A stretch of 64,000 nucleotides of DNA from an uncultured virus (IMG/VR IMGVR_UViG_3300042975_000104) (Duplodnaviria > Heunggongvirae > Uroviricota > Caudoviricetes), in the IMG/VR virus record IMGVR_UViG_3300042975_000104; one strand, given 5' to 3'. Position numbers and translations under genes: made by a program. Positions 1 to 64,000 of this stretch are shown here, one piece after another. The notes beneath the pieces were generated by a model that did no database searches, was not told the origin of the DNA, and saw only the letters and a list, made by a program, of their open reading frames with translations. Each line of letters begins with the position of its first letter. Position 1 is the first letter of the stretch.

Positions 1-1584
1 TTACAAGCGTATTTCCGTTCCATCCTTAAATATCACTCGAATATCATTTTTACTGTAAACCGTAATGTAATCGACCAGGCTGCACCACAGCCGTTTATCA
101 AATTCTTCTATCAGGTTCTGGCCCTTAAGATTATCAATGAAGATTCCCAATTGCTCATTTCGCGACCGATTGTCTTTTATTCTTGCAGTAACCGTTTCGT
201 ATTGTTCCTTTGTCCGGTCATATCGGCTGACGAGACTGTTGTAGCGTTCCTGATATTCCATCTGGTCTTGGGAAACCCGTGCATTTTCAGCAATACAATT
301 TTCTGTCATATCTGTAAGTGTTATCAGGTCCTGATTCAGCCGATCCTGCTCGCTTTCAAGATTTGCCGTATCACACAGTTGTTCCCGTATTAGTTGTATA
401 TTGGAAATGATTTCATTCTTATTCCCCATCAATTTATTCACGGCTTTAACAAAAACAGCTTTGATATCTTCTTCGGTAAGGTGCGGCGTTTTGCAATGAT
501 GCTTGAATTTATCATTGCAGCGGTAGATAGTCCTGCGGTATTTATCGTTGGAATGCCAAACTTTGGCTCCATACCAGCTGCCGCAGTCACCACATTTTAT
601 CTTCGACGAAAAAATACTGACCCCGCTGTGCCGCTTGCCGCCATGCCCACGTTTTTTTATTTCTTCCTGCACCAAGTCAAATACCTGCGGACTGATGATT
701 GCTTCATGATCATTTTCCACATAGTACTGTGGCACCTCGCCATGATTTGCTTTTGTTTTCTTGGTCAGGAAATCCACCGTATAGCGTTTCTGGAGAAGCG
801 CATCTCCTTTATACTTCTCATTCGTAAGAATACTTCTGACAGTGCTTGGGCTCCATACATCACACCCTGCAGGAGTTTTAATACTCCGTTCCGTCAAATC
901 ACCGGCAATGGAGTGAAAAGTATATCCGCTAAGATATAGCCTGTAAATCAGTTTCACGGTCCTTGCCTGTTCTCTGTTCACGACCAGATTGCCGTCCGGC
1001 CCTTTGTCATAACCAAGGAACTGCTTGAACGGTACGCTGACCTTCCCGTCGGCAAAACGTTTCCGTTGCCCCCATGTCGTGTTTTCGGAAATGCTCCGGC
1101 TTTCTTCCTGGGCAAGCGAGGACATGATGGTAATGAGCAATTCGCCCTTGGCATCAAGCGTCCAGATGTTTTCCTTCTCAAAATAAACCTCAATTCCCTT
1201 ATCCTTAAGCTTTCGCACGGTTGTCAGGCTGTCCACGGTATTTCTGGCGAACCGGCTGACGGACTTCGTGATAATAAGGTCGATCTTATTATCCAGCGCA
1301 TCCTTTACCATCGCATTGAATCCGTCACGATGACGGGTATTGGTTGCCGAGATTCCTTCATCCGTGTATATACCGGCAAACTCCCAGTCGTTCCTGCCCT
1401 TAATATACGAGGTGTAATAATCAACCTGTGCTTCATAGCTTGTCACCTGATCCTCATGGTCTGTCGATACACGGGCATAACCGGCCACTCTCCGTTTCCG
1501 GTGGCTATTGATGGGTTCTGCGGTGTAGCGACTGATGACTGCCGGAATGGTATGTACTCTTCGCGCTTCCACTATAGTTTCCAC
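1..1584 (-). CDS. Large serine recombinase (resolvase + recombinase + zinc-ribbon domains)
   Basis: YARVST catalytic motif, SVSRFARN, SLAQEESRSISEN, CGDCG zinc ribbon, coiled coil. Confidence 0.95.
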   Translation of the reverse strand: METIVEARRVHTIPAVISRYTAEPINSHRKRRVAGYARVSTDHEDQVTSYEAQVDYYTSYIKGRNDWEFAGIYTDEGISATNTRHRDGFNAMVKDALDNKIDLIITKSVSRFARNTVDSLTTVRKLKDKGIEVYFEKENIWTLDAKGELLITIMSSLAQEESRSISENTTWGQRKRFADGKVSVPFKQFLGYDKGPDGNLVVNREQARTVKLIYRLYLSGYTFHSIAGDLTERSIKTPAGCDVWSPSTVRSILTNEKYKGDALLQKRYTVDFLTKKTKANHGEVPQYYVENDHEAIISPQVFDLVQEEIKKRGHGGKRHSGVSIFSSKIKCGDCGSWYGAKVWHSNDKYRRTIYRCNDKFKHHCKTPHLTEEDIKAVFVKAVNKLMGNKNEIISNIQLIREQLCDTANLESEQDRLNQDLITLTDMTENCIAENARVSQDQMEYQERYNSLVSRYDRTKEQYETVTARIKDNRSRNEQLGIFIDNLKGQNLIEEFDKRLWCSLVDYITVYSKNDIRVIFKDGTEIRL

Positions 1585-1598
1585 CTCCCTTCATGTAT

Positions 1599-3257
1599 TC
1601 AGCAATTTCCCGTTTTAACCGGTGGCCAACTGCAGCTTTTTCTTCTGCCATCAGTAAAACAAAATGTCAGCTCATCAGTTTTTCCAGTTTCAATATGGTC
1701 TATCTGTTTTCGGAATGCGGCATCATCAAATGCTGGTAGGCCGAGCACCGTTGCTGCCAGCTGCTTCAATGGTTCCTCCCGTATACCCGGAACCTTGCAG
1801 GATTTTCCCGAGATCTTGCACCGCCAGTAAGCAACTTTCCCGTTTTTTCGCTTGTCCAGGCAGCGTTTGAAGCAGATGTTACATTGAACGCATAGAATCC
1901 GATCTGTAAAAGCAGAATACCGCTTCGATTTCCCGCTCATCCGGTACTGCTTCGTCCAAACCCTTTGCTTGTCCTTGAGTTTTTCCGTCCAGTGATCCTT
2001 GTTTGCAGTTGATTCCCAGTGCCGGATAATTTTTCGGCCATCTTTCATGTTAAATACCATGACACGATATTCAGGTACAGTAATTGTATCAACTTTTTCA
2101 AGGAATATGTTTTCATCAAAAGCCTGCAGTCCAAGGACAGCCGTACATTCCCGTTCCAGCACGATTTGCGGAATAGTTCCTTTTGCGCCACAGTTCTTTC
2201 CTTTATATTTATGGGATGTACATCCCCAGTACCCGATATGCCGCCCTTTATATTTCCGTTTGCTACTGACGTAACTTTTTCCACAAATACCGCATTTTAT
2301 TTTTCCCGTAAAACACGTCGTATGCAATGACTTATTGGCAAATGCCCCTAATTTGCACCGACGTGCCATTTCCTTCTGTACATAATCGAACGTTTTCTTA
2401 TCAATAATAGCTTCATGAGTGTTTTCAACAAAATACTTTGTCCTCTCGCCACGGTTTTTCCGTTCTTTTTTGGTAATAGGATCTTCTATATATGTTTTCT
2501 GGAGCAGAAGATTGCCGGTATAGGTAATATTGGTAAGGACCTGCTTAATGCTGGGATCGCCCCAATTATTGCCATACATGGTTTTAATGCCCTTCGCCGC
2601 AAGCTCCCGTCTTGTCTCAACCCGTGATTTCCCGTCAAGGAAATTTTGGTATATTCGCCGTACAACAGCTGCTTCCTCCGGAACGATTACAAGCTTATCC
2701 CCTTCCCATCGATACCCATAGATGAAGAACTTCGCAGGCGGCATGCCCTGTTGGAACCGTTTCTGCACACGCCATTTGATATTCTCGCTGATGGATCGGC
2801 TTTCTTCCTGGGCAAATGATGCAAGAATAGTCAGCATCAACTCGCCTTCGCCGCTCAGTGTATGAATGTTTTCCTTTTCAAACCATACTTCAACGCCAAT
2901 ATCCTTTAAATGGCGTACCGTGTTCAAAAGGTCAACCGTATTTCTTGCAAACCGCTGAATGGCTTTTGTAAGGATGATATCGATTTTTCCTGCTTCTGCA
3001 ACAGCAATCATTTTGTTGAATGCATCCCGCTTCGCCATTCCTGTACCGGAAATGCCATAGTCTGCATAGACACCGGCATATTCCCATTCAGGATTCTTCT
3101 GGATAAGGCCGCTGTAATAGCTGACCTGTGCCGAAAGTGAATGCTGCATCCGTTCCGATTCCACGGAAACACGGGCATAGGCTGCTACTTTCTTTTGTTT
3201 TTTGAACGGCGATACCTGATGCTCGACTTTGAGGATTGTTTTTCGCATAGAATTCAC
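1599..3257 (-). CDS. Large serine recombinase with two zinc-ribbon regions
   Basis: YARVS, RFARN, SFAQEESRSISEN, CGICG and CVQC motifs. Confidence 0.95.
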   Translation of the reverse strand: MNSMRKTILKVEHQVSPFKKQKKVAAYARVSVESERMQHSLSAQVSYYSGLIQKNPEWEYAGVYADYGISGTGMAKRDAFNKMIAVAEAGKIDIILTKAIQRFARNTVDLLNTVRHLKDIGVEVWFEKENIHTLSGEGELMLTILASFAQEESRSISENIKWRVQKRFQQGMPPAKFFIYGYRWEGDKLVIVPEEAAVVRRIYQNFLDGKSRVETRRELAAKGIKTMYGNNWGDPSIKQVLTNITYTGNLLLQKTYIEDPITKKERKNRGERTKYFVENTHEAIIDKKTFDYVQKEMARRCKLGAFANKSLHTTCFTGKIKCGICGKSYVSSKRKYKGRHIGYWGCTSHKYKGKNCGAKGTIPQIVLERECTAVLGLQAFDENIFLEKVDTITVPEYRVMVFNMKDGRKIIRHWESTANKDHWTEKLKDKQRVWTKQYRMSGKSKRYSAFTDRILCVQCNICFKRCLDKRKNGKVAYWRCKISGKSCKVPGIREEPLKQLAATVLGLPAFDDAAFRKQIDHIETGKTDELTFCFTDGRRKSCSWPPVKTGNC

Positions 3258-3297
3258 TCCTTTCCAACACTATATATCACTCTGTTTGATACAATTA

Positions 3298-3459
3298 TCA
3301 AGTGTATAAAGAGCCGGAAAAAGGATGATATTTTTCGAGCATCTGGTGCTCTGCCATGTGATATTCGCTCTCCGTGATAAGTTTTTCATCACGCATCAAC
3401 TGCATCAGATGCAGCGTCATCAGGAACAACGCTTCATTTTGAAATGTTTTCTTATCCAT
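3298..3459 (-). CDS. Small SHOCT-like protein of the recombinase operon (possible directionality/accessory factor)
   Basis: 53 aa from MDKKTFQNE, LITESEY motif; conserved in copy 2. Confidence 0.65.
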   Translation of the reverse strand: MDKKTFQNEALFLMTLHLMQLMRDEKLITESEYHMAEHQMLEKYHPFSGSLYT

Positions 3460-3847
3460 GGCGACCACCACCGAAACGGTATTCAATATAACAGGCATGG
3501 CAGCAGAACTTCCGTTCGCTGTTTCCGTAGGTCTTAAATACTTTACCGCAGTTCTGGCAGGTAAAGGTATAGACCGCCTTTCGCTTCACCAAGTCAAGAT
3601 GCCCATTCCACCATTTGTTTCTGCATTGATCCGAGCAGAAGCGTTTCTGCTTTCGTCCTGCAACCTGCACAATGGACTTACCACAGCATTCGCATACCGA
3701 TTTTCCATCAGTAGAAAACGTCAGATTGTTCCGGCGGCAGAATGACTTTACCGTATTCACCGAAACGCCTGTTTGCTGTGCTATTTTACCGTATCCTATA
3801 CCGTCTCGGCGCAAAACGATAATCTGCCTCTTCTCATCGTCCGTCAT
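3452..3847 (-). CDS. HTH (sigma-70 region 4-like) + zinc-finger DNA-binding protein
   Basis: GYGKIAQQTGVSVNTVKSFCRR helix-turn-helix; CxxC...FCSxxC repeats; GGAGGTG RBS. Confidence 0.8.
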   Translation of the reverse strand: MTDDEKRQIIVLRRDGIGYGKIAQQTGVSVNTVKSFCRRNNLTFSTDGKSVCECCGKSIVQVAGRKQKRFCSDQCRNKWWNGHLDLVKRKAVYTFTCQNCGKVFKTYGNSERKFCCHACYIEYRFGGGRHG

Positions 3848-3888
3848 ATTGGACACCTCCTAATCGTTACGAGGTAATTGCCTCTATG

Positions 3889-3921
3889 AGTAAAAGGACA
3901 GATAGATATCAGTTAAGAACC
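3889..3921 (-). promoter_or_regulatory. Bipartite motif GGTTCTTAA-N12-TGTCCTTTTACT, copy 1
   Basis: Recurs with the same spacing at 22032, 27486 and 46402, each upstream of a minus-strand gene. Confidence 0.65.
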
Positions 3922-3929
3922 CAAGACAT

Positions 3930-4115
3930 AAAAAAAAGGACCTGCCAGAGTGATGAGACTCCAGCAGTCCATGGTATATATTCTTATTTTCGTAGCTGCT
4001 TCAATGCTTCCTGCAGCCGATCCGGTATGGGAAGTCCCATCCGTGCCGCATTTTCCACAATGGAAAGTCCCTCGTTGGACAGGTAGAACAAGATGGTGGC
4101 AGTCCGTAACGCACT
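3930..4115 (-). repeat. Duplicated holin 3' end plus its terminator (partner 6197-6382)
   Basis: Encodes SALRTATILFYLSNEGLSIVENAARMGLPIPDRLQEALKQLRK*, near-identical to the holin C-terminus, followed by the same hairpin/T-tract. Confidence 0.92.
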
Positions 4116-4324
4116 GGAAGGACCAGTATTGCGAATGCGTCCGTGATGACTCCCTACATGCGTTTGAAAGGGATATCTTGAAACGCTCCTACAGGTTCTT
4201 TTATAGCTTTCAAACAAAGAGTCGTCCAACAACATATCCTCTCTATCTGCAAACATCTGATCAAACCTATTTTCATCTTACCATCTCCTTCTATCACCAT
4301 ATACATCTACCGTATCACACCATG

Positions 4325-5288
4325 TTACAGTAAAAAATTGAATAAATAGCCTGTAAAGATAATACCCATTCCAACGACGCCGAAGAAGATCACCAGCAGA
4401 TGCGGTTTGAGTACTTGTTTTAGAAGAATCGCTTCCGGAAGACTTAACGCAGTCACTGCCATCATGAATGAAAGCGCCGTTCCCATGGAAACACCGGTTC
4501 TAGTCAACTCGCTGACTAACGGAATAACACCCGCCGCATTGGAGTACAGCGGTATTCCAATCAATACAGCAATGGGGACAGCAAAGGGGTTTTCTTTTCC
4601 TGCATACTGCGCCAAGGTTCCCGCCGGAATCCAGCCATGTATAAAACCACCGATAGCAATACCGATGAGAACATAGATCCATATGCGTTTAATTAAATCA
4701 CGAGTAAAAATCCACGCATCATACAGTCTATTTTTCATATGCGGTTCAACAATTTCCATGCTGGGTATATTTTGCATTTCATAAACATACGCTTCTACAA
4801 ATTTTTCCATTTTCATTCTGCCGATAATCATACCCCCTATCACAGCAATAATTTCTCCAGATAAAATATAAATCAACATAATTTTCCAGCCAAATAAACC
4901 GTACAGAAGACCTACGGCGATTTCATTTACCATAGGTGCCGCAATCAAAAACGAAAAAGTCACACCTAAGGGAATTCCCGCTTCTACAAACCCGATAAAA
5001 AGAGGAACTGCAGAGCAAGAACAAAACGGAGTTACGATTCCCAGCAGGGCCGCTAAGACATGTCCGACTACTTGATTTCCTTTTGTATGAGAAAGAATTT
5101 TTTTTGTTTTTTCCGGAGGAAAGTAGCTGCGGATAAATGTAATGGCATAAATAATAACGATCAAAAGTATTAGTATTTTACTGTATCAAAAATAAAAAAT
5201 TAACAGCACTGCCCAGTTTACTCTCCGGTAAAAGCCCTAACGCCGTATAGGTTAAAAAATCAGCAATTACCTGCAGCCAATCAAACAT
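4325..5288 (-). CDS. arsP: ArsP/DUF318-family permease (two single-base deletions in homopolymers near 5180-5200)
   Basis: TPFCSCSAVP, FLIAAPMVN, IPLYSNAAG, ALSLPE motifs; N-terminus MFDWLQVIAD is restored by adding one T and one A. Confidence 0.8.
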
Positions 5289-5322
5289 AGTGCACCTCCG
5301 TCTTGCCCATTATGATGAAAAG

Positions 5323-5565
5323 TCATTGTTCTTCGGCAATATATCGCTTGATTTCTTCTGCCGTGCATACCTTCCCCGCCATTTTCACCTTTTCCTTGAT
5401 TACAATAGCCGGAGTCCGCATAACACCGTATTTCATGATTTCGCGGATATCCTGTACTTTAATAATCGTACTATCGACTTGTAATTCACGAATCGCTTTT
5501 TGTGCATTTTCTTCGAGTTTTTTACAATTGACACACCCGGAACCTAATATTTTAATTTCCATCAT
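5323..5565 (-). CDS. Small thioredoxin-family redox-active disulfide protein
   Basis: IKILGSGCVNC, YGVMRTPAIVI. Confidence 0.9.
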   Translation of the reverse strand: MMEIKILGSGCVNCKKLEENAQKAIRELQVDSTIIKVQDIREIMKYGVMRTPAIVIKEKVKMAGKVCTAEEIKRYIAEEQ

Positions 5566-5626
5566 GACTGTCGCCCCTTTTCTACTATAAATAAAGTTTT
5601 CTTAAACTAAAAAACAAAACCGGCTT

Positions 5627-5957
5627 CTACATATTTTTCCGTTGCAGCCATGCATTCAAATGCTGTATATCTTTTTGATATATTTCTATGCTTCTTAAAT
5701 TATCATACACTAGACTATCCAGAAACTTCAGCCGTTCATCCCGCAATATTGAATAATACGCCCATTGTGCCTGCTTGCGGTCAGCTGCTAATCCCGCATT
5801 TTTAAGATAGCAAAGATGCCGGGAAGCTTTAGTCTGCGTAATCTGTAACGTTTCCATAACATCACATACACACAGTTCCCTGTTCATATAATAAATTTAA
5901 AATTCGTAACCGAGTTTCATCAGATAATGCCTTTAATACATTAACTATTGTCTGCAT
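5627..5957 (-). CDS. arsR: ArsR/SmtB-family repressor (one extra G near 5880)
   Basis: [23 protein letters not shown] in one frame joins ELCVCD...SRHL...AGL in the next. Confidence 0.88.
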
Positions 5958-5976
5958 CTATGAATCCTTCCTTTCG

Positions 5977-6048
5977 TAGTATATAATAGTCGTATAACCG
6001 AATATTCGGTTATACGACTATTATATACTATTGAATGAACATTTGCAA
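5977..6048 (-). promoter_or_regulatory. Sigma-A promoter (TTGCAA-17-TATAAT) of the ars cassette overlapped by a perfect 54-bp palindrome
   Basis: -35 at 6048-6043, -10 at 6025-6020; 5977-6030 is its own reverse complement. Confidence 0.85.
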
Positions 6049-6196
6049 GCCTGTATCGCCTGTCCTTCAATTATGGGAGAGAAATTAATTCCCATTCATG
6101 ATAATTTTTGACCAAGCACTTAACTTTTTCACCATCTTCGACAATTATTCCATCTCTACTTTCTTTTGAAATAGGAAAAAATGCATTTAAGCAAAT

Positions 6197-6238
6197 AAAA
6201 AAAGGACCTGCCAGAGTGATGAGACTCCAGCAGATCCA
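6197..6238 (-). terminator. Intrinsic terminator downstream of holin
   Basis: Imperfect GC-rich stem CTGCTGGAG...CTCTGGCAG followed by GTCC and a T-run on the minus strand. Confidence 0.7.
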
Positions 6239-6250
6239 AGGTATATATTC

Positions 6251-6646
6251 TTATTTTCGCAGCTGCTTCAATGCTTCCTGCAGCCGGTCCGGTATGGGAA
6301 GTCCCATCTGTGCGGCATTTTCCAAAATGGAAAGTCCTTCATTGGACAGGTAGAACAAGATGGTGGCGGTCCGTAACGCACTTCCGGAACCGAGCATCGT
6401 CGCATCCAGCGTATGGGCCACACCGACGAGTACAAAAAGAAGCACCTTCCGGCAGATGCCCATAAAGCCGATCTCGCTGGATAGCTGCCGTTCCCGGCAG
6501 GCGCATAGCACACCGGTAATATAGTCCAGGCAGACAAACGTCAGCAGGGCATAGAGCAGATTGTCAAAGCCGCCGATGAACCAGCCCAGCCAGGCACCGA
6601 CAGCCGCACACCCGATTCGTATTTCATTCCATGTCATTCTCATCAC
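6251..6646 (-). CDS. Phage holin (toxin secretion/phage lysis holin family)
   Basis: GGFDNLLYALL, DYITG, LSSEIG, FYLSNEGLSILEN, GLPIP. Confidence 0.92.
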   Translation of the reverse strand: MMRMTWNEIRIGCAAVGAWLGWFIGGFDNLLYALLTFVCLDYITGVLCACRERQLSSEIGFMGICRKVLLFVLVGVAHTLDATMLGSGSALRTATILFYLSNEGLSILENAAQMGLPIPDRLQEALKQLRK

Positions 6647-6960
6647 CCCGCCAGGGTAGCCTTGATTTCCAGATACTGATCCCCGTATTTTACATTATCG
6701 ATAAACTGGATGTTGTACTTCTGCCCACGGAATTTGATGAACCATTTTTCTGAGATATCTGAGCGGTACCGGATGACAAACGACACATCCTTTTCCAGAT
6801 GAACGGCGGCGGCGAAAAAATACTCCCCGCCGTGGATATTGGTCACCTTGGCCCATGTACTGCCCTTGCTGACCAGAGTACTGTCATACCCGCCCTGCCC
6901 ATCGGAGACATCTTCTTCCACCAGCAGCTCGATCCGATGCTTCATTTCCCCGATATCCAT
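6643..6960 (-). CDS. Head closure / head-tail adaptor (SPP1 gp16-like)
   Basis: DGQGG, WAKV, FVIRYRSDI, YNIQFID motifs; position after connector. Confidence 0.88.
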   Translation of the reverse strand: MDIGEMKHRIELLVEEDVSDGQGGYDSTLVSKGSTWAKVTNIHGGEYFFAAAVHLEKDVSFVIRYRSDISEKWFIKFRGQKYNIQFIDNVKYGDQYLEIKATLAG

Positions 6961-7235
6961 CAGAACACCTCATCCCGGTAGGAAAACAGCATGGCCCGCA
7001 TGAGCTTGATCATGGCATCAAAGTCTGCCGTATCCCGGTTCTCATACAGATAGGCCACGCCATACAGGATAGCTGTCTTGATGTCCTCCGGCAGCGTCGT
7101 GTAGTCGCTCAGCGGATGGCGCAGTACATTTTCCACCGTCGTCGTGGAGGACTGGATTAAATTGTCGATCAAGGTATCCTCCACATCATTATCAATACGC
7201 AGGTATAATTTTGCTTCGTCCCGTGTTACTGCCAT
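6960..7235 (-). CDS. Head-tail connector (HK97 gp6/SPP1 gp15-like)
   Basis: EAKLYLRIDNDVED...AILYGVAYLYENR; start MAVTRD with RBS. Confidence 0.9.
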   Translation of the reverse strand: MAVTRDEAKLYLRIDNDVEDTLIDNLIQSSTTTVENVLRHPLSDYTTLPEDIKTAILYGVAYLYENRDTADFDAMIKLMRAMLFSYRDEVF

Positions 7236-7254
7236 GCTGCCTACCTTCCTTCTG

Positions 7255-8451
7255 TTATTTGCTGGCCTGCTTGAGCGTCTTGATGGCTTCCGGCAATACG
7301 ATCTTGGCATCGACACGCTGGGAGCCGAGAAAACCGACCTGACCGGTAACCGCGTATAATTCGTTCAGACGCTTAAAGGTGCGGCCCTGCCGGTCGGCAA
7401 TCCAGTAGTAGGAAAAGTCCCCGAACAGCACCGTCTTGGCATCGGCTGCCATCTGCGGCATATACCGGCTGGTAACGACCGGGCAGTTCAAAATCTTATC
7501 CGGCACATCGGCACTGACGGAAGGCTGCCAGATGTACTGGCCCTGCGTATCCTTCAATTTCCGGATAGCCTTGACAGTGCTTTCATGCAGCAGCAATGTA
7601 GCCGATTTGCGGTACGGCTCGCGGAGCGAATAGTACAACTCAATCAAATCGTCGAAGGTAATAGCCGTAGCAGAGGCGGCAGTCGAGCCATCCGAAGCAC
7701 CGGCGGTATCGACGAGAATGCCGGACGGACGATCCGTTCCGGTGCCGGTTAAGAAGGCTTCTTCTTCGGCATTGCCCAGCCTTCTGGCAAATTCCTGCGC
7801 CATGTATCCTTCCAGGTCGAAGGCGGAATCGTTCAACAGTTCCTCGGATACCTTGACGAGCGTACCCAGCTTATGCGCCCCGATGGACACCTGACCAAAT
7901 GTAGTGTTGCTTTCCGTGTAGGCGGCTTCTTCATCCGTCCATGCAGCAGTTCCCTCACTGGCAACGACCGGAATCTTATGGTCGCCGCTGGCAGTCTGGA
8001 TCACATGGGACAGGGAGCGCAGTACATTTGTCTCAGCCAGCATCTGGATCAGCGTCCGTTCGAACTCGTCCGGTACGAGGTAGCCGCCCTGGGGATCGGC
8101 TCCTTCCTTTAAAGTGTTCCGGATTTCCGGACGGGACTTGCCGCGCATGCTGTCCCAAAAGGCGGGGGCATAGGCGTCACTGAACCTGCCATGCTTAGTT
8201 ACATCCTGCTTTGCAGGCTGGTTGACGATAGCACTCGAAGTCGGCTTGCGTAATTCAAGATCGATGGCCGCCTGCGTCTTCAGTCGGTCGATTTCCTTGC
8301 CCAGCGCCATGACATCGGCTTCCATCTTGTCATAGGTGGCGGCATCCTCAGTAGAAAGCGTGTCACCGGCTGCCTGCTTTTCATCCAGGAATGTCTTGGC
8401 CTGCTCCCAGATATTGGCGCGTTTTTCCTGCAGTTCTAATAATTTACTCAT
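7255..8451 (-). CDS. Major capsid protein, HK97 family
   Basis: N-terminal coiled-coil delta domain, GGYLVPDEF, VSEELLNDS, GQYIWQPS, FGDFSYY. Confidence 0.96.
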   Translation of the reverse strand: MSKLLELQEKRANIWEQAKTFLDEKQAAGDTLSTEDAATYDKMEADVMALGKEIDRLKTQAAIDLELRKPTSSAIVNQPAKQDVTKHGRFSDAYAPAFWDSMRGKSRPEIRNTLKEGADPQGGYLVPDEFERTLIQMLAETNVLRSLSHVIQTASGDHKIPVVASEGTAAWTDEEAAYTESNTTFGQVSIGAHKLGTLVKVSEELLNDSAFDLEGYMAQEFARRLGNAEEEAFLTGTGTDRPSGILVDTAGASDGSTAASATAITFDDLIELYYSLREPYRKSATLLLHESTVKAIRKLKDTQGQYIWQPSVSADVPDKILNCPVVTSRYMPQMAADAKTVLFGDFSYYWIADRQGRTFKRLNELYAVTGQVGFLGSQRVDAKIVLPEAIKTLKQASK

Positions 8452-8465
8452 GTTGGTACCTCCCT

Positions 8466-9179
8466 TTAATGTGTTAAGAGCGACAGCCGCTGCTGCAGCG
8501 ACGCTACGGATATAGTTGTTCGATTTGCTGCCGGTGTTGGCTTGGTCTGCTTGGCGATGGCCTTGTTCAACAACGCATTGGTAACCTGTCGCCGGGAAAA
8601 GGAATAGCTTTGTACAGAAACCATGTTATTGGTGTGGTTTGTATCGGTTAAGATGCTGTCGGCAAAGCCGAGCTCGATTGCTTTTCCCGCATTCATCCAG
8701 GTCTCGACATCCATCAGATGGGATAGTTGGGTGCGGGAGAGTCCTGTCTTTAATTCATAGGCATTGATAATGGATTCCTTGACCTCGGACAACATAGCGA
8801 TGGCCCGTTCCATTTCATCGGTATCGCCCATGGCGATGGTAAACGGATTGTGGATCATCATCAGTGCAGTCGGTACCATATTGACGGTTGTACCTGCCAT
8901 GGCAATCACGGAGGCAGCCGAAGCCGCAATCCCGTCGATGTTGACATGGACCTGCCCGGCATAATCCATCAGCATGGCATAGATCCGGCTGGCCGCTACG
9001 CAGTCGCCGCCGGGTGAGTTCAGCCATAAGGTGACATTGCCCTGCCCGGATGCCAGCTCGTTTTTAAACAGCTTCGGCGTTACGTCGTCATCAAACCAGC
9101 TTTCCTCGGCAATGGTGCCGTCAATGGTAAGGATGCGTCCGGTGTCATCACCGGTATTCCAGTTCCAGAATTTCTTCAT
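8466..9179 (-). CDS. ClpP-type prohead protease
   Basis: LNSPGGD, IAASAASVIAMAG, MMIHNP, ETWMNA. Confidence 0.94.
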   Translation of the reverse strand: MKKFWNWNTGDDTGRILTIDGTIAEESWFDDDVTPKLFKNELASGQGNVTLWLNSPGGDCVAASRIYAMLMDYAGQVHVNIDGIAASAASVIAMAGTTVNMVPTALMMIHNPFTIAMGDTDEMERAIAMLSEVKESIINAYELKTGLSRTQLSHLMDVETWMNAGKAIELGFADSILTDTNHTNNMVSVQSYSFSRRQVTNALLNKAIAKQTKPTPAANRTTISVASLQQRLSLLTH

Positions 9180-10429
9180 GGGTTTTTCCCCTCGCTTTCG
9201 GTATAAAATTTCCCTGCCTTGTCCAGCGGCAGCATATTGCCGTTGACCAGATACGTATCGCCGCCCTGTTCGGCAGGGATGCAGTTCATATCCTCAAGCT
9301 CCCGGATGTCGTTGGCGGAGAGCCAGCCGTTCTGCCTGCCGATGGCATACCCGTTCATGCGGCTCTGATAGTCGCCGCGCAGCAGACCGTCCACATTAAA
9401 CTTTGTAAAGACCTGCGAGCGCTCCGACGGCAGTACCAACTGCTGGTTCATGGCCTGTTCCCAGCGGACGCACCAGGGATTCAAGGTGTATTTGACAAAT
9501 TCCAGCGACTGCTGCTCGATATTGGAGAAGGTGGACTTTTCCAGATCTCCGACCATATGCGGCGGCACCCGGAAAATACGGGCGATCTCGTCGATCTGGA
9601 ACTTCCGCGTCTCAAGGAACTGCGCCTGATCCGGCGGAATGGATAGCTGCTGAAAGGTCATGCCTTCCTCCAACACGGCCACATTGTGCCGGTTCGTGCC
9701 GGAAAATTGGGCATGCCAGCTTTCCCGCAGCTTGACCGGATCCTTCACGATACCGGGATGCTCTAAAATGCCACCCGGTGTAGCACCGTTGGCGAAGAAT
9801 AACGCGCCGTACTGCTCGGCTGCCAGCGACATGCCAATGGCGTTCTTGGCCATGGCAATCGGACTGTAACCGATCAGTCCGTCAAACCCCAGTCCCGGAA
9901 CATGCAGCACCTCATCCTGCGACAAGACAATCTGCTGGCAGCGGTTATCCGCACCGAACTCGTCCGAATCCTTGGAGTAGGTGTAGATAAGCTGACCGTT
10001 TGCGGCACGGCTGACATCCATCTTGCTGGGCAGCAGCGGGTACAGTGCAATCGGCTGCCCGGTGCCGTTCCGGATAACCTGTGCATACGCATTGCCCCAT
10101 AACAGCAGATGACTCATGAGCGTTTCCCGGAAGATGAAGCTCGTCATTTCCGGATTGGGAGCATCATGAAGAAGTGCGTACAACGGATGGTTGATGGCTT
10201 TCTCCTTGCCGCCATCCGGTGTATAGCGGTACATATTAAGCGGCAGTCCGGCAATGGCCTCGGACAGCACCCGGACGCAGGCATAAACTGCTGTTGTCTG
10301 CATGGCGGTCCGTTCGGTCACTACATTTCCGGAGGAGGTCGGGCCGAACAGGAACGTAAAGGCCGTAGACAGGTAGTTTTTCGGCTTGTCGCGTGACTTT
10401 TTGCCCCATATACGTTGGAATATACTCAT
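9176..10429 (-). CDS. Portal protein, HK97 family
   Basis: AVYACVRVLSE, LLLWGNAYA, QFLETRKFQ, IARIFRVPP, FSNIEQQ. Confidence 0.96.
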   Translation of the reverse strand: MSIFQRIWGKKSRDKPKNYLSTAFTFLFGPTSSGNVVTERTAMQTTAVYACVRVLSEAIAGLPLNMYRYTPDGGKEKAINHPLYALLHDAPNPEMTSFIFRETLMSHLLLWGNAYAQVIRNGTGQPIALYPLLPSKMDVSRAANGQLIYTYSKDSDEFGADNRCQQIVLSQDEVLHVPGLGFDGLIGYSPIAMAKNAIGMSLAAEQYGALFFANGATPGGILEHPGIVKDPVKLRESWHAQFSGTNRHNVAVLEEGMTFQQLSIPPDQAQFLETRKFQIDEIARIFRVPPHMVGDLEKSTFSNIEQQSLEFVKYTLNPWCVRWEQAMNQQLVLPSERSQVFTKFNVDGLLRGDYQSRMNGYAIGRQNGWLSANDIRELEDMNCIPAEQGGDTYLVNGNMLPLDKAGKFYTESEGKNP

Positions 10430-12029
10430 AGAATCAATAACCCCCTTTGGTCATATACACTTTCGCTGTTGTCGTTGCCGCAGCGGATGGCACGGTCGAG
10501 TGCCATGACCTGTAGCCACGACACCGTCGATCTTTTCGGTGGATTTCTCCTTGTCCGGCTTGATATTGCCCGCCGGATCGGATTTGATGAAGATATTGTC
10601 CATCATCCAGCGCAGCACCGGATGGCCGCCGTGGGCGATCTTTTTTTCCAGCGTCAGCTTCATCAGTTCCTTGGTGGGAGGACTCATATCTTTGAACCCC
10701 TGTCCGAACGGGACGACGGTAAATCCCATTCCCTCGAGATTTTGTACCATCTGCACCGCACCCCAGCGGTCGAAAGCGATCTCGCGGATGTTGTACTGTT
10801 CGCCCATGGTTTCGATGAACTTTTCGATGTAGCCGTAATGGACGACGTTTCCTTCCGTCGTGTGCAGGAATCCCTGTTTTTGCCATACATCATAAGGAAC
10901 ATGATCCCGCCGGACGCGCAATGATACGTTTTCCTCCGGTATCCAGAAGTAGGGAAGCACGACATAGTTGTCTGCTTCATCCTGCGGCGGAAACACCAGC
11001 ACAAAAGCTGTAATATCCGTTGTGGAGGATAAGTCCAGTCCGCCGTAGCAGACGCGTCCTTTTAATTCGTCCGGCTGTACGGGGAAGGCACAGGCATCCC
11101 ACTTGTCCATCGGCATCCAGCGGATTGCCTGCTTGACCCATTGGTTCAGGCGCAATTGTCTAAATGCATTCTCCTCGGCGGGGTTCTGTCTGGCGGATTC
11201 ACAGGCCGCCTCGACCTTGTCCATGCCGACCGTAATGCCGAGCGAGGGATTGGCCTTTCTTCCACACTTTGACATCCGTCCAGTCGTCGGTATCCTTGGC
11301 CCCGTATATCACCGGATAGAAGGTGGCATCAATCTTCCGGCCTGCGATAATATCCAGCGCCTTCTGGTGGGTTTCATAGCAGATGGAATGGGTGTCCGTC
11401 CCGGCTGTCGTAATAAGAAATACAACGGCTGCGTCCGGGCATCACCGGAGCCTTTGGTCATGACATCAAACAACTTCCGGTTCGGCTGCGTGTGCAGCTC
11501 GTCGAAGATCACGCCGCTTACGTTAAAACCATGCTTGCTATAGGCATCGGCGGATAAGCACCTGGTAAAAGCTGTGCGTGGGAAGGTAGATGATCCGCTT
11601 CTGCGAGGCCAGGAGCTTCACCCGCTTGGATAAGGCCGGACACATCCGCACCATATCCGCCGCCACTTCAAAGACAATGGATGCCTGCTGGCGGTCGGCG
11701 GCACAGCCATACACCTCGGCCCGTTGTTCTCCGTCGCCGCAGCACAAGAGCAAGGCTACCGCTGCCGCCAGTTCTGACTTGCCCTGCTTCTTGGGAATTT
11801 CGATGTAGGCGGTATTGAACTGCCGGTAGCCGTTCGGCTTCAAGATGCCGAACACATCGCGGATGATCTGCTCCTGCCAGTCGATCAGCTCAAACGGCTT
11901 TCCGGCCCAGGTTCCCTTGGTATGGCAGAGGCATTCGATAAAGGACACGGCATAGTCCGCCATGGTTTTGTTGTATTTGGAATCCTTGGCCTTGAATTTC
12001 GTGGAACGATAGCGTTTCAACTTTCGCAA
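10426..12029 (-). CDS. terL: Terminase large subunit, split by about four single-base indels
   Basis: Walker A IPKKQGKSEL, Walker B IFDELH, GGLDLSSTTD, EKIDGVVA across three ORF fragments. Confidence 0.92.
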
Positions 12030-12121
12030 ACAGCGTCACCTCCTTTACGGCAACAAAAAAGACCGCCAAAGTGGGCAGTCTTGGTATAGCTATAATATTG
12101 TGTGATTATTTCTTCCTGATT

Positions 12122-12823
12122 TTATTCGGATATCTCATCATTATGTTCCTTTCTGCCGTTTTTAAAGGCCGAGGAACCGGAAAGGTGCTGCAGGAGCAGC
12201 TTCCGTTCGTTCTTGTATTCCTTTCCGATAAAGCCAAGCCGGAGCAGAAAGCAGCGGAAGTCATATTTTTCGTTGATTGATACTCGTTCTGTTGCCAGCA
12301 CCCGTTTTTGCTTTTTAGCCAGATGGCAGAGTGCCGTAATGAAATGGGTGCAGGTTTTTACCATATCGGCATCCGGACAGCCGGTAAACCAGGGAAATAA
12401 AATTTTATCCTCTGTTACCTGTATGCGCAGCACATCGATTTGAAAAACTTTTAACATAATGCTGCTCTTGGCCTGAATCAGTTTCTTGAGATTTTCCAGT
12501 GCCGTATCGGTGAAGAAGGAACGCGGCATGGCAAGCACCAAGTCGTCTATGTTCTCCTGCTTAGACGCCGAATCGTCAGGTTTTTCCCCTGTTGGTTCGG
12601 CTGGATCGGCATGGAATCCCATGTTATCGAGTCTCTCGAGCAAATCCTTAATTTCTGTACTGTCATCAAAATTAAGATTGCCGTCGCGGTCGACCGTAAA
12701 GCAGTCAATCTTGTAGGCGTAGCTGGGAATCCCCTGATACACTTTGGCGGCTCCGGTAATGGTGCTGATGGCATCAGCCAGTTCCTTACGGTTTTTTCCT
12801 TGTGCATGGTACAGTATTTTCAT
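12122..12823 (-). CDS. Conserved phage protein (type often auto-annotated 'virulence-related'; function unknown)
   Basis: NEKYDFRCFLLRLGFIGKEYKNERKLLLQHLSGSSAFK C-terminus typical of this prophage family. Confidence 0.65.
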   Translation of the reverse strand: MKILYHAQGKNRKELADAISTITGAAKVYQGIPSYAYKIDCFTVDRDGNLNFDDSTEIKDLLERLDNMGFHADPAEPTGEKPDDSASKQENIDDLVLAMPRSFFTDTALENLKKLIQAKSSIMLKVFQIDVLRIQVTEDKILFPWFTGCPDADMVKTCTHFITALCHLAKKQKRVLATERVSINEKYDFRCFLLRLGFIGKEYKNERKLLLQHLSGSSAFKNGRKEHNDEISE

Positions 12824-12912
12824 GGTAGTAAACCCCTTTCGTTTTTTGTCATGTACATATATCACTCTACCCGGCAATTATAGCAAGAGGTTTGCACCAT
12901 AAATTACACGTA

Positions 12913-13206
12913 TTATTCTTGTACTGCCAACATTTTGCCGAGCAGTTTTCCGGTCAGCCACAGTCCGCCGTCAATCAGTGTCGGCAGAAAACATTGATCG
13001 CGGAATTTGTTCCAGCCGGTTTCCTTACCGGCAGATTCCTGCAACGCAGCGGTATACGCATCCGCTACTTCTTTGGCTGCCGGAAGCACCGTCGTATTCA
13101 GCCAGGAAATAGTGGCGTTCTTGGCATCCTCCTGCACCGAGTCCAGAATGTGTTCCTTGAGTTCATTTTTAATCGTTTCGATATCCATATTAGTATCTCC
13201 CTTCAA
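12913..13206 (-). CDS. Small helical hypothetical protein downstream of amidase
   Basis: Coupled to the amidase; resembles 50741-51013. Confidence 0.65.
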   Translation of the reverse strand: MKGDTNMDIETIKNELKEHILDSVQEDAKNATISWLNTTVLPAAKEVADAYTAALQESAGKETGWNKFRDQCFLPTLIDGGLWLTGKLLGKMLAVQE

Positions 13207-13738
13207 AATCTGTTATGCCGCGGGCAATGGCCCGGGCGAAATCATCCGCGTTATTCGTGAGCAGCGCGGCATCATCCTCGTTATCAATAAAAGCTGTTTC
13301 CACCAGAACGGCTGGCATCGTAGTATCCTTCAGCACGATCAGGTTGGGCCGTTCCTTCAAGCCGCAGTCCACCGTACCAAGGCTCTGCACAATCTGCGAC
13401 TGGATGCAGGCGGCAAGCTGCGGAGACGAACCGCTGTCGTTGGCATAGATAAGCGTTTCTGTACCACGGGCACAGCCGCTGTCGGCATTGCAGTGTAGAC
13501 TGACGAATACATCGGCGGGCCAGGCATTTGCCGTATCCACCACGCAGGGCAGCTCCGGTGTTTCCCCGGCCAGGTTATCGCTTTGCAAGAGCTGCACCTC
13601 GCAGCCTGCCTTCTCCAAGTACCCTTTCACTAATTCCCCAATCGTTGCAGCCACATCACATTCCCGCAGTCCGGTATTGGGATTCACCGCACCGCTGTCC
13701 CGTTCCCGGTCATGCCCGGGGTTGATAAATACACGCAT
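13190..13738 (-). CDS. N-acetylmuramoyl-L-alanine amidase (Amidase_3), catalytic domain only
   Basis: INPGH, E, FVSLHCNA, MPAVLVETAFIDN zinc-amidase motifs. Confidence 0.93.
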   Translation of the reverse strand: MRVFINPGHDRERDSGAVNPNTGLRECDVAATIGELVKGYLEKAGCEVQLLQSDNLAGETPELPCVVDTANAWPADVFVSLHCNADSGCARGTETLIYANDSGSSPQLAACIQSQIVQSLGTVDCGLKERPNLIVLKDTTMPAVLVETAFIDNEDDAALLTNNADDFARAIARGITDFEGRY

Positions 13739-14968
13739 TATGTTGCCTCCACTTCAGTATAGGTATACGTTTTTCCATTTCGTGTCACGCTTACCTGCTC
13801 GCTCGAGCCGACCTGCTCGATATATCGCTTCACGATCACATCACAGAACTTTTCATCCAGCTCCACCATGTAGCAGCGTCGCTTCGTCTGCTCACAGGCC
13901 AGCAGCGTCGAGCCGCTGCCGCCGAATGGATCCAGCACGGTGCAGCCGGTCATGCTGGAATTTAAAATGGGGTAGGCCAGAAGCGGTATCGGCTTCATGG
14001 TGGGATGGTCCGTATTCTTTTTTGGCTTATCAAACTCCCAAATAGTGGATTCCTTTCGCCCAGTATACCATTCGTGCTTTCCTTTCTTTTTCCAACCGTA
14101 AAGCACCGGCTCATGCTGCCATTGGTAGGGCGAGCGTCCCAGCACCAGCGACTGCTTCTTCCAGATGCAGCAGCCGGACAAATAAAAACCGGCATCCGAG
14201 AAGGCTTTCCTGAAGTTAAGTCCTTCGGTGTCGGCGTGGAATACATAGATGCTAGGCATCGTCTGCCATAACGGTGTGCATACAGGTGAACGCATCATAT
14301 AAGAATTGGTAGAATTTGTCGTCCTTCAGATGGTCGTTCTTGATTTTTCCCGCACGGCCTTCGTAGTTGACGTTGTACGGCGGATCGGTGACCACCAGAT
14401 TGACCGGTGTTCCCTGCAATAGTTGTTGGTATGTTTCCGGCTGGGTGCTGTCGCCGCAGAACAATCGGTGTGTTCCCAACTGCCACACATCACCAGCCTT
14501 GGAAAACACCGGCTTGTTAAGCTCGGCATCCACATCAAAGTCATCCTCATGTACCCCATCCTTCATATTGGCCTTGAACAGGTCATCCAGTTCTGCTGGA
14601 TCAAAGCCGGTAAGCGATACATCAAAGTCGCTGCCCTGCAGATCGGTAATGAGCAGCGCTAATTTATTCGTATCCCAGTCGCCGCTGATTTTATTGAGGG
14701 CAACGTTTAAGGCTTTCTCCTTTTCGGTGTCCATGTCGATGACAACGCAGTCGATTTCCGAGATGCCTTCCTGCTGGAGCACCTTCAAACGCTGATGCCC
14801 GCCGACCACGTTGCCGGTGCGCTTGTTCCAAATAACCGGATCGATGTAGCCGAACTCGTCCAGCGAGCGTTTCAGCTTTTCGTATTCCGGATCGCCCGGC
14901 TGCAAATTCTTTCTCGGATTATAAGCTGCCGGGATGAGGTCTTGTATATTCTTTTTAATCAGTTCCAT
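13738..14968 (-). CDS. ParB-like domain + N6/N4 DNA methyltransferase (one extra base near 14254)
   Basis: YNPRK...VGGHQR ParB domain, TDPPYNV, HPTMKP, LDPFGGSGST. Confidence 0.92.
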
Positions 14969-14970
14969 GG

Positions 14971-15538
14971 TTATTTTCCTTTCCGTGCCTGCAACAGGTG
15001 TTCCATCATCGTATCCTGCGGACTTCCCACAAACGCTGTGGTGCAGTTCTGCTTGACGATATCGAAAATCTCGTACCAGAGCAGGTTCGCCTGTTTTTGG
15101 AATGACTGGCTCATTTGCACGAACGGACTGGTAATGGCACCACCGGTCGTAGGGTGCTTTCCAAGAAGTCCATAGGTGCTGATGGCTTCCTCGCACTGGA
15201 TATATCGGGCAAATGCCTGGGCATAGGCTTCCAGCAGCCGGGGATTGACGAGCCGTTCGCAGCCGCGATCCTTCAGCCATCGCCAGGTCTGGCGGAACAG
15301 ATCATCCGCACCGAGCGGCTTGCCGTCCCGCTGCCGGGCAGACAAATAGTCGCTGGGATTCGGCATGTCCTCGCCGGTGAGATCTGCGGCATCGTTTAAC
15401 TCTGCCCCTTCTAAGGCAGGTGTCGGCAGATCGATAATGGTGGCTGCTTTTCCCTTTGGCAATCTTATCGGCCAGCGCCTCCGGCTTGTCCCCGGCGCGG
15501 ATCCGTCTGCCGCCGCGATTGGTTCCGTCCTTGGCCAT
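14971..15538 (-). CDS. terS: Terminase small subunit, P27 family (one extra A near 15450)
   Basis: MAKDGTNRGG N-terminus, HPTTGGAITSPFV; position after HNH gene. Confidence 0.82.
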
Positions 15539-15667
15539 GGCTGTTCAACTCCTTTCCCATGCGGTAAATCCCCCGTTTGAACCGTAATTTTTGTGCGTGT
15601 GACCCCAGCACCGGTCTAGCATTTCGGCGCGCCAGAGATTTGGACCGCCCCTCCCGGCGGAGTGTAG

Positions 15668-16048
15668 TCATTCGTAGTGGTATTCCTTTTTGGCATGATG
15701 CCAGCGGTCGTCCATCTTGGCGGTTATCTTCGAGTGGCACGGCTTGCATAATGCCATAAGGTTATCCTCGTCATGGGTGCCGCCGCGGGATAGGGGACGG
15801 ATATGGTGTACCTCCGTTGCCGGTATGGTCTTGTGGTTCTTCAGACACATCTCACACAGGGGATGCCTTCCGATGTACCGGTCCCGGATGCGTTTCCACG
15901 CTCTGCCGTATCGTTTCTTGACAACAGGGTTGCGCTCGTACGTGTCATAACGTTTGTCCATTAATTTTTGATGCTGCTCGCAGTACCGATTCACGGTCAG
16001 CTCTTTGCAGCCGGGGTAGGCGCACGGTTTCTTTGGTTTCCAAGGCAA
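15668..16048 (-). CDS. Packaging-associated HNH endonuclease
   Basis: PLCEMC...EVHHIRPLSRGGTHDEDNLMALCKPCH; upstream of terS. Confidence 0.93.
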   Translation of the reverse strand: MPWKPKKPCAYPGCKELTVNRYCEQHQKLMDKRYDTYERNPVVKKRYGRAWKRIRDRYIGRHPLCEMCLKNHKTIPATEVHHIRPLSRGGTHDEDNLMALCKPCHSKITAKMDDRWHHAKKEYHYE

Positions 16049-16169
16049 AGCACTCATCTCCAGACATAGCAAAAGCCTCCAAAGGATTGCTCCCTCGAAG
16101 GCTTCTCTCATACTTTCATGCTATTAGTATAACACGTCAAATGAATAAATGCGTCCGCGATTTTGGACA

Positions 16170-16628
16170 TCATGTCTTTCCAAACAAAAGAATGGCAAAC
16201 TTAGCCAATGCACGATTCTTCCTCTTATAGGCGGATGATCGCTCGATGTGGAAATGATCAGCTATGGCATAGACGGCGCTCGTCTGTGCATCCTCGTCAG
16301 CATAGAAGGTTTCCAGTACATACTGCTCATCGCTACTTAGCTTCTCCCATGCAGGACGGAACCACGTCATGTATTCCACAGCCTGCCGATAACGTTCCTT
16401 CAGGATGTCGATGTCTGCCATGCCGGAGATGATATGATCTTCTGCGACATGCGGATTGCAGGAGTGCGGCATCCCATCGGAGCCGGACGGATGCAGGCTG
16501 GTCATGGCAGCATATGCCTGCTTGATATCCTCGCTGGTGTTGTCGATGATGAACGTCATGCTGTCGTAATCCCTGATGGCATCAATGGCACCGCTTCGTT
16601 TGTTCAGGTACTTCCAGATAACACTCAT
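16170..16628 (-). CDS. Phage late transcriptional regulator-like protein (C-terminal HTH)
   Basis: Position between helicase and packaging genes; IADHFHIERSSAYKRKNRAL. Confidence 0.6.
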   Translation of the reverse strand: MSVIWKYLNKRSGAIDAIRDYDSMTFIIDNTSEDIKQAYAAMTSLHPSGSDGMPHSCNPHVAEDHIISGMADIDILKERYRQAVEYMTWFRPAWEKLSSDEQYVLETFYADEDAQTSAVYAIADHFHIERSSAYKRKNRALAKFAILLFGKT

Positions 16629-17983
16629 AGGCTGCCTCCTCGCAAGCTGGCCCGGACTGCATCAATCAGTGCAGCCTGGGTCTTGTTTTTTTCTTTCAGG
16701 GCCTTCAGGATGCGTCCGTCGATGGTCCCTTTCGTGATGATATGCTGAATGACCACGGTTCTAGATGTCTGTCCCTGTCGCCAGAGTCTGGCATTCGTCT
16801 GCTGGTACAACTCCAGACTCCATGTCAATCCGAACCAGACAAGCGTGGAGCCGCCCTGCTGCAGGTTCAGTCCCATGACCGGCGGATGCCGGATGAATAA
16901 CCTGCAACTGGGAATCGCACCGGCGTTCCAGTCCGCTATATCCTGCGAGGTATTGATTGCCCTCACGGTAAACCGCTGCCGGATCCGTACTAAATCGTGC
17001 TTAAACCAATAGGCCACCAGAACCGGCTTGCCGTTGGCGCTTTCGATGATATCTTCCAATGCATCCAGCTTCCGGTCATGAATAGGAAGCACCGTCCCGT
17101 CATCAGAATAGATCGCACCGTTTGCCATCTGGGAAAGCTTCATCGTGAGGGATGCCGCATTGGCGGCTGTGACATCACCGTCCGGCAGCTGCAGTACCAG
17201 ATCCTTCTTCAGTTCTTCATACCGTTTACGTTCCGCATCAGATAATTGCACTTCATACTGGCTGCTGATGAGTTCCGGCATAAGCAGGTGGTCCGTGGAT
17301 TTCATGGAAATAGAAATGTCCGATATTTTCCGGTATATTTGGTCCTCGGCTCCCGGCAGTGGTCTGTAGCTGAAAACGACCTGCCCATTCCGCTTGTCCG
17401 GTGTAAAGTAAGTGCTGCGGTACTGTCCGATGAATCTGCCAAGCCGCTTCCCCATATCCAGCAACTTGAACTCGGCAAATAAATCCATCAAACCGTTTGA
17501 AGAAGGGGTCCCTGTCAGACCCACCATTCTTTTTACCTTCGGTCTTGCTTTCATCAGTGCTTTGAACCGCTTGGACTGGTAATTCTTGAATGATGAAAGT
17601 TCATCCACAACCACCATGTCAAAATCAAAGGGGATCCCGCTTTTCTCAATCAGCCACTGCACATTCTCACGGTTGATGACATAAATATCCGCCTGTGCTT
17701 TCAGTGCCGACAGTCGTTCTGCTTCTGTACCCACTGCCACGGTATATTGCAATCGATGCAGATGATCCCAATGCTGCATTTCATTTGCCCATACGGCTCC
17801 CACACGCAACGGGCATATCACTAAAACGCGATGAACGTCAAAGCTATCAAACAAAAGATTTTGGATCGCCGTCAGCGCGATGCTTGTTTTGCCAAGACCC
17901 ATATCCAACAGGACTGCCGCCGTGGGATGGCTTTCGATATAAGAAATGGCATATTGTTGGTACTCATGAGGCTTGTATTGCAT
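16625..17983 (-). CDS. SNF2-family helicase
   Basis: LDMGLGKT, VVDELS, LTGTP, QTNARLWRQGQ. Confidence 0.93.
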   Translation of the reverse strand: MQYKPHEYQQYAISYIESHPTAAVLLDMGLGKTSIALTAIQNLLFDSFDVHRVLVICPLRVGAVWANEMQHWDHLHRLQYTVAVGTEAERLSALKAQADIYVINRENVQWLIEKSGIPFDFDMVVVDELSSFKNYQSKRFKALMKARPKVKRMVGLTGTPSSNGLMDLFAEFKLLDMGKRLGRFIGQYRSTYFTPDKRNGQVVFSYRPLPGAEDQIYRKISDISISMKSTDHLLMPELISSQYEVQLSDAERKRYEELKKDLVLQLPDGDVTAANAASLTMKLSQMANGAIYSDDGTVLPIHDRKLDALEDIIESANGKPVLVAYWFKHDLVRIRQRFTVRAINTSQDIADWNAGAIPSCRLFIRHPPVMGLNLQQGGSTLVWFGLTWSLELYQQTNARLWRQGQTSRTVVIQHIITKGTIDGRILKALKEKNKTQAALIDAVRASLRGGSL

Positions 17984-18245
17984 CCAGCATCCCTCCAATC
18001 TGATCTGCGCTGTCAATAACATAAACACGAAATCCCAACTCCCGCAGCATACGATGCCTTGCCAGCTGAAGAGGACGTGACTTCTTTCCCGGTGCTTTTA
18101 CTTCTACAAAGGCTATCCTGCCGCCCGGCAATAATACTAACCGGTCCGGCATTCCATCAAAGCCGGAACTAACAAACTTCAGTGCCATACCGCCTGCCTT
18201 TTTTACGGCTGTCGCAAGTTTCTGCTCGATTACTTTTTCCCGCAT
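17964..18245 (-). CDS. VRR-NUC domain nuclease
   Basis: GMPDRLVL...FVEVKAPG...LQ; start MREKVIE with GGAG RBS. Confidence 0.92.
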   Translation of the reverse strand: MREKVIEQKLATAVKKAGGMALKFVSSGFDGMPDRLVLLPGGRIAFVEVKAPGKKSRPLQLARHRMLRELGFRVYVIDSADQIGGMLDAIQAS

Positions 18246-18297
18246 TTCACATACTCCTTCCCACCTTTCTCCCATGTCATCATTGAAAGTCTTCCTA

Positions 18298-18459
18298 TTT
18301 TTGTCCTTTTTGTCACACTGTCCTATAGCGTGTACGAATGAAAATATAAATATAAATATAAGTAAAAATATGTATCTATATGTATCTGTTACTATAAGGA
18401 CATATATACCCATATATTTACATATGGTATAGGGACAGAAAGGACAAAAAGGACAAAAG
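18298..18459. other. Candidate replication origin: inverted iteron arrays around an AT-rich core
   Basis: Three TGTC(C/A) units at 9-bp spacing on the left, three GGACA units on the right, very AT-rich centre, directly downstream of primase. Confidence 0.65.
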
Positions 18460-20694
18460 TCACTGCTCATACATATGTGGATTGACGAGATATGTCTGTG
18501 CAGGAGGCCTTCCTTTTCCCGAATAGTTTTTATGTTCCTTCGGTGCAATATAGCCGTAATCCACCAGTTGTGTTAAGACCGGCTGCACATCCTCTGCTTT
18601 CTTGAAATTGCGGCAGAGCCTCATAAGGTCCCTGCGTGTAAATTCCGTCATCCCATTTTTCGTTACCACATCCATCACCTTCTTGCTTTGGCTGATAACC
18701 GGGTCAGCACCCATCAGCATAAAAGCCGCCCTTGCGTGTTCTATAAAATATTCTCCGATCCGGATGCTGTTTCTCATGGTTTCCCCGTCCACCACAAGTG
18801 GATCCGGAACAACTAAAAAGTCATGGTTCCTGTATGTGGATGCCCGGCACAACAGGGCTGCGATACGCTGAATGTTGCCTACCAGCTTTCCTGCCCAGTC
18901 CACAATGTCTGCGTAGGTTCTGTTTAACTCAGGCTCCAGCCTTTCGGCAAAGGCTTCTATCAGCGCATCTGCCTCCTGCGATAAGGTGATGATTTCTTCC
19001 CCTCTTTCACATTCATCCTCCAGCAGATTCCGGATGCACTGCTCATATTCCCGGTACACCTCATCAGGAACAGATGCTGAACGGTATTTTCGTTTCCCTA
19101 CAAAGGATGCCGGGATACAGTATAAAAACCGTGCTGTCAGTCCCCGCCCCCGGAAGACGCCGTTCTGCATCAGGCCGGAAAGGACGCTTGGTTGTACCAT
19201 AAGCAGCACCGTCAGTGCCGGGTTCATGATGCTTTCACTGTTCCTGCCGATACGGTCCACCCGGATGCTGTCCCCGGAGTAGCCTTTCAGCATAACGTCA
19301 ATATTGACGGTTTTGGAATACGCTCCCGCGAGAGTATCAAATATCCCACCTTCCGTGGATAGAATTGCCGCCCGTCCGTTATTATCCGCCAATACAGACG
19401 TCAGCTTTTCTGTGGTAATATCATCCACATACAGCTTCATCGGCTTCATTTCCTTATATCCGGCAATCTCCTCTGCCATTCTTCGGACTGCTTGTGCATC
19501 CGCTTTTCCCTTGGATGCCTGATCCTCCAGCACTTTCTGCCTGCGTTCCAGTATCCGTTTCTGCATTTTGCTGGCTTCGATTGCCGCTGCATTCTGCACA
19601 TTCCGCTCTGACTCATATACATTCAATGGCCGTATCATGGCATTTTCGACCGCAGATTTACGCTCGGACGGATTCATGACATTCAGCACAAAAATATTGA
19701 CAGGTTCTATCCAGTCCGGCTTTGCCCTGATTTTGAATTTCCCCTGCATGCATACGGACAGGATTGCAATGGCTGCGGTAGCCGCCATATCAACCGGTGT
19801 CTGTGTGCTTTCCGAGAGTGCCGCCACATAATCACCGACCGCCTTTGGCAGGGCATCCAACGGGAAAGGCGGCAGATGGTACTCATCAAAAGGAATGGGC
19901 ATCTCCCACTCCGGTTCTTTGTTGTACTCCTCCGGTGCAATATACCCATCCTGCTTTGCCAAATCCCTGCCAAATTTCAAGGCACTGTCCCATATGCTAT
20001 CCAGTTCTTCCCGCGCTAACGGCGGCGTACACCTTTTTGATTTCTCGATGAAAATACGACGTGCTTCCTCTGTGCAGCCATACCGCTTGACAACTTTTCC
20101 CGCAAACCAACTCATGCTTTTATTACGGGAACCTTCTGTAATAGTTTCCTTATCAAAATCGCATAAAGATTTCTCGTCTAAAAATTCATCTATAGTCTTA
20201 CTTCCTTCATGCCATATCACATCCACCGGCTGACAGCCATACATAAACCGTGCCGCATCTGTCGCCCCCTTATCAAAGAAGGGTGCCGCCGCATATATAC
20301 GTTTTTTTAATGTTGAACAATCTTCCGCACTGGCAGTTGGTTGATGAGGAAAATATACATGATGCCGCGGCCTTGCCGACTTTTTCCCTTTCACCTTTCC
20401 GTCATGGCGGCTCGGGACAACAATAAAAGAAACATCCGGGAAAACACTTAGATACATGTCAGGATATATCCAGTCTTTGGGATGATCCGAGTGATCGTTG
20501 TCACAGTCCATGACATCTACGTTCCCTGCAATATAATCAGCATTGGAGCGATGGAAATTTTTATATTCCGCACTGACATGATCCCGGCAGATGGCGGTCT
20601 TAAAGTCTTCTTCATTTGTAATGTCAGCTTTATTCGGGTAGATGCTGTTTTTTGCATTGCCCGCACAATTTGCCGTATATAACGTGAACTTCAT
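18460..20694 (-). CDS. Primase/helicase-type replication protein (PriCT + DUF3987/YfjI)
   Basis: N-terminal DCDNDH...RHHVYFP, EGSRN...PPL, PSERKS, RGRGLTARF. Confidence 0.85.
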   Translation of the reverse strand: MKFTLYTANCAGNAKNSIYPNKADITNEEDFKTAICRDHVSAEYKNFHRSNADYIAGNVDVMDCDNDHSDHPKDWIYPDMYLSVFPDVSFIVVPSRHDGKVKGKKSARPRHHVYFPHQPTASAEDCSTLKKRIYAAAPFFDKGATDAARFMYGCQPVDVIWHEGSKTIDEFLDEKSLCDFDKETITEGSRNKSMSWFAGKVVKRYGCTEEARRIFIEKSKRCTPPLAREELDSIWDSALKFGRDLAKQDGYIAPEEYNKEPEWEMPIPFDEYHLPPFPLDALPKAVGDYVAALSESTQTPVDMAATAAIAILSVCMQGKFKIRAKPDWIEPVNIFVLNVMNPSERKSAVENAMIRPLNVYESERNVQNAAAIEASKMQKRILERRQKVLEDQASKGKADAQAVRRMAEEIAGYKEMKPMKLYVDDITTEKLTSVLADNNGRAAILSTEGGIFDTLAGAYSKTVNIDVMLKGYSGDSIRVDRIGRNSESIMNPALTVLLMVQPSVLSGLMQNGVFRGRGLTARFLYCIPASFVGKRKYRSASVPDEVYREYEQCIRNLLEDECERGEEIITLSQEADALIEAFAERLEPELNRTYADIVDWAGKLVGNIQRIAALLCRASTYRNHDFLVVPDPLVVDGETMRNSIRIGEYFIEHARAAFMLMGADPVISQSKKVMDVVTKNGMTEFTRRDLMRLCRNFKKAEDVQPVLTQLVDYGYIAPKEHKNYSGKGRPPAQTYLVNPHMYEQ

Positions 20695-21119
20695 CTGACC
20701 GTCTCCTTCAAATCGCTGCCAAAGTAGCGCAAGTGATAATTCTTTCTTTTGGCTCTCCTGATTTCAGCATCCATTCCGACTGATATGATGTCTCCAAATA
20801 CCCACACCTCACTGCAGTGGCTCATCAGTACATTGCCAAAGTGCAGTCCCAGTTCACGTTCCGTTATGTTGGTATCATCAAGGAACTGCGGAAACAGCAA
20901 ATGCGGGGCGATAGGGATATACCCCTGCTCCACAGCAAAACGGCTGTATCGTCTTGCATTGGTAATGTTCCCGGACACATCCCCTGAAAACGGGGAGCAT
21001 ACATAGATCATGGGTCGGTATGCTCTTGCCGCCTTCACTTCCTGCTCGATATGGGATAAGGCTCCGTAGGTGGTCGGATCCGGATATCCTTCACTGTTAC
21101 GCCTGCTCACACCCACCAT
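20691..21119 (-). CDS. DUF4406-like (nucleoside deoxyribosyltransferase fold) protein
   Basis: YVCSPFSGD, PIAPHLLFPQF, CSEVWVFG, GMDAEI. Confidence 0.8.
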   Translation of the reverse strand: MVGVSRRNSEGYPDPTTYGALSHIEQEVKAARAYRPMIYVCSPFSGDVSGNITNARRYSRFAVEQGYIPIAPHLLFPQFLDDTNITERELGLHFGNVLMSHCSEVWVFGDIISVGMDAEIRRAKRKNYHLRYFGSDLKETVR

Positions 21120-21321
21120 GTTTACCTCCCGCCAGCTTTTTGCTGCAGCTGTCACACAATACCGATGTACCGAAAAGGTCAACCTTGCCATCGACAAATA
21201 CCTCTGCCAGATCCACCTGTACCTCCGAGCCGCAGTGCGGGCAGCGGCAGAATACATTCTCATCATTGATTTCAATGGAAATCCCTACCGTATCATTCAG
21301 TTGTTCCTTTACATAAAACAT
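21097..21321 (-). CDS. Small zinc-binding hypothetical protein
   Basis: CPHCG...CDSC; coupled to neighbours. Confidence 0.7.
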   Translation of the reverse strand: MFYVKEQLNDTVGISIEINDENVFCRCPHCGSEVQVDLAEVFVDGKVDLFGTSVLCDSCSKKLAGGKHGGCEQA

Positions 21322-21989
21322 ATTATCGGCCCCCCCTCTAATTTTGTTTTGTACCATTCCAAATGTCGTTTACGGTCTTCATAATTGGAAAAAGCTACGA
21401 GCAGTCCCACATCAACCTTTTGCAATGTTTCCAACATATCAATTTGGTCTTTAGACAGATAGGGCCTGATACTTTTCCCTTTTTCAATACCATTGGCAAT
21501 CCTGAACTGCTTGGCTGTCATACCCAGCACGATACGGTTTAACATATTGCATTCGTTGCTGAAGTGATACGGTTTCGGGTTCTCATGAAGCAGCTTGATA
21601 TTTTCTGTAAGAAGCGGAAACTCCTGTCTTGCCGATACCAGTGTCTGAATGAATTTTTCCATTTCGTTGAAACGCCTGATATACAGTTCCTTGAAATGTG
21701 CTGCTTTTTTCCCTGTAAATCCCATGCCAAGTGCTGTGAATCCATCCCGCGTAATTGCATACCGGCGCTGCTTTCTATTCCACTGATCGGTGTACGTGGT
21801 TGGCACAAAATTGTGCCGACCAAATTCTGCACTAAATCCGGAATCCGGTGAAAGTATCGCGTCAATGTTACGCAGTACCGTTTTGTGCTTCTTCTCAAAA
21901 AATTCAGAAACATATAGGCTGTCCACCCTTGCTGTATCATGGGTGTCGGCAAAAATGCCGTATTGGTCTTTCGGTATTAATTCCTTCAT
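21309..21989 (-). CDS. Rha-family phage regulatory protein
   Basis: FEKKHKTVLRNI, TRDGFTALGMGFTGKKA...YIRRFNEME. Confidence 0.92.
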   Translation of the reverse strand: MKELIPKDQYGIFADTHDTARVDSLYVSEFFEKKHKTVLRNIDAILSPDSGFSAEFGRHNFVPTTYTDQWNRKQRRYAITRDGFTALGMGFTGKKAAHFKELYIRRFNEMEKFIQTLVSARQEFPLLTENIKLLHENPKPYHFSNECNMLNRIVLGMTAKQFRIANGIEKGKSIRPYLSKDQIDMLETLQKVDVGLLVAFSNYEDRKRHLEWYKTKLEGGPIICFM

Positions 21990-22007
21990 AAAAATACCGC
22001 CTTTCCT

Positions 22008-22064
22008 AAAAGTAGGGTTTTGCCCTCTGATAGTGAAAGGACAAAACCCTACTTTTTAAGAACC
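22008..22064 (-). promoter_or_regulatory. 15-bp inverted repeat after the polymerase gene overlapping bipartite motif copy 2
   Basis: AAAAGTAGGGTTTTG (22008-22022) / CAAAACCCTACTTTT (22042-22056); motif at 22032-22064. Confidence 0.65.
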
Positions 22065-22070
22065 GTATTT

Positions 22071-24989
22071 TTAATCTTTTTTGTAGAAACTGCATTCATA
22101 CCCGTCTGCACGAAGGAGAAGTCCGTTGATCCATGGCGGCGTTCTGCCCATCTGCTTACATATAGCATCAAGGGATACATCCATATCACATTCCATGATC
22201 AGTTCATCATGGACATGCCCACAGATAAAATAGTGGGATAACGTACGCATGGCATAGGCAAGAATATCCCGGCTGATGGCTTGAACAATATTTTCCACGA
22301 ACTTTGGGCCGTAGCTTTCAATCCGTTCCCATTTTTTGGTGCCGCCAACGCCCTCATAGGTAACGGCTTCGCCGCCGAAACGGTTCTCTCCCATACGCGG
22401 TTTCACATAGGACAGACGCCTACCGCTTGGCAACTGGATAAACAGCATCCCACTCTGATAGACAAAACGAATACCATGTGTTTCAGTCGACATATGCCGC
22501 TGGACCGTATTTTTAACACACCTGTCCACGTCCCACCAAAACTGTACGATATTCGGATTGGCTGCCCGCCATGAATCCACCAACGGCTGAAGTTCTTCCT
22601 CCGCAAGGCCCATATCGAGTGCCCCCATTGCTTTTAAAGCGCCTGTCGAACCCCCGTATCCACAGTTGTGGACGAGTTTCCCCGATACGGTAAAACGATG
22701 ATGCTGTCCGGCATTTCGTATGTCATAAAGTCGAGTCGTGCGCGTATTAGATGCCAGTTCTTTCTCTTTTCGAACACTGCAAGTTCTGCTGACGCAATAA
22801 TCTCGTCCCGACTCATCCCCTGAGTAAGCTTTCTTGTGACTACACTTCTTGCATATGGCCAATATTGCTGCTCGAATTTTGTCAATACCGTTCTCCGTTG
22901 ATTTATACAATTTTCTTGATGTGTCGCAAACCTCAGATTCCCCGGTTGATAGTGGCTGTTCGTATCGATTCGGTCTATCTCCATTTCTCGCCCCGGGAGT
23001 CCAAAATTCTTTATCATATACAGACCTGCTTCTGTTACACTTACAAAATTGAAACGTATTCCTCTCGCGCCATAATTGTGAAATCCTCTGTCCGATGGAT
23101 TTTCGCAGCGTTGTTTCGCTGCTGTCAATCGGCGATCCAACCACAAAGGAATTTTCCGTTTCTGTGAACATTGTTGACACCCTTTTGACCTTCCACTTCT
23201 TAGGTTTTCCAATTCTTGCCATTGTGTAGAGTGGCAGCCTTGGCATTCCGTTAACACATAGCAATGATTCATCGCCTTGTTCCATCGTTTTTCCGCCGAT
23301 ATTATTTTCACCCAGCCGAATTGTCTGCCTACCATTCCCGGTTTGTAGGAGATGTGCGCCGCAGGTGGCGGCGATTCCAAACTGTACGGGCTGCGATTTC
23401 CCTTCGACCCATACAAAGTGGTCTGCTGTTGCTCTAAGTCCATCGTACTCAATAACCTCTCTTTCTCCCTTATAGATAACACCATCATGCTGTACCCAAT
23501 TTTCTCCATCCCATAGCAATTGGTTTTTTGTGACATCCTCAATCGGCACAAGACCTTGATTTGTCAGAACGAGTTCTCCTTCTGCAATACAGGCCAATTC
23601 CGCTATCTTTCCTTTTTGCCTGAGATGCCCGTTCACACCGTGCTTTTCTACAGGCACACCAAACATCTTACTTGCAGTCGAGCAATAAATATCTTCGCCT
23701 TCCTCAAATGCTTTTGATTTCCATTTTTCACCTGCCAGGAAAGACAGTACCCTTGCTTCGATAGCAGAAAAGTCCGCCACTACGAATTTCATGCCATCTC
23801 TTGGCACAAAGGCCGTGCGGATAAGCTGTGACAGCGTATCCGGGATATCGTCATATAACAGTTCCATGGCATCATAATCACTGCACTGTACCAGGCTGCG
23901 GGCCTGTTCCAAATCAGGCATATGGTTCTGGGGAAGATTTTGCAATTGAATCATTCTGCCCGCCCACCGGCCACTGCGATTAGCCCCGTAGAACTGAAAC
24001 ATTCCTCTGGCCCTGCCGTCCTCACAGGCTGCATGCTGCATTGCTTGATACTTTTTGACGGATGACTTGGCAAGCTGCTGACGAAGCAGCAGAACAGCAG
24101 CCAGTTCCTTTGGAGCAGTTTTCACAGCCTGCGCCACTTCCTTTTTTCCAAGGCTGTCCATTGCCATCCCATGATCTGCCAACCATTGCTTCATTTGCGC
24201 CACCGAGTTTGGATTCTCAAGGGTAGTCAATTCCTGCATTTTTTCTACCAGTGCAGCCTTGGATTTTGCATCAAACGCAATCGCATGGGTGACCATCTTC
24301 CTATCAAGGGCAATCCCACGGTCATTGATTTCTTGGTCGAGATGGTATTCGTCCCATACAAAATCCGGTACAGGATAGTTCTTCAGCCGATCCTGTATGG
24401 ACATTTCCACTTCAACATCACGCTTATTATAGAATTCAAACAGGTTCCACTTGTCGATAGCATGCTCCGGCAGATTGCGTGTTCTGCCGCCATTGACCTT
24501 GGTTGGTTTGCAGGGAATACAAAAATAGCGGATGAGATCTTTTCCTTCCTTTAATTTCTGCTCGTCCAATCCCAGCACCGCTCCCGTCCCAGCAAGGGAT
24601 AAGGGCAGTCCCATATATGCTGCCCATATCATGGAGCATTTCCATGCTGCCGGGTCCAAATAAGCACCGACCGTATCTTCGCTAATGCCATAGCTGTGAA
24701 ACTGCATCGGATAGTTTCGTTTCAGCCACATAGATAAGCAGACCCTCTCGAATGATGCATTAAATGCCCACTTGGTTATGGTATTATCCGTCAGCGCCAT
24801 AAGAATCTCCATCGGCAGTGTATCGCCCTGTGCCAGATCATATACCATGACGTCGCCACCGTTTACCGATACACCAAACAGCAGAACTTCAAAATTAGGG
24901 GATTGAGCATATTTATAGACCCCACACTTCTGCAAATTCACATCACTGTATGTTTCAATATCAATGGAAAGTGTTGTTATATTTCCCAT
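22071..24989 (-). CDS. Phage family A DNA polymerase precursor containing an intein
   Basis: Exonuclease DIETYS and AFNASFE, motif A ADFSAIEAR, motif B RQKGKIAELA/CGYG, motif C HVHDE. Confidence 0.95.
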   Translation of the reverse strand: MGNITTLSIDIETYSDVNLQKCGVYKYAQSPNFEVLLFGVSVNGGDVMVYDLAQGDTLPMEILMALTDNTITKWAFNASFERVCLSMWLKRNYPMQFHSYGISEDTVGAYLDPAAWKCSMIWAAYMGLPLSLAGTGAVLGLDEQKLKEGKDLIRYFCIPCKPTKVNGGRTRNLPEHAIDKWNLFEFYNKRDVEVEMSIQDRLKNYPVPDFVWDEYHLDQEINDRGIALDRKMVTHAIAFDAKSKAALVEKMQELTTLENPNSVAQMKQWLADHGMAMDSLGKKEVAQAVKTAPKELAAVLLLRQQLAKSSVKKYQAMQHAACEDGRARGMFQFYGANRSGRWAGRMIQLQNLPQNHMPDLEQARSLVQCSDYDAMELLYDDIPDTLSQLIRTAFVPRDGMKFVVADFSAIEARVLSFLAGEKWKSKAFEEGEDIYCSTASKMFGVPVEKHGVNGHLRQKGKIAELACIAEGELVLTNQGLVPIEDVTKNQLLWDGENWVQHDGVIYKGEREVIEYDGLRATADHFVWVEGKSQPVQFGIAATCGAHLLQTGNGRQTIRLGENNIGGKTMEQGDESLLCVNGMPRLPLYTMARIGKPKKWKVKRVSTMFTETENSFVVGSPIDSSETTLRKSIGQRISQLWRERNTFQFCKCNRSRSVYDKEFWTPGARNGDRPNRYEQPLSTGESEVCDTSRKLYKSTENGIDKIRAAILAICKKCSHKKAYSGDESGRDYCVSRTCSVRKEKELASNTRTTRLYDIRNAGQHHRFTVSGKLVHNCGYGGSTGALKAMGALDMGLAEEELQPLVDSWRAANPNIVQFWWDVDRCVKNTVQRHMSTETHGIRFVYQSGMLFIQLPSGRRLSYVKPRMGENRFGGEAVTYEGVGGTKKWERIESYGPKFVENIVQAISRDILAYAMRTLSHYFICGHVHDELIMECDMDVSLDAICKQMGRTPPWINGLLLRADGYECSFYKKD
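22634..23443 (-). CDS. HNH-type homing endonuclease overlapping the intein in the +1 frame (start uncertain: 23551, 23443 or 23335)
   Basis: GRQFG, CQGC, NLRSGRSKGCQQC, KQRCENP...NYGARGI, IDRID...YQPGNLRFAT..EN..N motifs of phage HNH endonucleases. Confidence 0.88.
   Translation of the reverse strand: MDLEQQQTTLYGSKGNRSPYSLESPPPAAHISYKPGMVGRQFGWVKIISAEKRWNKAMNHCYVLTECQGCHSTQWQELENLRSGRSKGCQQCSQKRKIPLWLDRRLTAAKQRCENPSDRGFHNYGARGIRFNFVSVTEAGLYMIKNFGLPGREMEIDRIDTNSHYQPGNLRFATHQENCINQRRTVLTKFEQQYWPYARSVVTRKLTQGMSRDEIIASAELAVFEKRKNWHLIRARLDFMTYEMPDSIIVLPYRGNSSTTVDTGVRQAL
22665..23591 (-). mobile_element. Intein, 309 aa, inserted in polymerase motif B
   Basis: Block A CIAEGELVLT, block B ATADH, block F LYDI...HRFTVSG, block G LVHN followed by extein Cys; removal restores KIAELA-CGYGG. 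Confidence 0.95.
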
Positions 24990-25054
24990 ATTGTCATCAT
25001 CCTTTATACAAGCAAGGCGGCGAAGTATTATCTCCACCGCCTGCCGTTCATTGA

Positions 25055-25213
25055 TTACGCTGCCTTGTCAGCAGACTCGTTTTCTCCACGTTTACGTTTC
25101 TTTTCCTTACGATTTTCAATAGCGTTTTGGACGAGAAGCACCACATCTGCAATGAGAGCTCCCAGCACCGCACCGAAACACACCGCAAGCATCATGCTTT
25201 GTACTGTTGTCAT
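25055..25213 (-). CDS. Small membrane protein (52 aa)
   Basis: MTTVQSMMLAVCFGAVLGALIADVVLLV hydrophobic helix plus basic tail; AGGAGG RBS. Confidence 0.65.
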   Translation of the reverse strand: MTTVQSMMLAVCFGAVLGALIADVVLLVQNAIENRKEKKRKRGENESADKAA

Positions 25214-25228
25214 ATTCCGTTTTCCTCC

Positions 25229-25795
25229 TTATGCTAGAAAATCATCATCAGCATCGGTTGCAAAATCGTCCTCGGCACGGCTTTTCCCGCCTAACGGTTC
25301 TCCGTCCTTAATCTTCTGCAGGTTATTCAAGCCGCAGGCGATACCCTTATTGCCATTAGAATTGAATGCATAGAAATTGATGGAAGCACGACCATACACG
25401 CCACTGTACACTTCACTGCGTTCGATAATAGGCTGACACCCTGCATCTACAATGCCAGGGGCGGATGCACTGTTGGCATTGATAAAGTAGCTGTTGGCAT
25501 AGGCTGCATCATCGGGTCGTTCTATATCTCCATTACGAAGCGGCGTCTTTAGAACAGAAAGCGCAGGTACGGTCTTGCCGTTGCCTTTCAGCTTGGATTC
25601 TCCTTCGTTATACGCTGCCTGGATAGCTGCCTTAATTTTGTTGACGGTTACGGTATCATTTTTTGGAATGATAAGGCTCACACTATATTTTGGTGTCCCG
25701 CCGTTGATGGATTTCGGATCCCACACATTGGCATACGACCAGCGCGTGTTGATACCGGTAATTACTTTTGTCAGATTCACATATTTTTTTGACAT
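25229..25795 (-). CDS. DUF2815 phage single-stranded DNA-binding protein
   Basis: KYSVSLIIPK, VYSGVYGRASI, GIACGLNNLQK, acidic DDDFLA tail. Confidence 0.92.
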   Translation of the reverse strand: MSKKYVNLTKVITGINTRWSYANVWDPKSINGGTPKYSVSLIIPKNDTVTVNKIKAAIQAAYNEGESKLKGNGKTVPALSVLKTPLRNGDIERPDDAAYANSYFINANSASAPGIVDAGCQPIIERSEVYSGVYGRASINFYAFNSNGNKGIACGLNNLQKIKDGEPLGGKSRAEDDFATDADDDFLA

Positions 25796-25796
25796 A

Positions 25797-26924
25797 TTAG
25801 TTGTCCTCCTTAAAATCGTTAGCTGCCGTATGTATAGCCGGACGTTTATCCGACATCGGCACTAAGGTTGGCTTGCCCTGCGGCTTTTCAATGAAACCCG
25901 AGAGCATGTCTTCAAATTTTGTTTTGCCGAGCAGTTTTGTCATAGCCGTAATGCCCAGCACCTTGTGCTCATACGGGTCAAATCCGGCTTTTTCAACAGT
26001 TTCCGCCACAGCATGTTCATTCACATATTTCCGGTTGGAACGTCCCTCGACAATTTTCCAGTCATGCCATTCCTTGCCGCTGACCGCCTGTTGCAACGCA
26101 TATTCCTTTACATCGCTGGCCCAGGATACCAGTGCATCTGCTTTGGAAAGAATAGCTTCTATCTCCTCATCTCCCAGAGTGGATGGCATTGCAAAATCAT
26201 ATCGGGCCAATTCCAGGTTATATTCTGCCCGCTTCCGGCAGGTAGCTTTTACATTGCAGAACCGGCAATGCTCCCCGGCCTTAAACTCACCTTTACCTTG
26301 AGCCGCCAGTTCTGCCGTCGGCTTCAGCGTATCGTCAGCCCAGGAGAGCAGTTCTTCCTTGGGGATGGTATAAGTGCTGATGTTTTCGCGGCGCGGCTGG
26401 AAGATAGTCATGGACACCTGTTTGATATCATAGATGCCATCAAATAAGTCCAGTGCACCGAGTGCATAACACATCAGTTGTGGATTCCGCTTCGCTTCTA
26501 CTAAAATTCCCACCCCAAACTTCATATCCGTAATCGAAAGCACTCCGTCTGCCACGATCACGCAGTCACCGGTACCAAAACCCTGCGGTACCCATCGAGA
26601 GAAATCCAGTCGCTGTTCAACCAGCACCATCGGGTCTTTACATTTTCCTTTTACCGCCGCAAGCTGCTCCATTACATACTGGACATACATATCCGCACAG
26701 TCTGCCATTTCCTCATTGAAGTACGTAAGATTTTCCGTGGGATCTGCTGACTTCTGCCCCAGTGCTGTTTTCAGCTTGTACTCACAAAGGCTGTGGGCAT
26801 CCGTTCCCTGTATTGCAAACTCACTGGTGGTATCGCCCGCTTTGGAACACAGCAAGGCCGAGGGTGGACATTGTAACCACCTATGACTGGATGAGGCTGA
26901 TAAGACTGCGTGTTTATCCGGCAT
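25797..26924 (-). CDS. DUF2800 PD-(D/E)XK nuclease
   Basis: HAVLSASSSHRWLQCPPS, GFGTGDC, NPQLMCYALG, HCRFC. Confidence 0.9.
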   Translation of the reverse strand: MPDKHAVLSASSSHRWLQCPPSALLCSKAGDTTSEFAIQGTDAHSLCEYKLKTALGQKSADPTENLTYFNEEMADCADMYVQYVMEQLAAVKGKCKDPMVLVEQRLDFSRWVPQGFGTGDCVIVADGVLSITDMKFGVGILVEAKRNPQLMCYALGALDLFDGIYDIKQVSMTIFQPRRENISTYTIPKEELLSWADDTLKPTAELAAQGKGEFKAGEHCRFCNVKATCRKRAEYNLELARYDFAMPSTLGDEEIEAILSKADALVSWASDVKEYALQQAVSGKEWHDWKIVEGRSNRKYVNEHAVAETVEKAGFDPYEHKVLGITAMTKLLGKTKFEDMLSGFIEKPQGKPTLVPMSDKRPAIHTAANDFKEDN

Positions 26925-27276
26925 TGCCAAGTACCTCCACTTCCGCAAGCAAGGCCTTGTATTCTACCGGGTTTACATCGGACAGCCTTCCCACACCATG
27001 TTGATTAATGATTGCCTTGACCTGTGCGGTATAGCCTTGGCGGGCCTTATCTGCACAAACAGCCCTGACATCTTCAAGCGTGAGTTCCTTTTCTTTCTGT
27101 ACTCCGGCTTTAGGATCCCTGACTGCTTTTTTCTTAACATCAGCCTTTTTTGCAGGCGATTTTTCTGCATCCGCACCGCTGAAAAAAACAGCCAGTTCGC
27201 CAGAAATACCGACCAATGTTTCACCACATTTTTTGAGCTCGTCAATGAACATGGATAATTCGTGTTCTTTTCCCAT
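26914..27276 (-). CDS. Conserved phage hypothetical protein
   Basis: LTLEDVRAVCADKARQG...LS.V....Y..LL motif typical upstream of DUF2800. Confidence 0.75.
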   Translation of the reverse strand: MGKEHELSMFIDELKKCGETLVGISGELAVFFSGADAEKSPAKKADVKKKAVRDPKAGVQKEKELTLEDVRAVCADKARQGYTAQVKAIINQHGVGRLSDVNPVEYKALLAEVEVLGNAG

Positions 27277-27442
27277 TGGGATTATCTCCTTTCCTCTTCA
27301 TTTTTTCAGTTGTACTGACTGCCGAAAACCGGTCAGCGATTCGCCGTGACACTACGCTGATTGCAATAAGCACGTCAGATAACTCACGATCAAGTTCCTG
27401 ACGACCATTTGCTTTTGTGCCTGATCTGCATCGGATTGTCAT
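27242..27442 (-). CDS. Small hypothetical protein
   Basis: ELSDVLIAISVVSRRIA; RBS and operon position. Confidence 0.55.
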   Translation of the reverse strand: MTIRCRSGTKANGRQELDRELSDVLIAISVVSRRIADRFSAVSTTEKMKRKGDNPNGKRTRIIHVH

Positions 27443-27485
27443 GTTTAACACCGTCCCTTCCGAGTGGCTTTTCTGCCCCTCTGTA

Positions 27486-27518
27486 AGTAAAAGGACATCT
27501 GCCGATATTTTAAGAACC
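27486..27518 (-). promoter_or_regulatory. Bipartite motif copy 3, heading the replication operon
   Basis: GGTTCTTAA-N12-TGTCCTTTTACT, arms identical to copy 1. Confidence 0.65.
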
Positions 27519-27589
27519 ATAATTGCTAAAAAATATAAAAACCTGTTCCATCACATACTGCCGTGGTGGAACAGGAAAGACATTACTTC

Positions 27590-28162
27590 TTATTCAAAAT
27601 TCTTCAGTCGGGTCTTTAGCTTCAGCAAAATCCGGTGCTTGCGTTTATTAACACCTTTCTGGCTCATGCCGATGACCCGTCCAATTTCGGCTTCACTATG
27701 GTTGGTGCCATACATTTCCATAATCGTGCGGTCAATTTCTTCCAACCCGTCCAGTACCTTGTGCAGTTCGTCAATCAGCATTTTCTTCATAACATCCGCC
27801 TCAAGGTCGGAAGTATCAGCAACTTCGTATTCCGTATTATTGAATAATTCGTCCAAGGAAACCGGCCTTTTCTGCCACTCCTTACACCTTTCCTTATTTG
27901 AAACATCATCCACCTTGCAGGATACCGTCTTGCTCAAACGCTGTTCACGCTTGTTCTCCCGCCAAAGCGGACGCATATAGGCTTTGTACTGTTCTTCCAA
28001 TACGGGAACCATAATAACTTTCTTCAGTTTATTTCCAATTTTCGTCCAAACTACATCCGCCGGATCAATGCCGAAATCCCGGATGGTTTCCGGTGTTACC
28101 TCCATGGGAATGTAATACTGCCTGTTTTCGCTGTTTGTCTGTAAATTTACTCTTGTTTTCAT
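27590..28162 (-). CDS. Sigma-70 region 4-containing (ECF-like) phage sigma factor
   Basis: VSLDEL, L..LEEIDRTI, SEAEIGRVIGMSQKGVNKRKHRIL HTH. Confidence 0.82.
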   Translation of the reverse strand: MKTRVNLQTNSENRQYYIPMEVTPETIRDFGIDPADVVWTKIGNKLKKVIMVPVLEEQYKAYMRPLWRENKREQRLSKTVSCKVDDVSNKERCKEWQKRPVSLDELFNNTEYEVADTSDLEADVMKKMLIDELHKVLDGLEEIDRTIMEMYGTNHSEAEIGRVIGMSQKGVNKRKHRILLKLKTRLKNFE

Positions 28163-28204
28163 GTTATTCCCTCCATAGGTTCTGCTGTTACCTATCAGCG
28201 GAGG

Positions 28205-28244
28205 AAAAAAGAAGGGGTCTGCATACGATGTATGCAGACCCCTT
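28205..28244 (-). terminator. Strong intrinsic terminator in the leader of the sigma-like gene
   Basis: Perfect 15-bp stem AAGGGGTCTGCATAC, 3-nt loop, then CTTTTTT. Confidence 0.75.
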
Positions 28245-28650
28245 GAATGCCAAAATGAGCGCACTAAAGAAAGGTGGATACATCGAAGCTCCCTATTCGG
28301 CTTTTATTGCCGCATAGGAAATCGATCTTTGTACCCCCCGCCTCATGGCCATCTCAGCGTGAGATTTTTTTCGTCAGATTTCTTCTGACATGTCCAGTAT
28401 ATAATGATTTTTAAAAATCCCTAAATCTTGGCGAGTTAGAGAAAAAGCCCTGTTTTACGCACTTCTTCGAATATCAAAGCGGCAAAACAGGGCTATGTCA
28501 AAGATGTTATTAACTTGGCAAGTTAGTGAATTTTTCAGAAGTGCAAAACGATTATAATTGAGCAGATAAAAAGCACTTCAAAAGTAGTTCTAATTGTAAT
28601 TACATCGTGATATAATATTAATATTGGGTTTTATAATTAGGAGGTGCCAT

Positions 28651-28860
28651 ATGAGCGAGATAAAGAAAAGCATTAATCCGATGGAGCATTACAATATGTC
28701 CGACCTTCTTCGGGGGCAAGCATCGAAAATAATTACTTCTATTTCAGAAAACGATACTGCAGCTTTTATCTTGAAAAACGGTAAACCAATGGCTGTCGTT
28801 ATTTCTAACGACAGATATGAACGTCTGCTCAAGGCAGGCATTGATATTAATGAGATTTAA
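28651..28860 (+). CDS. Phd/YefM-family antitoxin-like DNA-binding protein (no adjacent toxin)
   Basis: MSDLLRGQASKII...FILKNGKPMAVVIS..Y; AGGAGG RBS; TG-TATAAT promoter upstream. Confidence 0.85.
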   Translation: MSEIKKSINPMEHYNMSDLLRGQASKIITSISENDTAAFILKNGKPMAVVISNDRYERLLKAGIDINEI

Positions 28861-28879
28861 GCAGCGGAGGAATTAAGAT

Positions 28880-31048
28880 ATGGCTACTCAAAAAATAACT
28901 GAAGTAATGATGGATGATAAGACCATTGATGCTTCCAAAGAAATAGCAATGGTTTTTTCTATCGCGAATACGCTTCGCGGTCCATATAAACCGGAACGAT
29001 ATAAGGATGTCATTATCCCTATGATTATTCTTCGTCGATTTGAATGTGCATTGGCTGACACTAAAGCTGCAGTTGTTGCATCTTTTAAGAAAAATCCGTC
29101 TGAACCGGCTCAACGTCTTTGCAAGAAGTCTGGGTATCAATTTTACAACACCTGTGAATTTGACCTGAAAAAACTGCTGACCGAAGCGCCCGCTATAGCA
29201 GAAAACTTGACTTTCTATATCGAGTCGTTTTCACCTAATGTTCAAGCTATCTTTGAAGAACTGAAATTTAAGGAAGAAATCAAGAATCTCGATAAGAATA
29301 ACCGTCTGCTCGGTGTCGTGAAAAAGTTTTCCGAGCTTGACCTGAATCCTGCTACTGTAGACGGACATAAAATGGGTTATATGTTTGAAGAGATAATCCG
29401 TAGATTTTCTGAAAACGCTGAAGCAGGCGACCACTATACGCCGAGAGAAGTGATTCGGCTTCTCACAAGCGTTCTTCTCGCCGAGGGATGCAGTGACGTC
29501 TTTAGCGAAGGGCGCGAAATTACCACCCTTGATATGGCGTGCGGAACTGGCGGTATGCTTTCAACTGCACACGATTTTATTGTTCGCATGAATCCCGATG
29601 CCAATGTTCGTCTGTTTGGGCAGGAAAATAATCCAGAATCTCATGCTATCTGTCTTGCGGATATGCTTATAAAAAATCAGGCAGCAGAAAACATACGCTT
29701 TGCAGATACCATGAAAGAAGACTGCTTCAAAAACACCTCAATGCGATTTGTAATAGTCAACCCACCTTTTGGCGAATCTTGGGGTGGAAAAGATGCCGGT
29801 GACGGTGTTGAAAAGGCCGTCCGCGACGAATACAAAAAAGGAAAAGATGGACGCTTCCCGGCAGGACTTCCTGCAACCGGCGATATGCAGCTTCTTTTCA
29901 TGCAGCACGCCGTAGCAAAAATGCAAAAGAAAATCGGACGCGCTGCGATCATATCCAACGGCTCGCCGCTGTTCTCAGGCAACACAACAAGCGGAGAAAG
30001 CCAAATAAGACGTTACCTCTTAGATAACGACCTTGTTGAAGCAATCATCGGGCTCCCTTCCCAGCTTTTCTACAACACCGATATTGCCATATATACTTTT
30101 ATCCTATCTAAAGGCAAGCGTAAAGAGCGCAAAGGAAAAGTGCAATTCATCGATGCTACGGATATGTGGACCCCATTAAAGCGTTCGCTTGGCAAAAAAC
30201 GTAGAGAAATATCTCGTGAACAAATCGCTTTAATCACTGAGATGTATTCGGATTTTGTTTCCTGCAAAAAAACACAATGGTGCGAAAAGCGGAAGTGTGA
30301 TTGCAAAATAGAGTCTCGCATATTTGACCGAGATGAATTTATGTATAAAGAATGGTCTGTATATCAGCCATTACAGCGACGTGGCGAGATTAGCGAAGAG
30401 TCTATCGAAGCCTTACGCACAAGTGCATATTTTACGGCAAACACAAACATTTTCAGTGAATCTAAACTAGAAGAACTCGAAGAGACCAACCCTCGCAGTG
30501 CATCCGATGAAAAAGCATACAAAAAACAACTCGCCGGGCGCAAGTTCACCGAGGCGGTAATTGCCGCACTAAAGACACATGAGGCTGAAAAAGTATACAC
30601 AGACTTTGGCAAATTCGAAGCAGCCTTGAAGAAAGTCCTCTCTGATGTTGAACGGATAACTGCTTCGCGTCTTTTCAACATCGCTATCGAAATGTCTGTC
30701 ATTGACAAGACTGCGGTAGTCCAAAAAGACCGCAAGGGCAAAATCATCCCCGATCCGACCACAAAGGACACCGAGATAATCCCCTTGAATCAGGATGTAG
30801 ATGAATACATGAAGGCTGAGGTTCTTCCGCATATTCCTGATGCACTGTATTTCTATGAGTACGACCCGAAAAAAGCCACCACCGCCGCAAATAAAGAAAG
30901 ACTGGGAGCAGAGTTCCCGTTTACCCGCTATTTCTATGAGTACCATGAACCGGAGCCTGCTGATGACCTGTTGGCACAATTTATGAAGTTAGAGAGTTCG
31001 CTGACATCAAAGATTGCGGAACTGCAGAAAGATGCGGGTACAAAATGA
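28880..31048 (+). CDS. hsdM: Type I RM methyltransferase subunit
   Basis: AGDHYTPREV, DMACGTGGML, NPPF, LFYNTDI. Confidence 0.95.
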   Translation: MATQKITEVMMDDKTIDASKEIAMVFSIANTLRGPYKPERYKDVIIPMIILRRFECALADTKAAVVASFKKNPSEPAQRLCKKSGYQFYNTCEFDLKKLLTEAPAIAENLTFYIESFSPNVQAIFEELKFKEEIKNLDKNNRLLGVVKKFSELDLNPATVDGHKMGYMFEEIIRRFSENAEAGDHYTPREVIRLLTSVLLAEGCSDVFSEGREITTLDMACGTGGMLSTAHDFIVRMNPDANVRLFGQENNPESHAICLADMLIKNQAAENIRFADTMKEDCFKNTSMRFVIVNPPFGESWGGKDAGDGVEKAVRDEYKKGKDGRFPAGLPATGDMQLLFMQHAVAKMQKKIGRAAIISNGSPLFSGNTTSGESQIRRYLLDNDLVEAIIGLPSQLFYNTDIAIYTFILSKGKRKERKGKVQFIDATDMWTPLKRSLGKKRREISREQIALITEMYSDFVSCKKTQWCEKRKCDCKIESRIFDRDEFMYKEWSVYQPLQRRGEISEESIEALRTSAYFTANTNIFSESKLEELEETNPRSASDEKAYKKQLAGRKFTEAVIAALKTHEAEKVYTDFGKFEAALKKVLSDVERITASRLFNIAIEMSVIDKTAVVQKDRKGKIIPDPTTKDTEIIPLNQDVDEYMKAEVLPHIPDALYFYEYDPKKATTAANKERLGAEFPFTRYFYEYHEPEPADDLLAQFMKLESSLTSKIAELQKDAGTK

Positions 31049-32397
31049 GTCAGGGAATGAAGGCCAGTGGAATCAAATGGATCGGGGACATACCGGATTC
31101 ATGGCAGACCAATCGAATAAAGTATATGGCAACCCTAAAAGGGCGTATTGGTTGGCAGGGCTTAACCTCTGAGGAATACCAAGATGATGGTGCTTACCTC
31201 ATCACGGGTGTCGACTTTAACAATGGCGGTATTGATTGGGAAAACTGTGTCCATGTACCGATGAAGCGCTGGGAAGAAGCCCGTGATATTCAGATAAAAA
31301 ATGGGGATCTCCTTATAACGAAGGATGGTACCATCGGTAAAGTCGCAATTGTATCCGATATGCCGGGTGAAACATCCCTTAACAGCGGCGTTCTTCGTAT
31401 TATGCCAATCGATGGCTATAATTGTAGGTATTTGTTTTGGGTACTTCAATCAGAGGTGTTTTGGAACTGGTTTAACTTTAAAAATGCTGGAAACAGCACC
31501 ATTGTCCATCTCTATCAAGGTGATTTTGCCGAATTCATTTATGCATTTCCAGAGCGTGCCGCGCAGGAGAAAATCGCCGATTTCCTCGATGTGCATTGTG
31601 CAAAGCTAGACAGCATTATTGCTGACATAGAAAAGCAGATTGAAACCCTACAGAAATACAAAAAATCCCTCATCACTGAAACGGTGACAAAGGGTCTGGA
31701 TATAACTGTGCCTATGAAGGATAGCGGTATTTCATGGATTGGTCAAATCCCGAGAAATTGGGGAATAAGCAAAATAAAGTATTTAATAGATTCAAACCAC
31801 CCATACCCAATTGGTGATGGAGATCACGGAATGATAAAGGCGGATGATTATCTTACAGATGGCATCCCATATATACGGGTATTGAACCTAACATGGGGAA
31901 ATGGTTTGAGCATGAAGAATATTGTGTATATCTCCGAATCCATGAATGCAATAATTAAAAACAGCACATTAAGGCCTAATGACATACTAATAGCCAAGAC
32001 TGGTGCTACAATTGGAAAAACTGCAATAGTTCCTGAAACCTTACCAATAAGTAATACTACATCCCATGTTGGCAAAATAACTTTGCCAGTTACCCACGAT
32101 GCAAAATACTTTTATTATGTAGCAACATCATCTGTTGTACAAAAACAAATTGAAGATATGTCAGCAATGCAAAGCACGCGTCCAGAGTTGGGTATCGAAG
32201 GGCTGAAGAACCTGATTGTAGTAGTGCCGCCCTTGGATATTCAAAGAAGAATTTCCAGTTATTTGGATTGCCGTTGCTCTGAAATCGATGAAATAATTAT
32301 AATTAAGAAGAGACAGCTCTTATCCATGCAGGAACATAAGAAATCAATAATATTTGAATATGTCACAGGGAAAAAACGCATGAAGGAGGCCCAATAA
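31045..32397 (+). CDS. hsdS: Type I RM specificity subunit
   Basis: Two MKxSGIxWIGxIPxxW conserved repeats each followed by a TRD; EYVTGK end. Confidence 0.95.
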   Translation: MSQGMKASGIKWIGDIPDSWQTNRIKYMATLKGRIGWQGLTSEEYQDDGAYLITGVDFNNGGIDWENCVHVPMKRWEEARDIQIKNGDLLITKDGTIGKVAIVSDMPGETSLNSGVLRIMPIDGYNCRYLFWVLQSEVFWNWFNFKNAGNSTIVHLYQGDFAEFIYAFPERAAQEKIADFLDVHCAKLDSIIADIEKQIETLQKYKKSLITETVTKGLDITVPMKDSGISWIGQIPRNWGISKIKYLIDSNHPYPIGDGDHGMIKADDYLTDGIPYIRVLNLTWGNGLSMKNIVYISESMNAIIKNSTLRPNDILIAKTGATIGKTAIVPETLPISNTTSHVGKITLPVTHDAKYFYYVATSSVVQKQIEDMSAMQSTRPELGIEGLKNLIVVVPPLDIQRRISSYLDCRCSEIDEIIIIKKRQLLSMQEHKKSIIFEYVTGKKRMKEAQ

Positions 32398-32398
32398 T

Positions 32399-35300
32399 AT
32401 GCCTATCAAAGCTGACCAGTTAAAAGAAAAAGAAGACTACCAAAAACTCATCATGGAGCGTCTCAGTGATGACAATGGTTTTCGTATCCGCCCCAACACG
32501 GCATACAAGGCAGGCCTTGCTATGGATACAGAAATGCTTCTCGAATTTCTAGAATCAACGCAGCACGATACGATGGAGCAGCTCCGCCGCATGTACAAAG
32601 ACCACACAAACGACACGGTCATAAACTACATCAACTCCGAAATAAACAAAGAAAGTCGTGGCTTGATTGATGTTATCAAACATGGCGTGGAGTTTGACAA
32701 CGGCGCAACGCTCATTCTAATGTATCGAAAGCCGGACAGCACCATCAACACGTCGGCTGTGGCAAACTATCAGAAAAACATCTTCTCAGTCATGGAAGAG
32801 GTATATCACAAAGCTGATGAGCGTATCGACCTCGTACTCTTCCTAAATGGTCTTGCTATTTTCACTATCGAATTGAAGTGCAACACCTCCGGGCAAAACT
32901 ACAAAGATGCCATCAAGCAATATAAAGAACAAAGAGACGGGTCCACCAGGCTTTTCAAAGCGAAGGTTGGCGTATTCGCTGCTTTTGCTATGGATTTGAA
33001 CGAGGTGTATTACACTACAGAGTTAAAAGGAACTGACACCTTCTTCAATCCATTCAATATCGGCGATAATTTCGGCAAGGGAAATCCACACAACGATATC
33101 AGCGGAATCAATGTTTCTTATATGTGGGAAGAAATCTGGAATAAGGACAAAATACTCTTCCTTATTGAGCGCTTCATCTATATCAAGAAAAAAGAACGCA
33201 AGGACTCTGACACTGGAAAGGTAAAGAAAACGAAGGAATTGATTTTCCCGCGTTTTCATCAGCTCCGTGCTGTTGAGCGTGTCATGGCGGATGTTTGCCT
33301 AAACCACACAAGCTGTAACTATCTTATCGAGCACTCCGCCGGCAGTGGCAAAACCGAGACCATATCATGGCTCGCCCACATCCTTGCAACTGTTCACGAT
33401 ACTGAGAACAATAACATTTTCGATACCGTGCTCATCATTACAGACCGCATCGTTGTTGACCGCCAGCTACAAGAAGCTATTCTTGGCATCGAGCATAAAA
33501 GCGGACAGGTCAAGGTCATGGATGACACTTGTTCGTCGGAAGACTTGGCATTCGCACTTGGTGGGAATACGAAAATCATTGTCACAACGATTCACAAGTT
33601 TTATTACATACTCAACAACAACTTACTCGGTAACCTCAAAAACAAGAAATTTGCCGTCATGATTGACGAGGCCCACTCTTCTACGGAAGGCGTGTATATG
33701 CAATCCGTCACACAAGTTTTAACAAACGAAGATGCGGAAGAAGAAGGAAAAACCGAAGAAGATAAAATGGTCGAGGAAATCCAGAGAAGCGGCAAGCAAA
33801 GCAATGTTTCCATGATTGCCTTTACCGCAACTCCAAAGCCGGACACATTACAGCTCTTTGGCACCTTAAATGCTGATGGAAAAAAAGAATCTTTTGACCT
33901 TTACTCCATGAAGCAGGCCATAGAAGAAGGTTATATCCTGAATATACTTGAAAACTATGTGACTTGGGAAACGTACTGTCACCTGAACAAAGCCATCGAG
34001 GATGACCCGGAACTTCGCTCGATTACGGCAAAACGCAAAATGGCTCGTTTCATTGACCTTCATGATACAAATATTGCCCAAAAGGTCGAAGTGATTATCG
34101 AGCACTTCCGTGCCAATGTTGCCGGCTGTCTTGGTGGTAAAGCAAAGGCGATGGTCATCACTTCATCCCGCCCTGCTGCTGTCAAATACAGGCAAGAGTT
34201 TGAGCGATATATCCAGGAGCATGGTTATACTGGAATCAAAGCTCTTGTTGCATTTTCCGGCAAGGTCAAGCTGGGTGACGAGGAATACACCGAGGTTGGG
34301 ATGAATGACATCAAGGAGGAAGAACTCCGCTTTGAGTTTGATCGGAACTGCTATCAGGTGCTTATCGTTGCGGATAAGTATCAGACTGGCTTTGACCAGC
34401 CGAAGCTTGTTGCTATGTATGTCGATAAACGACTGAAAGGCGTGGCGGCAGTTCAGACATTGTCCCGCTTGAACAGAATTTGTCTGCCCTATAATAAGAC
34501 AACCTTTGTTCTGGATTTCAAAAACAGTTATACAGACATCAAGGCTGCGTTCGAGCCTTATTACAAGGATACCATTCTGTTCGAAACAATATCACCATCC
34601 GACATTCGAGAATTGGATAAAGATCTTGATGAATACGATTTTCTGAGTGTAGCCGACATCGAAGAGTTCAATATGTATCTTTACCAGCCGGTTCGCTCCT
34701 CCAAAGTCAAACAGCGTATGTGGGCGCTCCTTGACACTGCATTGCGTAATATTGTTGGCCGACCTGAAAAGGCGCAAATGGAAATCAAGATAACAATGCG
34801 ACGTTTCTTGAAAGGTTACCGCTTCTTAATTCAAGCCACTGCCTATGAAAATCTTGATTTCCACAAAAGGTATAATTTTCTATCCTACCTCATTAAAGAA
34901 CTAAATCCCGGTGGATGCGGAAACAACTTCGATATTGCTGATAAAATAACAGTCAGTGATTTCCGTCAGAAGCAAATGGAAGAACATACCGGGAATGACA
35001 TAGAGGCGAAGCCTGAAGTCAAACTCAAAAAACCAAAACCGGCCAGTATAGAGGATGAACAAAAAAAGCTACTATCTCAGATTATCGATGAGGTTAATGC
35101 TCTTTACGATAAAGAGTACGAGCCGGATTTCACTACGAAGGCCGCCATGCAGATTCGAGACCTTCTTTTGAAAAACCTTACCTTTAAAGACCGGCTTGAA
35201 AAAAGTGCAAAAAACAACACGCTTAATGAGTTTAAGTTCACATATGATGATTGCGTTCAGGATGCACTGGTAGAAGGCTATGACCAAAATGTTGATTTTT

Positions 35301-35401
35301 ACACGCTCCTTCTCAGTAATCCAGAAATTCGCGCAAAGTTTGCAAATGTGTTTATGAGTGAGATATATCGTATTCTAAGAGGAGAAGCTCCTAACGAATA
35401 A
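32399..35401 (+). CDS. hsdR: Type I RM restriction subunit
   Basis: IDLVLFLNG..IELK, HSAGSGKT, DEAH, FTATP, QTGFDQP, QTLSRLNR. Confidence 0.95.
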   Translation: MPIKADQLKEKEDYQKLIMERLSDDNGFRIRPNTAYKAGLAMDTEMLLEFLESTQHDTMEQLRRMYKDHTNDTVINYINSEINKESRGLIDVIKHGVEFDNGATLILMYRKPDSTINTSAVANYQKNIFSVMEEVYHKADERIDLVLFLNGLAIFTIELKCNTSGQNYKDAIKQYKEQRDGSTRLFKAKVGVFAAFAMDLNEVYYTTELKGTDTFFNPFNIGDNFGKGNPHNDISGINVSYMWEEIWNKDKILFLIERFIYIKKKERKDSDTGKVKKTKELIFPRFHQLRAVERVMADVCLNHTSCNYLIEHSAGSGKTETISWLAHILATVHDTENNNIFDTVLIITDRIVVDRQLQEAILGIEHKSGQVKVMDDTCSSEDLAFALGGNTKIIVTTIHKFYYILNNNLLGNLKNKKFAVMIDEAHSSTEGVYMQSVTQVLTNEDAEEEGKTEEDKMVEEIQRSGKQSNVSMIAFTATPKPDTLQLFGTLNADGKKESFDLYSMKQAIEEGYILNILENYVTWETYCHLNKAIEDDPELRSITAKRKMARFIDLHDTNIAQKVEVIIEHFRANVAGCLGGKAKAMVITSSRPAAVKYRQEFERYIQEHGYTGIKALVAFSGKVKLGDEEYTEVGMNDIKEEELRFEFDRNCYQVLIVADKYQTGFDQPKLVAMYVDKRLKGVAAVQTLSRLNRICLPYNKTTFVLDFKNSYTDIKAAFEPYYKDTILFETISPSDIRELDKDLDEYDFLSVADIEEFNMYLYQPVRSSKVKQRMWALLDTALRNIVGRPEKAQMEIKITMRRFLKGYRFLIQATAYENLDFHKRYNFLSYLIKELNPGGCGNNFDIADKITVSDFRQKQMEEHTGNDIEAKPEVKLKKPKPASIEDEQKKLLSQIIDEVNALYDKEYEPDFTTKAAMQIRDLLLKNLTFKDRLEKSAKNNTLNEFKFTYDDCVQDALVEGYDQNVDFYTLLLSNPEIRAKFANVFMSEIYRILRGEAPNE

Positions 35402-35410
35402 CTATGAAAG

Positions 35411-36913
35411 GTGGTGGCTAAGCAAATCATGACTTCATACAATCCATTTATGAAATATATTCCTGATTTGGACGCCGAAGCTGAGAAGTTTCTGTGTGCC
35501 TACGGGTGTGAGGATGCCATTACCACACCTATGCCCGTTCCCATATGGGATATTGCAAATCGGATGTCTCTTGATGTTATTCAGACCGAATGCCTATCAT
35601 ATGATGACAGTGTACAAGGAGCAATTGCATTTAGTGATGGTATCATTGATGTATACGACTGGAACTCACAGGAGTTTATTGGGTACGAAGTTCACGCTGG
35701 TCTTGTTTTTATCGACGCAACAATAGGCAATGTAGGCCGGATTCGGAATACACTGGCTCATGAGTGCTTTCACTGGTATAAGCACAGGCACTACTTCAAT
35801 TACAATCGATTCCATAACAACGGACAAGAATTCGCCTTTCGCTGTGAAAAAAGTAAAGTAAATGCCTCAAATCAAACTTCTATTAAAACAGATATTGAAA
35901 CGATGGAATGGCAAGCTAAAATGATGGCTCCGCGAATTTTGATGCCAAAGAAAGCTGCAAAAATCTTACTCACCAATTTAATTAAAGGGTCAGAGAGCTT
36001 TGTAAATCGGGCAGAAGCTGCTGAACTCATGGTCACAAAATTTGCTAACACTTTTAATGTATCTCGCCAATCAGCAGCCATCAGAATGCTTCAGCTCGGT
36101 TTTACGGATGCAGAGCCTCTCTGCTCATATGATACAACAGAGAGTGATTTTGCCAATGGAGCAAAATACAAATCACAAGCCCAAATGCACCGCACCCCTA
36201 TTGATCTATTTACCGCATTTGAAATCTATCGTGAGAATGAACTGTTACGAGAATCGCTGCATACTGGTGCTTTCCTATTTGCAGATGGATATTTCGTAAT
36301 AAATGATAGTCGATATGTATCTTCTTCAAATGATCAACAAGCACATCTGACTGCCTATGCAAAAACACATCTAGCGGAATGCACACTTGATTTTTCCGTG
36401 AAGTTAGTCAATACGTCGTTAATGCGTTCCACAAAAACATTACTGTACAGGCATGATGCTGAGTTCCAGAAAGAAGCCGTTTTTGACGCAAACACACAAA
36501 ACACCGAACTTTTCAACAAGGCAAAGGATTTTGAAAATAAACTAAAACGGTCACAGTCTACTCATAAAACCTCAACAAAGTGGTTATGGGAGCGTATGCA
36601 AGAAGAACATTGGAATTCTTCAACTTTTCAAGAAAACACAAAGCTTGACGCTATTAACTATACACGAGTTCAAAAACCGGAACACAAGTTCAAGATGGGT
36701 GCGCTTGTTGCAATGGGTGTGGGGTTGCGCTTAACACCTACCGAAATGGATGAGATATTGTCATTAACCGGATTAGCTTTCGACCCGAATGACAAGGAAC
36801 AGCAAGCCTATGCGTATCTGTTTTCTGGCTACGCCGGACGAAGCATAGACGATTGTAATGAGTTTTTACGGGAAATTGACGTTACAGAGCTTGGAAGCCA
36901 ACAAAGATTATAA
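35411..36913 (+). CDS. ImmA/IrrE-family metallopeptidase with C-terminal HTH-like extension
   Basis: RNTLAHECFHW, MEWQA...APRILMP, FNVSRQSAAIRM. Confidence 0.88.
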   Translation: MVAKQIMTSYNPFMKYIPDLDAEAEKFLCAYGCEDAITTPMPVPIWDIANRMSLDVIQTECLSYDDSVQGAIAFSDGIIDVYDWNSQEFIGYEVHAGLVFIDATIGNVGRIRNTLAHECFHWYKHRHYFNYNRFHNNGQEFAFRCEKSKVNASNQTSIKTDIETMEWQAKMMAPRILMPKKAAKILLTNLIKGSESFVNRAEAAELMVTKFANTFNVSRQSAAIRMLQLGFTDAEPLCSYDTTESDFANGAKYKSQAQMHRTPIDLFTAFEIYRENELLRESLHTGAFLFADGYFVINDSRYVSSSNDQQAHLTAYAKTHLAECTLDFSVKLVNTSLMRSTKTLLYRHDAEFQKEAVFDANTQNTELFNKAKDFENKLKRSQSTHKTSTKWLWERMQEEHWNSSTFQENTKLDAINYTRVQKPEHKFKMGALVAMGVGLRLTPTEMDEILSLTGLAFDPNDKEQQAYAYLFSGYAGRSIDDCNEFLREIDVTELGSQQRL

Positions 36914-37116
36914 AAGATTGAATAGCAAATAATCTATATTCTTACAAATACATACTTGCAATCGTTAATGCCGTATGCATTTCTTATATTACATGTCGAT
37001 TATTATTTATCATATCCAACCAATTCAAGGCATAAAAAAAAGAACCAGCTCATTGAGCCAGTTCACAAACTCCCCATATCTGATGCATTCTTCTGCTATG
37101 CACACTTTTTGTTGTT

Positions 37117-37168
37117 TTGTATCAATCCCAACGTCATTACGTCCAATCCTACCCCGTAATTGATACAA
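37117..37168. other. Candidate serine-recombinase att junction
   Basis: TTGTATCAAT-N32-ATTGATACAA perfect inverted arms in the intergenic gap between the two elements. Confidence 0.45.
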
Positions 37169-37635
37169 TGCAACGATAACCCGGATTTTGCACACCCCCG
37201 TGTGCAAAATAAGATATCATAAAAACATATTGAAATTCGAGTCGTTTTCTGATGGATATACCTGACACTCTTTCATCCAAATATACATTAACAAATTGTC
37301 AATTCTTTTTTTGTTATCGGTTCTTTAAAATGCTGAATCTGTAATTCAAAGCTCCTCCATCTGCGCATCCCCATATGTACTGACCTGGGGCAATATGCAA
37401 CAACCCAAAGATGTCAATGAGCAGTTTCACTTCCCTTATATTTGACGGGAACGATTTCAACTGTCTGATTGACAAAAAACACTTTACAAATACGTTCCTT
37501 TTCCTCTTCACGGTGTTGTTTTGTCCTTCTTCTTTTTTCTAGTTTCCTGAATTTTAGGCATTTTTCAATAGGTATCGTCTCCTTTCTGATATGATATTTA
37601 TAAAATTACACGTTAATAAAAATATTAAATAATAT

Positions 37636-37688
37636 AAAGGAACAGAGTTCTCTACAAATGATATTGTAAAGCACCCTGTTCCTTTTTA
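37636..37688. terminator. Hairpin terminator downstream of flavodoxin gene
   Basis: AAAGGAACAG...CTGTTCCTTT inverted repeat with T-tracts. Confidence 0.6.
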
Positions 37689-37771
37689 CTAATATTACAA
37701 AATTTTTATTTAACTAAATGGCACATCTGCTACCAAATGCATGAATAGTAATTGTTCCTTCCATCTTCGGA

Positions 37772-38323
37772 CTATACATTCACAAATTTTTTAACAAGCT
37801 CTGCCGCTTGTTTCTCTCCATCTGTATTTTCTATTTCGCCCGGTTTATTCACACCAGGTATTAATACATTTCCTACAATCTCACATTTCATTAATTCCAT
37901 TGATTTTCTAAATCCAAATTCGACACCAGAAAATGTTTCCACATTATTTTCTTCACAACAAGCAATTAACGCACATTTTTTTCCGCTAAAATCTTTTCCA
38001 GCAACACAAAATGAGTAAAAGTGATCCATGATCGCCTTAATTTGAGAAGGCATAGAGTACCAATAAACAGGCATTGTCATAACAATCCCATCCGCACTCA
38101 TGATTGCTTCTGCAATAGGGGTAAACTCCTTAGTTATTGCGCATGCAATATTGTTTTTAAAACAAGCATTACATGCATGACATCCATCTAATTTAAGTTT
38201 TGTTGCGTCAAATCTAATAATTTCAATACCATTTTCCTTAGCACTCTGCTCAAAGCTATTGGCCATTCTATTTGAATTTCCATTTTTTCTAGGACTTCCA
38301 GTAATCATTACAATCTTATTCAT
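37772..38323 (-). CDS. Flavodoxin-fold NADPH-dependent FMN reductase / iron-sulfur flavoprotein
   Basis: GSPRKNGNS, CHACNAC...C, PVYWYSMPSQIK. Confidence 0.9.
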   Translation of the reverse strand: MNKIVMITGSPRKNGNSNRMANSFEQSAKENGIEIIRFDATKLKLDGCHACNACFKNNIACAITKEFTPIAEAIMSADGIVMTMPVYWYSMPSQIKAIMDHFYSFCVAGKDFSGKKCALIACCEENNVETFSGVEFGFRKSMELMKCEIVGNVLIPGVNKPGEIENTDGEKQAAELVKKFVNV

Positions 38324-38717
38324 AAATCGTCCTTCCCTTCCTCAATAAATGGTACTTTAAATGCTAAACCGCTTTTAAAATAATGCAAATATCTATACTT
38401 AATACGCATCTTTATTATACTTATATTTTTCCACAGTTCAAGTTTTAATTTTTCATATTTTTAGCATTACATTAAAAGGCAATACAGCTTGAAGTATAGT
38501 AAACTCTACTTTATACCAAATTTTTCAACATTAACTATATTATTCTAAACGTATAGAAAATAATTGCCATAATTCTTCTAAATCTATATCAGATGATTTT
38601 TTGATCATACAAGTCGACTTTTGTTTTAAATTCACGTTTGAGATACAATCTAACCATATGAAAATCCAATCTTTACAATCAATATCAGAAACATTACATA
38701 TATTTCTATTTTACATC

Positions 38718-40476
38718 TCATAATAAAATTTTGACGAGTTGATTCCTTAGCAATTTTCTACGTTCTTCCATAAACACCAGATAATTTGCATATGTATAAT
38801 CGATATCAGGCAGGTAATTAATAGTCCGATACTGTATCTTATCGTTTTTAGTTACATACTGAAGATTAAACCATGTATCAAAATCAGCGGTAAGTTTTTC
38901 TTCATTCAGTTGAGCTGAAAGCAATTGGAGATTGCTAATATCATTTACTGAATTGATATATTCATCAAGCTTAGCTTCTGGAACACCCATTTTACGAAGA
39001 TAAGATTTTGTGAATTTACTTTTTGGGTACATATGATCTTCATGAAACTTATTACTGAAATCAAGTGATGGATATAGGAGCATGAGCGTTGACAGTGTTT
39101 CACTTTTCCCATACTTTAATTCAAGGAGATATTCGTCTATGTCATCCACAGTGAATTGGATTGATTTGTTCGTCCCTTTGAATTTATCTATTATTTGATC
39201 TATTGGAAAATCATGTATTCCATTACTTTTTAAAATATCACGAATTGGTCGAAGCACATTATCCGGCTGACCACTGAATGCTTTTTTCAACAGTGACTGA
39301 ATTAGCCATTTTTTAATCTTCCTCCTATTATCTTTCGTCGTTCCAGAGTCCACAAAATTATCAGGCATTCCAATTTTCATCAGATAATATGCGATAGGTA
39401 TCAAAGCATTATTAGAAGTTAACGTTTCCCCTGAATATCCAAACGACGAAACCAGCAAAACGGTCTGCTTTATTGCCTTTTTTATATCATCCCATAACGA
39501 CTCAATTTTCATCATATTTTTCTTATTAAAATTATCAACCTTGAATGCAATATTTGTGAAATCACTAAGTACAAGTGCAGTCTTAAGAACAAAATCCTTA
39601 TTTACTCTGAATCCGTCTCCAACGAGATTTACGTCATCTACAAATTCTGTAATTTCTTTTCTTGCATCATGACTTTCCCACTGAGCAGACGCTATGGAAA
39701 GAAGCAAATCTGAATAACTGAGCTTTGTCCCGCCGCTATTTACTCGTATAAAAATATTCAGCACCTTATCCAGTTCAACTCTTTTTTCTCTGTAATAACT
39801 AATTGTACCTGCTTTGTTAATGACATTATAAAGTTTTGAAAGAGCATTTATGGCGAACCGAGACTGTTCTTTCGTATATTGGTATTCTTCTGAATAGCTT
39901 ATATTGTCACTTACAAAAACGGAAACATCCCCATCTTCCTTCATATCAAGAATTTTACCAACCTCAAACCAATATGTATTTTTATCATTTTTCACCTCCT
40001 TTGATGAAAGAAAACTGAAATCATACTCATTATCGCTGTTCTTTGGAGAAGAAAGCAGGTTAATATATAGTTTTCCTTGTCGGATATGCATTTTCGTTTT
40101 TTCTCGAAAGATATTTCAACTTATAAGCATATGATCCTTTTAATCCCAAGTATATTGATGTGAGTCTCTGCTGACCATCAAGAACAGCCATTACACCATC
40201 GCATCCTTTGAGATCCACCTTTTGATTGTGTACACCATTTTTCTCATTATAGTCACAAATAAAACTATAAAAATCGTAATCTCTCAAATGATCCTTACTG
40301 ATTTCCCAAAACAAAAAAGTTCCAATAGGATAATCACACATGAGAGAATCAAATAAAGTCTCTATCTGATCCGAACTCCATACATATTCTCGCTGAATTG
40401 ACGGAAGAACATACTTATTTGCGGATATATCTTTCATTACTTCTGCTATAGTTAGTGGTGTTTCATAAGCCATCAC
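38718..40476 (-). CDS. DUF262 + DUF1524 GmrSD-like nuclease (one extra A near 40072)
   Basis: LPSIQREYVW, LDGQQRLTS, FIRVNSGGTKL, EDHMYPKS...NLQLL...N. Confidence 0.88.
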
Positions 40477-40713
40477 AATTCCCTCCTATGCTGCTTCTGC
40501 ACTTATTTTATTGTAAATTTTGTCAATCATATCGCATTATTTTTCCATAGTTATATGCAATAGGGACTCTGAAACATATGCAAAGCACCTATTGGTTTAC
40601 ACCTGTATTTCTATTTCAACATCAGCCTTGAACGTTTTTACATAACGTATTATAAAGAACCGTTTCAATAACTTTCGACCAGCTTATTCAAGAATACCAT
40701 CATATTGACTAAC

Positions 40714-40794
40714 TTATGCTTTTATTTCCGTCCCATCCTTAGACATTACATGGATATCGTCTTTCTCATGTACCGTAATGAAATCCACCAGACT
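40714..40794 (-). pseudogene. Remnant of a serine recombinase 3' end
   Basis: Translates SLVDFITVHEKDDIHVMSKDGTEIKA*, matching the recombinase C-termini SLVDYITVYSKNDIRVIFKDGTEIRL* and SLLDYITVYGKDDIKVTFKDGTEIRV*. Confidence 0.88.
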
Positions 40795-41009
40795 TACTCA
40801 TAGGTAAGTTCAATCAAATCACGAATATCTTTAATCTTTAATACTTCAGCAATTTTGGTTATATGTTCAAAGTTCATAACGGTTCTAGAACCTCGACAGA
40901 TATCACTAATCGTTGACTCACGAATACCTGTCATTTCTGCTAATTGTTTCTGTTTAATTTTATTTTCTTCTAAAAGGTCTTTTAATCTAATTCTTATTGA
41001 ATATCTCAT
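40794..41009 (-). CDS. XRE/Cro-family HTH regulator
   Basis: QKQLAEMTGIRESTISDIC. Confidence 0.9.
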   Translation of the reverse strand: MRYSIRIRLKDLLEENKIKQKQLAEMTGIRESTISDICRGSRTVMNFEHITKIAEVLKIKDIRDLIELTYE

Positions 41010-41019
41010 AATATCACCA

Positions 41020-42174
41020 TCATTTCTGAAGCATCACTGTCATATAAGCTAAGTCCCAAATATTAGAATCCTTTCCCACTGCATTTGGGTTGTCTCCAAT
41101 GGAAGCAGCAAAATTCATAACTTTGCTTGTGATGTCATTCTTGCACCGCTCCCATACAGCGATAGGTTCTTCACCATTGTACCATTCATATTTTCCTGTA
41201 GTTGCATTTACTACCAAAGTCCTGAATGCAGCTACAACCGGATATAGAAGTCCATCAGGAATTTTATAGGTAAGATCATTCTGCCCAAACTTGCTTTTTC
41301 CAACAACTGCACCATCCTTATAACCAGAATATTTTTTTCTGCCATATCTACCACCCGTGACATTATATGTTTCTGCAAATTCTGTTTCAACAGCATCATA
41401 TAAATCAAAAATATCAGGAGCAATATTCACGAACTTACGATAATGTTCTGGATCTTTAAGATACATAGACAACATCTTTGCTTTAGAAGAATATGCTTGT
41501 GTTGGTTGAAATTTTTCATTAAAATTGTCAATGTCAAACATGTTAATAATTGCAACAATCTCTCTTGCATCAATCATCTTCATGTTTTTCCCAGTTTCAT
41601 TATCTGTTTCAATCTGATTCTGCTTGAATGCAATCCTCCTAAAGAATGGCATTCCTTCAAGTCCTTCTTTAATTGGATCGAACTTATTTGCTAGCTCCGC
41701 CATAGACTTATCATCAACTTGAACTGATGTGTTTCTTGCACGAGCTAAATCTTCTATTATTTCTTCTACACCAGTCATTACTTCAAACTGTACGTATTGA
41801 TCAAGATTCTCACCTTTATGCTCGCACACAATCTTATATGTGTGACCGCCATCAATATTACCATGAAGCGCATTATCATCGAACTCTATTTTGACCTCTT
41901 CCTTCTGACTGCTAAAAGTAACCCGAGAAGCAGAAATAACTATTCCTCTGTTCTTCAAGTGGAAATAACCATCGTTACTGCACAAAGAATCTTCGATAGC
42001 TCTTGCAACCGCTGAAGTAAGTTTCTGTTCTCTTGGATTTGTTGCCATAGGGATACCATCTGGAACATCGTCTACTTTCGCATAGAATACGTATTTTTTG
42101 GATTTTCCGTTCTCAAATGGATCATCAAGCTTTCTGAATGTACTTGCCTTTACCTTAAACGTTTTTGTGATCAT
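41020..42174 (-). CDS. AIPR-family protein (abortive infection phage resistance-associated)
   Basis: NPRE, FHLKNRGIVI, IDGGHT, ARNTSVQV. Confidence 0.85.
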   Translation of the reverse strand: MITKTFKVKASTFRKLDDPFENGKSKKYVFYAKVDDVPDGIPMATNPREQKLTSAVARAIEDSLCSNDGYFHLKNRGIVISASRVTFSSQKEEVKIEFDDNALHGNIDGGHTYKIVCEHKGENLDQYVQFEVMTGVEEIIEDLARARNTSVQVDDKSMAELANKFDPIKEGLEGMPFFRRIAFKQNQIETDNETGKNMKMIDAREIVAIINMFDIDNFNEKFQPTQAYSSKAKMLSMYLKDPEHYRKFVNIAPDIFDLYDAVETEFAETYNVTGGRYGRKKYSGYKDGAVVGKSKFGQNDLTYKIPDGLLYPVVAAFRTLVVNATTGKYEWYNGEEPIAVWERCKNDITSKVMNFAASIGDNPNAVGKDSNIWDLAYMTVMLQK

Positions 42175-42250
42175 AATGATCTCCTTTCTACTTAGTCCCA
42201 TAGGACTAACAGAACAATTTTTATTTGCAATGTCATTATTGCGCAATTTA

Positions 42251-42279
42251 ATAATAGCGCCATATCGTTATTTTGTCAA
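42251..42279 (-). promoter_or_regulatory. Sigma-A promoter TTGACA-17-TATTAT for the AIPR-HTH operon
   Basis: Consensus -35 and near-consensus -10 with 17-bp spacing. Confidence 0.7.
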
Positions 42280-42525
42280 TACGTGATTTGCTATTTTTGT
42301 ATAAACAAAAAGGTACATTGATATCCCCGCAAAATCGCCGTCACTGCATTTTTGATCTTCGCTGTGTAATGCTGATCTTCAGGTCATTGGAAAATTACTA
42401 GATTTTCCAATATGTAACCTGTGCTTTTTCCTACCACACTTCAGGACTTCTACGATTTGCGATACACTAACATTTAAATGATAAAGTTATGCAAAAAAAA
42501 CTCATACACCAATTCCAACATCTCT

Positions 42526-44109
42526 TTACACGCGTATTTCCGTCCCATCCTTAAACGTCACTTTGATATCATCTTTGCCATAGACTGTAATATAATCAAG
42601 CAAGCTACACCACAAACGTTCATCAAATTCTCCTATCAAGTCCTGGTTCTTAAGATTATCGATAAAAATTCCCAATTGCTCATTTCGCGACCGACTACCT
42701 TTTATTTTTGCAGTAACCGTTTCGTATTGTTCTTTTGTCCTGTCATATCGACTGACGAGACTATCGTAACGTTTCTGGTATTCCGTCTGGTCTTGGGAAA
42801 CCCGTGCATTTTCAGCAATACCATTTTCTGTCATATCTGTAAGTGTTATTAGATCCTGATTCAGCCGTTCCTGCTCGCTTTCAAGATCCACCGTATCACA
42901 CAGCTGTTCCCGTATCATCTGTATATTGAAAATGATTTCATTTTTATCCCCGACCAATTTATTTACGGCTTTTACAAAAATCCGTTTGATATCTTCTTCG
43001 GTAAGGTGCGGTGTTTTGCAGTGATGCTTGAATTTATCATTGCAGCGGTAGATAGTCCTGCGGTATTTATCGTTGGAATGCCAGACTTTGGATCCGTACC
43101 AGCTGCCGCAGTCGCCACATTTTATTTTCGATGAAAAGATACTGACCCCGCTGTGCCGATTGCCGCCACGTCCACGTTTTTGTATCTCTTCCTGCGTTAA
43201 GTCAAATACCTGTGGACTGATGATGGCTTCATGATCATTTTCCACATAGTACTGTGGCACCTCGCCCTGATTTGCTTTTGTTTTTTTGGTCAGGAAATCC
43301 ACCGTATAGCGTTTTTGGAGAAGCGCATCGCCTTTATATTTCTCATTCGTAAGAATACTTCTGACAGTACTGGGGCTCCATACATCACACCCTGCCGGAG
43401 TTTTAATACCCCGTTCCGTCAAATCACTGGCTATGGAGTGAAACGTATAGCCGCTAAGATACAACCTGTAAATCAACTTCACTACCCTTGCCTGTTCCCT
43501 GTTTACGACTAAATTGCCATCCGGCCCTTTGTCATACCCAAGGAACTGCTTGAACGGTACGCTGACCTTACCATCGGCAAAACGTTTCCGTTGTCCCCAT
43601 GTCGTGTTCTCGGAAATGCTCCGGCTTTCTTCCTGGGCAAGCGAGGACATGATGGTGATGAGCAGTTCGCCCTTGGCATCAAGCGTCCAGATATTTTCCT
43701 TCTCGAAATAAACCTCAATCCCCTTATCCTTAAGTTTTCGCACCGTTGTCAAGCTGTCCACGGTATTCCTGGCAAACCGGCTGACGGACTTTGTGATAAT
43801 AAGGTCGATCTTATTATCCAGCGCATCCCTTACCATCGCATTGAACCCGTCACGGTGACGGGTATTGGTTGCCGAGATTCCTTCATCCGTGTATATGCCA
43901 ACAAACTCCCAGTCATTCCGGCCCTTGATATACGAGGTGTAATAATCAACCTGTGCTTCATAGCTTGTCACCTGATCTTCATGATCTGTCGATACACGGG
44001 CATAACCGGCCACTCTCCGTTTCCGGTGGCTATTGATGGGTTCTGCGGTGTAGCGACTGATGACTGCCGGAATGGTATGTACTCTTCGCGCTTCCACTAT
44101 AGTTTCCAC
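42526..44109 (-). CDS. Large serine recombinase (paralog of 1-1584)
   Basis: Same motifs and length. Confidence 0.95.
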   Translation of the reverse strand: METIVEARRVHTIPAVISRYTAEPINSHRKRRVAGYARVSTDHEDQVTSYEAQVDYYTSYIKGRNDWEFVGIYTDEGISATNTRHRDGFNAMVRDALDNKIDLIITKSVSRFARNTVDSLTTVRKLKDKGIEVYFEKENIWTLDAKGELLITIMSSLAQEESRSISENTTWGQRKRFADGKVSVPFKQFLGYDKGPDGNLVVNREQARVVKLIYRLYLSGYTFHSIASDLTERGIKTPAGCDVWSPSTVRSILTNEKYKGDALLQKRYTVDFLTKKTKANQGEVPQYYVENDHEAIISPQVFDLTQEEIQKRGRGGNRHSGVSIFSSKIKCGDCGSWYGSKVWHSNDKYRRTIYRCNDKFKHHCKTPHLTEEDIKRIFVKAVNKLVGDKNEIIFNIQMIREQLCDTVDLESEQERLNQDLITLTDMTENGIAENARVSQDQTEYQKRYDSLVSRYDRTKEQYETVTAKIKGSRSRNEQLGIFIDNLKNQDLIGEFDERLWCSLLDYITVYGKDDIKVTFKDGTEIRV

Positions 44110-44123
44110 CTCCCTTCATGTAT

Positions 44124-45782
44124 TCAGCAATTTCCCGTTTTAACCGGTGGCCAACTGCAGCTTTTTCTTCTGCCATCAGTAAAACAAAATGTCAGCTCAT
44201 CAGTTTTTCCAGTTTCAATATGGTCTATCCGCTTTCGGAACACAGCATCATCAAATACCGGTAGTCCTAGCACATTTGCTGCAATCTGCTTCAATGATTT
44301 CTCCCGTATGCCCGGAACCTTGCAGGATTTCCCCGAGAGCTTGCATCGCCAGTAAGCAACTTTCCCGTTTTTTCGCTTGTCCAGGCAGCGTTTGAAGCAG
44401 ATGTTACATTGAACGCATAGAATCCGATCTGTAAAAGCAGAATACCGCTTCGATTTCCCGCTCATCCGGTACTGCTTCGTCCAAACCCTTTGCTTGTCCT
44501 TGAGTTTTTCCGTCCAGTGATCCTTGTTTGCAGTTGATTCCCAGTGCCGGATAATTTTTCGGCCATCTTTCATGTTAAATACCATGACACGATATTCAGG
44601 TACAGTAATTGTATCAACTTTTTCAAGGAATATGTTTTCATCAAAAGCCTGCAGTCCAAGGACAGCCGTACATTCCCGTTCCAGCACGATTTGCGGAATA
44701 GTTCCTTTTGCGCCACAGTTCTTTCCTTTATATTTATGGGATGTACATCCCCAGTACCCGATATGCCGCCCTTTATATTTCCGTTTGCTACTGACATAAC
44801 TTTTTCCACAAATACCGCATTTTATTTTTCCCGTAAAGCATGTCGTATGTAGTGATTTGTTAGCAAATGGCCCTAATTGGCACCGACGTGCCATTTCCTT
44901 CTGTATATAATCGAACGTTTCCTTATCAATGATAGCTTCATGAGTATTTTCGACAAAATACTGTGGTTTTTCGCCACGGTTTTTCCGTTCTTTTTTAGTA
45001 ATAGGATCTTCTATATATGTTTTCTGAAGCAGGAGATTACCGGTATAGGTAATATTGGTAAGTACCTGCTTGATGCTGGGATCACCCCAGTTATTACCAT
45101 GCCTAGTTTTGATGCCCTTCGCCGCAAGCTCCCGTCTTGTCTCAACCCGTGATTTTCCGTCAAGAAAATTTTGATATATTCGCTTTACAACAGCTGCTTC
45201 TTCAGAAACAATTACGAGTTTATCCCCTTCCCATCGATAGCCATATATAAAGAACTTTGCAGGCGGCATGCCCTGTTGAAACCGTTTATGCACCCGCCAT
45301 TTGATATTCTCGCTGATGGATCGGCTTTCTTCCTGGGCAAAGGATGCAAGGATTGTCAGCATCAACTCACCTTCGCCACTCAGAGTATGAATGTTTTCCT
45401 TTTCAAACCATACTTCGACACCGATATCCTTTAAATGGCGTACCGTGTTCAAAAGGTCAACCGTATTTCTTGCAAAACGCTGAATGGCTTTTGTAAGGAT
45501 AATATCGATTTTTCCTGCTTCTGAAGCAGCAATCATTTCGTTGAATGCATCCCGTTTCGCCATTCCTGTACCGGAAATGCCATAGTCTGCATAGACACCG
45601 GCATATTCCCATTCAGGATTCTTCTGGATAAGGCCGCTATAATAGCTGACCTGTGCAGAAAGTGAATGCTGCATCCGTTCCGATTCTACGGAAACACGGG
45701 CATAGGCTGCTACTTTCTTTTGCTTTCTGAACGGCGATACCTGATGCTCGACTTTGAGGATTGTCTTTCGCATAGAATTCAC
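44124..45782 (-). CDS. Large serine recombinase (paralog of 1599-3257)
   Basis: Same motifs and length. Confidence 0.95.
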   Translation of the reverse strand: MNSMRKTILKVEHQVSPFRKQKKVAAYARVSVESERMQHSLSAQVSYYSGLIQKNPEWEYAGVYADYGISGTGMAKRDAFNEMIAASEAGKIDIILTKAIQRFARNTVDLLNTVRHLKDIGVEVWFEKENIHTLSGEGELMLTILASFAQEESRSISENIKWRVHKRFQQGMPPAKFFIYGYRWEGDKLVIVSEEAAVVKRIYQNFLDGKSRVETRRELAAKGIKTRHGNNWGDPSIKQVLTNITYTGNLLLQKTYIEDPITKKERKNRGEKPQYFVENTHEAIIDKETFDYIQKEMARRCQLGPFANKSLHTTCFTGKIKCGICGKSYVSSKRKYKGRHIGYWGCTSHKYKGKNCGAKGTIPQIVLERECTAVLGLQAFDENIFLEKVDTITVPEYRVMVFNMKDGRKIIRHWESTANKDHWTEKLKDKQRVWTKQYRMSGKSKRYSAFTDRILCVQCNICFKRCLDKRKNGKVAYWRCKLSGKSCKVPGIREKSLKQIAANVLGLPVFDDAVFRKRIDHIETGKTDELTFCFTDGRRKSCSWPPVKTGNC

Positions 45783-45822
45783 TCCTTTCCAACACTATAT
45801 ATCACTCTGTTTGATACAATTA

Positions 45823-45984
45823 TCAAGTGTATAAAGAGCCGGAAAAAGGATGATATTTTTCGAGCATCTGGCGCTCTGCCATATGATATTCGCTCTCCGT
45901 GATAAGTTTTTCATCGCGCATCAACTGCATCAGATGCAATGTCATCAGGAACAGCGCTTCATTTTGAAATGTTTTCTTATCCAT
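45823..45984 (-). CDS. Small SHOCT-like protein (paralog of 3298-3459)
   Basis: Near-identical sequence. Confidence 0.65.
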   Translation of the reverse strand: MDKKTFQNEALFLMTLHLMQLMRDEKLITESEYHMAERQMLEKYHPFSGSLYT

Positions 45985-46369
45985 GACGGTCTCCGCCGAA
46001 ACGGTATTCAATATAACACGCATGACAGCAGAACTTCCGTCTGCTGTTTCCATAGGTCTTAAATACTTTGCCACAGTTTGTGCAGGTAAAGGTATAGACC
46101 GTCTTTCGCTTCACCAAGTCAAGATGCCTGTTCCACCATTTGTTTCTGCAACTATCCGAACAGAAGCGTTTCCGCTTCCGCCCCGGATTCTGGGCAATGG
46201 GCTTTCCGCACTGCTCGCAGACCGCCCCATTTGTTCTGGTTGCCAGACTGTGCCGTCGGCAGAACGACTTCACCGTGTTGATGGAAACACCTAATTGGCT
46301 GGCTATAGTTCCATACCCTGCCCCGTTGCGGCGTAAGGTGATAATCTGTTGTTTCTGTTTGTCCGTCAT
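45977..46369 (-). CDS. HTH + zinc-finger protein (paralog of 3452-3847)
   Basis: GYGTIASQLGVSINTVKSFCRR, CxxC motifs. Confidence 0.8.
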   Translation of the reverse strand: MTDKQKQQIITLRRNGAGYGTIASQLGVSINTVKSFCRRHSLATRTNGAVCEQCGKPIAQNPGRKRKRFCSDSCRNKWWNRHLDLVKRKTVYTFTCTNCGKVFKTYGNSRRKFCCHACYIEYRFGGDRHG

Positions 46370-46401
46370 GATAAACACCTCCTGAAAAAATAGCTTTCAA
46401 G

Positions 46402-46434
46402 AGTAACAGGACAAAAAGGCTATCGTTAAGTACT
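46402..46434 (-). promoter_or_regulatory. Bipartite motif copy 4 (AGTACTTAA-N12-TGTCCTGTTACT)
   Basis: Same spacing and same relative position as copy 1 despite diverged flanks. Confidence 0.6.
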
Positions 46435-46620
46435 ATAAGTGCAAAAAAAAACGGATGCCCATGATGAGCATCCTAGTATATAAATATTCCCGTAACAAAT
46501 AATCAGTGCAGATCCCTGTAGCTATAGTAGGTGGTGTTGCAACGTGATATAATAAATTAGGTTTAATATGAACATCGTTTCTTCGACGATAATGCGATCG
46601 TTACAACAAAGGATGGTCCA

Positions 46621-47283
46621 ATGGCAAATATCATTACTCTAGACTTGAACACACAGTCAGTACAATACCTATGCAAAAAAGATAAGCGTTTGAAAAAAGT
46701 CGTCTACATGGTAGGCCCTATCACCTATGAGCCACATACAGACAACCCTTTTCCCTTCTTGATTCACGAAATCATCGAACAAATGTTATCGATTAAAGCC
46801 GGTGCTAAAATTTATTCTCGCCTAGAAACCCTATGTAATGGCCAAGTGACGCCTTATTCTATTGATGCACTTTCTTTAGAGAATTTAAAAAGTATCGGCA
46901 CCTCAACAGCTAAGGCAAGATGTATAAAAAACGTAGCTTCCGCAATCATAGCAGGAACACTTGATTTTTCTCAATTTCCCACTATGACAGATGAAGCTGC
47001 ATTAACGCAATTGATTCGACTTCCAGGCATCGGGATGTGGACAGCCAAAATGTATTTAATTTTTGTCTTAGATCGACAAAACATCTTGCCTTTCGAAGAT
47101 GTTGCCTTCTTGCAGAGTTATAAATGGCTTTATAAGACAGATAATATATCAAAAGCATCAATAGAAAAGAAATGCAAAAAATGGAAACCCTATTCATCTA
47201 TTGCAACTAGATTCTTGTATCGGGCGTTAGACATGGGTTTCACAAAAGAAGAATTTCATTTAAGAAAGGATGCATTATTATGA
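46621..47283 (+). CDS. HhH-GPD DNA glycosylase, AlkA (3-methyladenine glycosylase II) family
   Basis: IIEQMLSIKAG, LPGIGMWTAKMYL, LPFED, WKPYSS. Confidence 0.9.
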   Translation: MANIITLDLNTQSVQYLCKKDKRLKKVVYMVGPITYEPHTDNPFPFLIHEIIEQMLSIKAGAKIYSRLETLCNGQVTPYSIDALSLENLKSIGTSTAKARCIKNVASAIIAGTLDFSQFPTMTDEAALTQLIRLPGIGMWTAKMYLIFVLDRQNILPFEDVAFLQSYKWLYKTDNISKASIEKKCKKWKPYSSIATRFLYRALDMGFTKEEFHLRKDALL

Positions 47284-48302
47284 TTGATTATACGAAAAAT
47301 ATTTCTGCAAGTGGACTTACAATTTATGATCCAATAAGTTACGATAATTCTCAGCTATATATCCCTACAAAAGAGTTGGAATCCTTATTATCCAACTCAA
47401 TTATAGGTCTTCAGTTAAATGGACTACCGCTTAGAACACGTTCTAAAGTGGTCAAACAAGCAATATGTCGTGCTCTAGGTTATCCTACACCCAAATCTTT
47501 TGAGAAAACTCAGCCTAGATTTCCTGGGCAAAATTTTGATGTATACACACAAAAAAGTTTAAATGTCCAAATATGGAATGAAGATGTTGAAATTAATCGC
47601 CGCTATATTTTTCTTCAAGTCAGTAGTCAAGATATAGTAACTAAAGTAAAAATCATCACAGGGAATCAATTGATTGCATTAGATCACACTAAAACACTCA
47701 CGCAGAAATATCAAGCGCATATGCGTTCCTATGATAAAAATATATGTTCAAGTATAGATTCCCCAACGGTTGATCAATGGACAAAAGCCACTAGTTCCAC
47801 CAATCTTCATTCAGTAAATCCTAATGACTTGCCTCAAAGTAATATGTGTCTTAAAATATCAGAAATATATAGGCGATTATTACCTATTGTAGGCATGTCT
47901 GTAAGTCATTTAGATGCTATTCAAGAACGAAATAGAGGAGCTGAATTACATGCTTTAATTTGCAAACATCTCGGTTATTCTATTTTTAAAGATGACGGTA
48001 CTTACCCGGATATTATCAATCAGCTACTCGAAGTTAAACTACAAACATCGTCTACCATAGATTTAGGACTACACTCTCCAGAAGACGGTCATGAAATTTT
48101 ACGAGTTGATTCTACGTTTTTTCATAGTGATGATATTCGGTATGTTATTTTTGACGGAGACGTTCAGGGAAATTGTGTCATTTTAAAGCACCTCTATCTA
48201 GTATCCGGAAATGATTTTTTCACCTATTTTCCTTTATTCCAAGGAAACGTTTTAAACAAGAAATTGCAAATTCCTCTCCCATCTGATTTTTTTAATAATT
48301 AA
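47280..48302 (+). CDS. Putative type II restriction endonuclease
   Basis: YPDIINQLLEVKLQ PD-(D/E)XK motif; convergent with an adenine methyltransferase. Confidence 0.75.
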   Translation: MIDYTKNISASGLTIYDPISYDNSQLYIPTKELESLLSNSIIGLQLNGLPLRTRSKVVKQAICRALGYPTPKSFEKTQPRFPGQNFDVYTQKSLNVQIWNEDVEINRRYIFLQVSSQDIVTKVKIITGNQLIALDHTKTLTQKYQAHMRSYDKNICSSIDSPTVDQWTKATSSTNLHSVNPNDLPQSNMCLKISEIYRRLLPIVGMSVSHLDAIQERNRGAELHALICKHLGYSIFKDDGTYPDIINQLLEVKLQTSSTIDLGLHSPEDGHEILRVDSTFFHSDDIRYVIFDGDVQGNCVILKHLYLVSGNDFFTYFPLFQGNVLNKKLQIPLPSDFFNN

Positions 48303-49929
48303 ACATTTTATCCACACATAGATTCAATTTTTCTTTATAGCTGGAGTTAATTTTCCCTTCAGCTATAATTTTTTTAACTATTGAAATTGCTTCTTGGGCT
48401 GCTTCCGTATCATCAAAGGGGATAGGAAATTCTTCAACGTACTGAGTTTGATATCTCCGCTTTCCTGAATATAATTTAGTATTAAATTTAATATCATAAT
48501 ATTTTTCAATAAAATTACTGTTTGCTATAGCTAACGCCAAGTATATGATTTTTTCTGGAACTTCATCATTTATGTCAATCCAATAGCAGTCCCCATTTAC
48601 AATAGCACCAGTTTCATCCAACCAAAACTCTGGCTCCTTAGAAATATCTTTAAAAACAATTTTCCGATGTTTCCAAAATGCTGGGTTTTGCGGAACCCAG
48701 ATTTCATACCAATTACGATGTGCCTTTAAAACATAGTTCCTTCCTGATAATTGTTCATAATACCCCATTAAATATTTTTTGGCATTAGGATAATCAGCTA
48801 AATCATATGCTATTCTTTTTCCATCCTTTACAGTATGAGTATATAGTACCATCCAATGTGGTTCTCTTTTTCCTACAATGTGGCCAGCATTTCTATGAGT
48901 AATTAGCGGGCGTAATAGTTCAATGCTTGATTTTTCTCCAGTCCAATCATCACCGATAAATACATTATCAGCCGTAGTTTTTATGCCTACACGAACTTTT
49001 CCAATATCAGAAAATTTCATTGCAGTATTCTTTTGAACTGTTTCCAGCCATTTTTTATCCTGATTGGAAACTAAAGTCCATATTTCATTTAATGCTGTAG
49101 TGTTTAAATTTCCTTGCCTAAACTTATAACAATGACCATCTGCTAAAGCATAATTACCTGTATTATAAATTTCATCAAAAACGCTATTTATCCTTCGATA
49201 CGCATCGCTTTTTTCCATTTCATATACAGATGTAAATTTTACATCTTGGGGATCATTAGTAGTTCCAAGAGAAAATATTAAAATACAAGGCAAAACGGCA
49301 GCCGCAAATAATTTGGTATCCCCTAGATCAGTTATTTGACGAATATCATAATTATTAAGCATATAATTTCTTACAGAACATCCAGCTTTAATTGTTAGAA
49401 ATTTATTGGATGTAATATATCCAGCAATCCCTTTTTCTTTTAGGACCTGTTTTGTGCATACTAAAAAAGCATAATATATGTCTACTCTGCCTGTCAGTTG
49501 TAATCTTTCAGCAATTTTTTGGGCTTTTTCACTACCTAATATCTGAGTGCGAATATACGGCGGATTTGCAATTACAAAGTCAAATTTCTCATTACTATCT
49601 TTCCCAATACGGTCAAAAAAATCACAACATTGTATATCAACCTCAACATCTGGAAACCGTTTCTGTAAAGCAATTTGTGTCTTTTTTGCAACATCTATAT
49701 CGGTTTCATATCCTTTTGCAATTATTTTCTTTCCAATGGAATGTAGTCTATTAATCAACGCAATTAATAATGTTCCTTCTCCTACAGCTGGATCTAATAT
49801 TTTTACGGACTCCTCATCACACTGACCGTATTTAATCATTTCTCCTGCTACATAATTTGCCATTTGATAAGGGGTATACACTACGCCATTCTGTTTATTT
49901 TTGCTCTCATTTTTATATCTTGTTGCCAT
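48292..49929 (-). CDS. N6-adenine DNA methyltransferase, gamma class (TaqI/Eco57I-like)
   Basis: GVVYTP, LDPAVGEG, IANPPY, TaqI-C-like C-terminus. Confidence 0.93.
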   Translation of the reverse strand: MATRYKNESKNKQNGVVYTPYQMANYVAGEMIKYGQCDEESVKILDPAVGEGTLLIALINRLHSIGKKIIAKGYETDIDVAKKTQIALQKRFPDVEVDIQCCDFFDRIGKDSNEKFDFVIANPPYIRTQILGSEKAQKIAERLQLTGRVDIYYAFLVCTKQVLKEKGIAGYITSNKFLTIKAGCSVRNYMLNNYDIRQITDLGDTKLFAAAVLPCILIFSLGTTNDPQDVKFTSVYEMEKSDAYRRINSVFDEIYNTGNYALADGHCYKFRQGNLNTTALNEIWTLVSNQDKKWLETVQKNTAMKFSDIGKVRVGIKTTADNVFIGDDWTGEKSSIELLRPLITHRNAGHIVGKREPHWMVLYTHTVKDGKRIAYDLADYPNAKKYLMGYYEQLSGRNYVLKAHRNWYEIWVPQNPAFWKHRKIVFKDISKEPEFWLDETGAIVNGDCYWIDINDEVPEKIIYLALAIANSNFIEKYYDIKFNTKLYSGKRRYQTQYVEEFPIPFDDTEAAQEAISIVKKIIAEGKINSSYKEKLNLCVDKMFNY

Positions 49930-50096
49930 AATAATTCCCTTCTTAACTCACAAATAATTTATGGAATTCCCCAAACTATATAGTTCTATAACAGCAGTAC
50001 ATTATCATTATTTTAAATCAGTTACAAAATAATGGCAAGAAAAACTATTAAGACTAAACTAAAAATTGTTTTCATTTACTTTAGGAGGTTCGTAAA

Positions 50097-50690
50097 ATGA
50101 AAAAGATTTGTCTACTCATCATTCTTTTATTTTATCTTCTATTTTCATCATCAGCTTTTGCAATAGATACTCATTGGGTTTATGCAGGCCGATTTGGCCT
50201 TTTAGTACACTGCCCAGTTCCACACAATTTAGATATGTATGTAATTAATCATTTGACAACGTTTAGAGGGACAGCTTCTTTTCCTGGTCCCGAAAGCCAA
50301 TTACCGTATGACGTCTATTATAAGCACGACCATTCGACAGATACAGGAGATAACCAGCATGAATATAATAATCACAATTTCCAATTTCAAGTAAAAATCG
50401 TCCCACTCAACATATTTGGAAAAACAATAGGGTCAGGAGTTTCTGCTGGAACAATCGTATGCAACTATAAAATAGCCGCAAAAGGCTCCTATCGTATAGT
50501 TATGAAAAGTTATAAGATATTCGACACGGAAACGCACCAACAACTTTTTAACGCTGAAGGTGATTTTGATGCTGAGCAATTATACAAGGACTCCGCCGCA
50601 GAAACTATCTTAAAGGAAAGTGCTCCCCATCCGGTATTCGCAGGATTAGCTAATCAATTAAATGGCGCTGAATATTATAAATATAGGTAA
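50097..50690 (+). CDS. Secreted hypothetical protein (moron)
   Basis: MKK-hydrophobic-AFA signal peptide, AGGAGG RBS, opposite strand, downstream hairpin 50694-50740. Confidence 0.8.
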   Translation: MKKICLLIILLFYLLFSSSAFAIDTHWVYAGRFGLLVHCPVPHNLDMYVINHLTTFRGTASFPGPESQLPYDVYYKHDHSTDTGDNQHEYNNHNFQFQVKIVPLNIFGKTIGSGVSAGTIVCNYKIAAKGSYRIVMKSYKIFDTETHQQLFNAEGDFDAEQLYKDSAAETILKESAPHPVFAGLANQLNGAEYYKYR

Positions 50691-50740
50691 TAGCAAAAGC
50701 CGGTGCAGAGCATCTACCTGATGCCCCGTACCGGCTTTTC

Positions 50741-51013
50741 TCATGCAATCTTCTGTTTTATGTCAACTACAATAGCTTTAACCGCCTGCTGCATCAAGGT
50801 GATGTACAGCCTGTTCCGAATCTTTACCCACCAGCTGGTCGTGGTCTGGATTTCCGTTTCCAGCGGGTCTGTGAGATTCTTCATCTGTGCTTCCACTAGT
50901 TTCTGTACATCGTCCAGGTCAATGGATTTGATAGCTGCTTCGGCTTCACTCTTGGCAAAGTCTACGACGGCATCGGCGACGGCTTTCTTGATTTCTTCAC
51001 GGTTCATAGTCAT
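50741..51013 (-). CDS. Small helical protein downstream of endolysin
   Basis: Overlaps the amidase stop; similar to 12913-13206. Confidence 0.75.
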   Translation of the reverse strand: MTMNREEIKKAVADAVVDFAKSEAEAAIKSIDLDDVQKLVEAQMKNLTDPLETEIQTTTSWWVKIRNRLYITLMQQAVKAIVVDIKQKIA

Positions 51014-51567
51014 TTACCTCCCAAGATCAGTTGTTCATAATCAGTGACACCCCGGGCTACTGCTCTGGCCAGGGCATCTTGGGCATTCGCCAATATTTCT
51101 TCATCGCCGGGATTGGTGATGAAGGCCAGCTCGATCAGGATGGCAGGCATATCGGTGTTGGTCAGGACATACAGTCCGTTGACGCCGGGCGTTGCAATCT
51201 TCACGCCCCGGTTAGTGGTATCGAGGGCATCGACCAGTTGGCTCTGGATGCAGTTGGCCAGCATGCTGCCACGGTAACTGCCGGCACAGGCCCAGATTTC
51301 TGTGCCGTTGGCTTCTTCGGCTTCAGCGGCATTGCAGTGGACGGACACGAAGATGTCGGCATCACTGCTATTGGCTGTTTCGCAAATTTCATACAGGCTG
51401 TCGGACTGAAGCAGTTCTGTTTCTACGCCTGCCGCATTTAGATAGCTTGCAGCGGATTTGCCAACGGCCAATGCTACATCACACTCGCGCAGACCCGTTT
51501 CTTCATTGACGGCACCCGGGTCGGGATTGCCGTTCGGCGCATGGCCGGGATTCAGGAATACTTTCAT
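51010..51567 (-). CDS. Endolysin, N-acetylmuramoyl-L-alanine amidase (Amidase_3)
   Basis: LNPGH, FVSVHCNA, MPAILIELAFITN. Confidence 0.93.
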   Translation of the reverse strand: MKVFLNPGHAPNGNPDPGAVNEETGLRECDVALAVGKSAASYLNAAGVETELLQSDSLYEICETANSSDADIFVSVHCNAAEAEEANGTEIWACAGSYRGSMLANCIQSQLVDALDTTNRGVKIATPGVNGLYVLTNTDMPAILIELAFITNPGDEEILANAQDALARAVARGVTDYEQLILGGK

Positions 51568-51743
51568 GTTTTTTCTTCTCCTTTCTGATGCACGGTGGAC
51601 TTCACAGTGCCGCCGATGTAACCGAGCAAGCCAGAGGCGATGGACATGGCCAACTCGTTGAGGGTATAAAAAATCGCCATAATCAGTGCTGTGACCAGCC
51701 CGATGATGACGATGCAGTCGGGAATATTCACTTTCTCAAACAT
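51564..51743 (-). CDS. Putative holin (59 aa, two hydrophobic segments)
   Basis: MFEKVNIPDCIVIIGLVTALIMAIF...LAMSIASGLLGYIGG; ATGA overlap with the amidase. Confidence 0.7.
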   Translation of the reverse strand: MFEKVNIPDCIVIIGLVTALIMAIFYTLNELAMSIASGLLGYIGGTVKSTVHQKGEEKT

Positions 51744-51746
51744 GGC

Positions 51747-52913
51747 TTACACCGCCTTCGGCGTAACATTCACGGTGCCGTCCTTACGGACGATGTCGAA
51801 GTCTTCCAGTGCCAGAATGCGGTCTGCCGCCGCACTCCAGTGGCTGTTCGTCTTATAGGCATCCAAAGCGGCTCTGGGAACCAGAACCTTTGTCTGCGCC
51901 GGGATGCCGCGTTCGGCATGATCTGCACTCTCTACGACAAAATCTACATTGGCATTGTCCAGGACAAGGTATTCCAGGTTACTGCAGGTAGAAAAGGTAT
52001 GATACGTATTGACTTCCTCCGCCCCAATATTGCTCAAAGTGTCAAAATACACGCATTTCAGGCTCGTGCAGTAGGCAAACAGGCTGTAAATCGCGTTAAT
52101 ATTCCCAAACCCGCTCATGTCAGCGGATTCCAAATAGGTATTACCCAAAAAAGTTGATCCCAGATCCGTAATATTGTTTTTCGTGACATCGCTAAGATCC
52201 ACACAAATTTCATCGCAACCAATCCCTGCCTGATTAGCCGTTGAGGGTGTCAGCAACTGATGAAGGGAAGTCGTGTCATGAGTAACATCCACCACATAAA
52301 GGCTGCTGCCCGACGCAACCTTGGATTTAGATATCAGCGGACTGTCCAAAGACTCATCTATATAAAGCTTGTTCTGATACAGATATACCGGCGTATATCC
52401 CGCTGGAACATTAATATCGGTCGAAAGTTCTGTAGCCGCTGCCGCAGTGATGACCACATCGCCACAAATCAGGCCATTTTTCAAAGTTCCTGATATAGAA
52501 GCCTTACCACCAATCCAGCCTTTATCGCCCATTGTCTTGATTTGGTATGCATATCCTAGAGTCACACTCGCTACAGATGTCAGACTCTGGGACATACTGC
52601 CAGACCGTTCCAGAGAAGCGACCGAGTCGATGATCTTTGGCGTAAAGACCGCAGAAATCGTCTGATGTTCTGATTGCTGAATAGTGACCTGGTATGGTAC
52701 CGATTCTGTTGTCGTGCCACCGTTTCCCGTACTGGTTCCTTCTGTATAATTTCCATCGGCATCATAAAATTTCTTGCCCTTGGCTACATCAGAAGCTTTT
52801 GCCGTCGTATTAGATACTTCACAGAATCGGGCCTTCCCGCCACTTTTCAGCGGAATCAGGACAGCCGGCACTTCACTGTAGCTGTTTCCGGCCAGTTTTA
52901 CATCTACCTTCAT
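51747..52913 (-). CDS. Putative tail fibre/receptor-binding protein with LRR(BspA)-like C-terminus
   Basis: TTAKASDVAKGKKFY fibre repeat; LFAYCTSLK, FSTCSNL, VP...LDAYK...W. Confidence 0.6.
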   Translation of the reverse strand: MKVDVKLAGNSYSEVPAVLIPLKSGGKARFCEVSNTTAKASDVAKGKKFYDADGNYTEGTSTGNGGTTTESVPYQVTIQQSEHQTISAVFTPKIIDSVASLERSGSMSQSLTSVASVTLGYAYQIKTMGDKGWIGGKASISGTLKNGLICGDVVITAAAATELSTDINVPAGYTPVYLYQNKLYIDESLDSPLISKSKVASGSSLYVVDVTHDTTSLHQLLTPSTANQAGIGCDEICVDLSDVTKNNITDLGSTFLGNTYLESADMSGFGNINAIYSLFAYCTSLKCVYFDTLSNIGAEEVNTYHTFSTCSNLEYLVLDNANVDFVVESADHAERGIPAQTKVLVPRAALDAYKTNSHWSAAADRILALEDFDIVRKDGTVNVTPKAV

Positions 52914-52926
52914 GCCCTCGCCTCCT

Positions 52927-53433
52927 TTATTCGATAGTCAGCACCTTGGTCAGGCTGTCCTGAGATACCGTCACCGTCGTCAGACTGCCCGTCACTTTAG
53001 TCCCGTTGACGTAGGCTGTCTTGCCATTGATGATAGTGCCGGCTGCTGCCGTGGCATCACTGGTATCGACGACACTGGATTTGCCGGACACGCCAAGTAC
53101 AGTCGCGCCAGCCTTGATGTTCCCACTGACTAATTTAGCCTGTTCCTCGCTGCTGATGCGTACCGTACCCTTGCCGTTATGGAAGCCAGCGGGTATGGCA
53201 TATGTACCATCGACCTTGCTGATGCTGCCGTTGACCGCCTCGTTATTGGCCATGGAACCAGCAACAAAGCCGTTCCCGATAAACGCAGACTTCCCTGTCA
53301 GGATGTCCCCGGATGCCGCCGTGGCCCCGGTCGTGTCATAAAAGACAGCCGTCCCCTGTCCTTCTGCCAGGGGAATGGAAACCTGCGGTACTTCCGCATA
53401 AACGACAGAATTGATTTTTACGTTTTTCGCCAT
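52927..53433 (-). CDS. Tail fibre-like protein
   Basis: ATAASGDILTGKSAF, TIPAGFHNG-like and GNIKAGATVLGV repeats. Confidence 0.7.
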   Translation of the reverse strand: MAKNVKINSVVYAEVPQVSIPLAEGQGTAVFYDTTGATAASGDILTGKSAFIGNGFVAGSMANNEAVNGSISKVDGTYAIPAGFHNGKGTVRISSEEQAKLVSGNIKAGATVLGVSGKSSVVDTSDATAAAGTIINGKTAYVNGTKVTGSLTTVTVSQDSLTKVLTIE

Positions 53434-53446
53434 TCTGATTGCTCCT

Positions 53447-53677
53447 TTACTCGACTTTCAACTCATAACCATTAAAGCTGATCCTGCCATAGTTCGACGG
53501 GATGGCAGCTATCGTTACCGACCGCATGGCCGTGAATCCCTTATCGGGCATGATGACCTGCTCCACATCACTGGGAATGATTTGTTTTTCCTGATACGCC
53601 CCTGACGGCTTCTGCGGCAGAGAAAGCACTCCGCAGAGTGTGCTTTTCCCTTCCAGTTTTCCTTTATATCGTTCCAT
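53447..53677 (-). CDS. Small tail-associated protein
   Basis: Q.I.PD.G...VTI.AIP motif; operon position. Confidence 0.6.
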   Translation of the reverse strand: MERYKGKLEGKSTLCGVLSLPQKPSGAYQEKQIIPSDVEQVIMPDKGFTAMRSVTIAAIPSNYGRISFNGYELKVE

Positions 53678-54032
53678 GGGCCGTCACCTCCCCGGTCACA
53701 ATAAACGGGCTGGGCGGGATAACTGTATCCGTATAGCCGGAAACCAGCACTAATTCCACATCGTACCGATAGGCACCGAAGGGAAGTGATGCTGTATCTT
53801 CCGGCAACAAAAGCAAAAGGCAGTCGCTTTCCTGACGTATGATGCCGTCATCCAGGGTTTTCACCACCAATGGGATTTCATCAGAAAGCTCCCGTTTGAC
53901 GGTAAATGTAAGCCGGTCATCCGCTCCCGGCACAAACGGTTTTCCCGTCACCCGGTCACGGATGGTCAGCGTAATCTGTGCCGAATCCCCACGGGTAATG
54001 GAAATCCGGTTCCGAATGACTGAAAAGCCCAT
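53664..54032 (-). CDS. BppU-like tail/baseplate accessory protein
   Basis: ITRGDS, FTVK, PEDTASL..G.Y.YDVE. Confidence 0.65.
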   Translation of the reverse strand: MGFSVIRNRISITRGDSAQITLTIRDRVTGKPFVPGADDRLTFTVKRELSDEIPLVVKTLDDGIIRQESDCLLLLLPEDTASLPFGAYRYDVELVLVSGYTDTVIPPSPFIVTGEVTAHGTI

Positions 54033-54044
54033 CCTGCCACCTCC

Positions 54045-54311
54045 TTATTCAATCTGCCGCTGCTCGATTACATCCAGACGATGCCGCACATGATCTGTTG
54101 CCTCCTCCACACGGGAAAGGCGTTCTGCCATCTCCTGGCGCTTGGTTTCCGTTTCAGAAAGCTGGCGCCGCAGATGGTCAATGCACTCCTGCAGGCTCCG
54201 CACTGACTGGTTCAGCGGCTTGATGACGCTAAAGTTGAAAATGATGCCGCAAAGCATCAGGACGGATACCAAAGAACCCACCATCTGTACCCATTCAACC
54301 ATATTTCTCAC
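54045..54311 (-). CDS. Membrane-anchored coiled-coil protein
   Basis: N-terminal TM helix followed by heptad coiled coil. Confidence 0.65.
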   Translation of the reverse strand: MRNMVEWVQMVGSLVSVLMLCGIIFNFSVIKPLNQSVRSLQECIDHLRRQLSETETKRQEMAERLSRVEEATDHVRHRLDVIEQRQIE

Positions 54312-54314
54312 CTC

Positions 54315-55370
54315 CTAGCCTTTTCGCTGGAACATGTAAACCACGAGGGATGGCTGCATGTTATTGTGCGCCTGACCGTCACCAGCATTTTGTATTGTTA
54401 TACTGTGAGAATGTTTGCCATTGGATGATGTTGCCCCCGTCCAAGCTCTTGCAGCTTCGAATTTACCAATCCCCCAGGCCGCACCATCATTATTAGCAAT
54501 CCCATTTCCACCATGGCTGCCACCATAATAAAAAGCACCCTGAAAATATTTAGCATAGTCACTGTCATCGGTAAAAAATTGACCCGTAATATTCATGCTT
54601 CCCCGTGAATGGGTATGTTCCCCATTCTGGCTTATTGTTGCAGCGTGGTTGTGCATTGGCATTTCTGATCCCGCCAGAGGATGTCTTTCTTCGCCCAGCT
54701 TCTGTCCTGCAGTATACATGGTGCCACTGTCTGCTGCACCAGCACCGATTAAGCAGCGGCCCATGCCAATCGCTACCCAGGTAGTTCCCGGCCAATAATT
54801 GGCTGGATTTTTTCCATCCATAGAAAGGTAGATAGCGTTCAAAGGAAACGGGCACGCCTGGATCTTAGTTACCGCCTCCTCGTCCATATCGGCGTAGGTG
54901 ACCTTGCCCCAGCTGCCATTGCTGTGCAGAACCGTGTTCAATTTTCCCGCGGCTGGTGATGGAACCATGCCGCTCCGGCCGGCTGTCTTTTCGCCGCAGC
55001 CACTGAAATCAGGCAATGTGATGTCCTTTGTGCCATCAAACAGCACCCGGTGAATCTTCCGGCCTGTCTGCAATTTCGAAGCACTGGCCGCATTGCCGCT
55101 GATACCACTGGCATGGGCCTTGGCATCAGTCAGATGGGCGTTGATGTCAGCCGCCGTAGCGGAAATCCGTTCATAAAGCCGGGCGTCATTGCTGACCAGC
55201 TGGGACACCGTCTTGTTCTGCTGGTTGAATACCACCGGGTCTTCTGAAAGATACTGCGGAAACAGCACATCATAATCCAGGGTATTATCCACCGCTTCTG
55301 TGGGACGTACTTCCTGTCCGGCACGGTCAGGGAAATCCGCTGACCATTTCTCTTTGATATATTCAGCCAC
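54315..55370 (-). CDS. Tail fibre/baseplate protein (gp53/collar-like C-terminal domain)
   Basis: GNAASASKLQT, FDGTKDI, NPA..WPGTTW, EMPMHNH, HNNMQPSLVVYMFQR. Confidence 0.82.
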   Translation of the reverse strand: MAEYIKEKWSADFPDRAGQEVRPTEAVDNTLDYDVLFPQYLSEDPVVFNQQNKTVSQLVSNDARLYERISATAADINAHLTDAKAHASGISGNAASASKLQTGRKIHRVLFDGTKDITLPDFSGCGEKTAGRSGMVPSPAAGKLNTVLHSNGSWGKVTYADMDEEAVTKIQACPFPLNAIYLSMDGKNPANYWPGTTWVAIGMGRCLIGAGAADSGTMYTAGQKLGEERHPLAGSEMPMHNHAATISQNGEHTHSRGSMNITGQFFTDDSDYAKYFQGAFYYGGSHGGNGIANNDGAAWGIGKFEAARAWTGATSSNGKHSHSITIQNAGDGQAHNNMQPSLVVYMFQRKG

Positions 55371-55929
55371 TTGCCTTCACTCCTTTCCCGGATACGATGG
55401 TCGCCGTCGAGAACGTGGCTTCGCCATTCCAGTGAATCTTCCCGTTCCAGGAATATCCCAGGTAGATGGCATAGCCCAGATGAGCCGGCTTATAGATATC
55501 AAGCTGGTCAATCAGTTTCTGCAGCGTCTCCGTATCCTCGTCATTCATAATGCAGTACACCTTGAAATAATATTCTTCGTTCACTTCCTCGATATGCCCG
55601 ACGCTGTACAAATTGATGATGGAATTCATGAACTCCATCGTAGACACATCCACATGCTGCAGCTTAAAGAGAATCCGCTGCCTGCGGAATTCATCCGTGT
55701 CTTCTTCACTCCGTTTGATTCCCAGAAAAGATTCATAAAGCGGCAGCGCCCAGGTAGCCGTGTTCACGAAGAAATTGTCCGCCAAATCCTGCAAGGCCAG
55801 CCGCAAACGGTTATGCTCCGTGCTGCTGGTATCCGCCGCCTTTTTGAACATCGGATCTTTCCCCAGAAACTTCGGCAGATAGTCCAGGACATCAACTTCA
55901 CTTTGGCGCATCCATTCATTCGCTGACAA
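55363..55929 (-). CDS. Baseplate wedge protein (XkdU/DUF2313-like)
   Basis: FFVNTATWAL..YE..LG, RRQRI, YKPAHL. Confidence 0.85.
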   Translation of the reverse strand: MSANEWMRQSEVDVLDYLPKFLGKDPMFKKAADTSSTEHNRLRLALQDLADNFFVNTATWALPLYESFLGIKRSEEDTDEFRRQRILFKLQHVDVSTMEFMNSIINLYSVGHIEEVNEEYYFKVYCIMNDEDTETLQKLIDQLDIYKPAHLGYAIYLGYSWNGKIHWNGEATFSTATIVSGKGVKASG

Positions 55930-56983
55930 GGCTCAGCACCACCTTTCCGGCTACCGGAATCTGTTCATTGGTCAGGCTGATGTTCTCCGCCTTGCCGTTA
56001 AGTTTCAGGTTCCGATAATCTGTAATCCCGTTTACGCCCAGAATGAGCCGGCCAATCTGGGCCAGGCTGACATAAGACAAGCTGAATCCTGTATTCTTAA
56101 AATAGTTGGATACAGTTTCAGTCACGGATTCTGCATTCGCCGTTCCATATACCTCAGCCGTAATATCTACAGAAACGGGTGCCGGAGACACCACGGTCAC
56201 GGTAGCCCCGATAGGGCGCTGGGATTCAATATACTGGGCTACTTTCTGGATCAGCTCAGTAGAGGCCGATTCGTTCTCCGCCGTCACAATGATGACTTTC
56301 ACCGTGCCGTTCCCATTCCACAGCGGGATAACCTTGCAGTTCCCTACCCCGTCCACGGACATGGCCCAAGAGCGGTAATGGTTGGCGTTGCCGGAAGTAA
56401 TAGGCTGACGAACCCGGAACAGAAGCCTTGCCAATAATGCGGCATCCGTTTCTTCATCAGCCCCATCCGTGCATTTTGTCTGGTTGGTTACGCTATACAC
56501 ATTAGGGATGGAATAAGGGATTTCTGTAATCGTCCCTGATGCCACGTTCCCTTTTGCGCCTACGTCCGCTGCCTGGACAGCGATTTCCACTTCAGTTCCA
56601 TCCGCTGGAATCGTTGCGGATTCTGTCGTATAGAACCGCAGCCCGTCCTTGGTCTGAAACAGACTGCCACGGATGATGTAGGCCCCGGACTGTCCGGTAA
56701 CCGTCACTGTCCCATTGGCCTGCACGGCTTTTTTCCGCTGGATACCGAACTCCTCAGCCCGCAGCGTCAGATAGTCTCCCCAGGCTGTTTCGGCAAAAGC
56801 CGCGTCCCGCAGCATGGCCATCTCCGCATAGCTGTTCTCAAATTCCACAGCATTGGTATCAATCATGTCCCGGGCAAACGAGCCCTCGATAGCCGTCTTG
56901 TCCGTATCAGTCAGCGTGTGCAGGGTCTGCACCATGCGGCTTTCAATCTGGTCTTTAGTCTGGGCATCGAACAAATTGCTCAT
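55916..56983 (-). CDS. Baseplate J protein (XkdT-like)
   Basis: G.YL...A.EFGI.RK, GADEETD..L, SGN..HY..WA, GTVKV. Confidence 0.92.
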   Translation of the reverse strand: MSNLFDAQTKDQIESRMVQTLHTLTDTDKTAIEGSFARDMIDTNAVEFENSYAEMAMLRDAAFAETAWGDYLTLRAEEFGIQRKKAVQANGTVTVTGQSGAYIIRGSLFQTKDGLRFYTTESATIPADGTEVEIAVQAADVGAKGNVASGTITEIPYSIPNVYSVTNQTKCTDGADEETDAALLARLLFRVRQPITSGNANHYRSWAMSVDGVGNCKVIPLWNGNGTVKVIIVTAENESASTELIQKVAQYIESQRPIGATVTVVSPAPVSVDITAEVYGTANAESVTETVSNYFKNTGFSLSYVSLAQIGRLILGVNGITDYRNLKLNGKAENISLTNEQIPVAGKVVLSLVSE

Positions 56984-57435
56984 GCAAGGCTCCTTTCTGC
57001 GGTGACAGTCAGACTTTCATCGTTGTAAATGGATGTCACATCCACTAAAATAAACAAATCATCTTTCTCCCGCCGTTCCACATCTACCCGGTTGATCCGG
57101 GCAATATAGGGATTGATGGAAAGGCCCTCCCGGATGTTTTGGCGGATCTGGTCTGCCGTATAAATGTTGTTGGGCATCGTCCCCTGATATGGTTCGATGG
57201 TGATGCCGTATTCATCGTGATAGGCCAGATACCTGTACCGTTCTGTCATCAGAGCTTTATAAATCCACACCTTAAGGGCTTCGTCTTCCGTAACGGTAAT
57301 GTTGTTCCCGTTCTCGTCATAGCGGAACCGGTGTTTCTCGAAGTCATAACCGTATTCCGCAAGGAGCGGCAATGTTTCTCTGGCAGCAGCATTCTCTCCG
57401 GATGCCATTGCCACAAAAGGATTAGCCATAGCCAT
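56980..57435 (-). CDS. XkdS/DUF2634-like baseplate protein
   Basis: YDFE, EALKVWIYKALMTERYRY.AY...YG. Confidence 0.88.
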   Translation of the reverse strand: MAMANPFVAMASGENAAARETLPLLAEYGYDFEKHRFRYDENGNNITVTEDEALKVWIYKALMTERYRYLAYHDEYGITIEPYQGTMPNNIYTADQIRQNIREGLSINPYIARINRVDVERREKDDLFILVDVTSIYNDESLTVTAERSLA

Positions 57436-57841
57436 CCAACCTCACAATCTCGTCTAAAATCATATATTGCTGGATTTTTCCATTGACCAGCATGGGCATG
57501 ATGGCGACTTTCATGCCCGGCTTCAAGGTATCTGTGGTAATCACCGAATCGGTATAGTCGTTGTCAATCTCATGATTATGCGACTGGTAAGCCGCGTCCC
57601 CGCTGCCGCCCGCCCGGTTCTGGGTAGCCGATACCAGATATCCTTCGGCTGTCCGCCCATAGCCCGCCAGAAGGTAATGGGAAATCCACAGTTCCTCTTT
57701 CGTCAGGACGATGCCGTTGTATTTCACCTTGATGTCCGGCGGAGACTGGAGAATCTCTCCAATCTGGATGGACGGGCTATTACTGCTTTTTGATACCTGC
57801 TCCATCAGGTTCAGAAGGCTGATATATGGATTTTTCTGCAT
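57422..57841 (-). CDS. XkdR/DUF2577-like spike protein
   Basis: IG.I...PP.I, HNH, LKPG.KV; operon position. Confidence 0.8.
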   Translation of the reverse strand: MQKNPYISLLNLMEQVSKSSNSPSIQIGEILQSPPDIKVKYNGIVLTKEELWISHYLLAGYGRTAEGYLVSATQNRAGGSGDAAYQSHNHEIDNDYTDSVITTDTLKPGMKVAIMPMLVNGKIQQYMILDEIVRLDGYG

Positions 57842-57847
57842 CTCCCG

Positions 57848-59371
57848 TCACCCCCTGGATGTCTTGATGATAGTCGCCGGATAGTAGTCGCTCCCCATAT
57901 CGATGCTGCCTTCGTAATGGTGGAAACAGCCGTACACATTGGAGCTGTTCCCCCAGCAGCCGCCATTGCCGTCATAGACCACTACATGCCAGTTCGGGTC
58001 GGGTTTGCTGTAGCGGTTGTACATGATGATGTCGCCTTTCTCGAGCTGTGACGGGTCGTAAGGTATCGCCAATCCCTGCGCTTCGGCATCGGCCCGGAGC
58101 TGGTCGCAGCCTTTGACGTTGCTGTTATATTCCTGGGCGGCAAAAGGCGAATAACCAGCCGCGGCAATCGTCGCCCGGTCTACGCAGCCCTCAGAGCCAT
58201 AAGGCGACACAGTGCCATCAAAACTTTCCATACAGGAATCCACCACATCACCACCGGCAGCGTTACCACTTATTGATACCCCGCCATGACTTCCTGAAGA
58301 ATTTGTAGCAGGTGGCACATAATCCGGATTGGCGTTGTAGGATGCGCTGTCGAGTTCCTGTTTCTGCTCATCCAGCAGCTTATTAAAGACCAGGTTCAAA
58401 TCCATCGTGTGTTTGTTTCCCTCAATCCGATGGCTGTCCGACTTGATGAAGAACCGCCCTTTGAGCTGTTCTTCCTGGATGTCCACGGAAAATCCGGCGA
58501 TGCACTGGATATGGCCAAGGGCATGGACGGACATGTCATGGGCCACCGTTTTCAGCATAGCCCGTGCCTGTGAGGCGTCATCCTGCTTTGGGTCAGCCTT
58601 GCAGACAGCCTGGATGATACCGAATTTTTCTATGTCGACGTCATTCGGCATCTCCCCTTTCGTCTGGCCCGCGCTGTCCACGACCACCACCTTCGATACC
58701 ATGTCCTCGATGGACTCGGACACGGATGCCCCGGTAAGATTCGTTTCGTCACTGATGAGGAAGTTCTCTACCACCTGGTCATTGGTACAGACTACGTTCA
58801 GCTTCCCGTCCGTCATGTAGATGTGGTAGCCCTTGCCATCCTGTGCCGACTGGTAAGATAACGCCTGCTTGATGGCATCGGTCGCCGAGATGTCGTCGGC
58901 GATGAAATTGCACACCACGGAAAGATCCGGCATCGTCCCCGCCTCGATATGAAAGTCGTGGATAGTCTGCCGGATGGCATCGGCCACAGTCACATTAGCG
59001 TATTTCCGGGTAATACGGGATTTGGCCAGATAGATGATGCTGTCGAAAGCCACAAAGCGCATGGTATACGATTCGCTGTCCCGGCTCCGGGAAAAGATGC
59101 GCCCCTGGAAAATGGGAAACATCTCCTGCGCAGCATCATCGGTATAGGAGAAACACACCTCGTCCCCCAGTTCCAGGACGGCATTCGTCCAGTCCTTGTC
59201 CTTCGTGGTATAGGCCAAATCAAATTCCAACTTGCGGCCGGCCTGTTCCACATCTCCCGACCAGGTATAGGAAAGTACATAGGCAGACAAATCCGTGTTT
59301 TGGGACTTGTCTACCTGTTGGTTTGCGGTATCCGTTTTATTAATTTTTGCTAACTGGAACATTCTCATCAT
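57848..59371 (-). CDS. XkdQ-like baseplate hub with C-terminal NlpC/P60-like hydrolase
   Basis: WSGD..QAGRKLEF, SESIEDM; after a G/S linker GCVD...GDII...HVVVYDG. Confidence 0.82.
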   Translation of the reverse strand: MMRMFQLAKINKTDTANQQVDKSQNTDLSAYVLSYTWSGDVEQAGRKLEFDLAYTTKDKDWTNAVLELGDEVCFSYTDDAAQEMFPIFQGRIFSRSRDSESYTMRFVAFDSIIYLAKSRITRKYANVTVADAIRQTIHDFHIEAGTMPDLSVVCNFIADDISATDAIKQALSYQSAQDGKGYHIYMTDGKLNVVCTNDQVVENFLISDETNLTGASVSESIEDMVSKVVVVDSAGQTKGEMPNDVDIEKFGIIQAVCKADPKQDDASQARAMLKTVAHDMSVHALGHIQCIAGFSVDIQEEQLKGRFFIKSDSHRIEGNKHTMDLNLVFNKLLDEQKQELDSASYNANPDYVPPATNSSGSHGGVSISGNAAGGDVVDSCMESFDGTVSPYGSEGCVDRATIAAAGYSPFAAQEYNSNVKGCDQLRADAEAQGLAIPYDPSQLEKGDIIMYNRYSKPDPNWHVVVYDGNGGCWGNSSNVYGCFHHYEGSIDMGSDYYPATIIKTSRG

Positions 59372-60074
59372 TCCTTTTCAGATTCATCGTGGTCAGCCGG
59401 ATGATGTCACCCGTCTTCAGCCCGCCGTTTCGGATGATGCTGCGGTAGACCTGGAACTTGGAGAACTGCTCATTGTTGAGCGTGACCGATTTCCCGATAG
59501 CCCGGCCCACAACGTTGCCGATGCTGTCGCCCGGATAATAGGTGATATTCTTCTTCATCTTCTGCCAGAACGATTCCGGCCGTTTGGCAAGACCCGTAGT
59601 CTTGTCCGTCTTGGCAGACGCAGTGTCGGCTTCGACATAGCGGTATTCCATCAGCCCCAGTTCATAATACACATCCCCGCTTCCATCCTTCTCGCCAAAC
59701 TTGAAGGAGCTGATCAGGCAGGGCATGGAAAGCGGCGTATCTGATACAGTGAGCTGACAAACCTCGCCGCCAGTACGCATGGCTTCCAGTTCAGAAATAT
59801 AGGTATATGGGGATAACCCCATCATGGCAAAAGGATAATCCTGGGCCGGGAAAAAGCCGGCCAACGTTAAGGACTTCAGCCCGGTCTTGCCTTTCATGAG
59901 GTATTCCCCATAGTTGTTGATGTTCACCGTGCCATGGTTCGTATTAACGGAAACCATCAGCTCTGCCGGCAACACAGGAAAAGTCACGATGGAACTGCCT
60001 GCGGACAGGGAAATCGTCAGATTCTGTGACGCCTGCCCGATAGCATTTAAAATTGATTCTAAAAAGGATGCCAT
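59340..60074 (-). CDS. XkdP-like tail tube initiator
   Basis: FPVLP, FFPAQ.YPF, DGSGDVYY.L.L.EYR; degenerate LysM-like end. Confidence 0.82.
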   Translation of the reverse strand: MASFLESILNAIGQASQNLTISLSAGSSIVTFPVLPAELMVSVNTNHGTVNINNYGEYLMKGKTGLKSLTLAGFFPAQDYPFAMMGLSPYTYISELEAMRTGGEVCQLTVSDTPLSMPCLISSFKFGEKDGSGDVYYELGLMEYRYVEADTASAKTDKTTGLAKRPESFWQKMKKNITYYPGDSIGNVVGRAIGKSVTLNNEQFSKFQVYRSIIRNGGLKTGDIIRLTTMNLKRNDENVPVSKN

Positions 60075-62194
60075 CAGATAGTCGCCCCTTTCATGCGGTT
60101 CATGCCATACAGCCTGATTTTTTCTACCAGCTTATCGGCAATGGCATCGATGTCCTGCTGGCTACGGACGTTCATGGTATCGATGCGGATGGTGATGCCG
60201 CCATTTCCAGCCTGCAATGCCTGTTGGATGCTTTCATCATGCGGTACGACCGTACTGCCATTCGGCAGATGAACCAGCTCTCCCTGGCGGTTTTCATTGA
60301 TGACGGCAAAGCCGCCGCCAAAATTCTCGACCCCTCTGGCAAAGTGGCTGATGGGTTCAATATTGAATCCCACATGAGTCGGCGCCCCACCCGTAATAGA
60401 TGGAATATCTACAGACAGCCCGTTAAGGCTTCCAATCAATCCATTCACCTGGTCAATGACCCAGTTCACGCCACTCCGGAAGGTATCCTTAATGCTTTCC
60501 CAAATACTGGAAGCCGTTTCACCGATGCTGTTCATAGCCCCATCCCAAACCGAGGTGAGCCATTGCATCCCGGCATCCACCGCTTCCGACACAGCCTGGA
60601 CGGCCCCTTCGATGTACTGGGATACCGTGTCCCAGTTACTCCAGAGAAGATACAAGCCCGCGATGATGGCGGCAATGATAATCAGGATAGGATTAGCCAT
60701 CGCCGCCGCGCCGACTGCCCGGATAACGGTAATCATCAGACGGCCTGCCGAAAGGAAGGTGCTGCCCAGGCCTTTAGCGACCAGGCCGATGCCTTTCACC
60801 ACCGGGATGATACCTTTGAATTGTGCTGCCAGGTATTTTGATACGCTCCCGGCTTTGCTGATGCCTGTGGCGATGGAGTTGAATGTCCCGAAGGCCCGTC
60901 CGCCTATCGTCAGCACCCGGCCCAGAGTGGAACCGAACATCTGAAAGGCCACGATGCCGAAAGCTACCTGTCCAATCAGCGTCTTTTGCTCCGGTGTCAG
61001 CGACCGGAACCACGCTGCCAGCTCCTTCACCCGCAGGGACATGGCTTTAAAGTACGGCGTAAAAGAAACGGCCAAATCCATCCCGGCGTTCTTCAGCTGG
61101 TTCATGGCAATCTGCATCTGTTCGGAAGGCGTCAGCATTTTCTCATAGGCTTCCCGGGTCATGCCGGCAGACTGGGCCATCTGATCCATGACCTTATCGA
61201 AGTCCCCGGCGCCCTTACCCGTCAGAACCAGGATGCTGTTAAGACCTTCAACAGAGCCAAAGAGCTGTGCCATCTGTTCAGCATCCCCGCCAGTCGCCTG
61301 CTTCACTTCTTCAAGGAACTTCACCCAGCCCACGCTTTGCAGATGGGCGGCATTGAATTCCAGGCCAAGAGACTGCGCCATTTTTGCGGCTTCTGAGGAC
61401 GGTTTCAAAATGTTGCTGTAGGCCGCCTTGAGTCCTGTAATGGCCTCACTGGTCCGGATGCCGTTCTTGGTGAGGACGGCAATGGAACCGAACAGTTCCT
61501 GGGTGCTGACATTAAGCTGGGCGGCAATCGGGATGACATTGCCCATGGACTGGGCCATTTCGCCAAAGGATGTCTTGCCGAAATTCTGCGCCAAAAGCAT
61601 CTGGTCCGTCACTGCCGTAGCTTCCTCTGCCGATTTCCCATAGGCATTAAGGACAGTCGTGACGCCGTTGACGGCGGTCGTCGCATCCGTAAAACCAGCC
61701 TTTGCGGCGATGGTCATATCCCTGACGAAGCCAACAGCATGGCCGGCATCGACACCTGCTGAAATGGCCTGATAGACGGACTCCGAAAGGTCGGCTACGC
61801 CTGCTCCGGTTTCATCACTGATGCTTCTGATTTCCTCTTTGATTTTATCCATGGATACCACGGTCGTATCTACCAGGGTAGACACTTTGGCCAGGCCATT
61901 GGTGAAATCGCTATTCAGTTTAAAGCCCGCCGTGGCAACGGCTAAAATAGGCGCAGACAGCAGCGCGAACTTATCTGACAGGCCAGAAATTTTGCCACCC
62001 GTCTGTTCGATGCTTTTAGCCGTCCGTTTCTGTATCCGTTCATGTTCCGTCAGCTTGTCTGACAAGCCGCTAACCGATTGTTTCGCCGCGGCCATCTGGG
62101 CCTTCATGGTTCCCAGACTGGCATTGACGCTACGCACGGTCGGCGTGAATAAATCCCGCAGCCGAATAGCGGCATCGATGACGTTGTTAGCCAT
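60074..62194 (-). CDS. Tail tape measure protein
   Basis: TP901-like core (YQAISAG, GKTSFGEMA), hydrophobic segment, W-repeats. Confidence 0.93.
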   Translation of the reverse strand: MANNVIDAAIRLRDLFTPTVRSVNASLGTMKAQMAAAKQSVSGLSDKLTEHERIQKRTAKSIEQTGGKISGLSDKFALLSAPILAVATAGFKLNSDFTNGLAKVSTLVDTTVVSMDKIKEEIRSISDETGAGVADLSESVYQAISAGVDAGHAVGFVRDMTIAAKAGFTDATTAVNGVTTVLNAYGKSAEEATAVTDQMLLAQNFGKTSFGEMAQSMGNVIPIAAQLNVSTQELFGSIAVLTKNGIRTSEAITGLKAAYSNILKPSSEAAKMAQSLGLEFNAAHLQSVGWVKFLEEVKQATGGDAEQMAQLFGSVEGLNSILVLTGKGAGDFDKVMDQMAQSAGMTREAYEKMLTPSEQMQIAMNQLKNAGMDLAVSFTPYFKAMSLRVKELAAWFRSLTPEQKTLIGQVAFGIVAFQMFGSTLGRVLTIGGRAFGTFNSIATGISKAGSVSKYLAAQFKGIIPVVKGIGLVAKGLGSTFLSAGRLMITVIRAVGAAAMANPILIIIAAIIAGLYLLWSNWDTVSQYIEGAVQAVSEAVDAGMQWLTSVWDGAMNSIGETASSIWESIKDTFRSGVNWVIDQVNGLIGSLNGLSVDIPSITGGAPTHVGFNIEPISHFARGVENFGGGFAVINENRQGELVHLPNGSTVVPHDESIQQALQAGNGGITIRIDTMNVRSQQDIDAIADKLVEKIRLYGMNRMKGATI

Positions 62195-62344
62195 GCTGTC
62201 TCACCTTACTTTCCTTCAGCTTATTAAAATAGCAATATATATTATATTTATTGTGACAATCTATCGTATTTTATAAGAACGTTATATAATATAATAAATA
62301 ATTTTATTGGTACTATTTATTTGTAGAAAGGATTGTGATGTATT

Positions 62345-62779
62345 ATGAAATCTACATTGAAGAAGATAACCGCCGCCATTATTCTTTCATGTATTTGTTA
62401 TGTGCCTCTAAGTAGTCAGGCGTATTCATATCCAAAACATTTATATGGAAATGATCAAATTCAATTGGCATGGGGACATATGGGAACAGGTGCTTACATT
62501 GATAAAACATCTGTCGTAAATGAAATCTATGACCCGCCATACTATAAATTAGCGGCAAATGTGATTCATTATGATTGGGACACGAATAAAGAATATTCAG
62601 TAGAAACCAACTATTATGAATATAATACAAATACCGGTGCAATCTATATAACAAGCCCTAGAGGAACATGGGGTCCATATTATGATCGTCCCAGAACAAA
62701 TACTTCTAGTAATCAACGTTCTGTAGAAGAAGCAAAAATCGTATGGAAAACTGTATATGGAATGAATTGGAAATGGTGA
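62345..62779 (+). CDS. Secreted hypothetical protein (moron) inside the tail operon
   Basis: AT-rich, opposite strand, signal peptide ending SQA, own TATAAT and terminator. Confidence 0.8.
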   Translation: MKSTLKKITAAIILSCICYVPLSSQAYSYPKHLYGNDQIQLAWGHMGTGAYIDKTSVVNEIYDPPYYKLAANVIHYDWDTNKEYSVETNYYEYNTNTGAIYITSPRGTWGPYYDRPRTNTSSNQRSVEEAKIVWKTVYGMNWKW

Positions 62780-62808
62780 TACTAGCCCTACATATGAATT
62801 GATATGTT

Positions 62809-62848
62809 AATCCGCTCCTTAACTACAAAGGAGCGGATTTTTTATTTT
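62809..62848 (+). terminator. Intrinsic terminator of the moron
   Basis: AATCCGCTCCTT...AAGGAGCGGATT followed by T-run. Confidence 0.8.
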
Positions 62849-62990
62849 CTTCCATCTCATACCGCACAAAGGCATACAGCACCTGCCGTTCCCCATATCC
62901 GAGTTTCATGACCTCCGACGGCAGCAGGTGATGATTCCTAAAAAGGAAGTACATCGCCTGCACTTCGCCATTGGTCTGAATCAGTTTTTT
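62823..62990 (-). CDS. -1 frameshift extension of the tail assembly chaperone (gpGT-like)
   Basis: A AAA AAC heptamer at 62990-62984, then open frame LIQTNGEVQAMYFLF...LPSEV...ERQVLYAF...*. Confidence 0.75.
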   Translation of the reverse strand, partial: KKLIQTNGEVQAMYFLFRNHHLLPSEVMKLGYGERQVLYAFVRYEMEENKKSAPL

Positions 62991-63397
62991 ACGGCTTCAT
63001 CCGCTTTTTTCTGGGTAGTGTAGCCGTTGAGTTCAGTAATCTGTGCTGTAAGGTCAGCAATCTCACCCGCCAGAAACAGTTTACGGATAATATCTGCCGG
63101 CAGGGTTGCCCCGAATTTTTCCATCAACTCTTTGTTCTTGAAATCCGGGTCGGCAATCCCCGCCAAGAGCGTCTGGGTCTGCATCCGGTAGATATCCACG
63201 TCATCGGCATTGCCATTGGTGAAATCTACGGCCATCTTCTGGATGTCGGCATAGCGTTCCGGGTCGATAGCCCGGAGCGTGATAACGAAATCAAAGCCGA
63301 ACAGCTTGCTCAGCCGCTCCATCTTCACTTTTTTCGTGGGCCGTTCGGCCAGCTTGTTCACTACGTCTGCTTTCAGCAGCCTGTCTACCATATTCAT
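62981..63397 (-). CDS. Tail assembly chaperone (XkdN-like)
   Basis: PDFKNKEL...G, LFLAGEI...I.ELNGY, ends AVKN. Confidence 0.88.
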   Translation of the reverse strand: MNMVDRLLKADVVNKLAERPTKKVKMERLSKLFGFDFVITLRAIDPERYADIQKMAVDFTNGNADDVDIYRMQTQTLLAGIADPDFKNKELMEKFGATLPADIIRKLFLAGEIADLTAQITELNGYTTQKKADEAVKN

Positions 63398-63410
63398 AGT
63401 CGATTTCTCC

Positions 63411-63839
63411 TTATGCTAAATCCAGTAAATCCCAGTCCGAGAAGGTGAAGCTGTAACTTTCTTCGCCCATCTTATCTACTTCCCAATCCGCCAGAATCAG
63501 GCTGTCGAAGGTCGCGTCCTTGATGACGATACGTTCACTGCCGATAGCATCCTTATCATCCAGGACGGAAACGATAGTTACTACCGTCTGCTTGCCCGCT
63601 TTGATGTTATCGTTCATCTTTTTGATCATGTAACTCGACACTTTATGGAGCTTCAGTTCGCCCTTGCAGTCATACCCCGTGACCTTGTAGCCCTTGCCCA
63701 CATGGCGAAGCATCTTCACTTCTTCCTTGGTCAGCGTAACCTCGGCTTTAAAGGCTGTGGCTTCGGCCATCAGGTCACCGTCGATATAGAGGTCGGCGTA
63801 CTTGCCGTTCATGACCCGTTTGGCTTCCATGCTGTTCAT
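63411..63839 (-). CDS. Tail tube protein (XkdM-like)
   Basis: VMNGKY, G.LKLHKVSS, LDD.DA.GSERI, FTFSD. Confidence 0.92.
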   Translation of the reverse strand: MNSMEAKRVMNGKYADLYIDGDLMAEATAFKAEVTLTKEEVKMLRHVGKGYKVTGYDCKGELKLHKVSSYMIKKMNDNIKAGKQTVVTIVSVLDDKDAIGSERIVIKDATFDSLILADWEVDKMGEESYSFTFSDWDLLDLA

Positions 63840-63852
63840 ACTGCCTCACCTC

Positions 63853-64000
63853 CTAGATATGAATAGTTACCGTCACGTCTTCCATGGCATCCAGGAGCGA
63901 CGCTTTGACGGCGATGAACACATTGCTTCCGATATTGGCCAGCTTGATGTCCATTTCGGACATGTCAGCCAGTTCCGCTTTGGTATATTTGCCGTTGGAT
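63853..64000 (-). CDS. Tail sheath protein C-terminus (XkdK-like), partial
   Basis: ANIGSNVFI...LDAMEDVTVTIHI* directly upstream of the tube gene. Confidence 0.85.
   Translation of the reverse strand, partial: SNGKYTKAELADMSEMDIKLANIGSNVFIAVKASLLDAMEDVTVTIHI

Follow-up and report, generated by a model that had tools for sequence, protein, structure and literature searches.

The DNA polymerase gene studied here holds an intein inside which a likely HNH-type nuclease gene is encoded in the +1 reading frame of the same strand, and this layout is real and kept by selection, its kind having already been described in 2025–26 (Gosselin et al., 2025; Phillips et al., 2026). The gene lies in a window of 64,000 nucleotides from an uncultured virus (IMG/VR IMGVR_UViG_3300042975_000104) that is part of a prophage in a Megasphaera chromosome. 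Our reading of the whole, which we hold to be quite probable, is of an intein that splices and of a nested HNH protein that is made separately by internal initiation and acts in homing, its gene having invaded a mini-intein. The original prediction, made from the letters of the window alone, had placed a complete intein and an HNH gene in overlapping frames; all of their features were present where it had put them (Table 1), and its view of a dual-coded element was borne out by the Hint fold of frame 0, purifying selection on the +1 frame and a codon choice that avoids stops.

Table 1. Positions in the window of the polymerase ORF, the intein, the nested gene and their parts.
Feature	Position	Strand	Basis
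Family-A DNA polymerase ORF, prophage	22071..25037	minus	One unbroken frame through the intein
Class-1 intein, 309 codons, polymerase frame	22665..23591	minus	Cys1, TADH, His-Asn, Cys+1
Nested HNH-like putative homing-endonuclease gene, +1 frame, 269 codons + TAA	22634..23443	minus	PHROG matches, conserved ATG
Shine-Dalgarno-like GAGAGG upstream of the HNH start	23456..23461	minus	Putative function
ATG of the MVGxQ[FY]GW motif	23333..23335	minus	Start point of free-standing HNH relatives
Two CxxC pairs (C67/C70, C89/C92), small beta-rich N-terminal domain	23168..23245	minus	Invariant in 38 sequences
Predicted beta-beta-alpha-metal core, HNH residues 155-181 (EIDRID...Y.PGNLRF..H.EN..N)	22901..22981	minus	AF2, conservation
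Helical C-terminal domain, HNH residues ~187-247	22703..22885	minus	AF2 helices 199-207, 212-224, 230-239
Central zone, intein codons 96-286	22734..23306	minus	HNH frame under purifying selection, intein frame merely stop-free
Doubly constrained overlap, intein codons 287-303	22683..22733	minus	Both frames conserved

The polymerase ORF (988 codons counted from the GTG) is single in the window, ATG 24989 being a likelier start than the GTG. It matched Pfam DNA_pol_A (E 1.8e-19) and, partially, the DNA polymerase I models of NCBIfam. On the minus strand its frame, which is translated straight through the element, reads ...KIAELA-CIAEGE...TADH...LVHN-CGYGG (hyphens mark the junctions), and the insertion point falls inside the RQKGKIAELA-CGYGG motif of the polymerase, which we take to be motif B (O-helix). 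The Cys1 codon (23591-23589) directly follows the N-extein; Cys1 was present in all 25 sequences of alignment A2, and C[IV]A opened the intein in 50/50 unbroken loci. The TxxH motif of block B is TADH (intein residues 55-58, 23429..23418), and the last intein Asn, which ends at 22665, is followed by Cys+1 (22664-22662). Among 36 non-redundant homologues, T55 was found in 35 and H58, H308, N309 and C+1 (LVHN-C) each in all 36. Intein-free alleles carried Leu (74) or Cys (2) at the +1 extein position. Since the catalytic residues are intact and the polymerase exteins still conserved, the precursor should splice to give an active polymerase.

In an AF2 model of the frame-0 product, residues 5-89 and 289-317 were folded at moderate confidence (pLDDT 65-81) and residues 90-288 were disordered (pLDDT <50; ~25 in the central zone, without secondary structure). 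When this model was compared by VIA-align with 48,161 PDB chains, every one of the best 32 matches was a Hint-fold domain, mostly from inteins; the top match was the NpuDnaB intein 4o1r (Z 13.9, rmsd 2.9, 119 residues aligned) and the second 6riz (Z 13.8, rmsd 2.1, 115 aa). By this model the Hint splicing fold comprises only ~95 N-terminal and ~25 C-terminal intein residues. They are joined by a tether of ~190 residues, disordered and unconserved, in which the absence of stops is the only detectable constraint. Searches with the intein sequence gave nothing in Pfam at E<=1 or in NCBIfam at E<=0.1, and a profile search of PDB sequences returned weak intein matches (NEQ068, E 0.21; Npu-type, E 0.33); the missing match to a curated intein model is a detection limit and not a family-defining feature.

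The polymerase frame was without a stop over 1050 nt in 50 of the 52 fully covered loci, and the HNH frame spanned at least 220 codons in 49 of them, early stops being seen in three (L003, L035 and L040). These loci come from unrelated assemblies, with HNH identities of 56-100%; the frame relation was the same in 50/52, the intein had 309 (or 305/310) codons, and its indels were all multiples of 3 save those that frameshift L006 and L038. No homologue among the related loci had the HNH in frame with the intein. The expected number of polymerase-frame stops was obtained by permuting synonymous codons with the HNH protein and codon usage kept (2000 shuffles per sequence), and came to a mean of 9.9 in the window and ~10 across the 36 non-redundant homologues; none was observed in any of the 36, and stop-free shuffles numbered 0/2000 per sequence, except for homologue L019 (P=0.001). 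With 9.9 stops expected and none seen, the openness of both frames for ~900 nt, which the original prediction had stressed, lies far past chance. The third frame held 13.1 stops, as expected (per-sequence shuffle means 8.4-20.0). Codons ending in T were never found before AA, AG or GA (0/2543), against 1637/6601 (24.8%) elsewhere. It is codon choice that keeps stops out of frame 0 in all non-redundant homologues.

Mean pairwise amino acid identity in the central zone was 0.67 for the HNH frame and 0.33 for both the intein frame and the third frame. The most variable codon position there was HNH position 3; along the element, polymerase position 3 varied most up to about intein codon 60 and again beyond about 285, with HNH position 3 taking its place in between. 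Judged from these patterns of substitution, purifying selection in the central zone is on the +1 frame and not on frame 0. In the overlap that follows, frame 0 reads as intein blocks F/G (RLYDIRNAG.HHRFTVS) and frame +1 of the same DNA as the HNH tail (LDFMTYEMP..I.VLPYR), and all codon positions are nearly frozen (nucleotide identity 0.93 vs 0.64-0.71 in neighbouring zones). The original prediction had looked to homologues for both frames open and purifying selection on the HNH frame, and this is what the alignment gave, early stops being confined to the three loci named above and an in-frame HNH occurring in none.

The +1 frame carries two CxxC pairs, NYGARGI and IDRID...Y.PGN...EN..N, and matched PHROG HNH families with E values of 6.5e-18 to 2.6e-4, the best being phrog_374 (6.5e-18), phrog_3377 (1.7e-15) and phrog_2081 (5.8e-10). 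Neither frame matched a Pfam or NCBIfam model of an HNH domain; of the profile searches originally proposed, that with PHROG supported the HNH assignment of the +1 frame, and those with Pfam and NCBIfam detected neither intein nor HNH. The AF2 model of the HNH protein had a mean pLDDT of 76, and its predicted core has strands at 155-158 and 170-173 and a helix at 175-180. D157, R158, Y165, N178 and N181 were invariant in 38 sequences and G168 and N169 nearly so, the metal-ligand positions of the loop Asn (N169) and helix Asn/His (N178, N181) being occupied. In canonical HNH and EndoVII nucleases the general-base His stands at the end of strand 1, as the first H of H-N-H. This His is absent here, its position (D157-R158) being Arg in 38/38 sequences, and a free-standing Acinetobacter phage homologue also has Arg there (SIDRID). 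The best specific structural match was the PacI HNH 3m7k_A (Z 5.3, rmsd 3.1, 74 residues, model 99-185), a weak match whose score was tied with unrelated rows; Foldseek with the HNH model found nothing at E<=1e-3. Model residues 30-88 weakly resemble SH3/Tudor/CarD-like barrels (Z 3-5). The C-terminal domain is probably a helix-turn-helix DNA-binding module; it matched Pfam Sigma70_ECF weakly (E 0.17), and one homologue bears a precomputed tag for Sigma-70 region 4 (PF08281). A free-standing phage 'HNH endonuclease' shares the architecture of the nested protein at ~30% identity. We infer that the nested protein has nuclease activity.

As originally predicted, no stop interrupts the +1 frame between 23551 and 22634 (305 codons), and the stop of the gene sits 31 nt into the C-extein; the TTG at 23551, from which the gene had been thought to run, is merely the mechanical start of the ORF. 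Judged by conservation, ATG 23443 is the most likely start of the HNH gene, in preference to 23551 or the MVG codon at 23335. An ATG occupied this position or one codon off in 48/50 loci (2/50 were without), and in the window it has been recreated one codon downstream. GAGG was present within 20 nt 5' of the ATG in 43/50 loci, at a distance of 12 nt in the window and ~8 nt in most homologues. The spacing of 12 nt is long for a Shine-Dalgarno sequence. Selection on the +1 frame sets in ~22 codons 5' of the MVG start (at about intein codon 64), and a +1-frame stop lies 3 codons upstream of the start in 20/36 sequences. HNH residues 20-36, within the N-terminal extension, were modelled with pLDDT ~88-92, and gene callers run on short contigs predicted 270-aa proteins from the ATG 23443 start. 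The MVG codon was ATG in 43/51 rows and ATT, ATC or CTG in 8. It is the ancestral-type start, now probably internal, because free-standing relatives of the HNH protein start there, the Acinetobacter phage HNH with MIGLNFGKL. No promoter-like site was found just upstream of the HNH gene, and no RNA structure around its start site (z 0.81).

Carriers of the intein are Bacillota prophages (Megasphaera, Lachnospiraceae and Streptococcus) and a Gardnerella phage, and its presence on the polymerase tree is sporadic. The 80 closest N-extein relatives comprised 76 intein-free alleles, 3 with a mini-intein and 1 with a full intein, in a sample biased in that intein-bearing loci were found via the HNH and intein-free ones by closeness to the window. 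The window sits amid intein-free alleles on the extein tree, which requires the intein state to have changed no fewer than 12 times, a count that does not tell gains from losses. The window intein was 99.6% identical to that of locus L005, with flanks 86-100% identical in 50-nt bins. Over 990 pairs, mean identity was 0.638 for the intein and 0.632 for the flanks, and because these means are equal the history looks mostly vertical; the comparison suggests recent intein transfer in two pairs only. Ten mini-inteins were mapped (120-168 aa), each arising by in-frame loss of the HNH region, and the central zone is mostly deleted in at least 10 natural mini-inteins.

We propose that ribosomes initiating internally on the polymerase mRNA, at ATG 23443 downstream of the GAGG, make the HNH protein, and that this protein would have three modules, namely a beta-rich Cys4 domain, the beta-beta-alpha-metal core and a tail of helix-turn-helix type. 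It would cut intein-free polymerase alleles at KIAELA-(L/C)GYGG, and repair of the cut allele would copy intein and nuclease gene together (homing). The element probably arose when a free-standing phage HNH gene invaded a mini-intein, a model also proposed in accounts of other out-of-frame intein endonucleases, and the nested gene would later have acquired its 36-codon N-terminal extension, which overlaps the N-terminal splicing domain.

One explanation to be weighed is that two compensating sequencing or assembly errors shifted an HNH that is truly in frame. Frame disruptions do occur in the N-terminal intein part of L038 (a 1-nt deletion) and L006 (a rearranged upstream region), but the same frame relation recurs in 50/52 loci of unrelated assemblies, metagenome contigs of three other studies that cover the region differ by substitutions alone, with no indel, the intein frame is open where ~10 stops are expected and no homologue has the HNH in frame. 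Such an artefact, which the original prediction had likewise discounted, has next to no probability and is ruled out by locus conservation, stop expectation and the indel-free independent contigs. It is also very improbable that an intein with a once in-frame HNH was frameshifted, leaving a pseudogene and splicing alone to be maintained. The early stops in 3/52 loci, the outright deletion of the HNH region in at least 10 and the missing canonical His would fit decay of this kind; against it, the central zone is conserved in the +1 frame while the intein frame resembles a non-coding frame, variation gathers at HNH third positions and the start ATG is retained in 48/50 loci. The invariant Arg is common to free-standing relatives and is therefore a family trait, not decay.

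How the HNH protein is made, and what it does, admits further readings. Programmed +1 ribosomal frameshifting from the intein frame would yield an N-extein/N-intein/HNH fusion protein, and would suit two ORFs on the same strand and one mRNA, the lack of a promoter-like site just upstream, +1 selection that begins 5' of the ancestral start and the long Shine-Dalgarno spacing in the window. However, it would not require an ATG to be kept in nearly all loci and recreated in the window, the upstream +1-frame stops leave at most ~15 codons for the shift and RNA structure around the site was not found, so that frameshifting is quite unlikely. There is a small but appreciable chance that the +1 protein is functional without being a homing nuclease, for instance as a DNA-binding or nicking phage accessory or as a helper of the intein or polymerase. 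R158 at the expected His position, the absence of a curated HNH model match (Pfam, NCBIfam), the weak structural evidence (Foldseek, PacI) and the divergence of intein and flanks in step for most pairs all point this way. Yet the PHROG families that match the protein bear the annotation HNH endonuclease, the protein's relatives sit between phage genes in positions typical of free-standing homing endonucleases, the extein tree shows the intein scattered, with one pair combining a near-identical intein and diverged flanks, and the region has been lost repeatedly, as expected of a selfish nuclease after target saturation. In PI-SceI the Hint domain supplies docking or DNA contacts. Because an invariant Arg replaces the catalytic His and the conserved 36-residue extension is found solely in the intein-nested form, the nested protein and the excised intein might together form a two-chain enzyme, with the disordered tether and the Hint domain supplying docking or DNA contacts, and not a stand-alone classical HNH cutter. 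We consider this improbable; if true, the nuclease would be licensed only once the polymerase had been translated and spliced, and the linker, free of stops, would serve as a functional tether, beyond tolerated read-through.

For the preferred reading, of a splicing intein with a separately made homing nuclease, there are published parallels. Gosselin, Arsenault and Gogarten (bioRxiv 10.1101/2025.01.02.630785; Gosselin et al., 2025) describe inteins of actinobacteriophages whose homing endonuclease is read from another frame or from the opposite strand, and because such inteins are already published a claim of novelty for the layout does not hold. As described there, these inteins share with the window an unbroken intein that presumably splices and shows no recognisable fold in its in-frame middle, an endonuclease ORF lying between the splicing blocks in another frame with both ORFs open, and a nested endonuclease akin to free-standing phage ones, with invasion by a free-standing gene proposed; the window has the features of this class. 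The same-strand case in that paper concerns an endonuclease VII-like gene 'in frame 3', its HNH cases being in frame, whereas the window combines Cys4, DRID-type HNH and helix-turn-helix in the +1 frame of a family-A polymerase intein. Hosts are actinophages there and Bacillota prophages and a Gardnerella phage here; a term search of its main text found no mention of Streptococcus. Phillips, DeSimone and Gogarten (bioRxiv 10.64898/2026.09.14.751524; Phillips et al., 2026), who cite Gorbalenya (1998), report that in a cyanobacterial dnaX intein a LAGLIDADG endonuclease is encoded out of frame. By their account this intein resembles the window in its overlapping ORFs, with the endonuclease frame constrained and the intein frame relaxed, in its sporadic distribution and co-occurring mini-intein alleles and in the proposed secondary invasion of a mini-intein, but differs in nuclease family, frame, host gene and in being cellular and not of phage. 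The ShiLan insertion, as described, also has a same-strand, out-of-frame HNH gene in an insertion that is stop-free in the host-gene frame, and internal translation initiation is proposed for it as for the window; it has no splicing domain and is thought to be retained in the protein as a loop, whereas the element around the window's gene is a Hint-fold intein with Cys1, TxxH, HN and Cys+1. In the fractured genes of Dassa et al. (2009, NAR, PMC2677866), split inteins flank a free-standing endonuclease gene. Those genes and the window share a free-standing-type endonuclease gene at the endonuclease insertion point of an intein, and the same evolutionary model, but there host gene and intein are broken into two trans-splicing ORFs. 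No such fracture was seen in the window or in 50/52 loci, which have a single ORF; one ORF runs through the element of the window, since overprinting places the nuclease gene in a different frame.

The element offers a clean, quantified case of overprinting, in which the same 0.6 kb is under two kinds of selection, one frame for protein sequence and the other only for the absence of stops. With it, the class of inteins with out-of-frame endonucleases comes to include an HNH-type nuclease, family-A polymerases as host genes and, as carriers, prophages of Bacillota, streptococcal ones and those of gut, rumen and wastewater. Close relatives include intein-free alleles, the full element and in-frame mini-inteins, a natural series that suits study of the homing cycle, and the mini-inteins of this series define a minimal splicing core of residues 1 to ~85 and ~283-309. 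Gene callers that bar same-strand nested genes will systematically miss such nucleases; the nested gene was unannotated in 4/4 deposited phage genomes examined (Javan255, Javan422, PhiSdyV1524-fexAoptrA and vB_Gva_AB1).

The comparative data support a dual-coded element in which an HNH-like gene lies in the +1 frame of a class-1 intein, within the open reading frame of a phage-type family-A DNA polymerase; splicing, translation and cleavage are inferred. The original prediction had proposed such an element, with the HNH gene nested and the intein frame kept open, and comparisons of selection and of stop avoidance support it. The intein that it had described in the polymerase frame, with Cys1, TADH, a His-Asn end and Cys+1, was borne out by translation: in frame 0 (the polymerase and intein frame) RQKGKIAELA is followed by the intein start CIAEGELVLTNQG, and the polymerase resumes at GKLVHN/CGYGGS (slashes mark intein borders). 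Prophage replication genes adjoin the polymerase ORF, and a 100% identical locus is found in a Megasphaera sueciensis chromosome. No intein family was recognised in frame 0 by Pfam (E<=1) or NCBIfam (E<=0.1), and a profile search with the intein alignment against PDB sequences gave nothing significant, the best matches reaching only E 0.21-0.9. In an AlphaFold model of frame 0, built on a 25-sequence alignment, residues 5-89 and 289-317 were folded (pLDDT about 50-81) and residues 90-288 were without secondary structure (pLDDT <50, about 25). When this model was compared with 48,161 PDB chains, the 32 top matches were all Hint-fold domains, mostly inteins: 4o1r, the NpuDnaB intein, led with Z 13.9 (119 aligned, rmsd 2.9), just ahead of gp41-1 6riz (Z 13.8).

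Features of the polymerase locus and mean pairwise identity in three zones of the intein
Feature	Position	Strand	Length	Details
Family-A DNA polymerase, phage-type	22071..25037	minus	988 codons	single ORF; Pfam DNA_pol_A E 1.8e-19
Intein	23591..22665	minus	309 codons	Cys1, TADH, terminal His-Asn, Cys+1
Nested HNH-like gene (putative)	23443..22634	minus	269 codons	+1 frame of the intein; start as taken here
Intein zone	codons 96-286			amino acid identity: intein/polymerase frame 0.33, HNH frame 0.67, third frame 0.33; nucleotide 0.64
Intein zone	codons 65-95			amino acid identity: intein/polymerase frame 0.61, HNH frame 0.76, third frame 0.57; nucleotide 0.79
Intein zone	codons 287-303			amino acid identity: intein/polymerase frame 0.92, HNH frame 0.84, third frame 0.85; nucleotide 0.93

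ORF translation confirmed the prediction that, on the minus strand, no stop interrupts the +1 frame from 23551 to 22634. This frame matches six PHROG families (four HNH endonuclease, one restriction endonuclease and one of unknown function), the best being phrog_374 (E 6.5e-18). Of the proposed profile searches (Hint vs HNH), those with PHROG gave HNH families, and those with Pfam (E<=1) and NCBIfam (E<=0.1) recognised no intein and no HNH domain in frame 0 or +1; their sole match in the +1 frame was a weak one to Sigma70_ECF (E 0.17). Modelled from a 38-sequence alignment (mean pLDDT 76), the protein has a beta-rich N-terminal domain in which two CxxC pairs are invariant; a strand-strand-helix unit (residues 155-181; EIDRID...PGNLRF..H.EN..N) and a helical tail follow. 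Foldseek found no PDB match to this model at E<=1e-3; PacI ranked second (E 0.33) and gave a weak structural match (Z 5.3, rmsd 3.1, 74 aligned). A profile search with the HNH alignment against PDB sequences again returned nothing significant, the best match being a regulatory protein (E 0.55). Canonical HNH enzymes have a general-base His at the position corresponding to R158, where the HNH-frame family has an invariant Arg (D157-R158) throughout the 38-sequence alignment. Both the Arg and the overall architecture recur in a free-standing protein of an Acinetobacter phage that is annotated as an HNH endonuclease. Given the weak structural support for an HNH fold and the invariant Arg in place of His, we regard the +1-frame protein as a putative nuclease. 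A protein-database search with it for free-standing or fused relatives gave 401 matches, of which the best 120 were mostly the nested gene itself as predicted on short contigs, so that this search was uninformative as a guide to ancestry. At L022/L023:4487-4927 and L060:4001-4231, in three of the homologous loci collected for comparison, a further, weaker similarity to the HNH protein (25-35% identity) is seen ~1-1.3 kb downstream from the nested copy; it may represent a free-standing paralogue beside the polymerase gene.

The two-frame layout recurs in relatives. The element was matched in eight GenBank phage records at about 69-72% DNA identity. One annotated polymerase CDS spans it in Javan255 and Javan422 (Streptococcus), PhiSdyV1524-fexAoptrA and Gardnerella phage vB_Gva_AB1, and in all four (4/4) the HNH match is in the +1 frame of that CDS; the match listing gives the same kind of match beneath the polymerase CDS in Javan101, 104, 107 and 113. 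Neither a nested HNH ORF nor an intein is annotated in MK448719, MW387018, OQ418408 or MK448934 (L001-L004), where the label is simply DNA polymerase (I). Scans with the HNH protein yielded 25 IMG/VR loci and 44 prokaryote-genome loci, and stops and frames were counted in the 52 loci that cover the whole element. The polymerase frame, judged over 1050 nt, was without a stop in 50/52; the HNH frame reached at least 220 codons in 49/52 (exceptions L003, L035 and L040); and 45/52 gave a gap-free alignment with the window, 3 and 12 nt being absent from L022 and L023 and 3 nt added in L060-L062. Among the 52, the frame was broken in L006 and L038 only. L038 (Eubacterium plexicaudatum ASF492) has lost 1 nt at intein codon ~43, within the N-terminal part of the intein, so that its polymerase frame ends just short of the HNH start; its HNH frame is intact, with 233 codons after the motif start MVG, and the deletion reflects either a pseudogenised polymerase or an assembly error. 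In L006 (1886-3202 and 2521-3765), an IMG/VR contig, an unrelated ORF with a sigma-region-4-like helix-turn-helix replaces the N-extein (the polymerase part before the intein) and the first ~64 intein codons. The in-frame junction of this ORF with the HNH coincides exactly with the onset of HNH-frame selection. The C-terminal intein part and C-extein persist downstream, adjoining a repressor/ImmA-like pair, and the locus may be a rearranged prophage remnant.

One explanation for two overlapping open frames would be a pair of compensating sequencing errors, which the original prediction had argued against. Under a null model of synonymous-codon permutation that keeps each HNH protein and its codon usage (36 non-redundant sequences), a mean of about 10 polymerase-frame stops was expected (range 5-16), against 0 observed in 36/36, while the third frame carried 13.1 stops against per-sequence shuffle means of 8.4-20.0, which is the expected load. 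A polymerase-frame stop requires T at the third position of an HNH codon and AA, AG or GA at the start of the next, and T occurred at 0/2543 such junctions compared with 1637/6601 (24.8%) elsewhere. Contigs from three other studies span the region with substitutions only: in run X3 one contig shows 9 substitutions and is gap-free over 22402-23772, and neither insertions nor deletions were listed for the X8 and X9 contigs over the region. Runs X15-X20, labelled RNA, are contigs and may be DNA, and X15 spans parts of the stretch only. Together, the stop-free homologues, the stop avoidance and the indel-free independent contigs exclude sequencing error. Selection also follows the frames. In the 36 sequences, variability peaks at polymerase position 3 across the exteins and the first ~55 intein codons; over codons ~60-280 the peak lies at polymerase position 1, equivalent to HNH position 3, and it reverts afterwards. 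The homologue alignment that had been suggested as a check thus found both frames open and the HNH frame under selection (0.67 vs 0.33 in codons 96-286). Its openness aside, the central intein frame is conserved no better than non-coding sequence. Codons 65-95 and 287-303 show constraint on both frames, the latter being nearly frozen at all three positions.

The start of the nested gene had been placed at 23551, which is merely the first TTG of the open +1 frame; conservation, an ATG and a GAGG point instead to 23443. Free-standing relatives begin at an MxGxxFG motif, equivalent to ATG 23335 in the window. This codon is replaced by ATT, ATC or CTG in 8/51 rows, and +1-frame selection starts ~22 codons upstream of it, where GNRSRYSLESPPPAAHISYKPE is conserved and varies at third positions. 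In 48/50 loci the intein has an ATG at position 49 or 50 of the +1 frame; in the window this ATG (23443-23441) has been remade one codon further downstream than usual. It is preceded by a +1-frame stop three codons away in 20/36 sequences and by a GAGG <=20 nt upstream in 43/50 loci. Residues 20-36 of the N-terminal extension are modelled with pLDDT about 88-92, and among the matches listed 270-residue proteins from a 23443-type start were the commonest gene-caller prediction on short contigs. On the conserved ATG, the GAGG, the onset of +1-frame selection and the modelled extension, we take the start as 23443 and propose that the gene would be expressed by internal initiation on the polymerase mRNA. 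Production of the HNH protein by frameshifting is the alternative and, set against these start signals, appears less likely than internal initiation. Just upstream of the HNH start, the minus strand showed no promoter-like site, and the search for RNA structure at that start was negative (fold z-score 0.81). Upstream of the MVG codon, the stretch GCCGCC.CC.GCGGCGCACATCTC (window 23297-23320; intein codons 74-81) is near-invariant at all three codon positions and contains a GCCGC...GCGGC inverted repeat; the near-invariance may be due to dual coding of PPPAAHIS (HNH frame) and AA..GAHL (intein frame).

The distribution of the element is sporadic. The 80 closest N-extein relatives in IMG/VR comprise 76 intein-free alleles, 3 mini-inteins (alleles without the HNH region) and 1 full element. 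On an N-extein tree built with FastTree from 117 distinct sequences (69 free, 39 full and 9 mini; sampling biased), intein-bearing and intein-free states change at least 12 times, 9 of them forced by well-supported branches and with gains inseparable from losses, against a shuffled mean of 37.3; the window falls within a mostly intein-free clade beside two mini-intein alleles. The inteins of the window and L005 differ at 4/927 nt, with flanks 86-100% identical in 50-nt bins, and those of L010 and L042 share 0.974 identity between flanks of 0.815 and 0.905. As a test of horizontal transfer, intein and flank identity were compared over 990 pairs: inteins averaged 0.638 and flanks an equal 0.632, and no more than two pairs stood out, the L022 and L023 values being artefacts of ungapped comparison. 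Complete mini-inteins of 120-168 residues, mapped at 10 loci, have lost the HNH region in frame and retain codons 1 to ~85-108 and ~250/283 to 309; two of them, both in relatives nearly identical to the window, are single deletions (489 and 513 nt). An X9 contig that joins 22697 to 23331 and omits 633 nt, a multiple of 3, would represent a mini-intein allele present alongside the full element, but was not counted as one because 23 letters on its shorter side and a depth of 3.4 are too weak. The sporadic tree distribution, the L005, L010 and L042 contrasts and the mini-inteins fit a cycle of invasion, persistence and decay by a homing element whose history has been mostly vertical. The +1 residue of intein-free alleles is Leu in 74/76 and Cys in 2/76. 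Cys is first in the C-extein (window 22662-22664) in 50/50 unbroken full-intein loci and 10/10 mapped mini-inteins; perhaps homing co-converts this codon, or else the intein survives only where Cys exists. L005 (283-3627; 98% HNH identity to the window) has an unrelated second intein upstream (GANRTGRW/C...VTGN/SGRLIQLQNLP), where GANRSGRWAGRMIQLQNLP is uninterrupted in the window. For L005, this second intein in the N-extein, and not a divergent extein, causes the long branch that it forms with L027 and L072 on the extein tree, and those two possibly bear it also.

Out-of-frame intein endonucleases are already known as a kind, represented here by an HNH in a family-A polymerase intein. One preprint (Gosselin, Arsenault & Gogarten, bioRxiv 10.1101/2025.01.02.630785) reports inteins of actinophages in which the endonuclease, LAGLIDADG or VSR-like, is antisense, or in which an endonuclease VII-like gene lies on the same strand 'in frame 3', and proposes that free-standing endonuclease genes invade inteins. 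Another reports an out-of-frame LAGLIDADG gene in cyanobacterial dnaX inteins, with frame-dependent selection (Phillips et al., bioRxiv 10.64898/2026.09.14.751524). A methylase insertion that is not an intein hides an out-of-frame HNH (Arsenault et al., Genes 2025), and there is a split-gene version (Dassa et al. 2009; PMC2677866). Among the titles and abstracts listed by literature searches, none dealt with an out-of-frame HNH in a family-A polymerase intein or with these Streptococcus and Gardnerella phages, and no paper listed mentions vB_Gva_AB1. The insertion site is shared by the intein of a distantly related family-A polymerase, EBPR siphovirus 2 gp51 (L156:828-3965; KVSELA/CFGADT...LLVHN/CGFGG). 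Its HNH is of the same family (35% identity) and lies in the other alternative frame, at offset 2, whereas that of the window is at +1; the same nuclease family thus occurs in either alternative frame of polymerase inteins.
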